Both the position numbers and the translations under genes were made by a program. The notes under the pieces were generated by a model, which saw nothing but the letters and a program-made list of their open reading frames with translations, ran no database searches and had not been told where the DNA came from. 43,576 nt of DNA from a bacterium. GTDB taxonomy: Bacteria; Krumholzibacteriota; Krumholzibacteriia; LZORAL124-64-63. The DNA lies in assembly GCA_031441465.1 (NCBI GenBank), contig JANOEP010000006.1, positions 1-43,576 on the forward strand, in the 5' to 3' direction. Positions 1 to 43,576 of this stretch are shown piece by piece. Numbering within the stretch: the first letter of the stretch is position 1; the number at the start of each line of letters is the position of its first letter.

Positions 1-234
1 GGCGTGCTGGGCGCCGACGCCGCGCCCGACGCCTCGGCCTTCCTGCTCGACGGGGAACACCGCGTCCATGCCGCCCACGTGGCCCGCGGCCTGGTGCTCA
101 TGGTCTTCGGCAACGAGGACCTCTGGCCGGGACTGGCGCACCGGACGGTGGGCAGCCTGCTGGAGAGCATGCGCGAGGCCGTCCTGCTGCTGTTCGACGG
201 CGCCGAACCGTGGTCCCCGTCGAGGCGAGCATGA
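1..234 (+). CDS. Roadblock/LC7 (MglB-like) protein, 5'-truncated by the window edge
   Basis: Frame-1 ORF (…FLLDGEHRVHAAHVARGLVLMVFGNEDLWPGLAHRTV…) has the beta-beta-alpha pattern of the MglB C-terminal half; its stop overlaps the start of the MglA-like gene (ATGA at 231-234). Confidence 0.55.
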   Translation, partial: GVLGADAAPDASAFLLDGEHRVHAAHVARGLVLMVFGNEDLWPGLAHRTVGSLLESMREAVLLLFDGAEPWSPSRRA

Positions 235-794
235 TGTCCGGAGCTGATCGCGACGTCGTCGAAAGCAGGCCGGAGGTGCGCCGCGCCGTCCTGTGCGGTC
301 CCGGACGCGGCGGCAAGACGGCGACGCTCGCGGCCTGGGCCGGACAACTCGGCTGCCCGGCGCCCGCCGTCGCGTTGTCGTCCGCCGTGACGACCGGCGA
401 CGTCTTCGAATACCTGACCGTGCCGGCCGACTCCCAGCGGCCGCCGCTGCACCTGTTGACCACGCCGGGCCGCCTGTCCTGCAGCGAGGAGCGCCGCCTG
501 ATCCTGCGCGGCGCCGACGCCGTGGTGTTCACGGCTGACAGCCGGTCATGGCGCCAGGACGCCAACCTCATCCTGCTGGACGAACTCGGCGCCGAACTCG
601 CGGACCTCGGGCGACCCGACCGCCGCGTCGCGCTGCTGCTGCAGTACAATCACCGCGACGATTCCGATGCCATGCCGCTCGCCGATCTCGAAGCCCTGCT
701 CAACCCGGTGGGCTGGCCGTCGGTCCCCACGGTCGCCACGAATGGTGAGGGCTTGCCCGGCCTGCTGGCCCTGCTGCTGGCCCGCCTGCGCTGA
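231..794 (+). CDS. MglA-like small GTPase, divergent
   Basis: GPGRGGKT P-loop, TTPGR, RRLILRGADAVVFTADS, QYNHRD and VATNGEG follow the MglA pattern (GPGLCGKT/TVPGQ/ILKGVDGVVFVADS/QYNKRD/AVAPTGVG). ATG at 231 with GAGG upstream. Confidence 0.8.
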   Translation: MMSGADRDVVESRPEVRRAVLCGPGRGGKTATLAAWAGQLGCPAPAVALSSAVTTGDVFEYLTVPADSQRPPLHLLTTPGRLSCSEERRLILRGADAVVFTADSRSWRQDANLILLDELGAELADLGRPDRRVALLLQYNHRDDSDAMPLADLEALLNPVGWPSVPTVATNGEGLPGLLALLLARLR

Positions 795-832
795 TCCACA
801 CACGCGGATCCCGCGCTTCCCGACTCCTCGCG

Positions 833-861
833 TTGACCCCCCGCCGCGCCTGACTTATCCT
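833..861 (+). promoter_or_regulatory. sigma70-like promoter for the pgpA-cinA operon
   Basis: TTGACC(833-838)-17 nt-TATCCT(856-861) in the intergenic region. Confidence 0.65.
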
Positions 862-912
862 GCACGCGCCCGCCGTGGGTGCTGGACCGGGCTTCGCTGA
901 AAGGACACCGCC

Positions 913-1365
913 GTGAGGCGTTGGTTGATCGCCGCGTTCGCCACCTTCCTCGGCACGGGGTTGGCTCCCTTCGCACCCGCCACGGTCGCCAGCCTGGGGG
1001 TGACCGTGTTGTGGGGCTTGGCGTCGCCGGTCCCGGTGGCCGCCCAACTCGGGCTGCTCGTGCTGGTCGTGGCCCTCGGCGTGCCGGCGGCCGGCTGGAT
1101 GGAGCGGCGCCACGGCAAGGACCCGCACCGGGTGGTCTGCGACGAGGTGGCCGGCATGCTGGTCACTTACCTCGGCATCACCACGGGTTGGGCCGGCTGG
1201 CTGGCCGGGTTCGCCTGGTTTCGCGTCTTCGACATCGCCAAACCGTTCCCGATCCGCAGGCTGGAAGCTCTGCCCGGCGGCTGGGGCATCATGTGCGACG
1301 ACCTGCTGGCGGGGGTGTACGCTCACCTGCTGCTGCGCGCCACGCTGGCCTTGACAGGTTGGTGA
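913..1365 (+). CDS. pgpA: Phosphatidylglycerophosphatase A
   Basis: GTGLAPFAPATVAS, KDPHRVVCDEVAG, FRVFDIAKPFPI, GGWGIMCDDLLAG; typical position before cinA. Confidence 0.93.
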   Translation: MRRWLIAAFATFLGTGLAPFAPATVASLGVTVLWGLASPVPVAAQLGLLVLVVALGVPAAGWMERRHGKDPHRVVCDEVAGMLVTYLGITTGWAGWLAGFAWFRVFDIAKPFPIRRLEALPGGWGIMCDDLLAGVYAHLLLRATLALTGW

Positions 1366-1367
1366 AC

Positions 1368-2642
1368 ATGTCACGGTTGACGGAGGCCCGCTTGATCGCG
1401 GTCGGGGACGAACTGCTCAACGGCCGCACCCTCGACGCCAATTCCCACGAGATCCAGCCGCGCCTCGCGCGTCGGGGCGTCACCGTCGGCGGGGTGGCCG
1501 TCGTGCCGGACCGCGACGGCGCGATCGCCTCGGCTCTGGAGGCCGCGCCTCCGGGTTGCCTCGTGGTGCTGACCGGTGGTCTCGGACCGACTCCCGACGA
1601 CCTGACGGCCGCCGCGGTGGCGGCCTGGGCGGGCGTCCCGCTGGTCGAGGACGGCGCGGTCGCCGCCGCCCTGCGCGCGCGCTGCGAGATGCTGGGCCGC
1701 CCTTACGGCCCCAATATGATCAAGCAGGGCTTGCTGCCGCGGGGGCTGTCCGCGCTCCACAACCCGGAAGGAACCGCACCGGCGATGGTGGGGGATCTGC
1801 GCGAGCGCACCCTGGTCCTGTTGCCCGGCGTGCCGACGGAGATGCGGGCCCTGTGGCCGCTGGTCGAATCCTGGCTGGCAGATGGGGAACGCCTCGGCCC
1901 TGCCCGCCCCGTCCTGCTGCGGCGCACGACGAGGCTGAGCGAACCCGGCGTGGCCCGCCTGACCGCGCCGATGCTGCAGGAGTATCCGGACTGCGCCTGG
2001 TCGTGGTGGCTCACCCGCTGGGGCGTCGACGTGCAGGCGGTGGCGCCGGCCGGCGAGCCCGCGCTGCCCCGCGGTCTGGCTTCGCGGCTCGACGAGGTGT
2101 TGGGCGACCGCGTCTGGGCGCGCGAGTTCGTCGACCTGCCGGCCGTGGTCCTGGCGGCGCTGGACCACGCCGGCGCGACGGTGGCCACCGCGGAGTCCTG
2201 CACCGGCGGCATGCTCGGCGCCGCCTTCACCGACGTGCCGGGCGCCTCGCGCGCGTACCGCGGCGGGATCGTCGCCTACGCGGACGACAACAAGCAGGTT
2301 CTGCTGGGCGTGCCGACGGACCTGCTGCGGGAGCACGGGGCGGTGAGCGGGGAGTGCGCCCGCGTCATGGCCGCGAACTGCCGGATCCGCTGCCGGGCCG
2401 ACACCGCCCTGGCGGTGACCGGCGTCGCCGGGCCCGGCGGTGGGTCGGCGGCGAAACCGGTGGGCACCATCTGGTTCGGCCTCGCCTCGGCGGCGGGGAC
2501 GTTCGCCGGGCGCGCGCGCCTCTTCGCCCACCGCGGCCGCAACCGCGAACTCGCCGTGGCCGTGGCGCTGGACGCCCTGCGGCGCCACCTCGCCGACGGC
2601 GGCGATCCGTTCGCGGCCGCGGACTGGGACGGCTGGTCGTGA
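1368..2642 (+). CDS. cinA: CinA competence/damage-inducible protein (MocF domain + NMN deamidase PncC)
   Basis: AVGDELLNG, GGLGPTPDDLT, LLPGVP, ATAESCTGG, GAVS, TGVAGPGGG-KPVG. Alternative GTG start at 1362. Confidence 0.93.
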   Translation: MSRLTEARLIAVGDELLNGRTLDANSHEIQPRLARRGVTVGGVAVVPDRDGAIASALEAAPPGCLVVLTGGLGPTPDDLTAAAVAAWAGVPLVEDGAVAAALRARCEMLGRPYGPNMIKQGLLPRGLSALHNPEGTAPAMVGDLRERTLVLLPGVPTEMRALWPLVESWLADGERLGPARPVLLRRTTRLSEPGVARLTAPMLQEYPDCAWSWWLTRWGVDVQAVAPAGEPALPRGLASRLDEVLGDRVWAREFVDLPAVVLAALDHAGATVATAESCTGGMLGAAFTDVPGASRAYRGGIVAYADDNKQVLLGVPTDLLREHGAVSGECARVMAANCRIRCRADTALAVTGVAGPGGGSAAKPVGTIWFGLASAAGTFAGRARLFAHRGRNRELAVAVALDALRRHLADGGDPFAAADWDGWS

Positions 2643-3208
2643 GGTTGTTCGTGGCCGTCGATCCCGGGGAGCGCTTCCGCGCGGAGGTGTCGCCCTGCCT
2701 GGACGCCTGGCGGGCGCGCTGGGACCTCGGCTGGGTGCCGACGGAGCAACTCCACATCACGCTGCGCTTCCTCGGCGAGTGGCCTCCGGATCGTCTCGAC
2801 GACCTGCTGGCCGCCCTGGAAGAGGCTGCCGGGGAGCTTCCCGCGTTCGAGATGCGAGCCGGAGGTCTCGATGCCTTCCCCGGTTGGCGTCGGCCCCGGG
2901 TTCTCTTCTTGCAGATGGAGAGCGACGGCGCGATCGAGGCGCTGGCGGCGCGCATCGGCGGTGCGGTGGTCCGGGAGTGCCCGGGACTCGGCGCGGCGGC
3001 GGGGGAGTTCCGGGCTCATCTGACCCTCGCGCGGTTCCGCGCCGACCCGGCGCCGCGAGAACTCGACGCCCTGCGGCGCGAAACGGCGCCGCGCGTTTCC
3101 GGGATCGGCGTCACCGGGATCCGCCTGGTGCAGAGCACGCTCGCGCCCGGGGGCGCCCGGCACGAAACGCGCGCGGTTTTCCCGCTGGCGGGGGCCGCGG
3201 CGCCGTAG
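2639..3208 (+). CDS. thpR: RNA 2',3'-cyclic phosphodiesterase (2H phosphoesterase)
   Basis: Starts (V)RLFVAV; two HxT motifs (HITLRFLG, HLTLAR); FP..RRPRVL; GTGA overlap with cinA. Confidence 0.9.
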   Translation: MRLFVAVDPGERFRAEVSPCLDAWRARWDLGWVPTEQLHITLRFLGEWPPDRLDDLLAALEEAAGELPAFEMRAGGLDAFPGWRRPRVLFLQMESDGAIEALAARIGGAVVRECPGLGAAAGEFRAHLTLARFRADPAPRELDALRRETAPRVSGIGVTGIRLVQSTLAPGGARHETRAVFPLAGAAAP

Positions 3209-3300
3209 TAAGGTCGCGAATACCGACCGCCCCGGCGCGGCCTGGCTCGCCGCCCGCACGATCTCCCGGACGCAGTCCCACACCCAAGGAGTGATTCGCA

Positions 3301-4410
3301 ATGGCAATGGACAGGCAGCAGGAGAAGGCCAAGGCCCTGGAGCTGACGCGGGCCCAGATCGAGAAGCAGTTCGGCAAGGGATCGATCATGCTGCTCGGGG
3401 AGAACCAGGTGGTCGAGGGCATCGAGCCGATCTCCACCGGCAGCCTCGCGCTGGACATCGCGCTCGGCGTGGGCGGCCTGCCCAAGGGGCGCGTGGTCGA
3501 GATCTTCGGCCCCGAGGGCAGCGGCAAGACGACCGTCGCGTTGACCACGATCGCCAACGCCCAGCGCAAGGGCGGCGTGGCGGCCTTCGTGGACGCGGAG
3601 CACGCCCTGGACCCGGTCTACGCCCGGCTGATCGGCGTGGACATCGACAACCTGCTGGTCTCACAGCCCGACACCGGCGAGCAGGCCCTGGAGATCACCG
3701 AGATGCTCGTGCGCTCGGGCGCCGTCGACGTCGTGGTGATCGACTCGGTGGCCGCCCTGGTGCCGCGCGCCGAGATCGAGGGCGAGATGGGCGACCAGCA
3801 CGTCGGCCTGCAGGCCCGCCTGATGAGTCAGGCGCTGCGCAAGCTCACCGGCGCGATCAGCAAGACCCACACGCTGGTCATCTTCACCAACCAGATCCGC
3901 ATGAAGATCGGCGTGATGTTCGGCAACCCCGAGACCACGTCCGGCGGCAACGCGCTGAAGTTCTACAGCTCGGTGCGGCTCGACATCCGCCGCATCGGCG
4001 CCATCACCCAGGGCGAGGATGTGGTCGGCAACCACGTGCGCGTGAAGGTGGTCAAGAACAAGGTCGCGCCGCCGTTCAAGAAGGCGGAGTTCGACATCCT
4101 CTACGGCGAGGGCATCTCCAAGGAAGGCGACCTGATCGAGCTGGGCACCACCGCCGAGATCATCCAGAAGTCGGGCGCCTGGTACAGCTACGGCGACGAG
4201 CGGCTCGGGCAGGGCAAGGAGAACGTGCGCGACTTCCTGCGCGCCAACCCGGAACTCTACGCCCGCATCGAGCAGAAGGTGCTCGTCCACTACGGCGTCA
4301 AGCCGGCGCCGGTCGCGGAGGCCGCGCCGGCGGCCAAGGCCGCAGCCGACGGCGGCGCCGACGAGGCGCCGAAACCCGTGCGCGGGCGTCGCGCCGCCGC
4401 GACGGACTGA
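3301..4410 (+). CDS. recA: Recombinase A
   Basis: [62 protein letters not shown] upstream. Confidence 0.99.
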
Positions 4411-4413
4411 GCC

Positions 4414-5079
4414 ATGGACGGCGCCGACGCCGGGATCCGCCTGCTGTCCCTGGACCGCGGCGAAAGCGAAGCGCGGCTCGCCCTGAGCGACGGCACGGTG
4501 CTGGAACTGGCGGTGGCGTCGCTGCCGCCGGATCTGCCCGCCTGCGGTGAAGTGCTGCCGCCGGCGCTGCTCGCCGCGCTCCACGAGGCGGCGATCCGCA
4601 AGCAGATCGCCCGCCGCCTCTTCCGCGAACTCGCTCGCCGGCTGCGCACGCGGGCGGACCTGAGGGTCCGCCTGCTCGCAGCCGGCTTCCCGTCGGGGCC
4701 CGTCGACGAGGTGCTGGACCGCTTCGCGGACACGGGCATCCATTCGGACCGGCGCTTCGCCGAGGCCTGGTGCCGCGACACGCTCCGCGCCAAGCCCGTC
4801 GGGCGGCGCCTGCTCGCCAACCGCTTGGCCAGGTCGGGGGTGCCGTCGGCGCTCGCCGACCGCATCGCCGCCGAGCAGTTGCCGCCCGGTGACGAACTGG
4901 AACTGGCGCGGGCGGCCGCCCGCGCCTGGTGGCGGCATCAGCCCGGCGGCATCGACGCGCGCGCCCTGGCCAAGGGCCAGCGCTTCCTGATCGGCCGCGG
5001 CTTCCCCCCCGGGACGGCCGCCGATGCCGTGCGGGCGACGGTTCCGGCACGGGGCGACGACGAGGGGGACCCCGCATGA
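4414..5079 (+). CDS. recX: Regulatory protein RecX
   Basis: Directly after rec[39 protein letters not shown] are RecX three-helix repeat motifs. Confidence 0.85.
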
Positions 5080-5951
5080 AGATCATGGTGACCGGGGCCG
5101 CGGGGATGCTGGGCCGCGCCATCCTGGACGAGTACGACGGCGCCGGCTACTGCATCGGCGTCGATCTTCCGGACGGGGATCTCACCCTCCGGGGCACGGC
5201 CCTGGAGTTGATGATCCGGCACACCCCGCAGCACGTCGTCCACGCCGCGGCCTACACGGACGTCGACCGGGCCGAGGGCGACCCCGAGCGCGCCCAGGCC
5301 GTGAACGCCGACGCCACCCGCATGCTGGCCCGCTGCTGCACGTCCCTCAACATCCCGTTCACCTACATCAGCACGGACTACGTCTTTGACGGCGAGGAGC
5401 CCGCCGGCTATTTCGAGGACGCCGAACGCCGGCCGCTCGGCGTCTACGGGCGGACCAAGGGCTTGGGGGAGGAGGAGGTCCAGACGGCCGGCGGCGACTG
5501 GCGGATCATCCGCACGAGCTGGCTCTTCGGCCCCGGGCCCAAGAACTTCGTGCTGACGGTACGCCGGCTGTTGGCGGCGCGTCCGACGCTGACGGTCGTG
5601 AACGATCAGACCGGCTGCCCCACCTACGCCCCGGACCTGGCCCGCGTCCTGCGCTTGCTCCTGCTGGCCAGGGGCCGCGGCATCTTCCACGCGACCAACG
5701 CGGGCGCGACGACCTGGTACGCGTTCGCGCGCGAGATCGCCCGGTGCAGCGGCGCCGATCCGGAGCGCATCCTGCCCTGCGCCACGGACGCGTACCCGAC
5801 CCCGGCGCGGCGGCCGGCGTGTTCGATCCTGCGCAGCCGGAACCTGGAATCCGCCGGCGTCGGCCCGCGTCCGTCTTGGCAGGAGGCCTTGGGGCGTTAT
5901 ATTGCGTGGCTCGCACAGAACGAGCCTCCCCAACCCGGAGCCCCGACATGA
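5076..5951 (+). CDS. rfbD: dTDP-4-dehydrorhamnose reductase
   Basis: [58 protein letters not shown]. Confidence 0.95.
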
Positions 5952-6574
5952 ACGACACCGGCGAGCGGCGCGACGCCCAGGCGGAGCGGCTCTTCGCGCA
6001 GACCCTGCAGGATCACCGCGACGCCGTGGCGCGGCTCGGCCCCGAACACCTCCGCGCGATCGCCGCGCTGGCGGCGGACGTCGCCCGGGCCTGGAGCGGC
6101 GGCGGCCGCCTGCTGGTCTGCGGGAACGGCGGCAGCGCCGCCGACGCCCAGCACATCGTGGCCGAACTCGTCGGGCGCTTCGCGCGCGAGCGGCGGGCCT
6201 GCGCGGCCCTGGCGCTGACGGTCAACGCCTCCACCCTGACGGCCGTGGCCAACGACTACGGGTTCGACGAGGTCTTCGCCCGCCAGGTCGAGGGGTTGGG
6301 CCGGCCCGGCGACGTGCTGCTCGTGATCTCGACCTCCGGGAACTCCCCGAACTGCCTCCGGGCGGCCGAGTGCGCGCGGGCCGGCGGGCTGCGCGTCCAC
6401 GGTTTCCTCGGCCGCGACGGGGGCCGCTTGCGCGGACTGGTCGACAGCGCCCTGGTCGCGCCCGCGGTCGACACGCCGCGCATCCAGGAGATCCACATCA
6501 TGATGGGCCACCTGCTCTGCGAATTGCTGGAGCAGGGGCTCCCGGACGCCGGGCACGCCGGCCCCCGCCCGTGA
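5948..6574 (+). CDS. gmhA: D-sedoheptulose-7-phosphate isomerase (SIS domain)
   Basis: CGNGGSAADAQH, NDYGFDEVFARQV, ISTSGNSPN, TPRIQEIH. Confidence 0.93.
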   Translation: MNDTGERRDAQAERLFAQTLQDHRDAVARLGPEHLRAIAALAADVARAWSGGGRLLVCGNGGSAADAQHIVAELVGRFARERRACAALALTVNASTLTAVANDYGFDEVFARQVEGLGRPGDVLLVISTSGNSPNCLRAAECARAGGLRVHGFLGRDGGRLRGLVDSALVAPAVDTPRIQEIHIMMGHLLCELLEQGLPDAGHAGPRP

Positions 6575-7473
6575 GCGCCGGGATCGCGAAGGCGCTGCTC
6601 ACCAGCCTGCGCCCGCGGCAGTGGACCAAGAACCTGCTGCTGTTCGCCGGCTTGGTCTTCTCACAGAGCGCCGCCGAGCCGGCGTCGGCCTGGCGCGCCG
6701 TCCTGGGATTCCTGGTGTTCTGCCTGCTCTCGGGCGCCGTCTACCTCTTCAACGACTGCATCGACGCGCCCCGGGACCGTCGCCACCCCCTGAAACGCCA
6801 CCGCCCGATCGCCGCCGGCCTGCTGCCGGTCGTGACGGCGCAGCGGTGGGCTCTCGGCCTGGGGATCGCCGCGCTGAGCGTGAGTTGGCTGCTGGGCCGC
6901 GGCTTCGGTTTCACCGCCACGGCGTTCGCGGTGCTGAACCTCGCGTATTCCCTGGGCCTGAAGCAGATCGTCATCGCGGACGTGGTGGGCATCGCGGTGG
7001 GCTTCGTCCTGCGGGCGGTGGCCAGCGTCGAGGTGCTGCGGCCGGTGCGCGGCGCTGTGCCGCTCTCGTCGTGGCTGATCCTGTGCACCTTCCTGCTGGC
7101 GCTGTTCCTGGGTTTCGCCAAGCGTCGGGCCGAGTACGTCCAGGAGGCGTCGACCAACCACGCGGCCCGACCCTCGCTGCGCCACTATGGCCGGCGGATG
7201 CTGGACGTGCTGGTCGTGGCCTCGTTCGTGGCGACACTGGCGTCCTACGTCCTGTACACGCTGGCGACGGGAACCGTCGCCCAGTTCGGCACCTCCAAGC
7301 TGCTGTTCACCGCGCCCTTCGTGGCGGCGGGACTGGGCCGATACCTGGTGCTGGTGTTCAAGGACGACCGCGGTGGACGTCCCCATGAGATCCTGTTGAC
7401 CGATCCCGCCATCCAGATCGCGGTTTTGGGATGGATCACCAGTGTCTGCCTGATCATCGGTCTGCACCGTTGA
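6571..7473 (+). CDS. UbiA-family polyprenyl-phosphate phosphoribosyltransferase (DPPR-synthase-like)
   Basis: LRPRQWTKNLLLF, YLFNDCIDAPRDRRHPLKRHRPIAAG, YSLGLK, FAKRRAE; multiple TM helices. Confidence 0.88.
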   Translation: MSAGIAKALLTSLRPRQWTKNLLLFAGLVFSQSAAEPASAWRAVLGFLVFCLLSGAVYLFNDCIDAPRDRRHPLKRHRPIAAGLLPVVTAQRWALGLGIAALSVSWLLGRGFGFTATAFAVLNLAYSLGLKQIVIADVVGIAVGFVLRAVASVEVLRPVRGAVPLSSWLILCTFLLALFLGFAKRRAEYVQEASTNHAARPSLRHYGRRMLDVLVVASFVATLASYVLYTLATGTVAQFGTSKLLFTAPFVAAGLGRYLVLVFKDDRGGRPHEILLTDPAIQIAVLGWITSVCLIIGLHR

Positions 7474-7490
7474 CGGTGCGAGGAGAAGCC

Positions 7491-8249
7491 GTGGACACAC
7501 TCGTCGCCCTGGTCGCGACCCGGCCCGAGACGCTGCCGCGCGACCTCGCCCGCGTGCTGGAACTCGCCGGCCGGGACGTCACGGCAGGCTGCCGATCCGT
7601 CACGGCCCCGCGCGCGGTCGGCCCCCACCCGACCGGCGGTGTGCCGAACTGGACGCTCGCCGCACTCGCGGTGGCGTGTCCGCCGGCGGACGGCCCGCCC
7701 CTGCTGGCGATCGCCGGCGCCCTGCACCCCCGATTGGGAGCCTGCGCCTGCCTCGCGGCGTCGGCCGGGGCCGGCGCGGATGAACTCGCGGCCGCCGTGC
7801 GTTCGCCGCAGGTGCTGCTGGAACAGGCCCGCCGGGCGCCCGACGACGGCTCATGGATGCTGGTGGACCTCACCGTGGCCGCGGCGCCCGACGGCCGCGC
7901 CGTCATGCGCAACCGGCTGCTGGCGGGGCGGGACCCGCTCGCCCTCGACACGCTGACGGCGCGTTGCCTCGGCTGGGATCCCGAGTCGATGCCCCTGCTG
8001 CGCGCCGCCCGGGCGCTCGGTTGGCGGGGGGGCGCGAGCGCCCGGACCCTGGTGGGGGACCTCGACGACCATGCTCGTGCGAGCGGGGCGCCGCGACTGT
8101 GGCGACCCGCGCGGGGCTTGAAGTGGACCCGGCTGGCCGCGGCGCTGGGTGGCCGCCGCGCCGGTGCGGACCGGACACCTTGGCACGCCCTCGGCGACGA
8201 CGTCGCGGCGGGCCGCGAACCCGTCTGGGAGGTCGGCGCCGATGTCTGA
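7491..8249 (+). CDS. Short, degenerate DUF362-like protein
   Basis: N-terminal VALVATRPET..DLARVLELAG and C-terminal NRLLAGRDPLALDTLTARCLGWDP..MPLL resemble DUF362; SD AGGAG at 7481. Confidence 0.55.
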   Translation: MDTLVALVATRPETLPRDLARVLELAGRDVTAGCRSVTAPRAVGPHPTGGVPNWTLAALAVACPPADGPPLLAIAGALHPRLGACACLAASAGAGADELAAAVRSPQVLLEQARRAPDDGSWMLVDLTVAAAPDGRAVMRNRLLAGRDPLALDTLTARCLGWDPESMPLLRAARALGWRGGASARTLVGDLDDHARASGAPRLWRPARGLKWTRLAAALGGRRAGADRTPWHALGDDVAAGREPVWEVGADV

Positions 8250-9189
8250 ACGCGAACCCCACCGCACCGTCACCGTCCCCTGCAGCGTCGTGGAGGTGGT
8301 GGCGCCGGCGAAGGTCAACCTCCACCTCGAGGTCCTGCGCCATCGTGACGACGGCTACCACGAGATCGAGACGATCCTGCAGACCGTGTCGCTCTGCGAC
8401 GAGGTGCGGGTCGAGTTGCGCGCACGCGGCGCCGACGGGCCGCCGCTGATCTCCCTGGCGGTCGAGCCCTACGCCGCCGCGCCCGAATCCCCGCTGAACC
8501 TGGCCTGGCAGGCGGCCGAACTGTTCTGCAGGACCTGCGACCTCGGCGGCGAACTCAGTCTGACGCTGACCAAGCGCATCCCCACGGAAGCGGGACTCGG
8601 CGGGGGCAGCAGCGACGCCGCGGCCGTCCTGGTCGCCTGCAACCGCCTGTACGGGACCGGCCTGCCGCCCGAACGCCTGGAGGAAATGGGAGCCGAACTC
8701 GGCTCCGACGTGCCCTTTTTCATCAGGGGGGGGACCCAAGTAGCGCGCGGCCGCGGCACCGACCTGCAGGCGCTGCCGGCCATCACCAAGGGCAAGTTCC
8801 TGATCGTGAAGCCGGACATCGCTTTGCGGACTTCGGACGTCTATGCGGGTTTGAATATGGGATTGACTTTGCGCAGCCCCAAGGTTAACATCCGTACCGT
8901 TGAGGCCTTAATCGCCCGTTTTCCAATGGGTTCCTGGTTCGGGGCGAATCGCCTGGAAGATGTCGTCCTGCCCACGCAACCCGCCCTGCAGCGGCTCGTG
9001 CAGTCGTTGCGAGAGAGTGCAGCTGTTGCCCTGATGTGCGGCAGCGGTTCGGCGGTTTTCGCCGTTTTCGGCGATGAAAGCCGGCGGGAGATGGCCCGGC
9101 AGGAGATCGTGCAACCCGGGTGGAACGCTTGGGCCGTCGATCCCTGGCCTGGCGGTGTTCGCGTCAGGGATGACGCCGACCGCGCTTGA
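8242..9189 (+). CDS. ispE: 4-diphosphocytidyl-2-C-methyl-D-erythritol kinase
   Basis: APAKVNLHLEV, DGYHEIET, KRIPTEAGLGGGSSDAAA, LGSDVPFF, MCGSGSAVF. Confidence 0.97.
   Translation: MSEREPHRTVTVPCSVVEVVAPAKVNLHLEVLRHRDDGYHEIETILQTVSLCDEVRVELRARGADGPPLISLAVEPYAAAPESPLNLAWQAAELFCRTCDLGGELSLTLTKRIPTEAGLGGGSSDAAAVLVACNRLYGTGLPPERLEEMGAELGSDVPFFIRGGTQVARGRGTDLQALPAITKGKFLIVKPDIALRTSDVYAGLNMGLTLRSPKVNIRTVEALIARFPMGSWFGANRLEDVVLPTQPALQRLVQSLRESAAVALMCGSGSAVFAVFGDESRREMARQEIVQPGWNAWAVDPWPGGVRVRDDADRA
8863..8891 (+). promoter_or_regulatory. Internal sigma70-like promoter within ispE
   Basis: TTGACT(8863-8868)-17 nt-TAACAT(8886-8891) in an AT-enriched patch with atypical codons. Confidence 0.7.
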
Positions 9190-9226
9190 GCCCGCGCCGG
9201 ACGAGCCACCACGGAGAGGTGCTGTC

Positions 9227-9550
9227 TTGGAAATTACGGAGATCAGAATCACCCTGAGGGATGACGAGAAGCTGCGAGGCTTCGCGAGCATCACCCTCGA
9301 CAACAGCTTCGTCGTGCGCGGCCTGAAGATCATCGAGGGCGCGACCGGCATGTTCGTCGCGATGCCGAACCGCCGCCGCAAGGACGGGACCTTCCAGGAC
9401 ATCGCGCACCCCATCAACATGTCCACCCGCGAGTGGATGGAGAACCTGATCATCGCCGCCTACAAGCAGGAGCTCCAGCGCGCCGAGCGGGGCGAAGTGC
9501 CCATCCTCTCCGGCCGCCACGAGGACTCCGCCCTCGAGGAGAGCTTCTAG
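9227..9550 (+). CDS. spoVG: SpoVG family nucleic-acid-binding protein
   Basis: (M)EITEIRI..KLRGFASITLDNSFVVRGLKIIEGATGMFVAMPNRRRKDGTFQDIAHPIN; TTG start, SD GGAGAGG. Confidence 0.95.
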   Translation: MEITEIRITLRDDEKLRGFASITLDNSFVVRGLKIIEGATGMFVAMPNRRRKDGTFQDIAHPINMSTREWMENLIIAAYKQELQRAERGEVPILSGRHEDSALEESF

Positions 9551-9563
9551 AGGTTCGACTCGC

Positions 9564-9638
9564 TGGGGCGTCGTCAAGTGGCAAGACACAAGGCTTTGGT
9601 CCTTGCATTCGCAGGTTCGAATCCTGCCGCCCCAGCCA
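9564..9638 (+). tRNA. tRNA-Gln (anticodon TTG)
   Basis: Acceptor TGGGGCG/CGCCCCA, anticodon arm CAAGG-CTTTGGT-CCTTG, T arm GCAGG-TTCGAAT-CCTGC, encoded CCA; U1-A72 pair. Confidence 0.97.
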
Positions 9639-9639
9639 T

Positions 9640-9737
9640 CCCGCCCCGCGACTCCGATTCCCTGTTTACCGTTCCCGCCCCGTGCCCTATCTTTGCGCCG
9701 CAGCCGCGGCGTCCCGGCCGCCCGCCCCGCGACTCCG
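9640..9737 (+). repeat. 17-bp direct repeat CCCGCCCCGCGACTCCG (9640-9656, 9721-9737) plus a partial copy at 9674-9682
   Basis: Read directly in the tRNA-prs spacer. Confidence 0.8.
9665..9693 (+). promoter_or_regulatory. Putative promoter for prs
   Basis: TTTACC(9665-9670)-17 nt-TATCTT(9688-9693). Confidence 0.5.
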
Positions 9738-9759
9738 CTCTCCGAAAGGACCCCCGGCC

Positions 9760-10692
9760 ATGAACGAACTCGTGCTGATCAGCGGCAACGCCCACCGCGA
9801 GATGGGGGAGAAGATCGCGGCCCATCTCGAGAAGTCCCTGCTCAGCGTCGAGGTCGCGCGCTTCTCCGACGGGGAGATCAACATCAAGATCAAGGAGAAC
9901 ATCCGCGGCACGGACGTGTTCATCATCCAGCCCACGCAGCCGCCGGCCGAGAACATGATGGAACTGTTGCTGCTCATCGACGCGGTGCGGCGGGCTTCGT
10001 GCCGGCGGGTCACCGCGGTGCTGCCGTACTTCGGCTACGCGCGCCAGGACCGCAAGGACCAGCCGCGCGTGCCGATCGGGGCCCGGCTGATGGCCAACCT
10101 GATCACCACCGCGGGGGCGGACCGCGTGCTGACCATCGACCTGCACGCCCCGCAGATCCAGGGCTTCTTCGACATCCCGCTGGACCACCTCTACTCGGCG
10201 CCGGTCCTGCTCGAGCACTTCAAGGACCGCTCCCGCGAGAACCTGGCCGTCGTGGCCCCCGACGTCGGCAGCATCAAGATGGCGCGCTCCTTCGCCAAGC
10301 GCCTCGAGGCGCCGCTGTCGGTCATCGACAAGCGGCGGCCGCGCCCCAACGAAGCCGTGGTGATGAACTTCATCGGCGACGTGCGCGGGATGGACGTCAT
10401 CATCTTCGACGACATGATCGACACCGCGGGCACCATCACCCAGGCGGCCGACGTTTGCGTGCAGAACGGCGCCGCGTCGGTCACGGCCTGCGCCACGCAC
10501 CCGATCTTCTCGGGGCTGGCGCTCGAACGCCTGGCCGCCTCCAGCGTGTCCGAGGTCGTGGTGAGCAACACCCTGCCCTTCACCCGGGGGGCCGAGTGCC
10601 CCAAGGTGAAGGTTCTGGACCTCTCCGGCCTGCTGGCCGACGCCATCGAGCGGATCCACCTGGAGAAGACCGTCAGCAAGCTGTTTGTCTGA
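9760..10692 (+). CDS. prs: Ribose-phosphate pyrophosphokinase
   Basis: FSDGEI, PYFGYARQDRK, DLHAPQIQGFFD, IDKRR, DDMIDTAGT. Confidence 0.99.
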   Translation: MNELVLISGNAHREMGEKIAAHLEKSLLSVEVARFSDGEINIKIKENIRGTDVFIIQPTQPPAENMMELLLLIDAVRRASCRRVTAVLPYFGYARQDRKDQPRVPIGARLMANLITTAGADRVLTIDLHAPQIQGFFDIPLDHLYSAPVLLEHFKDRSRENLAVVAPDVGSIKMARSFAKRLEAPLSVIDKRRPRPNEAVVMNFIGDVRGMDVIIFDDMIDTAGTITQAADVCVQNGAASVTACATHPIFSGLALERLAASSVSEVVVSNTLPFTRGAECPKVKVLDLSGLLADAIERIHLEKTVSKLFV

Positions 10693-10708
10693 GGTCCCGG
10701 CCCGGTCC

Positions 10709-10737
10709 TTGACAACCCGCCGGAAAAATGCTTTATT
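10709..10737 (+). promoter_or_regulatory. Putative promoter for rplY
   Basis: TTGACA(10709-10714)-17 nt-TTTATT with an upstream TG. Confidence 0.6.
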
Positions 10738-10750
10738 TGGCGGTCTTTGA

Positions 10751-10858
10751 AGCGGAATGCCCGCTGACCCCGTGCCGGACCGCGGCGCGCAGGCGAAAGC
10801 CGCGCGTGCGGGTGTTCCGGCGTGTCCCCCGGGGATGCAACGCGACACCTTGTGGAGG
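10751..10858 (+). promoter_or_regulatory. Structured 5' leader of rplY (three hairpins)
   Basis: AGCGG/CCGCT (10751-10765); long bulged stem 10774-10821 capped by GAAA; GTGTC/GACAC (10822-10848) just before SD GGAGG. Confidence 0.5.
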
Positions 10859-10866
10859 CTGCTGCC

Positions 10867-11502
10867 ATGGCTCTGATCGACATGACCGTCTATCCCCGGA
10901 CGACCACCGGCAAGAACGCGAACCGCCGGACCCGCGCCGCCGGACGCACCCCCGCCGTAGTCTACGGCAACCATCGCGAGCAGGCTAGCAGCCTGGAGAT
11001 CGACACCGTGCAGCTCGGGCGCATCCTCGACAAGCACAGCGGGCAGAACCTCATGTTCTCCCTGAAGGTCGAGGGCACCGGCGAGTCCTTCGTGGCCGTG
11101 ATGCGCGACTTGCAGCAGCATCCGGTGACCGACATGGTCTACCACTGCGACCTGCTGGAGATCCCGCTGGACGTGCCCCTCTCCCTCGAGGTGGGCCTGA
11201 ACATCCACGGCGAGATGAACAAGCTGGTGCGCACGGGCGACGCCATCGTGGACGTGGTGCGGCGCACCGTCGAGATCGAGTGCCTGCCGCGCGACGTGCC
11301 CGCGCACCTGGACGTCGATTATACCGAACTGAAAATCGGCGAGAAGATGACCGTGAGGAATCTGGTCTTCGAAAAGGGCCGGATCATGACCGACCTCGAC
11401 GAGATCATCCTGAAGCTGAACACCCACACCTTCATCGAGGCCGCCGCGGCCGTCGTCGAGGGTGAGGTCGCCAGCCCCGAGAAGAAGGACGACGCGAAGT
11501 AG
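10867..11502 (+). CDS. rplY: 50S ribosomal protein L25/Ctc (long form)
   Basis: RTTTGKNANRRTRAAGRTPAVVYG, QQHPVTD..HCD, EIECLPRDVP; follows prs. Confidence 0.95.
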   Translation: MALIDMTVYPRTTTGKNANRRTRAAGRTPAVVYGNHREQASSLEIDTVQLGRILDKHSGQNLMFSLKVEGTGESFVAVMRDLQQHPVTDMVYHCDLLEIPLDVPLSLEVGLNIHGEMNKLVRTGDAIVDVVRRTVEIECLPRDVPAHLDVDYTELKIGEKMTVRNLVFEKGRIMTDLDEIILKLNTHTFIEAAAAVVEGEVASPEKKDDAK

Positions 11503-11533
11503 CGGCGACCGGCCGCGGCGCCGGCGCGGGATC

Positions 11534-11563
11534 ACGGCGGGGCGGCTGCGGCCGCCCCGCCGT
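11534..11563 (+). terminator. Perfect 13-bp hairpin after rplY (terminator or processing stem)
   Basis: ACGGCGGGGCGGC-TGCG-GCCGCCCCGCCGT; U-tract weak. Confidence 0.55.
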
Positions 11564-11624
11564 TCGTGTCAAGGCCATGCCGTTCGCGTGAAGGACCGGT
11601 CGTTCGCAGACAGGGGAGATCGGC

Positions 11625-12281
11625 GTGCAGTTGGTGGTGGGCCTTGGGAATCCCGGCGAGCGTTACATCTGGACGCGGCACAACCTGGGTTTCCGCGTGG
11701 TGGACGCCCTGGCCGCCCGCGGGGGACTGCGCTTCGGACCCGTGCGCCACGGCTGTGCGGCGGCGTCGGGGGTGATCGGGAACCGCGAGGTCGTCCTGGT
11801 CAAGCCGCAGCTCTACATGAACCGCAGCGGAGAGGCGCTGGCGGCCCTGGCCCGCGCCGAGGGGTGGGTACTACGCACTGAGGGCTGCCCGGCCCCGGAA
11901 CCGCCGGCCGCGTCCCCCATGCCGCCTGCCCCCCCGCCCGCATTCCCCCCGCCTCTGGCGGTCTGCGACGACATCGCGCTCCCTCTGGGCTCGCTGCGCT
12001 TGCGAGCGGGCGGCAGCGACGGCGGCCACCGCGGCCTCGAGTCCCTGGGCCACACCCTCGGCGGCACGGGCTTCCCCCGGCTGCGGCTGGGCGTCGACGG
12101 CAGCGAAACGGGCATCCCGCCGCCGGACTGGGCGGACTATGTCCTGGCGGAATTTCCCGTCTCGGAGCGTTCCGCGTCCGCGGAACTCGTGCAAGACGCC
12201 TGCGACGCCCTGCTCTGCTGGCTGGCGCTGGGCACCGAGGCCGCCGCCGGCCGCCACAACCGACGGGGTGGCCGCCCCTGA
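11625..12281 (+). CDS. pth: Peptidyl-tRNA hydrolase
   Basis: VVGLGNPG..Y..TRHNLGF, KPQLYMNRSG, DDIALPLG, GGHRGL, RLRLGV, DYVL. Confidence 0.95.
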   Translation: MQLVVGLGNPGERYIWTRHNLGFRVVDALAARGGLRFGPVRHGCAAASGVIGNREVVLVKPQLYMNRSGEALAALARAEGWVLRTEGCPAPEPPAASPMPPAPPPAFPPPLAVCDDIALPLGSLRLRAGGSDGGHRGLESLGHTLGGTGFPRLRLGVDGSETGIPPPDWADYVLAEFPVSERSASAELVQDACDALLCWLALGTEAAAGRHNRRGGRP

Positions 12282-12304
12282 TCCCGGATCGCGGGTTCGC
12301 GGGC

Positions 12305-12333
12305 TTGCATTGGGGTAGGGGAGCGGTTATCAT
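12305..12333 (+). promoter_or_regulatory. sigma70-like promoter for rpsF-rpsR-rplI
   Basis: TTGCAT(12305-12310)-17 nt-TATCAT(12328-12333). Confidence 0.7.
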
Positions 12334-12428
12334 GGGCGGTCGGTCGTTTCGGCGACCGTCGGTGTTCCCGCCCGTTCGCCGGGTCCGGGACGCCACAGCA
12401 CAGGGCGCGGCCAGTCCGCGCGATCCAA

Positions 12429-12505
12429 CCCTGCCCGGAGCACCGTCCCGGACCGGATCCCGGTCCCCGGCGGCTAGATTTCGGGCCGTCAGTCCGAGGG
12501 GAGGT
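12429..12505 (+). promoter_or_regulatory. Putative S6:S18 ribosomal protein leader
   Basis: CCCT-GCC-CGGA (12429-12439) can pair with TCCG-AGGG (12493-12500) next to the GGAGG SD, leaving a C-rich bulge; inner hairpins are present. Confidence 0.55.
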
Positions 12506-12512
12506 CCAACCG

Positions 12513-12917
12513 TTGAAGAAGTATGAGATCATCTTCGTGTTGCAAGCCGACGAGCCCGAAGTCGAGCTCGAGGCGCGCGTGGCGAAGGTCCAGGCGTTCG
12601 CCGAAAAGCACGGGGGCGCCATCACCGAGCACAACCATTGGGGCGTGCGCCAGCTGGCCTACCAGATCCAGCACGAGACCCGCGGGAACTACATGCACCT
12701 GCGGTTCCGTTGCGGCGGCGACGCCATCGCGCCGATGGACACGGAGTTCCGTCTGGACCACAAGATCCTGCGTCACCTGATCGTCGTGGACGAGGAGTGG
12801 AAGGAGCGCAACGAAGCCAGCATGGCCGAGAAGCGCAGGATCGCCTCCGCGGCGAACTCCCGTTCCCCCCGCTTCGCCGCCGTCGAGAGCCATGAGCCCG
12901 AATCGGCGGACGACTGA
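12513..12917 (+). CDS. rpsF: 30S ribosomal protein S6
   Basis: KKYEIIFVL, WGVRQLAYQI, GNY, ILRHLIV; TTG start. Confidence 0.95.
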   Translation: MKKYEIIFVLQADEPEVELEARVAKVQAFAEKHGGAITEHNHWGVRQLAYQIQHETRGNYMHLRFRCGGDAIAPMDTEFRLDHKILRHLIVVDEEWKERNEASMAEKRRIASAANSRSPRFAAVESHEPESADD

Positions 12918-12971
12918 GACGATCGCCACCGCGGCCGGCCAGGGGCCGGTCCCGAGCAAGGAGAGTGACGC

Positions 12972-13226
12972 ATGGCCAAGCGACCGGTGAAGGAAAAGAA
13001 GAAGCGTCCGCCGAAGAAGAAGAAGTGCTTCTTCTGCACGGAGGGCTACGTCGCCATCGATTACAAGGACGTGGACCTCATGCGCAAGATGACCACGGAG
13101 CGCGGCAAGATCTCGCCGCGGCGCAACACGGGGACCTGCCCGAAGCACCAGCGCATGCTGGCGGCGGCCGTGAAGCGCTCGCGCCAGATCGCCCTGGTTC
13201 CGTTCGTGAAGGAATACTTCCGCTAA
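12972..13226 (+). CDS. rpsR: 30S ribosomal protein S18 (Zn-binding C+ form)
   Basis: [41 protein letters not shown]. Confidence 0.98.
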
Positions 13227-13308
13227 GCCCGGCCGACGGCCGCGCGCCGCGTCGGCGCGACGGGCGCACCGGCGACGGCGACAGCGGCAGCGAGAAAGAG
13301 ACAAAGCC

Positions 13309-13758
13309 ATGGATGTGATCCTGATCAAGAAGATCGACAACCTCGGCGACGCCGGCGAGACCGTGAACGTGGCGCGCGGTTACGCGCGCAACTTCCTGGT
13401 CCCGCGCGGCATCGCCGTCGTCGCCGACGACAGCAACCGCCGCCGGCTCGCCGAGGACGCCCGCTGGACCGACCAGCGCTCCGCCAAGACGCGCCGCGCC
13501 GCCCAGGAACTGGCGGCCGGTTTCGCCGACGTGTCGTGCACGATCGCCGTGCAGGCTTCCGAAGAGGAGCGCCTCTACGGGTCGGTCGGGGAGCGCGAGA
13601 TCGCCCAGGCGCTGGCCGGGCAGGGGCGCGAGGTCGACCACAAGCAGATCCTGCTCGAGGAGCCGATCAAACAGCTCGGGGTCTACACGGTCCAGCTGCG
13701 GCTCCACGCCGAGGTCGAGGTCCCGATCAAGGTCTGGGTGGTGAAGGCGGAATCCTGA
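13309..13758 (+). CDS. rplI: 50S ribosomal protein L9
   Basis: VILIKKIDNLG..G..VNVARGYARNFLVP, LYGSV, PIKQLG.Y, LHAEV. Confidence 0.98.
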   Translation: MDVILIKKIDNLGDAGETVNVARGYARNFLVPRGIAVVADDSNRRRLAEDARWTDQRSAKTRRAAQELAAGFADVSCTIAVQASEEERLYGSVGEREIAQALAGQGREVDHKQILLEEPIKQLGVYTVQLRLHAEVEVPIKVWVVKAES

Positions 13759-13790
13759 CGGCCGTCCGGCCCAGCCAGGTAAGGACGAGC

Positions 13791-14882
13791 ATGCGGGAAC
13801 CGTCTCTGCCCGATCGCACCGACGGCGTCTGCGTCATCATGGCGGGGGGCCGGGGCACGCGCTTCTGGCCCCTCAGTCGTCTCGGTCGCCCCAAGCAACT
13901 GCTGCCGCTCGGCCGGCGGGGCACCCTGCTGCGCGAGACCTTCGAACGCGTCGAGCCCCTGGTCGGCGCGGGCCGTGTCCTGGTGATCACCCAGGCGGCC
14001 CAGGCCGCCGCCACCGCGGCCGAACTTCCCGAACTGACCCCGTCGCAGATCGTGGCCGAACCGTGCGGCCGCAACACGGCGGCGTGCGCCGCGCTCGGCG
14101 CCGCCGTCGCCGGCCGTCTGGCGCCGGGCGCGCCCCTGGCCCTGCTCCCCGCCGACCATCTCATCGGTGACGACCAGGCGTTCCGCGCGCAGCTGCGCCG
14201 GGCGTTCCAGCTGGCCGCCGCGGGGGCGGAGGTCGTGACGCTCGGCGTGCCGCCGCAGCGGCCCGCGACGGGCTACGGTTACATCGAGACGGCGCCCGGG
14301 ATCGCCGCCGGCGTCCTGCGCGGCGTGCGCTTCGTGGAAAAGCCCGGCGCGGCGGCGGCGGCCGGGTTCGTCGCCTCGGGGAACCACCTGTGGAACAGCG
14401 GTGTTTTTGTCTGGAACGCCGCCGGTTTTCAGCGGGCGCTCGCCGCCCACGCCCCCGGTCTCGCGGGACGGATGGATGCCGCGGCGGCAGCGTGGGGCGG
14501 GCCGGACTTCGCGGCGGCGCTCGCCGCCGCCTACGACGGTTGCCCGGCGCTCTCGGTCGACGTCGCGATCATGGAAAAACTGCGGGACTTCTGTGTCATC
14601 CCGGCGGCGTTCGCCTGGAGCGATCTCGGCAGCTGGGACAGTTGGCGGGAGCACGCCCCCGACCTGGGGGGCGACAACCGCGGCGTGGCCCGCCGCGTCA
14701 TGGGTGACGGGCGCGGCCACACGGTTCACGCTCCCGGCAAGACGGTCGTCCTGCTGGGCGTCGAGGACCTGATCGTCGTGGACACCCACGACGCCCTGCT
14801 GATCTGCCGCACCGACGCGGCCCAGCGGGTCAAGGAGATGACCGACAGGCTCGCGGCGCAAGGCGACGACGACCTGCTCTGA
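13791..14882 (+). CDS. manC: Mannose-1-phosphate guanylyltransferase
   Basis: IMAGGRGTRFWPLSR..RPKQLL, EPCGRNTA, PADH, TGYGYI, FVEKP, WNSGVF, WSDLGSW, LIVVDT.DALLI; no cupin PMI domain. Confidence 0.9.
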   Translation: MREPSLPDRTDGVCVIMAGGRGTRFWPLSRLGRPKQLLPLGRRGTLLRETFERVEPLVGAGRVLVITQAAQAAATAAELPELTPSQIVAEPCGRNTAACAALGAAVAGRLAPGAPLALLPADHLIGDDQAFRAQLRRAFQLAAAGAEVVTLGVPPQRPATGYGYIETAPGIAAGVLRGVRFVEKPGAAAAAGFVASGNHLWNSGVFVWNAAGFQRALAAHAPGLAGRMDAAAAAWGGPDFAAALAAAYDGCPALSVDVAIMEKLRDFCVIPAAFAWSDLGSWDSWREHAPDLGGDNRGVARRVMGDGRGHTVHAPGKTVVLLGVEDLIVVDTHDALLICRTDAAQRVKEMTDRLAAQGDDDLL

Positions 14883-14917
14883 ACGATGACCCCGAACCTG
14901 AACAGGAGCACGCGATC

Positions 14918-16165
14918 ATGACCATCCCCTCGACCGTGCGCCGCTTCGCCTGCGCCGCCCTGCTGGTGTCGACCGCGCTGGCGCTGGCGTCTTGCCATGG
15001 CAACTCGACCCCGGGCGGTTTTCCGAAGGGCGATCTGTTCGGCAACGGGCAGAAAGACCCGACGCCGGTCGTCGCCCGCGTGGGAGGCGTCGAGATCACG
15101 CAGCGCGATCTCGAACTCAGGCTGAAGGAGATGCCCGACGACCTCAAGCCGCAATACTCCGACCCGGCCTCGCAGCGGCAGCTGCTGCGCCTGATGATCG
15201 GCGAGTTGCTGTTGGCGCAGGCAGCGATCGAAGCCGACGTGACGGCGGTTCCGGACGTCTCGCAGCAGCTGATCTCCCAGCGGCGCACGACCTTGATCGA
15301 CGCCTACAAGGAGATGGTGCTCTGGAAGGATCTGGCTCCGACGCCGGAGCAGATCGCGCAGGAGTACGAACTCAACAAGGCGATCCACTACCAGGTCATG
15401 CCTTCGGTGCAGGCCCGCCACATCCAGTGCAACACGAAGGAGGAGGCCGACGCCGCCTGGGCCCGCCTGAACTCCGGCGGCAAGATGTCGGCGTTCCCTT
15501 ACGTCGTGGCGGATCTGTCGCGCAATTCCCTGTCGATCCAGCAGGAGGGCGTGCTCGGCTGGTTCAACCGCGGCGGTTTCATCAGCGCGCTGCCCTACGG
15601 CAAGGAGTTCAGCGAGGTCGTCTTCGACTGGAGCTTCGGCCTGCACCCGCCCGTGAAGATCGGCGGCCATTGGCACATCGTCGAGATCCTGGAGCGGCAA
15701 TCAGCGCGGACCCTGTCACTCGCCGAGGTGAAGGACCGCATCGTCGATCAGCTGATGCCCGGCCTCCAGCAGTCGGCCAAGGAGGAGTTCCTGGCTGCCT
15801 GCCTGAAGGAAGAACCCGTCGAGTACTTCGGCGAATTCCGGCCGGGCAACGGCCGCACCGCCGAAGAGCTGCTGAAGCTGGGCATGCTCGCCGCGAACTT
15901 CGAGCGCCAGTTGGAGATCTACGACACGCTGCTCGAGGACTACCCGGACAGCAAGGAAGCGCCGATGGCGCTGTTCATGAAGGCCAACCTGTACCTCGAC
16001 ACAACCGGCGACATGAACCGGTGCCGGCACTACCTGCTGCAGACGCTCGAACGCTACCCGCAGAGCGAGATCCGGGACCAGGCCCAGTTCATGCTGGACA
16101 ACCTGGGCAAGGTCGACTTCAAGTCGCCGCGCTCCATCCAGGAGCTGAGCGCGCGGCCGCGCTGA
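14918..16165 (+). CDS. Parvulin/PpiC-type peptidyl-prolyl isomerase lipoprotein with C-terminal TPR-like domain
   Basis: Lipobox LASC; VVARVGG..IT; ARHIQ, GVLGWF, WHIV; C-terminal YPDSKEAPMALF and YPQSE repeats. Confidence 0.8.
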   Translation: MTIPSTVRRFACAALLVSTALALASCHGNSTPGGFPKGDLFGNGQKDPTPVVARVGGVEITQRDLELRLKEMPDDLKPQYSDPASQRQLLRLMIGELLLAQAAIEADVTAVPDVSQQLISQRRTTLIDAYKEMVLWKDLAPTPEQIAQEYELNKAIHYQVMPSVQARHIQCNTKEEADAAWARLNSGGKMSAFPYVVADLSRNSLSIQQEGVLGWFNRGGFISALPYGKEFSEVVFDWSFGLHPPVKIGGHWHIVEILERQSARTLSLAEVKDRIVDQLMPGLQQSAKEEFLAACLKEEPVEYFGEFRPGNGRTAEELLKLGMLAANFERQLEIYDTLLEDYPDSKEAPMALFMKANLYLDTTGDMNRCRHYLLQTLERYPQSEIRDQAQFMLDNLGKVDFKSPRSIQELSARPR

Positions 16166-16289
16166 GCGGCGACGCGGCGGGAGGCGGGGGGGCGTTGCCA
16201 GCGCTCCCCCGCTGTGTTATGACTGCGCCGCGGCGGCACCGGCGCCGCGCCGTGCGGCGCGGACGCGGCTCTCGCCGGGGAGGAATGAC

Positions 16290-18089
16290 GTGACGCTGCG
16301 CCGTCGTCGCTGTGGGTGGATCCTGGTCTGGACCCTGGCTTTCGTCGTGGGCGCCTGCGCCGGCGGCGGCGGGGTCGACCGCGCCGGCCGGTCCCTTTCT
16401 AAAACCGAGCGTGCGCTCGCCGAGCGCCTGTTCGCGCGCCAGCAGGAGGAGCACGGCCTCGGCAACGACCGCACCGCCCTCTCGCTGGGCCATGAACTGC
16501 TCGATCGCTACCAGGGGTTCGCCCGCCTGGACGAAGCGACGCTGCTGGCGGCGCGCTCCGCCAGGCGCCTGCACGATTCCGGCGAAGCCCTGAAGCTGAC
16601 GGGCGAGTTCCTGGCGGCCCATCCCGACGCCGCGGGCGTGCCCGCACTTCTGGACCTGCGGGCCGAACTCCTGGGCGAAGCGGGGGATGCCCCCCGCGCC
16701 GCCGAGACGCTCGTCCTGCTGTACGACCATGCCGCCACCGCGTCCGCACGCGAAGACGCGGGGGCGCGGCTGGCCGCCGCGGCCGCCGCCCTGCCCGCCG
16801 ACGCCCTCGGCGCCCTGCGCTCCGCTCATCCGGGTTCGGGCACCCGCCCCCTGCTCGGCTACCTCTGGACGGGCAAACTGCTCGCGGAACGCCGCGACGG
16901 CGAAGCGCGCGACGCCGTGGCCGTCCTGCGCGGCGAGTCGCCCGCCGACGCCTGGACGGCGAAGGCCGAGGCCCTGCTGCGCGACCCCGAGGCGGCCGTG
17001 TTGGCCGAACGCCCCCGGCAGCCGGGACCCGACGGCGTCGACCCGCAGCACGTGGCCGTGCTCTGCCCGCTCACCGGGCGCCATACCGTCCTGGGCAACG
17101 CCTTCTACGACGGGGTGCGCCTGGCGCGCGACGAAGCCGGGCGCCGCGGCTGGCGACAGTACACGGTGACCGCCCACGACATCGGGAGCGACCCGGTCGC
17201 GGCCGTCCTCGCCGTGCGACGTCTGCTGGCCGAGAAACCGCCGGTGGCCCTGATCGGCGCCCTGCTGAACGCCCCGACGGTGGCCGTGGCGCTGGTCGCC
17301 GGAGAAGCCGGCCTGCCCCTGATCTCGCCCACGCCCACCGACCCGCGGCTCGAGGATCTGGGACCGTGGGTGTTCGCCACCGGCGCCGACGGGGGCGCCG
17401 AGGCGCGGCTGGCGGCCCGCTTCGCCGTCGAGTCGCAGCGCCTGACCCGCGTGGCGGTGCTGCATGCGGACGACCCCGAGGGCCTGCACCGTTACGAGCT
17501 GTTCGCGACCGAGGCGATCGAGCGCGGCGGGACTCTGGTCGCCGCCGAGGCCGTCCCGGCCGACGCCGCCGCCATCGCCGACATCGCCGACATCGCCGAT
17601 CAGGTGCGCAGGATCGTCGCGGCCGGCCCCACGGTCGTCTACGTGCCGATGGATCCGGAGCGGTTGCCGCCCCTCGCCGCGTTGGCGGACCTCGCCGCGA
17701 CGGGCGCCTTGATCCTGGGGCCGCGAAGCTGGAACACGCCCGCGCAGGCCGCCCTGCTCGGCGCCACACTGCCGCGACTCGCCTTCCCGGGCGACGCGAA
17801 CGCCGGCGAATCCGGCTGGTCCGCGCGTTTCGACGCGCTGTGGGACGCGCGGGGGCGACCGCCCGCAGCGACCGTCGTGGCGCGCCAGGCCTTCCTGGGG
17901 GCGATGCTGCTCTTCGACACGTTGGGAGAGAGCGGTGCGACCCGACCGGTCGATCTTGCCGCGGCGCTCACGGCTCGCCTGACGCGCGTCCGGTCGGCCG
18001 CCTGGACTGCCGAGCAATTGCCGACCGCGATGCGGACCGTGCGCGACGGCGCGATCGTACCCTGGCCGGCCGCGTCGCCCCGCGACTGA
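16290..18089 (+). CDS. LpoA/LppC-like lipoprotein (TPR-like N-terminus + periplasmic-binding-protein type 1 fold)
   Basis: Lipobox VGAC; helical N-terminus; VAVLCPLTG..G...DGVRLA, LIGAL, PLISP, VAVLH, VVYVP. Confidence 0.7.
   Translation: MTLRRRRCGWILVWTLAFVVGACAGGGGVDRAGRSLSKTERALAERLFARQQEEHGLGNDRTALSLGHELLDRYQGFARLDEATLLAARSARRLHDSGEALKLTGEFLAAHPDAAGVPALLDLRAELLGEAGDAPRAAETLVLLYDHAATASAREDAGARLAAAAAALPADALGALRSAHPGSGTRPLLGYLWTGKLLAERRDGEARDAVAVLRGESPADAWTAKAEALLRDPEAAVLAERPRQPGPDGVDPQHVAVLCPLTGRHTVLGNAFYDGVRLARDEAGRRGWRQYTVTAHDIGSDPVAAVLAVRRLLAEKPPVALIGALLNAPTVAVALVAGEAGLPLISPTPTDPRLEDLGPWVFATGADGGAEARLAARFAVESQRLTRVAVLHADDPEGLHRYELFATEAIERGGTLVAAEAVPADAAAIADIADIADQVRRIVAAGPTVVYVPMDPERLPPLAALADLAATGALILGPRSWNTPAQAALLGATLPRLAFPGDANAGESGWSARFDALWDARGRPPAATVVARQAFLGAMLLFDTLGESGATRPVDLAAALTARLTRVRSAAWTAEQLPTAMRTVRDGAIVPWPAASPRD
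17573..17599 (+). repeat. In-frame 9-bp tandem repeat (CATCGCCGA)x3
   Basis: Encodes IADIADIAD. Confidence 0.85.
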
Positions 18090-18102
18090 TGCACTTCCTG
18101 GT

Positions 18103-18852
18103 TCAACGCGGCCCTGTCGTCTCCGGGACGACGGGGCCGCGCTGCACCTGGGGGTTGCGGAACGTCACGGTCAGCACGTTCCAGAAGCCGGAGGGGTTCG
18201 AGCAGACGGCGAAATCCGGGGCGTAGACCCACTGATCGACCGCTTCCAGCACGGCGGCGGCGAAGGCCGGCCCCGCGTTGGACTCCAGCACGTAGGATCC
18301 CGCCACGGCGCCGCTCCCGCCCACGAAGAAGGCGACCTTCACCGTCAATTCGGGGATCAGTTGTTCGGCGGGCATCGCGCCGGCCGGGTAGAGCGGGTAG
18401 ACCTGCCGTACCAGATGGAAGCAGGGATCGGTCGAGGATGGCAGCCTCATCTCGATCGCGTCGTAGAGGCCGGTCCCGCCGCCGCCGGACGCCGCGCGGT
18501 CCGACTCGGCGACGTCCGTCGCGGACGAGGCCGTGAAGAGAGCGGCCGCCTGCGGCTGGGCGCTCGGCTGGTCGGACGCTTCGACCCGCCCGGCGGTGGC
18601 CGGCGCCGGCGGACCGGCCCGCCGTTGGGCATCCTGGTGCACGGGATCGTGGCCGCCGTCGATCGAGATCTGCGGCATGATGTGCAAGGCGCCAGCCGCG
18701 CCCGCGGAATGCTTCGTGACGGGTGCCGGCTCGTGACGCGGGCCGGCCGGGACGAGCAACAACAGCAGGCCGATCACCGCCCCGACGCTCGCGACGGCGA
18801 GGAAGCCGCACAGATCCTGCTCGTGCAGGTGGCGGCGTCGTTGCGCATCCAT
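18103..18852 (-). CDS. TonB C-terminal domain protein (energy-transducer-like)
   Basis: N-terminal TM helix, low-complexity linker, VYPLYPAGA..VKVAFFVGGSGAV....VLES..PAFAAAVLEAVDQWVYAP; start overlaps the amidase stop. Confidence 0.8.
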   Translation of the reverse strand: MDAQRRRHLHEQDLCGFLAVASVGAVIGLLLLLVPAGPRHEPAPVTKHSAGAAGALHIMPQISIDGGHDPVHQDAQRRAGPPAPATAGRVEASDQPSAQPQAAALFTASSATDVAESDRAASGGGGTGLYDAIEMRLPSSTDPCFHLVRQVYPLYPAGAMPAEQLIPELTVKVAFFVGGSGAVAGSYVLESNAGPAFAAAVLEAVDQWVYAPDFAVCSNPSGFWNVLTVTFRNPQVQRGPVVPETTGPR

Positions 18853-21233
18853 CAGCGCGCTGCCCCGGGCCCGGCCTGCGGGGTCGTGGCGACGGCGGGA
18901 TCCCACGCGAAGGACGTTGCGGTCGTCGTACCGTCGGCGTCGCCGTTCGTGACCAGCAGTTCCCACCCGCCGCCGCCGTGGATCTCGAAGGTGTGTCGGG
19001 CGCCCGGAAGGGGCAGTCGGGCCGGGGGATCGCCCGTGCGCGGCGGCAGCCACGACCAGTTGCCGTCGACCCGGATCCAGGCCGCGCGCTCGCCGAGGCG
19101 CGTCGCCGCCGCTTGCCCGTGCACGAGATCGCGCGGATCCCGCAGGCTCGCCAGCAGTTCGCGGCCGGCGAACCAGGCCGCGGCGGCGTTGAAGATCTCC
19201 GCGGCCACCGCCTGTTGGTAGGGGGGCGCGCGCCAGCGCTCCTCGTCGTCCACGGTCGCCGGCAGCGGCAGGGACACCTCCACGGCGGGACAGGCGGTTT
19301 GACGCAACAGGTAGCCGTAGGACTCGGCAACCGCCGGGGACGTGGACCCGCTCAGTGCGGCCAGGGTCTCCTGCAGCAAGCGCGCGGCGTGGCTTCCGCC
19401 GACGCTGCCGGGGTGATGGGTGAGCCGCCAATCGCCGCCGGGCGCGCGGCGCAGCGTCAGGAACAGCTCGGCGCCCTGCGCGTTCGCCTGCAGGATCTTC
19501 GCCTCGGGCGGCACCCAGCTTTCATCGGCTCGCGTCAGGCGCGCGTCGGCGCCGGCGCCGCGCAGCAGGTCCGCCAGGCGCAGCGCCACCTCCAGATTCA
19601 ACTCGCGGCCGGTCGTGCCCAGCGGGCAGAGCCCGTCGTCCTCGGCGGCGTCGCCGTGCGGATCGATCAGGATCCGGCGGCCGACGAGCGCGGGGATCAG
19701 CGGCGTCCAACGCAGCGTCTCCGGCGGCGCGACACTCGCCGGCCGCCAGGGTGTGCGGTGGCCGGTGTCGAGCAGCAACGGCAGGCAGCCGGGCTTCTCC
19801 AGCCAAGCCGGGGCGCCGGCGGCGACGGGGCAGGCGGGGGCGCGGGGATCGACGAGGAAGCCGTCCTGGTCGGCCTGGTCCAGCGCGATTCCGGGGAGGT
19901 GGCGCGCGCGCCAGCCGCCGCCGTCGCTGCCGCCTTCGAGCCAGATCCAGCGGGCGCCCGGTGGCAGCGCCCGCGATCCCGCCCGGGGCGCGCCCCGGCC
20001 CGCACCGGGAACGGAGGGCAGCAGCTGCCATCCCTCCGACGCGCCGAGGGGACCCAGCGGGAGGTGGCCGGCGGCGCTGTCGGCGCTGTCGATCCAGGTG
20101 GGCGCGCGCAGGGGCGCGGGCGAACCGCGGTCGAGGGCGCGCCAGTGGAGCAGCACGCGGGGCGAGGGCACGCCCTGCTCCGTCGTGCGGGTGACCTCGA
20201 TCCGCCGCCGCGTGGTGCGCCGCCGGACCACGACGCTCAACTCGGCGCTGCGGCCGGCGAGGTTGCGGCCGCGCAACTCGCAGCGGTAGTCGCCGTCGGT
20301 CATCGGCCGGGTGTGGCGCCAGACGACCGTCTCTCCGGAGGGCGACAGGGTGATCTCCGCGGCGACGCCGTCGACCCGCAGCGAGACCGACGACGGGTCG
20401 AGCGGCGGCGCGGCGCCGGGGGCGGCGCGGTCGGGCACGAAGCGCCAGGCGACCGCTTCGCCGCTTTGCGGCGTCGTGTCGCCGACGGCCTCCCAGAACG
20501 GCACGCCCTCGGCGAAATACGCCTGCAAGCCCTGGAAGTAGGCCTCCGCCTCGAGCTGGCGGAAGCGGGGCTGGGCCAGCTTGTCCTCGACCAGGGGGTT
20601 CGAGAGCATCGAGGGCTCGCCCAGGACCGCGGGCGCGGTCGCGGCGCGCAGGACGTGGAAGTTGCCGGCCATGATCCGCGCGGGGCTGATCTGCAGACGG
20701 CGCACCAGGTGCTTGTGGACGGCGCGGGCCAGGTCCAGGTCGGTGCCGTGTCGTCCGACCGGGTAGTAGGTTTGGGTCTCGTTGAGGTCGCGGTCGAGCT
20801 GCGCGTTGCTGTTGTGGTGCAGCGAGACGAAGACGTCGGGACGCCACGCCGCGCAGTGCGCCGCGCGGGCGGCGAGGTCGGCATTGACCGTGGAATCCGC
20901 GGGCGAGAGCAGATCGGCGTCGGCGGTGCGGGTCAGCGCGACCTCGGCTCCCGCGGCCGACAGCAGGTCCCGCAGTCGCAGGGCGACGTCCAGGTTGACC
21001 GTCGCCTCGTCGAGGCCGTCGCGGCCGACCACGCCGCGGAACACGCCGCCGTGGCCGGGGTCGAGCAGGATGCGGCGGCTCCGCAGCGGGCCATCGTCGC
21101 CGGTGGGGACGGGCGCCGTGGCCTCGGGGTAGCCCGTGTTCGCGGGCGGAGCCGTCCGGCGGGGCGCGCAGGACCCCAGCAGGGCGGCGACGATCAGGAC
21201 GACCCCAGGGGCCGCCCGGCGCGGAACGGTCAT
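18852..21233 (-). CDS. N-acetylmuramoyl-L-alanine amidase lipoprotein with two Amidase_3 domains
   Basis: SD GAGGAG; lipobox LGSC; domain 1 ILLDPGHGG/EATVNL/VSLHHN/AVLGE; domain 2 ILIDPHG/ELNLEVA..L..AGA...LTR/LLRQTACPAV. Confidence 0.88.
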   Translation of the reverse strand: MTVPRRAAPGVVLIVAALLGSCAPRRTAPPANTGYPEATAPVPTGDDGPLRSRRILLDPGHGGVFRGVVGRDGLDEATVNLDVALRLRDLLSAAGAEVALTRTADADLLSPADSTVNADLAARAAHCAAWRPDVFVSLHHNSNAQLDRDLNETQTYYPVGRHGTDLDLARAVHKHLVRRLQISPARIMAGNFHVLRAATAPAVLGEPSMLSNPLVEDKLAQPRFRQLEAEAYFQGLQAYFAEGVPFWEAVGDTTPQSGEAVAWRFVPDRAAPGAAPPLDPSSVSLRVDGVAAEITLSPSGETVVWRHTRPMTDGDYRCELRGRNLAGRSAELSVVVRRRTTRRRIEVTRTTEQGVPSPRVLLHWRALDRGSPAPLRAPTWIDSADSAAGHLPLGPLGASEGWQLLPSVPGAGRGAPRAGSRALPPGARWIWLEGGSDGGGWRARHLPGIALDQADQDGFLVDPRAPACPVAAGAPAWLEKPGCLPLLLDTGHRTPWRPASVAPPETLRWTPLIPALVGRRILIDPHGDAAEDDGLCPLGTTGRELNLEVALRLADLLRGAGADARLTRADESWVPPEAKILQANAQGAELFLTLRRAPGGDWRLTHHPGSVGGSHAARLLQETLAALSGSTSPAVAESYGYLLRQTACPAVEVSLPLPATVDDEERWRAPPYQQAVAAEIFNAAAAWFAGRELLASLRDPRDLVHGQAAATRLGERAAWIRVDGNWSWLPPRTGDPPARLPLPGARHTFEIHGGGGWELLVTNGDADGTTTATSFAWDPAVATTPQAGPGAAR

Positions 21234-21258
21234 CGGAACCCTCCTCGGTGCACCGGTG

Positions 21259-21342
21259 AGGGTAAGGGCGACGCGGCCGGGTGTCCAGCCGTGGTCGGGA
21301 CGACGGCCGCGGCTGGACACCGGATGGGGCGTCTGGTATTTT
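21259..21342. promoter_or_regulatory. Back-to-back divergent promoters inside an inverted repeat
   Basis: + strand TGGACA(21314-21319)-17-TATTTT(21337-21342) with extended TG; - strand TGGACA(21287-21282)-17-TACCCT(21264-21259); arms GTGTCCAGCCG/CGGCTGGACAC. Confidence 0.6.
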
Positions 21343-21414
21343 GAACGGCCATCGAACGCCGGCCGTCCCGTCGGGCCGGCGCGATCGTTGTGTCCGGCAC
21401 CGAACGGCAGGTCC

Positions 21415-22860
21415 ATGAGCGAGAACGTGCTGCGCCATCTCCCCTCGGTCGGACAGCTCCTGGAGCATCCCGAGGTCGCGGCTCTCGCACAGGGGGGCGC
21501 ACGGCCCTGGGTGACCCGGCTCGTCCAGCGCGTCGTCGACGAGGAACGTGCGCGCCTGCGTTCCGGCGGAGATGCCGGCGCCGACCCCGGCGTCGGCGTC
21601 GCCGAACGCGATGAGTTGACCCGGCGCGCGGTGGCCGCCGTCCTGCTCGGGCACCGGCGGGCTCTGCAGCCCGCGATGCGTCGGGTGATCAACGCCACGG
21701 GCATCCTCGTGCACACCAACCTGGGCCGCTCCCTTCATCCCGAACGCGCGATCGCCTGGGCCGCCGAAGCCGCGCGGCACAACCTCGACCTCGAAACGGA
21801 TCTCGCCGCGAACCGGCGCGGCCACCGCGGCCGCGGCGTCGAGTGGAAGCTGGCGCTGTTGACCGGCGCCGCCGACGCCCTGGTCGTCAACAACAACGCG
21901 GCCGCCCTGTGGCTGGCGGTGCGGGCCTGCGCCGGGACGAACAGGGTCGTGCTGTCGCGGGGCGAGGTCGTGGCGATCGGAGGTTCGTTCCGCCTGGACG
22001 AGATCCTGCGTGAGACCGGCTGCGAACTGGTCGAGGTCGGCACCACCAACCGGACTCGCCCGCAAGATTACCGCGAGGCCTTATGCCCCGGAGCGGTCGT
22101 GTTGAAGGTGCACCGCAGCAATTTCGTCCAGCAGGGCTTCGTCGAGGAAGTCGGTCTGCGCGAACTCGCCGATCTGTGCCGCGCCTCGGGTCAGGTCCTG
22201 ATCTACGACGCCGGCAGCGGTCAGCTCGCCGATCTCTCCGGGGCGGGACTGACCGGCCACCGGACCCTGGAACAGGATCTCGCGGACGGCCCCGACCTGG
22301 TGACCTGCAGCGGCGACAAGCTCCTGGGCGCGGGGCAGGCCGGTCTGGTGATGGGGCGGGCCGACCTGATCGACACCCTGCGCGCCCACCCGTTGCGCCG
22401 GGCCCTGCGCGTCGACAAGACGACGCTGGCGGCCCTCGACGGCACGCTGACCCATTACCTGGAGGGGACGCACGGGGAGGCCGTGCCCACGTTGGCCTTC
22501 CTGGCCCGTCCGCCGCACGAACTGGAGCGGCTGGCGAACCAGTTGCTCGCGCTGCTCTCGGACGTCGCACCCTCGGCTTGGCGCGGCGCCGTCGTCTCCG
22601 GTCTGGCCCAGGTGGGGGGAGGCTGTTCGGCCGACGCCGCGCTGCCGACGCGTCTGGTACAGTGGACCGGCCCCCACGACGAACTCGAGCACTGCCACCG
22701 CCGGCTGCGCACCGGGGACCCCGCGGTTCTGGCGCGCATCGGGCAGGATGGCTTGGCCTTCGATCTGCGGGCCCTGCGAGGCGAGGACCTGCCGCTGATC
22801 GCCGCGGCCTTGTCGTCGGCGTGGGCCCGTCCGCGGGCGAGCATCGGGGAGGCTCCTTGA
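21415..22860 (+). CDS. selA: L-seryl-tRNA(Sec) selenium transferase
   Basis: LRHLPSV, VINATGILVHTNLGR, VVNNNAAA, SRGEVVAIGGSFR, EVGTTNRT, KVHRSNF, SGDKLLG (PLP lysine), HPLRRALRVDK. Confidence 0.95.
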   Translation: MSENVLRHLPSVGQLLEHPEVAALAQGGARPWVTRLVQRVVDEERARLRSGGDAGADPGVGVAERDELTRRAVAAVLLGHRRALQPAMRRVINATGILVHTNLGRSLHPERAIAWAAEAARHNLDLETDLAANRRGHRGRGVEWKLALLTGAADALVVNNNAAALWLAVRACAGTNRVVLSRGEVVAIGGSFRLDEILRETGCELVEVGTTNRTRPQDYREALCPGAVVLKVHRSNFVQQGFVEEVGLRELADLCRASGQVLIYDAGSGQLADLSGAGLTGHRTLEQDLADGPDLVTCSGDKLLGAGQAGLVMGRADLIDTLRAHPLRRALRVDKTTLAALDGTLTHYLEGTHGEAVPTLAFLARPPHELERLANQLLALLSDVAPSAWRGAVVSGLAQVGGGCSADAALPTRLVQWTGPHDELEHCHRRLRTGDPAVLARIGQDGLAFDLRALRGEDLPLIAAALSSAWARPRASIGEAP

Positions 22861-24146
22861 GCAACCAGTCCAACCGTCTCGGCCCCCTGGGTCTGCCGCT
22901 GTACCCGACCGGCTTCACGGTCGAGGAGTTGCGGGTGGACAGCGGCCCCATGTTCTGGGAAGAGGTGCAGCGGCTCAGCGCGGGCGAGGCGCTCGCCGGC
23001 TTCGTCACCGACCACCTCGAGGCGCCCGGCGCACCGCGGGTTTGCGTGATCCTGGCGCCGCCCGACGCGACGGCGGCGCGCGCCGCCGCCGCGCTGATGA
23101 CCGCGCGCACCCTGGGGCGCCGCGGGCGTCGTGTCGCGGTGGTCGACGGCGACGACCTGTCGCCGGACCTCACGCGGTGGGCCGGCCGCACCGATGCCGA
23201 GGGCTGGATCGACGTGGTGCGCTACGGCTCGTCGCCGTCCGCCGCGGCCGCGGCCCTGCCCTGGGCCGCCCCCGGCGGGCTGCTGTTGGGCGTGGGCTCG
23301 TACCAACCGTGCCGGGTTTCCGGCGACGAAGTGCGCGCCCTCGTGGCGACCCTGCTCGCGGAAGTCGACATCGTGCTGGTGAGCGCCTCGACGGGGGATC
23401 GCGGCGCCGTGTGGGCGACCGTGCCCTCGTTGCGCGTTCTGTGCTGGGACCGGGCCGCCCTCGATTCATCGCTGTGCGAGGTCATGATCCGCGACGTGGG
23501 GCAGCTGGGGGACCCGCCGGCCGCCGCGCTGGTGTTCGCCGCCACCCGGGCCGCGCCCGAACTCCAGCACGAGCCGCGGCCGCGCCCGCCGCGCCGGCCG
23601 GGGAGGGTGCTCGCCGTCCTGGCCGTGCTGGTCGTGGTCGCCGGCGTCTGGTGGGCCGGCACCCTGCGGCGGTCGCGTGCCCTTCCGGCGGTGGCGACGA
23701 CGCTGGTTCCCGCGAGCGTGGACATCCAGCAGGACATTCATCCCGCCCAGCAATCTGTTGCCGTGATTCCGGATAGCGCTTCAGTAACGTCGGTCGACAC
23801 GGCCGCGGCGCCCGGCGTCGAACCTCGGCTTGCCGCCGCCACTCCCGCCGTCGCGGATCCGGCGAGGGCCGGCGACGCCTTCGCCGGCCCGGTGGGGACG
23901 GCGGGCTGGTGCCTCCACGTCTATTCGTTCGACGACAGCTTGCTGGCCCTCGAGGAAGTCGCCATCATGGCCGGCAAGGGCGTCGCCGGGTTGATCCACG
24001 CCGAAGACTCCGGCACCCGGCACCTGTTCCGCATCTATGCGGGGAACTTCCCCAGCCGCGCCGCGGCCCACGCGGCGCAAACGGATCTCTTCGCGCGCCT
24101 GCGGACGGACTGGGCCCAGCCCGTCGCCGCGGATCGCCTGCGCTGA
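22857..24146 (+). CDS. Membrane protein: degenerate MinD/ParA/Wzc-like N-domain, TM helix, C-terminal SPOR-like domain
   Basis: ARTLGRRGRRVAVVDGD..P.L..W; TM VLAVLAVLVVVAGVWW; WCLHVYSF…LFRIYAGNFPSRAAAHAAQ..L; TTG start overlapping the selA stop, SD GGAGG. Confidence 0.7.
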   Translation: MSNQSNRLGPLGLPLYPTGFTVEELRVDSGPMFWEEVQRLSAGEALAGFVTDHLEAPGAPRVCVILAPPDATAARAAAALMTARTLGRRGRRVAVVDGDDLSPDLTRWAGRTDAEGWIDVVRYGSSPSAAAAALPWAAPGGLLLGVGSYQPCRVSGDEVRALVATLLAEVDIVLVSASTGDRGAVWATVPSLRVLCWDRAALDSSLCEVMIRDVGQLGDPPAAALVFAATRAAPELQHEPRPRPPRRPGRVLAVLAVLVVVAGVWWAGTLRRSRALPAVATTLVPASVDIQQDIHPAQQSVAVIPDSASVTSVDTAAAPGVEPRLAAATPAVADPARAGDAFAGPVGTAGWCLHVYSFDDSLLALEEVAIMAGKGVAGLIHAEDSGTRHLFRIYAGNFPSRAAAHAAQTDLFARLRTDWAQPVAADRLR

Positions 24147-24183
24147 CGCGGCCCGGCCGCGGCGAACCCAGAAGGACACGCAC

Positions 24184-27100
24184 GTGAAACTGAAGCGGGT
24201 GGAACTGCAGGGATTCAAGTCGTTCGTCGACCGCACGACGCTCGAATTCGACGAGGGCATCACGGCCATCCTGGGGCCCAACGGCTGCGGCAAGAGCAAC
24301 ATCGTCGACGCGATCCGCTGGGTGCTCGGCGAGCAGTCGGCGAAGCAGCTGCGCGGCACGGTGATGGAGGACATCATCTTCAAGGGCACGGCCCGGCGCA
24401 AGCCGGTCGGCCTGTGCGAGGTGGCGCTGACCTTCACCAACGACAACCGCGCCATGCGCATCGACTACGACGAGGTGACGATCAAGCGCCGGGTCACGCG
24501 CGACGGGTTCTCGCAGTACTACCTGAACGACGCGCCGGTCCGGCTGAAGGACCTGCGCGACCTGTTCTTCGACACCGGCGTCAACAACACCGCCTACAGC
24601 GTCATCGAGCAGGAGAAGATCGGCCGTATCCTGAGCGAGAACAGCCAGGAGGTCCGCCTGCTGGTGGAAGAGGGCGCCGGCATCGTGCGCTACAAGGCCC
24701 GCCGCAAGGAAGCCCAGCGCAAGCTCGACCAGACCGAGCAGGACCTGCTGCGGCTGCGCGACATCAGCGAGGAGATCGGCCGGGAGGTGCGCTCGCTCCA
24801 GCGCCAGGTCGGCAAGGCCCGCCGCTACCAGCGTCTCTACGCCCAGTCCCGCGCCCTGGACCTGCTGCTCGCCGGCCGCACCGTGCAGCGGATGGACCAG
24901 CGCGAGCAGGAACTCGGCGAGCGGCGCCGGGAGCTGGCCGTGCTCGCCGAGGCCGACAGCGGCGAGCTGGCCGGGTTGCGGGCGCGCATCGAGGCCACCC
25001 GTCCCGCCGTCGACGAGCGCGAAGCCGAGCGCCACGGCCTCGAAGAGTCGCTGCAGGCCTTCGAGGAGCAGCTGCGCGGCGTGGAGCAGAAGTCGCTGCT
25101 GCTCGAGCACCGCATCGGCGACCACCAGCGCCGGCTCCAGGAGAGCACCGAATCCGTGGCCGACATCTGCAGCCGCCGCGAGACCGCGCACGCGGAACTG
25201 CACGACCTCGCGGACCGCAAGCAGGACCTGGCGGCGCGTTCCACGGAACTGGCCGCCGATCTGGCGCGCCTGCAGGAGGAGCTGCAGCTGATCGAGTCGC
25301 GGTACGACGCCGACCGCGGCGCCCTGGAGAAGGCTTCCCAGCTCAATCTGGAATTCATCGAGACGGACAACCGCCGCCAGTCCGACCTGCGGGAACTGGA
25401 GATCCGCCGCGAGAACCGCCACGAGCGCCTGCGGGTCCTGGAGCAGGAGGCGGCCCAGCAGCAGGAAGTGCGGCGGCGGGAAGACGCCCGCCTGCAGGAG
25501 TTCACCGTCCGTCAGGGCGAGCTGACCGAGGCCCGGCGCGGGCTGCTCGGCGAGCTGTCCGACGCCGAGCGCAAGCTCCAGGAAGCGCAGGCCGAGCGCG
25601 CGCGCCTGCGCGACGAAGTCGCGCTGCGCGAGGCGCGCAGCGAGTCGCTCCGCTCGCGCCACGAACTGCTCAAGCGGATCACCGAGAGCCTGCACGGCTA
25701 CGGCGGCGCCGCCCGCGAGGTCCTGCAGACCCGGCGCGGGGATCCCGGGATCCTCGGCAGCCTCGCCGAACAGCTGACGGTCGACGAGGGCTGGACGTCG
25801 GCCTTCGAGACCCTGCTCGGGGACGTCCTGGATTCGGTCGTGGTGAGCGACGACGGCAAGGCGCTCGACCTGGTCCGCCTGGTGCGCGAGGCGGAGAAGG
25901 GTCGCGCCAGTTTCCTGGTGGCCGACGCGCGCCCGTGCGCCGCCGACCTGTCGCCGCCGCCCGGCGGGCGCCCCGCTTCCGATCTGGTGCGCGGCCAAGG
26001 CGCGGCCACGCCCCACCTGCGGCGACTGCTGTCGCGGGTCTGGGCCTTCGAATCGGACGAGGCAGCACTCGCCGCCGCGGCGGCTCACGGCGCCGGCGAC
26101 CCCGTCGCCTGCCTGTCCCGCACCGGCCTGCTGGTCACCAGCGACGGCCTGGTGCGCGGAGGACGCGGCAAGAGCGAGGAGGTGAGCCTGCTCGGTCGCG
26201 GCGAAAAGCTGGAACGGCTGCAGGAGGACCTGGCCCGGCTCGCGCGCGAAATCGCGGAACACACCGCGCGCGTCGCGGACGCCGCACAGGGCGAGCAGAC
26301 GGAACGGACCCGGATCCAGGCCGGACGCGGGCAACTGGAGGAGCTGGACCGGCGCCTCGGGCGCGTCCACGTCGACGAAGCGGAAGCGCGCTCGCGCATC
26401 GACGGCGCGCAGCAGCGCCTGGCGGCGATCGCCCGCGACGCCGAACTGGCCCGGGACGGCCTGCGCGAGCTGGCGCACCAGGAGGCCGGCCTGCGCGGCA
26501 ACCTGGACGAGAGCGGGCGCCTGCGCAGCGACAGCAGCGTGCGCGTCGACGAACTGCGGACCGCCGTGAAACTGAGCGAACAGGCGCGCGAGTCGGCGCG
26601 GGTCGAGACCGGCGAGAAGAAGTTGCTGCAGTCGCGCCACCAGGGCGAGCTGCGCGAGCTGGAGACGGCGCTCACCCACCGCCGCGATGCGGTCGCCGAG
26701 ATGACGGCGGCCGAGGAGCGCCTGCGCCAGGAAATCGTTTCGCTGCGCGAGGAACTCGCCGGGATGGAGGAGGAGATCGTCAGCCGTCGCGCCCAGCTGG
26801 TGGCCGGGCTCGACGAGCGCGAACGGCGCCGCCTGCTGGTCCAGGCCAGCGCCGAGGCGATCTCGGGCCTGCACCAGGAGACCGCCGCGTGGCACGATCG
26901 CGTGCGCGGGATCGAATCCCAGCGGGCCGCCTGCCGCGACGAGGCCCACGGCCTCGAGACCGAGCAGGCGACCATGGAGGTCCGTCGCGCCAACCTGGTC
27001 GAGCGGGTCGAGGAGCAGTACAAGGGACGCTTCCGCGAACTCGTGCGCGCCGTCGATCCCGAAGCCCTGCCGCCGGAACTGGAGCGCGACGGCGACGTCT

Positions 27101-27969
27101 TCCAGGAGGAGCAGGCGCGGGCCCTGCTGGAGGACTCCCGCGGGAAGCTCGAGGAACTCGGGGCGGTCAACCACCTGGCCGTGGAGGAGTACGAGCAGAA
27201 GCACGGGCGGCTGACCTTCCTCGAGGAGCAGGTCGCGGACGTGGAGGCCGCCCGCAAGGACCTCGCCCAGACCATCGACAAGATCAACCGCACGGCGCGC
27301 AAGCTCTTCCAGGAGACGTTCGAGGAGATCCGCCGCAACTACGTGGCCGTGTTCCAGACCCTGTTCGAGGGCGGCCGCGCCGATCTCGAACTGGAGCAGA
27401 CGGACGATCCCCTGGAGTCGAACATCAACATCGTGGCCCAGCCGCGCGGCAAGCGCGTCGACCACATCCGGCTGCTCTCGGGCGGCGAGCGCTGCCTGAC
27501 GGCGCTGTCGCTGCTGTTCGCGGTCTACCTGGTCAAGCCGTCGCCCTTCTGCCTGCTGGACGAGGCCGACGCGCCGCTGGACGATGCGAACGTGCAGCGC
27601 TTCGTGCGCCTGCTGCGCGAGTTCTCCGCGAAGACCCAGTTCCTGGTCGTCACGCACAACAAGCTGACGATGGAGACCGCGAACCACCTCTACGGCGTGA
27701 CGATGATGGAGGAGGGCGTCAGCAGCCTCGTCTCGGTCAGCTTCCGCGACGTCGCCGAGGCCGGCAACGACGCCGACCTGGGCCAGGTGATCGCGGCGCG
27801 CCGTCGCCAGATCGACGAGACCGCCGAAGAGCGCGCGGTGCTGGCGGCGGCGCCGGAAACCGCCGTCACCGCGAGCCGGTTCGTGCTGGACGCGGGGGAC
27901 GACGCCGAGGACGCGACGGAGGCGGACCGGCCCGCGCCGGACTCCCGCCTCGCCCTGGAGGCGGAGTAG
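24184..27969 (+). CDS. smc: Chromosome partition protein SMC
   Basis: GFKSF, [21 protein letters not shown], coiled coils, hinge, [16 protein letters not shown], VVTH. Confidence 0.98.
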   Translation: [1261 protein letters not shown]

Positions 27970-29028
27970 ATGTTCGGCGCCATCAACCGCCTGCGGCAGG
28001 GACTGCGCAAGACGCGCGACAGCCTCGTCGGCCGGCTCGGGGAGCTGTTCGCCGGCAAGGTGCGCCTGGACGCCGCGACCCTCGATGAGATCGAGGCGCT
28101 GCTGATCTCGGCGGACCTCGGCGTCAAGGCCAGCACGCGCATCGTCCAGTCCATCGAGAAGCGCCTGAAGGAGACCGGCGGCGAGGCCTCGCTGGAGGGC
28201 GTCACCCAGGTCATCCGGTCGGACATCGCCGCGATCCTGCGCGAGGCGACGCCCCGCGTGAAGGTGCGCAGCTGGGACGAGGCCGGCGAGACGCCGGTGC
28301 GCGGCCGCAAGGCCCGGGCGGCCAAATCAGCGCCGGAGAAGCCGGCATCCCCGTCGGCGGCCGGCACGACTCCGACCGGACCCCGGGTCATTTTCGTGGT
28401 CGGCGTCAACGGCACGGGCAAGACCACCAGCATCGCCAAGCTGGCCTACATGTTCCAGCAGGAGGGCCACCACGTGCTGCTCGCGGCGGGCGACACCTTC
28501 CGCGCCGCCGCCGTGGAGCAGCTGCGCATCTGGGCCGACCGGATCGGCGTCGATTTCGTGACCCAGGGCCAGGGGGCCGACGCCGCGGCCGTGGTCCACG
28601 ACGCGCTCTCGGCGGCCGATGCCCGCGGCCACGATATCGTCATCGTCGACACCGCGGGCCGCCTGCACACCAAGTCCAACCTGATGGACGAGCTGGGCAA
28701 GGTCGCCCGCGTCATCCGCCGCAAGAGCGGCCGCGACCCCGAGACCCTGCTGGTGGTCGACGCCAACACGGGCCAGAACGGTTTGCAGCAGGCGAAGATC
28801 TTCGCCGAGACGGTGCCCGTCGACGGGCTGATCCTCACCAAGCTCGACGGCACGGCCAAGGGCGGGATCGTGGTCGCGATCGCCGAGACCCTCGGCTTGC
28901 CGGTCAAGTACGTCGGCCTCGGGGAGAAGCTCGGCGACCTGGAGGTCTTCGACCCCGCGACGTTCGCCGAAGCCCTGTTCACCCTGTCCGAACCCGAGGG
29001 TGAGGGAGCCGGCGCCGGCCGGCCTTGA
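27970..29028 (+). CDS. ftsY: Signal recognition particle receptor
   Basis: GLRKTR, GVNGTGKTTSIAKLA, DTFRAAA, DTAGR, GQNG, TKLDGTAKGG. Confidence 0.98.
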   Translation: MFGAINRLRQGLRKTRDSLVGRLGELFAGKVRLDAATLDEIEALLISADLGVKASTRIVQSIEKRLKETGGEASLEGVTQVIRSDIAAILREATPRVKVRSWDEAGETPVRGRKARAAKSAPEKPASPSAAGTTPTGPRVIFVVGVNGTGKTTSIAKLAYMFQQEGHHVLLAAGDTFRAAAVEQLRIWADRIGVDFVTQGQGADAAAVVHDALSAADARGHDIVIVDTAGRLHTKSNLMDELGKVARVIRRKSGRDPETLLVVDANTGQNGLQQAKIFAETVPVDGLILTKLDGTAKGGIVVAIAETLGLPVKYVGLGEKLGDLEVFDPATFAEALFTLSEPEGEGAGAGRP

Positions 29029-29054
29029 CACGGGTCCGGGCCCCGCATTAGCTT
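29025..29054 (+). promoter_or_regulatory. Putative rib operon promoter overlapping the ftsY stop
   Basis: TTGACA(29025-29030)-18 nt-TAGCTT(29049-29054). Confidence 0.5.
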
Positions 29055-29092
29055 GTACGGGCGGCCCTTGGGTCGCGACATTCACCGCGAAT

Positions 29093-29223
29093 CTCAACTT
29101 CGGGGCGGGGTGGAATTCCCCACCGGCGGTCACAGCCCGCGACCCGGCGGCGCACCCTGCGCGGCCGGCTGATCCGGTGGAACTCCGGGGCCGACAGTCA
29201 CAGTCTGGATGGGAGAAGTTGGG
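29093..29223 (+). ncRNA. FMN riboswitch (RFN element)
   Basis: CTTCGGGGCGGGGTGGAATTCCCCACCGGCGGT..AGCCCGCGA…GATCCGGTGGAACTCCGGGGCCGACAGT..AGTCTGGATGGGAGAAG; P1 CTCAACTTC/GAAGTTGGG; upstream of ribD. Confidence 0.97.
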
Positions 29224-29296
29224 TCCGGCGCGCCCGTTACTGCGGGCGGCCCCTGCCTGCCTGCCTCCCGCTTCCCGAACAGCCGTGTTCAGGACC

Positions 29297-30439
29297 ATGG
29301 CACACAACCGCAGCGACACCGAATTCATGGCCGAGGCGCACCGCGTCGCGCAGCGCCTGCCGCGCCGTCCCTGGCCCAACCCGCCGGTGGGCGCGGTCGT
29401 GGTGCGCGACGGCGTGATCGTGGGCCGCGGCGCGCATCACGGCCCCGGCTCCGATCACGCCGAGATCGTCGCGTTGCGCGAGGCCGGGGACGCGGCCCGG
29501 GGCGCGACCCTCTACGTGACCCTCGAGCCCTGCAACCACCAGGGGCGGACACCGCCCTGCGCGCCGCGCGTGGCCGACAGCGGCGTGGCCCTGGTCGTCG
29601 CGGGCGCCCGCGATCCGAACCCGCGCGTGGCGGGCGGCGGCCTCGACCTGCTGCGCGCGGCGGGGATCGGCGTCACGCTCGGCGTGCTCGGACGCGGCTG
29701 CCTGGAACTGATCTGGCCCTACGTCGTGACGGACGCCTTCAGCCGGCCCTTCGTCACGCTCAAGACCGCGACCACGCTGGACGGTCGCTTCGCGCCGCCG
29801 GGCGCGCCCGAGGGATCGCCGGTCTACTTCACCGGCGCGGAATCGCTGCAGGAGACGGCGCGGCTGCGCCGCTGGCACGACCTGGTGCTGGTGGGCGCGA
29901 ACACCGTGCGCTGCGATCGGCCGCGTCTGGACGGCCGCCGTGCCGGTGCGGCCGTGCTGTGCCCCGAAGCCGAGCCCCTGCCGGCCTGCGCCGACGGCGA
30001 TCTCGCCGAGGCGGTGGGCTGGCGCACGGGGTCCCACCTGGTCTTCACGTCCGGCGCGGCCGATCCCGAGCGCGAGCGCGTGCTGCGCGAGGCCGGCGCG
30101 GACGTCGTGCGTTGCCGGGACGACGGCGGTCGGCTCGATCCCGCGGACCTGCTCGCGCAGGCGGCGGCGCGGGGCGGCTGGACGGTCATGCTCGAGGGCG
30201 GCCCCGCCCTCGCTGCGTCGTTCCTGGCCGCGGGGCTGGTCGACCGCTGGGTGCAGTTCGTGGCGCCGTCGCTGGCCGGCGGCGGTCCCCGCTGGGCGGA
30301 CCGCGAGTTCCCGCCGGCGACGCGGGACTTCAGCCTGACGCGCGCGGTGCGTTCCGGCGGCGACGCCTGCCTGACCTGGGACCGCACGGATTTCGCGCGA
30401 CGACGCGCGGCCCTCTGCGGGGGAAGGGAAGGGGACTGA
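29297..30439 (+). CDS. ribD: Riboflavin biosynthesis deaminase/reductase
   Basis: PNPPVGAVVV, HAE, TLEPCNHQGRTPPC, TLDG, VGANTV..D.P, EGGP. Confidence 0.95.
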   Translation: MAHNRSDTEFMAEAHRVAQRLPRRPWPNPPVGAVVVRDGVIVGRGAHHGPGSDHAEIVALREAGDAARGATLYVTLEPCNHQGRTPPCAPRVADSGVALVVAGARDPNPRVAGGGLDLLRAAGIGVTLGVLGRGCLELIWPYVVTDAFSRPFVTLKTATTLDGRFAPPGAPEGSPVYFTGAESLQETARLRRWHDLVLVGANTVRCDRPRLDGRRAGAAVLCPEAEPLPACADGDLAEAVGWRTGSHLVFTSGAADPERERVLREAGADVVRCRDDGGRLDPADLLAQAAARGGWTVMLEGGPALAASFLAAGLVDRWVQFVAPSLAGGGPRWADREFPPATRDFSLTRAVRSGGDACLTWDRTDFARRRAALCGGREGD

Positions 30440-30440
30440 C

Positions 30441-31105
30441 GTGTTCACCGGTCTGGTGCGTGAAATCGGCGCCGTGACGGCCGTGGCCGCGCGCGGCGGC
30501 GTCACCGTCCTGACCCTGCGCGCGCCCGTGTGCGCCCCGAACCTCGCCCGCGGCGACAGCCTGGCCGTCGACGGGATCTGCCTGACGGTCACTTCCGAAC
30601 CCACGGCCGGGCGGGGGCCGCTGGTCACGGTCGAGGCGGTCGCCGAGACGCGCCGCAGCACGACGCTCGACACCTGGCGCCCCGGCCGCCTGGTCCACCT
30701 GGAACCCGCCCTGCGGGCCGGCGATTCCCTGGGCGGCCATCTCGTGCTCGGCCACGTCGACGGCGTCGGCAGGGTGCTGCGCCTGTCCCGCACGGGCGCC
30801 GCCGCGAGCCTGACCGTCCAGCCGCCGCCGGGCTTGGCGCGCTGGCTGCTGCCCAAGGGTTCGATCGCGGTCGACGGCGTGAGCTTGACCCTGGACGCCG
30901 GACCGGGCGAGGCGGCCTTCACGGTCAGCCTGATCCCCCAGTCCCTGGGCGCGACGCGCCTGGGCGACCTCTCGGCGGGCGACCGGGTCAACCTCGAGGC
31001 CGACGTGCTCGCCAAGGGGGCCGCGGCGCGGCCCGCGGCGACGGGCCGGCTCACCTACGAACGCATCCTGGCCAGCGGTTTCCGCCGCAGTCGTGGAGGA
31101 CAGCG

Positions 31106-31109
<4 letters not shown>
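30441..31109 (+). CDS. ribE: Riboflavin synthase (alpha chain)
   Basis: [49 protein letters not shown]. Confidence 0.97.
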
Positions 31110-32374
<1,265 letters not shown>

Positions 32375-32385
32375 AGGAGGAAACC

Positions 32386-32862
32386 ATGGGCAAGACTTAC
32401 GCGGGGAATTTCCACGCCGGCGAGCAGCGCCTGGTCATCGTCGCCAGCCGCTTCAACGATTTCCTGGTCCGGGAGCTGCTCGACGGCGCCCAGGACTGCC
32501 TGACCCGCCACGGGGTCGACCCCGAACGCGTCGACGTGGCCTGGGTGCCCGGCAGCTTCGAGATCCCGCTGGCCGCGGCGAAGCTCGCCGACAGCGGGCG
32601 CTACGCCGCGATCATCTGCCTGGGCTGCCTGATCCAGGGCGACACGCCGCACTTCTCCTACATCGCCGCCGAGGTCACCAAGGGGATCGCCCAGGTGGCG
32701 CTCGACACCGGCATCCCGGTGTCCTTCGGCATCATCACGGCCGACACCCTCGACCAGGCCATCGAGCGGGCCGGCACCAAGGCCGGCAACAAGGGCTTCG
32801 ACGCGGCGCTGTCCGCGCTCGAGATGATCGACCTCTGGCGCGCGATCGACGAAGGGTCGTGA
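32386..32862 (+). CDS. ribH: 6,7-dimethyl-8-ribityllumazine synthase
   Basis: [32 protein letters not shown]. Confidence 0.98.
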
Positions 32863-32863
32863 C

Positions 32864-33313
32864 GTGGGCAAGCGACGCAAGGGACGGGAACTGCTCGTGC
32901 AGGCCCTCTACGCGGCCGCCCTCAGCGGCCAGGATCTGCAGGTCTGCGTGGACGACCAGCTGGAACGGCGCGACGCGCCCGCCGACACGGCGGATTTCGT
33001 GCGCCCGCTCGCCGCGCGGATCGCGCAACACCGGGCGGGCCTCGACGCCATCCTGAACGGGCTCCTGCAGAACTGGGACCCCGAGCGCGTCGGCCAGGTG
33101 GAGCGCGCGATCTGCCGGCTGGCGCTGGCCGAACTGCGCTTCTGCCCCGACGTGCCGGTCAGGGTGGTGATCAACGAGGCCTGCGAGCTGGCGCGGTTGT
33201 ACTGCGGGGACGAGGCGGTGGGCTTCATCAACGGCCTGCTCGACCGCGCGGCGCGGGACCTCGCGACCGCCGCGCGCGGCGATGCGGGCGCCGGCGGGGG
33301 AGGCCCGCCGTGA
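32864..33313 (+). CDS. nusB: Transcription antitermination factor NusB
   Basis: RRKGRELLVQALY, NW..ER...VERAI.R, VPVRVVINEA.ELA, FINGLLD. Confidence 0.95.
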   Translation: MGKRRKGRELLVQALYAAALSGQDLQVCVDDQLERRDAPADTADFVRPLAARIAQHRAGLDAILNGLLQNWDPERVGQVERAICRLALAELRFCPDVPVRVVINEACELARLYCGDEAVGFINGLLDRAARDLATAARGDAGAGGGGPP

Positions 33314-34104
33314 GGGTCTCGACCCGCCGCCACTGGCAGGATTTCTGGGACGAGGCGGACCGGCTCAGCCTCGACGACGTCTACGGCAACGACGGCCGCA
33401 TCGTGCGCGAGCTGTTCGCGCTGGGCGATCCCGCGGGCAAGCGGGTCCTTGAGGTGGGGGCCGGCAGCGGCCGCGACGCCGTGGCGCTGGCCCGCGCCGG
33501 CGCGGAGGTCTGGACGCTGGACTACGTGCCGGGGTCGCTGGCGCTGACCGCGCGGGCCGCCGTGCAGGCCGGCGTCCGCGTGCAGGCGGTCAACGGCGAC
33601 GCCCTGTGCAAACCCTTCGCCGACGGGACCTTCGACCTCGTCTACCACCAGGGTCTGCTCGAGCATTTTCGCGACCCGCTGCCCCTGCTGCGCGAGGATC
33701 TGCGCGTGCTCAAGCCGGGCGGCCGGCTGCTGGTCGACGTGCCCCAGACCTGGCACTACTACACCCTGGGCAAGCAGCTGCTGATCGCGCTGAACCGCTG
33801 GTTCGCGGGCTGGGAGACGCAGTACACGCCGGCCCAGCTCGAGGACGTCGTCCGGCGCGCCGGGGGCGCGGTGGTGCGCACCTACGGCGACTGGATGGTG
33901 CCCGGCCTCTGGTACCGCGCGCTGCGCAAGACGCTGCTGTCCCGCCTGGGCCTGCGGCTGCCGATGTACCCGGACCCGGTGCCGCCGCTCGGGCGGTTGC
34001 TGGCGCGCTGGCGGCAGCGGCACCAAGGCCGGCGCTGGGCCCTGCACACCGCGATGACCATCGGGGTGATCGCGCGCCGCGACGACGCGGGAGGCGCCGC
34101 GTGA
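33310..34104 (+). CDS. Class I SAM-dependent methyltransferase
   Basis: VLEVGAGSG, PFADGTFDLV, LLEHF, LKPGG. Confidence 0.9.
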   Translation: MRVSTRRHWQDFWDEADRLSLDDVYGNDGRIVRELFALGDPAGKRVLEVGAGSGRDAVALARAGAEVWTLDYVPGSLALTARAAVQAGVRVQAVNGDALCKPFADGTFDLVYHQGLLEHFRDPLPLLREDLRVLKPGGRLLVDVPQTWHYYTLGKQLLIALNRWFAGWETQYTPAQLEDVVRRAGGAVVRTYGDWMVPGLWYRALRKTLLSRLGLRLPMYPDPVPPLGRLLARWRQRHQGRRWALHTAMTIGVIARRDDAGGAA

Positions 34105-35225
34105 GGATCCTGGCGCTGAACTGGCGCGACATCGGCGACCCCCTGGGGGGCGGCGCCGAACTGCACCTGCACGAGATCCTCAAGGGGGCCGTGGCCGCGG
34201 GCCACGAGGTGGACCTGGTGGTGGCCGGTTATCGCGGCGCGCCGGCGCAGGCGACGCTCGACGGCGTGCGCGTGCACCGGCGCGGCCATTGGGCCGTGGC
34301 CAACTTCGTCCTGCCGGGCGTGTGCCGCCGCCTGCTGCGCGCGAACCGCTACGACCTGCTGGTCGAGGATATCAACAAGGTCCCCTTCTGCTCGCCGCTG
34401 TTCGCCGGCGGCGTGCCCGTGCTCGCGGTCGTGCCGCACCTGTTCGGCGCCACGGTCTTCCGCGAAGCCAACCCCCTGGTGGCGTCCTACGTCTGGGCCG
34501 CCGAACGCCTGCTGCCCTGGCTCTACCGCGGCCGGGATTTCGAGGTCATCAGCCCCTCGACCCGCGACGACCTCGTGGCCCGCGGCCTGGACGCCGCGCG
34601 GATCCGCACCGTGCACTGCGGCAACGACGCCGGGCGCCTGGAACTGCGCGACCCGCCCCCGCGCGATGATCCCCCCCTGCTGGTCTCGTGGAGCCGTCTG
34701 CGCCGCTACAAGAGCGTGGAGGTGGCGCTGCGCGCCTTCGCGCACGTGCGCCGCGAAATTCCGGGCGCCCGACTCGTCGTGATGGGCCGGGGGCCGGACG
34801 AACCCCGATTGCGCCGCGTCGCCGCCCGCCTGGGCCTCGGCGACGAGGTCGTGTTCGCCGGCTACCTCCCCGGCGCGGAACTGGCGGCGACCCTGCACCG
34901 GGCCCGCCTCTTCCTGAACCCCAGTCCCAAAGAGGGCTGGGGGCTGACCGTCATCGAAGCCGCCGCCTGCGGGCTGCCGACGGTGGCGAGCGACCGGCCC
35001 GGCCTGCGCGACTCGGTGCGTGACGGCGAGACGGGCCAGCTGGTCCCCTACGGCGACGACCGGGCCATGGCCGCCGCCGCCGTCGCCCTGCTGCGCGACG
35101 AGGCCCGCTGGCGCGCGATGAGCGGGGCCGCCCGCGCCTGGGCCGGCACGTTCAGCTGGGAGCGCTGCGTGCGCGAGTCCCTGGACGTGTTCGAAGACGT
35201 CGCCGCTCGCGGGGGCCGACCTTGA
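34101..35225 (+). CDS. Glycosyltransferase family 4
   Basis: ILALNWRD..P.GGGAE, SRL..YK, SPKEGWGLTVIEAAACG.P.VASD.PGL, FSW. Confidence 0.92.
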   Translation: MRILALNWRDIGDPLGGGAELHLHEILKGAVAAGHEVDLVVAGYRGAPAQATLDGVRVHRRGHWAVANFVLPGVCRRLLRANRYDLLVEDINKVPFCSPLFAGGVPVLAVVPHLFGATVFREANPLVASYVWAAERLLPWLYRGRDFEVISPSTRDDLVARGLDAARIRTVHCGNDAGRLELRDPPPRDDPPLLVSWSRLRRYKSVEVALRAFAHVRREIPGARLVVMGRGPDEPRLRRVAARLGLGDEVVFAGYLPGAELAATLHRARLFLNPSPKEGWGLTVIEAAACGLPTVASDRPGLRDSVRDGETGQLVPYGDDRAMAAAAVALLRDEARWRAMSGAARAWAGTFSWERCVRESLDVFEDVAARGGRP

Positions 35226-36199
35226 AGCGCCTCCGGCCGGCGACGATCCTGAAGACGGGGGTCAGCCTCGCCTTGGTGGTGTTCCTGTTCGCCTACCGCC
35301 CCCTGTCCTGGTCGACCCTGCGCGCGGCGGTGGCGGCCCCGGACTGGCCGTGGTTCGCCCTGTCGGGATTCGTCTTCGCCTTGTCGGCGGTGTGCGGCGC
35401 GCTGCAGTGGGCCTGGATCCTGCGCTGCTCGGGACTGCGGGTCTCGATCGGCGAGGCGGTCCGCTTGAGTTTCGTCGGGCTCTTCTTCAACAACTTCCTG
35501 CTGGGCAACGTGGGCGGCGACGCCTACAAGGTCGTCGACCTGGGCCGTCGCGAGGGGCGCACCGCCGCGGTGCTGGGGGCGACCCTGTTGGATCGGCTGC
35601 TGGGGTTGCTGGCGCTGACCGTGCTCGCGCTGCTGGCGGTCCCGACCGCGGCGGCGGCGGGCGTGCGCGTGCCGCCGACGCTCCCGCTGTGGCTGGCGCT
35701 GGTGGGCTGGAGCGGCGCGTTCGCCGTCCTGTTTTCCAGCCGCCTCTCGGCGCTGGCGGTCCGCGCCCTGGAGGCCGTGCGCTGGCGGCGGGCCGCCGCC
35801 GGCCTGGGCGCGATGCTGTTGGAGTTCCGGACTTATCGCGCCCGGAAGGGCTGGCTGGCGCGCTTGCTGGCGTGGTCCCTGCTCGTGCAGGCCATGCGCG
35901 TGGCGACGCACCTGCTGGTGGCGCTCGGCCTGGGGCTCGCCCTGGACGGGGGCCGCGTCCTGCAGCTGTGCGTGCTGGTGCCCCTGCTGGGCATCCTGGT
36001 CTCGTTGCCGGTGAGCATCAACGGGCTGGGCGTGCGCGAACTGGCCGCCGCGGAGCTGTTCGTGGCCGCCGGCGTGGTGCCCACCGAAGCCGACGCCGTG
36101 GCCATGGAGTTCCTGGCCTACGCCCTGATGGTCGCGGTCAGCCTGGTCGGCGGCGTGCTCTTCCTGACCGGCCCGCGCCGGCGTCACGACGACGCCTGA
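35222..36199 (+). CDS. Lysylphosphatidylglycerol-synthase TM / flippase-like (UPF0104) membrane protein
   Basis: GLFFNNFL.GNVGGD, DRLLG, LPVSINGLGVRE; multiple TM helices. Confidence 0.88.
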   Translation: MKRLRPATILKTGVSLALVVFLFAYRPLSWSTLRAAVAAPDWPWFALSGFVFALSAVCGALQWAWILRCSGLRVSIGEAVRLSFVGLFFNNFLLGNVGGDAYKVVDLGRREGRTAAVLGATLLDRLLGLLALTVLALLAVPTAAAAGVRVPPTLPLWLALVGWSGAFAVLFSSRLSALAVRALEAVRWRRAAAGLGAMLLEFRTYRARKGWLARLLAWSLLVQAMRVATHLLVALGLGLALDGGRVLQLCVLVPLLGILVSLPVSINGLGVRELAAAELFVAAGVVPTEADAVAMEFLAYALMVAVSLVGGVLFLTGPRRRHDDA

Positions 36200-36229
36200 C
36201 CCCTGCCGGCCGGCGCGGCGGGGGAGGGG

Positions 36230-36277
36230 AACCCCGCCCGGCGCGGGGTTGTTGCCCCGCGGACCGTGTGCTAGATT
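36230..36277 (+). promoter_or_regulatory. Hairpin followed by a putative promoter for the DUF2723 gene
   Basis: AACCCCGC/GCGGGGTT stem (36230-36250); TTGTTG(36249-36254)-17-TAGATT(36272-36277) with extended TG. Confidence 0.5.
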
Positions 36278-36317
36278 GGCCCGTCTTGGACGCCGGAACC
36301 CGAATCCGAGGAATTCC

Positions 36318-38867
36318 ATGCTGGCACCCGACTGGTACCGCCGCCCGACGTTCCTGATCGCGGCGGGCGTCTTCGCCGTCGCGACGATCGTCTACTGCCT
36401 GACCCTGCCGCAGACGCTGAGCTTCTGGGACTGCGGCGAGTACATCACCACCGCGCACACCATGGGCGTCCCGCACCAGCCCGGCACGCCGCTCTACGTG
36501 CTGGTCGGCCGCTTCTTCGACATCCTGCTCGCGCCGCTGGTCGGCACCGCGACGGCGGTCAACTTCATGTCGGCGTTCTTCAGCGCCCTGGCCCTGGTGT
36601 TCCTGTACCTGACGATCCAGGACATCGCCCGGCGCGCCGACCCCGACAGCGGGTGGCTGCCCCACGCCGGCGGCGTGGTGGGGGCGCTGTTCCTGCTGTT
36701 CAGCGAGACCTACTGGAACAACGCCATCGAAGCCGAGGTGTACGGGCTGGCGGCCTTCGTCGTCGCGTTCCTGACCTGGCTGGGCCTGAAGTGGTACGAC
36801 ATCCGCGACGAGCAGCACAGCGATCGGCTGCTCTACCTCGTCATCTACCTGCTGGGCCTGGGGGTCGGCTTCCACCTGGGCACGCTGCTGGTCTACCCGG
36901 GCATCTTCCTGCTGATCGTGCTGGCGCGCGGCCGCAAGCTCGCGCTGGTGGACCTCATGGGCGTCAGCGTCGGCCTAGGCCTGTTCCTGCTCTCGACGAT
37001 CGTCAAGGACGACGTTGTGATCGTCAGCGGCCTGGTCCTGCTGCTGGCCTTCGCCGGGTGGCGCGCCTACGGGGGCAAGCCCTTCATCCTGATCGGCTGC
37101 GGGGTGTTCCTGCTCGGCCTGAGCGTCCACCTGATCCTGCTGATCCGCGCCGGTCTCGCCCCGGCCCTCAACAACACGCAGCCCGACAACTTCCAGACCC
37201 TGATGTCGGTGCTGCGCCGCGAGCAGTACCCGCCCATCGATCCCCTGGTGCGCAAGGCCGACCTGTGGTGGCAGGTCCGCTACTACTACGGCTTCCTGCT
37301 GGACCAGTTCAGCTTCCTGGACCTCGGCCAGGTCCGCCTGACGCGCCTGCTGACGATCTTCGTGCCGGTGTTCCTGGGCCTGCTGGGGGCGATCCACGGG
37401 TTCTTCCGCTGCCGCCCCTGGTACTGGATGCTGCTGGTGAACTACCTGATCAACGCGGACATCCTGAACCTCTACCTGAACTTCTCGGACAACGAGGTCC
37501 GCGCCCGCGACTACTTCTTCTCCACCGGCTTCATGTTCTTCGCCCTGTTCATCGGTCTGGGTGCGGCGGCTCTGCTGCGCTACCTCTCGGGGCCGCTCGC
37601 GGCGCGCGGCGCCCGCAACGCGCCGCCGGCCCGGATCGGCCGGGCGGCGACGGTGACGGCGGCGGCGCTGATCCTGGTCGCGGCCCTGCCGGCGCTCGCA
37701 CCCGGCAATACGAAGTGGTACACCCATGACCGCACGGAAAACCGCACGGCGCACGAGTACGCCTGGAACCTCCTGGCCGGCCTGGACCCCGGCGCCATCG
37801 TCTTCACCAACGGGGACAACGACACCTACCCGCTGTGGTACCTGCAGGAGGTGGAGGGATTCCGGCGCGACGTCACGGTCGTGAACCTGGCGCTGATCAA
37901 CCTGCCCTGGTACGTCAAGCAGATGAAGCGCCGCCACCCGCCGATGCCCGTTTCCTACGACGACGCGCAGGTCGAGCAGCTGCGCGCAGTGATGTACGAG
38001 GACCCCGACACCGGGCAGCGCGAGGTCGTGTACGTGCGCGACTACATCGTGCACGACATCATCCAGAACCGCGGCCAGCGCCCGGTCTTCTTCGCCGTGA
38101 CGATTCCCCAGGAAAACATGGCCCGCTATTTCCCGATGCTCCAGATGGAGGGGCTGGCGTACCGCTTCACCGGCGTCAAGGGGCAGGACGGCCTGCCCAC
38201 GGTCGACGCCGACCGCCTGCTGGCGAACTGCTACGGGATCTACGATTTCAGCGCCACCCTGGACGGCGACTCGGCGCGACGGCGCTCCGAGTTCCTCGCC
38301 CTGAACAACCTGCCGCAGAACCCGAGCCCCGAGGGTGAGGTCCGCGAGATCCTGGGCGAGCGCGACTGGCGCTTCGACGGGCTGTGGCGGCAGAACGGCC
38401 GCCACCGCCAGGACGTCCACTTCGACCGCAACGCCGAGAACCTGCTGGGCAACTACCCGGCGGGCCTGATCCGCGCCGGCTACGACTACATCATGCGGGC
38501 GCAGGCGCCCGGCGCCACCGACGCCGACTACGACGAGATGATCACCAAGGCGGAGAACGCGTTCGAACTGGCCAGCAGCTTCGACCCCACGTTCCCGATG
38601 GTGACCGACATCTACCCCATGGTGCTGGTCGAGCGCGGCCGCGCCCAGGACGCCGCCGCCCACGTCCAGCGCCTCCACGGGGCGATCCCGCCTCGGGACG
38701 AGCAGGCCCTGATCCCGCAGCTGGTCCAGGCCATGGTGCAGCGCGGGCAGGACGCCACGGCCATCGCCTGGATGGAGCAGCGCCTGCGCGACGATCCCCG
38801 GGACGCCGTGGCGAGCCAGCAGCTCGAAGCCCTGCGCCGGCCGGGCGCCGCCGGGAGCACGCCATGA
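36318..38867 (+). CDS. DUF2723 / TMEM260-like GT-C glycosyltransferase with C-terminal TPR-like helices
   Basis: TLSFWDCGEYI…GVPHQPGTPLY, W..AIEAEVY, L.REQY, R.RDYFF, FTNGDNDTYPLWYLQEVEGFRRDV.VVNL.L...WY; many TM helices. Confidence 0.92.
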   Translation: MLAPDWYRRPTFLIAAGVFAVATIVYCLTLPQTLSFWDCGEYITTAHTMGVPHQPGTPLYVLVGRFFDILLAPLVGTATAVNFMSAFFSALALVFLYLTIQDIARRADPDSGWLPHAGGVVGALFLLFSETYWNNAIEAEVYGLAAFVVAFLTWLGLKWYDIRDEQHSDRLLYLVIYLLGLGVGFHLGTLLVYPGIFLLIVLARGRKLALVDLMGVSVGLGLFLLSTIVKDDVVIVSGLVLLLAFAGWRAYGGKPFILIGCGVFLLGLSVHLILLIRAGLAPALNNTQPDNFQTLMSVLRREQYPPIDPLVRKADLWWQVRYYYGFLLDQFSFLDLGQVRLTRLLTIFVPVFLGLLGAIHGFFRCRPWYWMLLVNYLINADILNLYLNFSDNEVRARDYFFSTGFMFFALFIGLGAAALLRYLSGPLAARGARNAPPARIGRAATVTAAALILVAALPALAPGNTKWYTHDRTENRTAHEYAWNLLAGLDPGAIVFTNGDNDTYPLWYLQEVEGFRRDVTVVNLALINLPWYVKQMKRRHPPMPVSYDDAQVEQLRAVMYEDPDTGQREVVYVRDYIVHDIIQNRGQRPVFFAVTIPQENMARYFPMLQMEGLAYRFTGVKGQDGLPTVDADRLLANCYGIYDFSATLDGDSARRRSEFLALNNLPQNPSPEGEVREILGERDWRFDGLWRQNGRHRQDVHFDRNAENLLGNYPAGLIRAGYDYIMRAQAPGATDADYDEMITKAENAFELASSFDPTFPMVTDIYPMVLVERGRAQDAAAHVQRLHGAIPPRDEQALIPQLVQAMVQRGQDATAIAWMEQRLRDDPRDAVASQQLEALRRPGAAGSTP

Positions 38868-39871
38868 CGGGCGAGGCCGGCCTCGCGAGCGGGGCGCGCG
38901 TCGTGGTGACCGGCTGCGCGGGGTTCATCGGCAGCCACCTCGCCGAAGCCCTGCTGGAGCGCGGCTGCGCGGTCGTCGGCATCGACGCGCTGACCGACTA
39001 CTACGACCCGGCGCTCAAGCGCGAGAACCTGGCGCCGCTGCTGGGGCGGCCGGGATTCACGTTCCACCACGCCGACCTGAACGACGTCGACGCGGTCGAG
39101 CTGCTCGCCGGCAGCCGCGCCGTGTTCCACCTCGCCGCCCAAGCCGGCGTGCGCGCCAGCTGGGGGAGCCAGTTCGGCGACTACCTGTCCCGCAACCTGG
39201 CCGCCACCCAGCGCCTGCTGGAGGCCTGCCGCGACCCGAGGGTGGCGCCGGGGCTCGCCCGGTTCGTGTATTCCAGTTCGAGTTCGGTCTACGGCGACCG
39301 CCTCGACCTGCCGGTGACCGAGCGCGCGCTGCCGCAGCCGTTCTCGCCGTACGGCGTGACCAAGCTGGCGGCCGAGCACCTCTGCGTGCTCTACAGCGCC
39401 AACCACGGCGTGCCGACCACGTCCCTGCGCTACTTCACCGTCTACGGGCCGCGCCAGCGGCCCGACATGGCCTTCCGCAAGTTCCTCGAGGCGGCCTTCG
39501 ACGGGAAGCCCTGGCTCGTCTTCGGCGACGGGTCCCAGACGCGGGACTTCACCTACGTGGCGGACGCGGTGAACGCGAACCTCCTGGCGGTCGGCGCGCC
39601 CGGGCCGTGGGCCGTGTACAACGTCGGCGGCGGCTCGCGCATCGCGCTGGACGCGGCCCTGACGGTCATGCGCGACCTGCTGCGCGAGGCGGCGCCCGAA
39701 GTCCGCGTCGTGATCGAACACGTGCCGGTCGAGAAGGGCGACGTGCGCGACACCTGGGCCGATCCCGGCCGCATCCGCGACGAGATCGGCTACGTCGCGC
39801 AAGTTCCGTTCGGCGAGGGGTTGCGCCGGGAAGTTTTCTGGGTCGCCGCGCGCAGGAGGGGACATGCCTGA
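38864..39871 (+). CDS. NAD-dependent nucleotide-sugar epimerase (UDP-glucuronate 4-epimerase-like)
   Basis: TGCAGFIGSH, YYDPALK, HLAAQAGVR, SSSSVYG, YGVTK, FTVYGPRQRPDMA. Confidence 0.9.
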   Translation: MTGEAGLASGARVVVTGCAGFIGSHLAEALLERGCAVVGIDALTDYYDPALKRENLAPLLGRPGFTFHHADLNDVDAVELLAGSRAVFHLAAQAGVRASWGSQFGDYLSRNLAATQRLLEACRDPRVAPGLARFVYSSSSSVYGDRLDLPVTERALPQPFSPYGVTKLAAEHLCVLYSANHGVPTTSLRYFTVYGPRQRPDMAFRKFLEAAFDGKPWLVFGDGSQTRDFTYVADAVNANLLAVGAPGPWAVYNVGGGSRIALDAALTVMRDLLREAAPEVRVVIEHVPVEKGDVRDTWADPGRIRDEIGYVAQVPFGEGLRREVFWVAARRRGHA

Positions 39872-40799
39872 CGTCCGGCTCGACCTCTCGGTGGTGGTGC
39901 CCGCGCTGAACGAGGCGGAATCGCTGCCCGAACTGGTGGCGCGCATCGCGGCCGCGGCGGCCGCGGCGGGGCTGTCGCACGAGGTGTGGATCATCGACGA
40001 CGGCAGCACCGACGACACGCCCGGCGTCCTGGAGCGGTTGCACGCCGCCGACGCCCGCGTCCGCGGTCTGGAGTTCACGCGCAACCACGGCAAGGCCGCC
40101 GCCCTGGCGGCCGGCTTCGCGGCCGCGACCGGGCGTTACGTGGTCACCATGGACGCCGACCTGCAGGACGACCCCGACGAGATCCCGCACCTCGTGGCGA
40201 AGCTGGAAGAAGGTTACGACCTCGTCTCGGGCTGGAAGCAGGACCGCAAGGACGGCTTCGTCAAGAACACCTCGTCGCGCTTCTTCAACGCGGTCACCAG
40301 CCGCGCCGTCGGTCTGCGCCTGCACGACTACAACTGCGGCCTGAAGGCCTACCGCCGCGAGGTCGTCGAGGCGGTGCGCCTCTACGGCGAGATGCACCGC
40401 TACATCCCGGCGCAGGCGTACCGCGAGGGGTTCCGGGTGACCGAGATCCCCGTCCGGCACCACCGCCGCCGCCACGGCGTCACCAAGTACGGCCCGGCCC
40501 GCTTCCTCAACGGCTTCCTGGACCTGCTGACCCTGATGTTCCTCAGCTCGCGCTCCGCGTCGCCCCTGCACCTGTTCGGGCGGATCGGCGCGGCCAGCTT
40601 CGCCGTCGGCGGCGCGATCCTGGCCTGGTTCCTCGTCCAGTGGGCGCTGGGGCACGGGCTGCGCGTGCGGCCGCTGATGCTGCTCGGCGCCGGTCTGGTC
40701 ATCGTCGCCGTCCAGTTCGTCAGCCTCGGCCTCATCGCCGAACTGGTGGTGGCGGGCAACCATCCCGAGACCGGGTACCGTGTCCGCCGCCGGCACTGA
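39864..40799 (+). CDS. GT2 polyprenol-phosphate glycosyltransferase (DPM1/GtrB/ArnC-like)
   Basis: VVPALNE, IDDGSTD, RNHGKAAAL, MDADLQDDP, HDYNCGLKAYR, GEMHRYIP; two C-terminal TM helices. Confidence 0.92.
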   Translation: MPDVRLDLSVVVPALNEAESLPELVARIAAAAAAAGLSHEVWIIDDGSTDDTPGVLERLHAADARVRGLEFTRNHGKAAALAAGFAAATGRYVVTMDADLQDDPDEIPHLVAKLEEGYDLVSGWKQDRKDGFVKNTSSRFFNAVTSRAVGLRLHDYNCGLKAYRREVVEAVRLYGEMHRYIPAQAYREGFRVTEIPVRHHRRRHGVTKYGPARFLNGFLDLLTLMFLSSRSASPLHLFGRIGAASFAVGGAILAWFLVQWALGHGLRVRPLMLLGAGLVIVAVQFVSLGLIAELVVAGNHPETGYRVRRRH

Positions 40800-41748
40800 C
40801 GCCGGCACCGGCGTCGCCGGTGTGACGACCGAGACGCCGCCGTCACTCGCGGTGGTCGTCGTCAACTGGAACGGCCGCGACCACCTTCCCGAGTGCATCG
40901 GCTCCCTGCTCGCCGACGGCTACGACCCCCTGCGCATCGTCGTCGTCGACAACGCGTCGACGGACGGGTCGGACCAGTTCTGTCGCGACGCCTTCCCTTC
41001 GGTCGAAATCGTCGTCAGCGATCGCAACCGCTATTGGGCGGGCGGCAACAACCTCGGTCTGCGGCACCTGCGGGCGACCGGGGGCGCGGATTTTACGCTG
41101 CTGCTCAACAACGACACCATCGTGCCGCAGGGGAGTCTCGCCCGTCTGGTGGAGGCGGCCGTCCGCGAACCGGGTGCCTGGGCGGCGACGCCGCGCATCT
41201 GCTTCGCGGACGAGCCGTGGCGCATCTGGTACGACGGCGGGCGGGTCGGGCGCTTCTCGGGCTGGGTGGGGCACCAGGGCATCCGGAAAGCCGCCGGCCG
41301 CCGCGCGCTCGACGAGCGTTTCGTGGAGTACGGGACGGGCTGCGCGCTGCTGCTGTCGCGCCGGGCCCTGGCGGCGGTGCCGGAACTGGACGAGGCCTAC
41401 ACGTTCTACGGCGAGGACACCGACTACTGCCTGCGCCTGCGGGCCGCCGGCGGCCGCATCCTGCACGTCCCGCGGTCGCTGATCCTGCACAAGGTGAGCG
41501 CGTCGGTCGGCGCCCGGTCGCCCCGCAAGGCCTACCTGCGCAGCCGCAGCCACGTCCGGCTGCTGAAGCACCACTGGCGGGGGACGGCGCGCGCGGCGCT
41601 CTGGCCTTGCCAAGCGGCGTACTTCGCCGGGCACGCGGTCTGGCACCTGTGGCAGGGGAGGCCCGCCGTCGCGCGCGCCGTCCTGACGGGCGCCCTGGAC
41701 GAACTGACGGGGCGGCCCACGGAACCCCCTGTCGCTCCTCGGGTTTGA
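40780..41748 (+). CDS. GT2 glycosyltransferase (WbbL/rhamnosyltransferase-like)
   Basis: VVVVNWNG, VVDNASTDGS, GGNNLG, LLLNNDT, TGCALL, FYGEDTDYCLR, ILHKVSAS; start may be the GTG at 40822. Confidence 0.88.
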   Translation: MSAAGTDAGTGVAGVTTETPPSLAVVVVNWNGRDHLPECIGSLLADGYDPLRIVVVDNASTDGSDQFCRDAFPSVEIVVSDRNRYWAGGNNLGLRHLRATGGADFTLLLNNDTIVPQGSLARLVEAAVREPGAWAATPRICFADEPWRIWYDGGRVGRFSGWVGHQGIRKAAGRRALDERFVEYGTGCALLLSRRALAAVPELDEAYTFYGEDTDYCLRLRAAGGRILHVPRSLILHKVSASVGARSPRKAYLRSRSHVRLLKHHWRGTARAALWPCQAAYFAGHAVWHLWQGRPAVARAVLTGALDELTGRPTEPPVAPRV

Positions 41749-41762
41749 CCGTCTCTCGGGAG

Positions 41763-41792
41763 TGGACGCCCGCGGTCGCCGGATGATATCCT
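41763..41792 (+). promoter_or_regulatory. Putative promoter for the YfhO-like gene
   Basis: TGGACG(41763-41768)-18-TATCCT(41787-41792) with extended TG. Confidence 0.5.
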
Positions 41793-41838
41793 CGATCGGT
41801 ATGGTGCCGCGGCCACGCCGCATCCGAAAGGGAACCAC

Positions 41839-43576
41839 GTGCGCGTCAACCACGACCGTCCCGGCGCCGGGACCGGCCCGCGTCGCCGCCTGCTGCATGC
41901 CGGCGGGATCGCCCTGGCCCTGCTGGTCCTGCTGGGGCTGCTCTACCCCGAAGCGCTGCTGCAGGGCCGGGTGTTCGGCAGCAGCGACGCCGAGAACGCC
42001 GCGCTGTTCACGATCGTCGGCGACGCCTCGCTCGCCCGCGGCGTCTACCCGCAGTGGAACCCCTACCTGTTCGCCGGGATGCCGACCTTCGGTTCGCTGT
42101 CGTACACCCGTTTCGTCTACCCGCCCGGCGAAGCGCTGACCTACCTGCAGGACCACCTCGGTTTCCCGCCCCTGACCTGGATGCTGGCGCACCTGCTGCT
42201 CGGCGGCGCCGGCATGGTCTGGCTGCTGGGTCGCTGGCGGCTGCCCCTGCCGGCGCGGCTGCTCGGAGCGGCGGTCTGGCTGCTCCAGCCCAACGTCGTG
42301 GCCTGGGGCGTGCACGGCCACGGCAGCAAGCTGGTGACGGCCATGTACCTGCCCTGGATCGTGGGCTCGTGCCTGGACTTGCTGGAAGGGAAGGGCCGCC
42401 GGCGGGCCGCCCTGCTCGCGTTGGCCGTCGCGCTGCAGGTCCTGCGCGGCCACGTCCAGATCCTCTACTATTCGCTGCTGTGCGTGGGTGTCCTGGTGCT
42501 GGGCAAGTGGGTCGCCGTGCTGGTGGCCCGGCGGCGGCGTGTCGCCGGCGCGGGTGGCTGGCCCTGGCGGCCGACCGCTGCGATCGGCGCCGCCCTGGTG
42601 GCGGCGTTCCTGGTCGGCGCTGTCCAGTTGCTGCCGGTGCGCGAGTACGCCGGCTGGTCGGTGCGGGGCTCGTCCGAGGGGGGCGGCGCCAGCTACGAGT
42701 ACGCCACCGGTTGGAGCCTGCACCCGCGGGAATTCCCGACCCTCGTCCAGCCGGCGGCCGCCGGCTTCGGACTGGGCACCTACCAGGGCTTCATGCCGTT
42801 CACGGATTACCCCAACTACTTTGGCTGGCTGCTGCTGACGCTCGCGGCTCTCGGCGCCTGGGCCGTGCCGCGCTGGCCGCAACGCGCGCTGGTGGCGCTG
42901 GCCCTGATGTCGCTGCTGGTCGCCTGCGGACGCTTCTTCCCGGTGCTGTACGGCCCGTTCTACCACCTGCTGCCGTACTTCAACAAGTTCCGCATCCCGG
43001 TGATGATCCTGTCGGTGACGGGCTTCGCGCTGGCGGTCCTGGCGGCGCACGGCGTGGCCGCCCTGCACGGCGCCGGGGCCGGAGCGCGCCTGCCGCGACG
43101 GCTGGCCTGGGTCTGGCTGGGGCTCGGCGCCGTCTCGCTCCTGGGCGCGCTGGGACCGGGCAAGGGGCTGCACGCTTCCCAACTCGCGAGCCTGGCCGCC
43201 GCTTCCGGTCGGGGCGCCCCCGCGCCCGAGGTCCTCGCCGCGGCTTGGAGCCTGCAGCGGGCTGACCTGCTGCGCATCGGCCTGCTGCTCGTCGCCGCCG
43301 GCGCCGCCACCTGGTTCGGAACGCGTGGGGCCGCGCCGCGCCGCGCCTGGCTGCCCTGGGTCCTGCTGGCGCTCGTGTCGGTGGACCTGCTCGGTGTGGC
43401 GAGCCGGATCACCCATCCCGAACGCGGGCTGCAACAACTCGCCCGGCGGGCCGACGGGGGCGCCTCCCTGGTGCCGGCCGGAGATCTCATCCGGCAGGCC
43501 GCGCGGCGCTCGGCGTTCCGGGCGGATCCTTTCCTGGTCGAGGTGGCGCAGCTCGTCGGTCACGAACGCGTGTGGC
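41839..43576 (+). CDS. YfhO-family GT-C membrane protein, 3'-truncated (absent from the ORF track because it has no stop in the window)
   Basis: Manual frame-1 translation: QWNPYLFAGMP, HGHGSKL, GHVQILYY, SVRG, YATGWS, PFTDYPNYFG, PYFNKFRIP; open to the window end. Confidence 0.88.
   Translation, partial: MRVNHDRPGAGTGPRRRLLHAGGIALALLVLLGLLYPEALLQGRVFGSSDAENAALFTIVGDASLARGVYPQWNPYLFAGMPTFGSLSYTRFVYPPGEALTYLQDHLGFPPLTWMLAHLLLGGAGMVWLLGRWRLPLPARLLGAAVWLLQPNVVAWGVHGHGSKLVTAMYLPWIVGSCLDLLEGKGRRRAALLALAVALQVLRGHVQILYYSLLCVGVLVLGKWVAVLVARRRRVAGAGGWPWRPTAAIGAALVAAFLVGAVQLLPVREYAGWSVRGSSEGGGASYEYATGWSLHPREFPTLVQPAAAGFGLGTYQGFMPFTDYPNYFGWLLLTLAALGAWAVPRWPQRALVALALMSLLVACGRFFPVLYGPFYHLLPYFNKFRIPVMILSVTGFALAVLAAHGVAALHGAGAGARLPRRLAWVWLGLGAVSLLGALGPGKGLHASQLASLAAASGRGAPAPEVLAAAWSLQRADLLRIGLLLVAAGAATWFGTRGAAPRRAWLPWVLLALVSVDLLGVASRITHPERGLQQLARRADGGASLVPAGDLIRQAARRSAFRADPFLVEVAQLVGHERVW

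Follow-up and report, generated by a model that had tools for sequence, protein, structure and literature searches.

A phylum-wide operon of Krumholzibacteriota with a TMEM260-like enzyme, a candidate for extracytoplasmic glycosylation

Layout and conservation of the operon

The DNA analysed here (the window, 43,576 nucleotides) is an entire contig, so the sugar-transfer gene cluster at its end is truncated by the assembly. Eight co-directional + strand genes follow nusB at 33310-43576 and mostly overlap, with start/stop overlaps at six of the eight junctions (Table 1). The nusB stop overlaps the methyltransferase start, the GT4 gene has a GTG start overlapping the methyltransferase stop, and its own stop is overlapped by the start of the flippase-like gene. 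The ATG of the SDR gene overlaps the stop of the TMEM260-like gene, and 8 nt are shared between the end of the SDR gene and the beginning of the ArnC-like synthase gene. Each gene named in an earlier sequence-only reading was confirmed by Pfam, NCBIfam and the translations, at the position given there and on the + strand. On contig C2 the operon runs on into two further GT2 genes and a PorZ-like gene, after which comes the dcw cluster. Found across the phylum, the operon has about 12 genes, of which the window holds the first two thirds, and it lies between ribH-nusB on one side and the PorZ-like gene and dcw cluster on the other.

Table 1. Features at the end of the window.
Feature	Position	Strand	Main evidence or remark
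nusB	32864..33313	+	Pfam NusB E 5e-28; last housekeeping gene ahead of the operon
Class I SAM-dependent methyltransferase, 264 aa, cytoplasmic	33310..34104	+	Methyltransf_11 E 1.5e-20
GT4 (GT-B) glycosyltransferase	34101..35225	+	Glycos_transf_1 E 7.8e-36; Glyco_transf_4
MprF-type flippase-like membrane protein	35222..36199	+	PF03706 LPG_synthase_TM E 8e-28
TMEM260-like GT-C (GT117 type), 849 aa	36318..38867	+	PF11028 173 bits (cut-off 24.2), E 5e-51
SDR nucleotide-sugar 4-epimerase	38864..39871	+	Pfam Epimerase E 2.4e-55
Polyprenyl-phosphate sugar synthase, GT2, ArnC/GtrB/DPMS class	39864..40799	+	PDB ArnC E 5.1e-56
Second GT2 (GT-A), cytoplasmic	40780..41748	+	Glycos_transf_2 E 3.4e-18
Distant YfhO-like GT-C membrane protein, 5' 579 codons	41839..43576	+	Ortholog, remainder on contig C2, Atlas neighbours

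All NCBIfam matches of the methyltransferase are sub-threshold, and it is found at the same operon position in relatives. The solved structures nearest to the GT4 protein belong to generic GT4 enzymes, among them BshA, MshA and PimA. The flippase-like gene is the sole PF03706 match in the genome; its product scores 44.8 bits with the TIGR00374 model "flippase-like domain" (cut-off 43.2), and Pfam finds LPG_synthase_TM only, with no synthase domain. The second GT2 has no visible TM segment and is present at the equivalent position in 12 of the 17 syntenic loci.

The last gene runs off the contig. Its remainder was located by tblastn on the reverse strand of contig C2, at about 15179 to 14265. 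It had been read as a second GT-C of the YfhO family. The window fragment itself has no Pfam or NCBIfam match, but the full-length ortholog in locus L005 reaches 29.0 bits with YfhO (cut-off 28.5) over a C-terminal stretch only, the C2 part scores 27.8 bits, slightly under the cut-off, and 30 of 30 ESM-Atlas neighbours lie in YfhO clusters.

Of 121 genomes sampled from the phylum, 120 have an ortholog of the TMEM260-like gene, including all 104 of high quality. Among 18 loci hand-chosen on long contigs from nine families, the gene order is kept in 17; ribH-nusB likewise lies ahead of the cluster in 17 of the 18. The close loci have the same order in seven of seven cases as far as the contigs extend. 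Co-conservation of the genes, on which the sequence-only reading had been made to depend, is thus strong. A locus labelled Fibrobacterota (L062) has a five-gene core after nusB, encoding the TMEM260-like, YfhO, GT4, flippase-like and ArnC-like GT2 proteins, and directly after it a gene of the GT9 heptosyltransferase family.

The TMEM260-like enzyme

The family assignments made from the sequence stand, and the homology to human TMEM260 is real, as seen from the PF11028 score and from matches to PDB 9rql (phmmer E 5.7e-20; profile E 2.3e-35). Residues 33-60 of the protein are TLSFWDCGEYITTAHTMGVPHQPGTPLY. D38, H53 and D500 align with D52, H67 and D441 of the human enzyme, and these columns are invariant in all 34 aligned sequences. 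R301/Y304 correspond to human R264/Y267 when mapped via an orphan paralog on contig C16, which is the nearest relative of human TMEM260 in the genome (174 bits against 74 bits), while no counterpart of human R355 could be assigned in the alignments, including those via this paralog. The Asp of the WDCGE motif had been proposed as the catalytic residue. It is D38, the invariant equivalent of human D52, but the catalytic base of the human enzyme is reported to be D441, not D52 (bioRxiv 10.64898/2026.03.17.711096), and D441 is aligned with D500. With the residue roles described for human TMEM260 (bioRxiv 10.64898/2026.03.17.711096; PMC10214176), the alignments indicate that the donor-binding residues (D38, H53, R301/Y304) and the catalytic base (D500) are conserved. 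The surroundings of the base differ, as the human enzyme has RGDLPGN where the window subfamily has an invariant TNGDNDT; this replacement could reflect a different type of acceptor.

An AF2 model of the protein (pLDDT 85.2, pTM 0.84) has 11-12 TM helices, a periplasmic Rossmann-like domain and a helical-repeat (TPR-like) tail, and on this model the enzyme is predicted to have a GT-C fold carrying both appendages. Structural comparison by VIA-align gave Z-scores of 21.6 for ArnT, 21.1 for ALG12, 20.7 for AftB and 20.6 for Pmt1/2. The best Foldseek matches of the whole model are the oligosaccharyltransferases AglB, STT3 and PglB, with E-values around 1e-5. The TPRs first read in the tail are below Pfam thresholds (TPR_14 E 0.015), but profile matches to TPR proteins of known structure (E 1e-5 to 1e-4) and the modelling of residues 704-840 as a helical repeat uphold a TPR-like tail, which is poorly conserved. 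No paper on a bacterial member of the TMEM260 family was found in the literature.

Donor sugar and proposed pathway

The closest entries of the SDR protein, PDB 6zl6 (E 3e-67) and MoeE5 (E 2.4e-58), are what we take to be UDP-glucuronate 4-epimerases. The SDR keeps the counterparts of Y149 and of R185, the latter of which is described as holding the GalA carboxylate (PMC12338863). P85 of the Bacillus cereus epimerase is replaced by Ala, as it also is in UDP-xylose synthase (PMC12338863), and the identity of the sugar is therefore uncertain. The product of the synthase gene has, as first read, two hydrophobic segments near the C-terminus of its translation. Beyond ArnC, it matches GtrB (sll0501; E 5.5e-30) and DPMS (E 6.9e-18) in the PDB, and NCBIfam gives 194.9 bits for ArnC, 131.1 for PgfS and 94.9 for AglJ, all under the equivalog cut-offs. 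Two genes of the UDP-sugar dehydrogenase family are found elsewhere in the genome. Since the SDR resembles UDP-GlcA 4-epimerases and the synthase resembles ArnC, a uronic acid-type donor appears more likely than mannose. ArnC-type donors are known from lipid A modification.

In our opinion there is about an even chance that the operon encodes an extracytoplasmic glycosylation system that uses lipid-phosphate sugar donors, with exported envelope proteins as the most likely acceptor. The SDR would convert UDP-GlcA to UDP-GalA, or make a closely related 4-epimer, and the ArnC-like GT2 would put this sugar on undecaprenyl phosphate at the cytoplasmic face. The MprF-type flippase-like protein would bring a lipid-linked sugar to the outer leaflet, where the TMEM260-like enzyme would transfer a single sugar, with inversion, to a hydroxyl of a periplasmic acceptor. 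A Dpm1/PpgS-like GT2 encoded on contig C2 and the YfhO-like GT-C may form a second pair that adds a different sugar. Elongation and methylation had been placed after transfer to protein, which does not hold: the GT4, GT2 and methyltransferase show no export signal or periplasmic domain and use cytoplasmic donors, and must for this reason work before flipping. For these cytoplasmic enzymes (the GT4, the other GT2s and the methyltransferase), the substrate would be a lipid-linked intermediate and not the finished periplasmic product.

Protein or glycan as acceptor

Ser/Thr residues of exported envelope proteins are the acceptor we find most likely, with a probability at or slightly under even. 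This is favoured by the lack, in the window and the C2 part as searched with Pfam, of a phosphoglycosyltransferase catalytic domain, Wzx, Wzy and WaaL.

The protein acceptor has a serious rival in a glycolipid anchor used in type IX secretion, which we consider possible at a level clearly below even. The operon would then make and decorate a lipid-linked anionic glycan (a glycolipid or LPS-like) which is bound by the PorZ-like protein and to which many type IX secretion cargo proteins are attached. The GT4, GT2s and methyltransferase would build the core on the cytoplasmic side, the MprF-like protein would flip it, and the TMEM260-like and YfhO-like GT-Cs would add periplasmic branch sugars, one possibly GalA, so that the TMEM260-like enzyme would target a sugar hydroxyl rather than a protein. 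The gene after the operon is PorZ-like by fold (Foldseek top match 5m11, E 1.7e-26, TM 0.60/0.64; second match BT4663, E 4.9e-22, TM 0.32-0.34), all 12 genomes compared, which represent nine families, have a homolog of it after the last GT2, and PorZ is by its NCBIfam name an anionic-LPS delivery protein. The T9SS C-terminal sorting domain is matched 86 times in the genome, the SDR suggests an acidic sugar, and the GT9-family gene adjoining the module in L062 points in the same direction. An anchor also gives the cytoplasmic transferases a clear role: with four such enzymes, a methyltransferase and a PorZ-like gene conserved next to them, a lipid-linked glycan is a better match than the addition of one sugar to a protein. 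As precedents, the ArnC/ArnT and GtrB/Gtr systems are described as having lipid A or O-antigen as targets (PMC11127046), and in Clostridioides difficile HexSDF a glycosyltransferase and an MprF-like flippase are reported to yield a membrane glycolipid (PMC10128005).

However, five of the 12 PorZ-like matches span the C-terminal 200-250 residues only, and the NCBIfam PorZ model meets just the sorting tail (32 bits, cut-off 260), as it does at 37 other places in the genome. A PorZ-like neighbourhood alone does not establish function. The operon has no lipid A, core or O-antigen ligase genes (Pfam, window and C2 part), and in Bacteroidota-type loci relatives of the TMEM260-like gene stand without these partner genes. 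PF11028 also matches in the control Bacteroides thetaiotaomicron, whose genus presumably lacks type IX secretion.

It is unlikely that a whole glycan is moved to protein, with the TMEM260-like GT-C as the oligosaccharyltransferase. The ArnC/AglJ-like GT2 would then begin the glycan on a polyprenyl monophosphate, the GT4, GT2s and methyltransferase would lengthen and methylate it on the cytoplasmic side before flipping, and the YfhO-like enzyme would add the last sugar. Such en-bloc transfer retains elongation and methylation in a workable order and resembles the archaeal Haloferax pathway, with its AglJ, soluble glycosyltransferases, methyltransferase AglP and hexuronic acids on dolichyl phosphate. 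It also agrees with the missing phosphoglycosyltransferase domain, with the Foldseek matches to oligosaccharyltransferases, and with the AglJ scores of the synthase and of the second GT2 on C2 (61.6 bits). The AglJ scores are, however, all far under the equivalog cut-offs, the oligosaccharyltransferase matches reflect a generic GT-C likeness with ArnT, ALG12, AftB and the PMTs scoring higher by VIA-align, and we know of no bacterial precedent for the transfer of a monophosphate-linked oligosaccharide to protein. Furthermore, human TMEM260 is reported to move a single mannose, its donor pocket touching one sugar (bioRxiv 10.64898/2026.03.17.711096).

Protein O-mannosylation from a Man-P-lipid, with elongation and methylation after transfer, was the original proposal and is very improbable: besides the family homology to TMEM260 there is a manC-like (GDP-mannose pyrophosphorylase-like) gene at 13791-14720 that might feed it (GMP_PMI model 219.8 bits, under the cut-off of 373), but this is 19.5 kb upstream in a housekeeping region, separated from the operon by ribosomal, SMC, ftsY and riboflavin genes and an opposite-strand amidase gene, the gene overlapping the synthase gene encodes a uronate-epimerase-like SDR, the synthase is closer to ArnC than to DPMS, cytoplasmic enzymes are unable to modify a periplasmic glycoprotein, and acceptors of the human type are missing.

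When it comes to known systems, the only characterised member of the TMEM260 family is a protein O-mannosyltransferase. Human TMEM260 has a peptide groove made by its Rossmann-like domain together with the repeat tail. The window enzyme keeps both parts, as well as the Asp that serves as catalytic base within the former, and a protein acceptor is favoured for that reason. Against it, the IPT/TIG domain, the acceptor type of the human enzyme, has no match in the genome (96.8% complete), and the repeat tail is poorly conserved and under the Pfam TPR thresholds. The YfhO family has members of both kinds according to PMC12041528: streptococcal PgtC2 and PgfM1, with a donor made by GtrB or PgfS, O-glycosylate Ser/Thr-rich protein regions, while the Bacillus and Listeria enzymes glycosylate teichoic acids.

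Layout and conservation of the operon

The window, a complete contig (C6) of 43,576 bp, belongs to an assembly of 3.49 Mb in 74 contigs with 72% GC. Downstream of nusB, eight co-directional genes encode a SAM methyltransferase (MT), a GT4, an MprF-type flippase-like protein, a TMEM260-like protein, an SDR epimerase, a GT2, a second GT2, and a large YfhO-like membrane protein. The gene set noticed in the sequence-only reading is thereby borne out, while two of its labels turn out to be softer: the Pfam match for YfhO is marginal, and no Pfam score for the TPR tail is above threshold. Six junctions have overlapping start and stop codons (nusB/MT, MT/GT4, GT4/flippase-like, TMEM260-like/SDR, SDR/GT2, and GT2/GT2), and the only two intergenic gaps are found 5' of the TMEM260-like gene (118 nt) and 5' of the last gene (90 nt). 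Contig C2 of the same genome, read in reverse, shares the last 138 nt of the window and carries the YfhO-like gene onward (tblastn), so that the assembly break lies within this gene. Since 46 identical codons (window 43439-43576) are common to both contig ends, the two contigs are adjacent in the chromosome. On C2 the order is the C-terminus of the YfhO-like protein, a short GT2, a GT2/WbaP-type fusion, an 803-aa secreted protein, mraZ, rsmH, ftsI, and murE. Among synthases of lipid-phosphate sugars, the short GT2 most resembles AglJ, PpgS, and Dol-P-hexose synthase. The fusion is kept throughout the phylum, and a domain search detected no Bac_transf catalytic domain in it.

Features of the operon and of other loci in the same genome (L084, L085, and L086 are stretches of contigs C2, C16, and C9)
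Feature	Location	Strand	Description
Housekeeping genes	window, first 33 kb		include pgpA, cinA, recA, recX, rmlD, prs, ribosomal protein genes, pth, selA, smc, ftsY, and the riboflavin operon through to nusB
manC-like gene	window 13791-14720		nucleotidyltransferase part only
Operon start	window 33310		first of the eight co-directional genes
Flippase-like protein			MprF-type, carries LPG_synthase_TM only
TMEM260-like protein			849 aa; PF11028, 173 bits
First GT2			two C-terminal membrane segments
Eighth gene			large membrane protein, broken by the contig end
803-aa secreted protein	L084:9055-11475	-	double beta-propeller and T9SS sorting tail, directly 3' of the operon
GT2 fusion gene	L084:11463-13949	-	GT2 plus N-terminal membrane/CoA_binding_3 part of a WbaP/WcaJ-type phosphoglycosyltransferase (model positions 2-279 of 445)
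C16 paralog	L085:8189-10435	-	TMEM260-like
C9 paralog	L086:8629-10749	+	TMEM260-like

Contigs from three RNA libraries (biofilm, aquifer), stemming from relatives about 90-93% identical, cover window 32866-41013 and span the nusB/MT/GT4, GT4/flippase-like/TMEM260-like, and SDR/GT2/GT2 junctions. This is a weak hint that the operon is expressed, because assembled contigs do not demonstrate one continuous transcript and DNA may be carried over into RNA libraries.

With the phylum sampled evenly, an ortholog of the TMEM260-like gene (E <= 1e-20) is found in 120 of 121 genomes, including all 104 high-quality genomes and all 66 genera; the sole genome missing it is 83% complete. The order from ribH and nusB through MT, GT4, flippase-like, TMEM260-like, SDR, and the two GT2 genes to the YfhO-like gene is kept, to the extent of each contig, in seven of seven loci whose TMEM260-like proteins are 51-91% identical to that of the window. 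The sequence-only reading had treated these genes as one pathway, and they are indeed co-conserved: the whole order is retained in 17 of 18 fetched loci, hand-chosen on long contigs with all nine families represented. The 18th locus is a partial second copy, the full set being present in another genome of the same family (f8). Among the 17 order-keeping loci, 12 gave a match for the second GT2. The operons of another family (f4; L094, L095) have the TMEM260-like gene in tandem, with two copies side by side, and many genomes of this family give four matches.

When it comes to relatives elsewhere, the nearest named record is a MAG labeled Gemmatimonas sp. (91% identity); others are labeled Krumholzibacteriia, Latescibacteria, or Fibrobacteraceae, and the labels are mutually inconsistent. 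The family is large: one genome scan turned up 597 relatives, and 972 proteins reach E <= 1e-10. At three Fibrobacterota-labeled loci the TMEM260-like gene again lies 3' of ribH-nusB, and at one of these (L062) the genes behind it encode an unambiguous YfhO (E 5e-23), a GT4, a flippase-like protein, an ArnC-like GT2, and a GT9-family protein. A search within 10 kb of the TMEM260-like gene in 70 Bacteroidota- or Cloacimonadota-type loci turned up none of the proteins that accompany it in the window, except for a weak GT4 match (L078) and a GT2c-like match (L014). In 43 of these 70 loci (L011-L083) a gene for a CE4 polysaccharide deacetylase of about 211 aa is located at most 5 kb away; nusA, infB, rimP, and further housekeeping genes also recur nearby. 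The ArnC/ArnT pathway, too, has a CE4-type enzyme, ArnD.

The TMEM260-like enzyme and its predicted donor

The proposed kinship with TMEM260 is upheld by the HMM search, where the operon enzyme matched PF11028 far above the gathering score (173.3 vs. 24.2 bits, E 5e-51); the same family is precomputed on all 120 listed homologs. Direct comparison with human TMEM260 (9rql_A) gives E 5.7e-20 over two stretches (residues 16-221 and 470-541), and a profile comparison with 9rql gives E 2.3e-35. An AF2 model of the 849-aa enzyme has a GT-C fold (pLDDT 85.2, pTM 0.84). In VIA-align it is closest to ArnT (Z 21.6, 444 aligned, rmsd 5.3), ALG12 (21.1), AftB (20.7), Pmt1/2 (20.6), and Pmt4 (20.1), and Foldseek matches it to AglB, STT3, and PglB at E ~1e-5. 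Residues 494-617 of the model show strands alternating with helices. Residues 704-840 form helical repeats, for which the TPR matches (Z 6.5-8.4) are below the level safe for helical repeats. Pfam TPR_14 matches the tail at E 0.015, below threshold, a profile search matches solved TPR proteins at E 1e-5, and the Fibrobacterota-labeled relatives have clear TPR matches.

In human TMEM260, D52 and H67 bind the donor mannose, R264 and Y267 bind phosphate and sugar, and D441 is the catalytic base in the luminal Rossmann-like domain; D52A, H67A, R264A, Y267A, and D441A each abolish activity, while R355 contributes and R355A keeps about 20% (bioRxiv 10.64898/2026.03.17.711096). The inactivity of D52A was first shown by Larsen et al. 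(PMC10214176). D38 and H53 of the operon enzyme align with human D52 and H67, and D500 with the base D441; these three residues do not vary in any of 34 aligned relatives and are the probable counterparts, the mapping being a sequence alignment as opposed to a 3-D superposition. The middle of the enzyme is not directly aligned to the human protein by HMMER. R301 and Y304 would correspond to R264 and Y267 by way of the C16 paralog, whose R-x-x-Y is placed on the human pair by HMMER and on R301/Y304 by MAFFT. Both residues are invariant in the alignment of relatives, and the equivalence is held with moderate confidence because the route is transitive. The invariant R395 and R397 are found in the region matching human R355 (EVRARDY), where the alignment is gapped and ambiguous. 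Conservation peaks at the first loop, R-x-x-Y, EVRxRDY, and an invariant FTNGDNDT, and fades in the repeat tail; the account of the human enzyme describes the same gradient (bioRxiv 10.64898/2026.03.17.711096).

Of the three TMEM260-like paralogs in the genome, the one in the operon has diverged more, and human TMEM260 scores 74 bits against it and 174 bits against the C16 paralog. The latter aligns contiguously with the human protein (residues 22-485 vs. 28-489) and has GDSGELI and RGD motifs. The C16 and C9 paralogs lie in unrelated contexts, and both keep the Asp/His/Asp residues. Besides these and the YfhO-like protein, the GT-Cs of the genome comprise five PMT_2-type matches, four of them above cut-off.

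The SDR is closest to 6zl6 (E 3e-67) and MoeE5 (E 2.4e-58), which we take to be UDP-glucuronate 4-epimerases, the former from B. cereus. It keeps counterparts of the catalytic Y149 and of R185, while T126 is replaced by Ser and P85 by Ala. In the B. cereus UDP-GlcA 4-epimerase Arg185 binds the carboxylate, which fits the 6zl6 numbering (PMC12338863). The GT2 overlapping the SDR gene matches ArnC (9hwj, E 5.1e-56 over residues 8-295), GtrB (5.5e-30), and DPMS (6.9e-18) and is not an ArnC equivalog (194.9 vs. 529 bits, NCBIfam). Besides the short GT2 on C2 it is the one ArnC-type lipid-sugar synthase in the genome (tblastn, E < 1e-6), and UDP-sugar dehydrogenase family genes are present elsewhere. 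Because the SDR is epimerase-like and the overlapping GT2 is ArnC-like, the donor for the TMEM260-like enzyme is predicted to be an undecaprenyl-phosphate uronic acid, probably GalA. The sequence-only reading had suggested that the manC-like gene might feed the pathway; this gene is found between rplI and a PPIase/TPR gene, distant from the operon, and spans only positions 3-278 of the 467 of a bifunctional GMP/PMI model (219.8 bits, below cut-off).

A second donor would be made by the short GT2 on C2 and used by the YfhO-like enzyme; two such pairings are suggested since each synthase gene lies a short way downstream of one GT-C gene. The window fragment of the YfhO-like gene has no match to PF09586, the C-terminal part on C2 scores 27.8 bits, and a full ortholog from another locus (L005) scores 29.0 vs. 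28.5 bits over its C-terminal 49 residues only. In the ESM Atlas, all 30 matches of the protein fall within YfhO-bearing clusters (score 0.99), and the gene at the matching position in L062 scores 81.7 bits against PF09586. The LPG_synthase_TM protein, the sole PF03706 (MprF-like) match in the genome and kept across loci, is a candidate flippase for a lipid-phosphate sugar or a glycolipid.

The PorZ-like neighbour and the acceptor

The 803-aa protein encoded 3' of the operon was modelled (pLDDT 87.8), and its best fold match is PorZ (5m11, E 1.7e-26, TM 0.60/0.64), followed by BT4663 (TM 0.32-0.34). A phmmer search of the PDB with this protein returned nothing below E 0.28, and the NCBIfam PorZ model matches its sorting tail only, as it does at 37 places in the genome. 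The likeness to PorZ is one of fold; at the sequence level it is confined to the tail. All 12 genomes examined, from nine families, have a homolog of the gene 3' of the last GT2, and five of the 12 matches span the C-terminal 200-250 residues only.

That the sugar is transferred to protein has close to an even chance of being correct. The only function established in the TMEM260 family is protein O-mannosylation, and the operon enzyme has kept the catalytic Asp on the acceptor side as well as the domain architecture. YfhO-type enzymes, moreover, glycosylate Ser/Thr-rich regions of streptococcal proteins (PMC12041528). An acceptor with a human-type IPT/TIG sequon was dropped since PF01833 has no match in the genome (96.8% complete; controls were positive in two of 14 genomes), an absence that also speaks against protein as the acceptor.

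The operon product could instead be an anchor glycan or a glycolipid, a serious possibility that stays somewhat below even. The four cytoplasmic transferases and the methyltransferase of the operon must act on a lipid-linked intermediate, which argues against a protein, as do the retention of the PorZ-like neighbour across the phylum and the 86 matches to the T9SS C-terminal sorting domain in the genome. A membrane glycolipid is also what a glycosyltransferase and an MprF-like flippase make in C. difficile (PMC10128005). The operon was found to encode neither the catalytic domain of a phosphoglycosyltransferase nor Wzx, Wzy, or a ligase, which was counted in favour of a protein acceptor, and en bloc transfer of a monophosphate-linked oligosaccharide is improbable.

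A wider form of the protein-acceptor reading, which we consider rather doubtful, would make the TMEM260-like enzyme the initiating transferase of a general protein O-glycosylation throughout the uncultured phylum, moving a uronic or other non-mannose sugar from undecaprenyl phosphate to Ser/Thr of exported proteins, among them the approximately 86 T9SS cargo proteins, with relatives in the FCB group acting likewise. If this were true, GT117 would be a widespread bacterial protein-glycosylating family and the ancestral source of the animal enzyme.

Comparison with known systems

TMEM260 has been known as a glycosyltransferase only since 2023, and a report of its structure followed in 2026. Full-text literature searches found no published study of a bacterial TMEM260/GT117 member or of the operon. 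The parts of the operon are of known kinds, namely GT117, the ArnC class, YfhO, and three-component systems; as far as the searches reach, any bacterial GT117 enzyme and the operon as such are undescribed in print. Here a TMEM260-like enzyme is co-encoded with its likely donor pathway in a set that is fixed across a phylum, which offers a reconstitutable system for learning what bacterial GT117 enzymes transfer, and onto what.

Human TMEM260 (CAZy GT117; PDB 9RQL/9RQM/9RQN), the ER protein O-mannosyltransferase of IPT domains, belongs to the same Pfam family as the operon enzyme. In both, an extracytoplasmic Rossmann-like domain and a tail of helical repeats come after the GT-C core in the membrane, and the first-loop Asp/His, the R-x-x-Y in the donor-loading loop, and the Asp of the catalytic base appear from the alignment to be retained. 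The surroundings of the base differ, being TNGDNDT in the operon enzyme and RGDLPGN in the human one. While the human enzyme uses Dol-P-Man, the gene context of the operon enzyme points to a donor of the uronic acid type carried by undecaprenyl phosphate, and genes for its likely donor pathway and for a second GT-C lie alongside.

Three-component periplasmic systems include GtrA/GtrB/Gtr*, ArnC/ArnEF/ArnT, and the Citrobacter pentofuranose system (PMC11127046). As in these, an ArnC/GtrB-class synthase, a candidate flippase, and a GT-C are co-encoded, and the sugar would be added outside the cytoplasm. The flippase candidate is, however, of the MprF type (LPG_synthase_TM) in place of GtrA, SMR, or MATE, and the GT-C is a GT117 with a TPR-like tail. 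The operon further holds two presumed synthase/GT-C pairs, four cytoplasmic transferases, and a methyltransferase, and in contrast to the variable serotype loci it is a fixed core locus beside housekeeping genes.

The streptococcal Pgf system (PgfS, PgfE, PgfM1, PgfM2) likewise combines an epimerase and a GT2 lipid-sugar synthase with two membrane GT-Cs in one operon, and in Pgf and GtrB/PgtC2 YfhO-type enzymes put single sugars on Ser/Thr of exported proteins (PMC12041528, PMC5856776). The operon synthase scores 131 bits against the PgfS model, below cut-off. The Pgf GT-Cs are both of the YfhO type, whereas one of the operon's is a GT117. As described, the Pgf sugars are GalNAc or Glc, the hosts are Gram-positive, and the systems come without an MprF-like gene, a GT4, or a methyltransferase.

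To our knowledge PorZ of P. gingivalis is not encoded next to a GT-C operon, and unlike it the operon's neighbour has no sequence-level PorZ match outside the tail. The likeness to PorZ and A-LPS of the type IX secretion attachment complex in Porphyromonas gingivalis (5M11) lies in the PorZ architecture of this neighbour and in a genome rich in T9SS cargo, and the conserved pairing suggests a possible tie between periplasmic glycosylation and type IX surface anchoring outside Bacteroidota.
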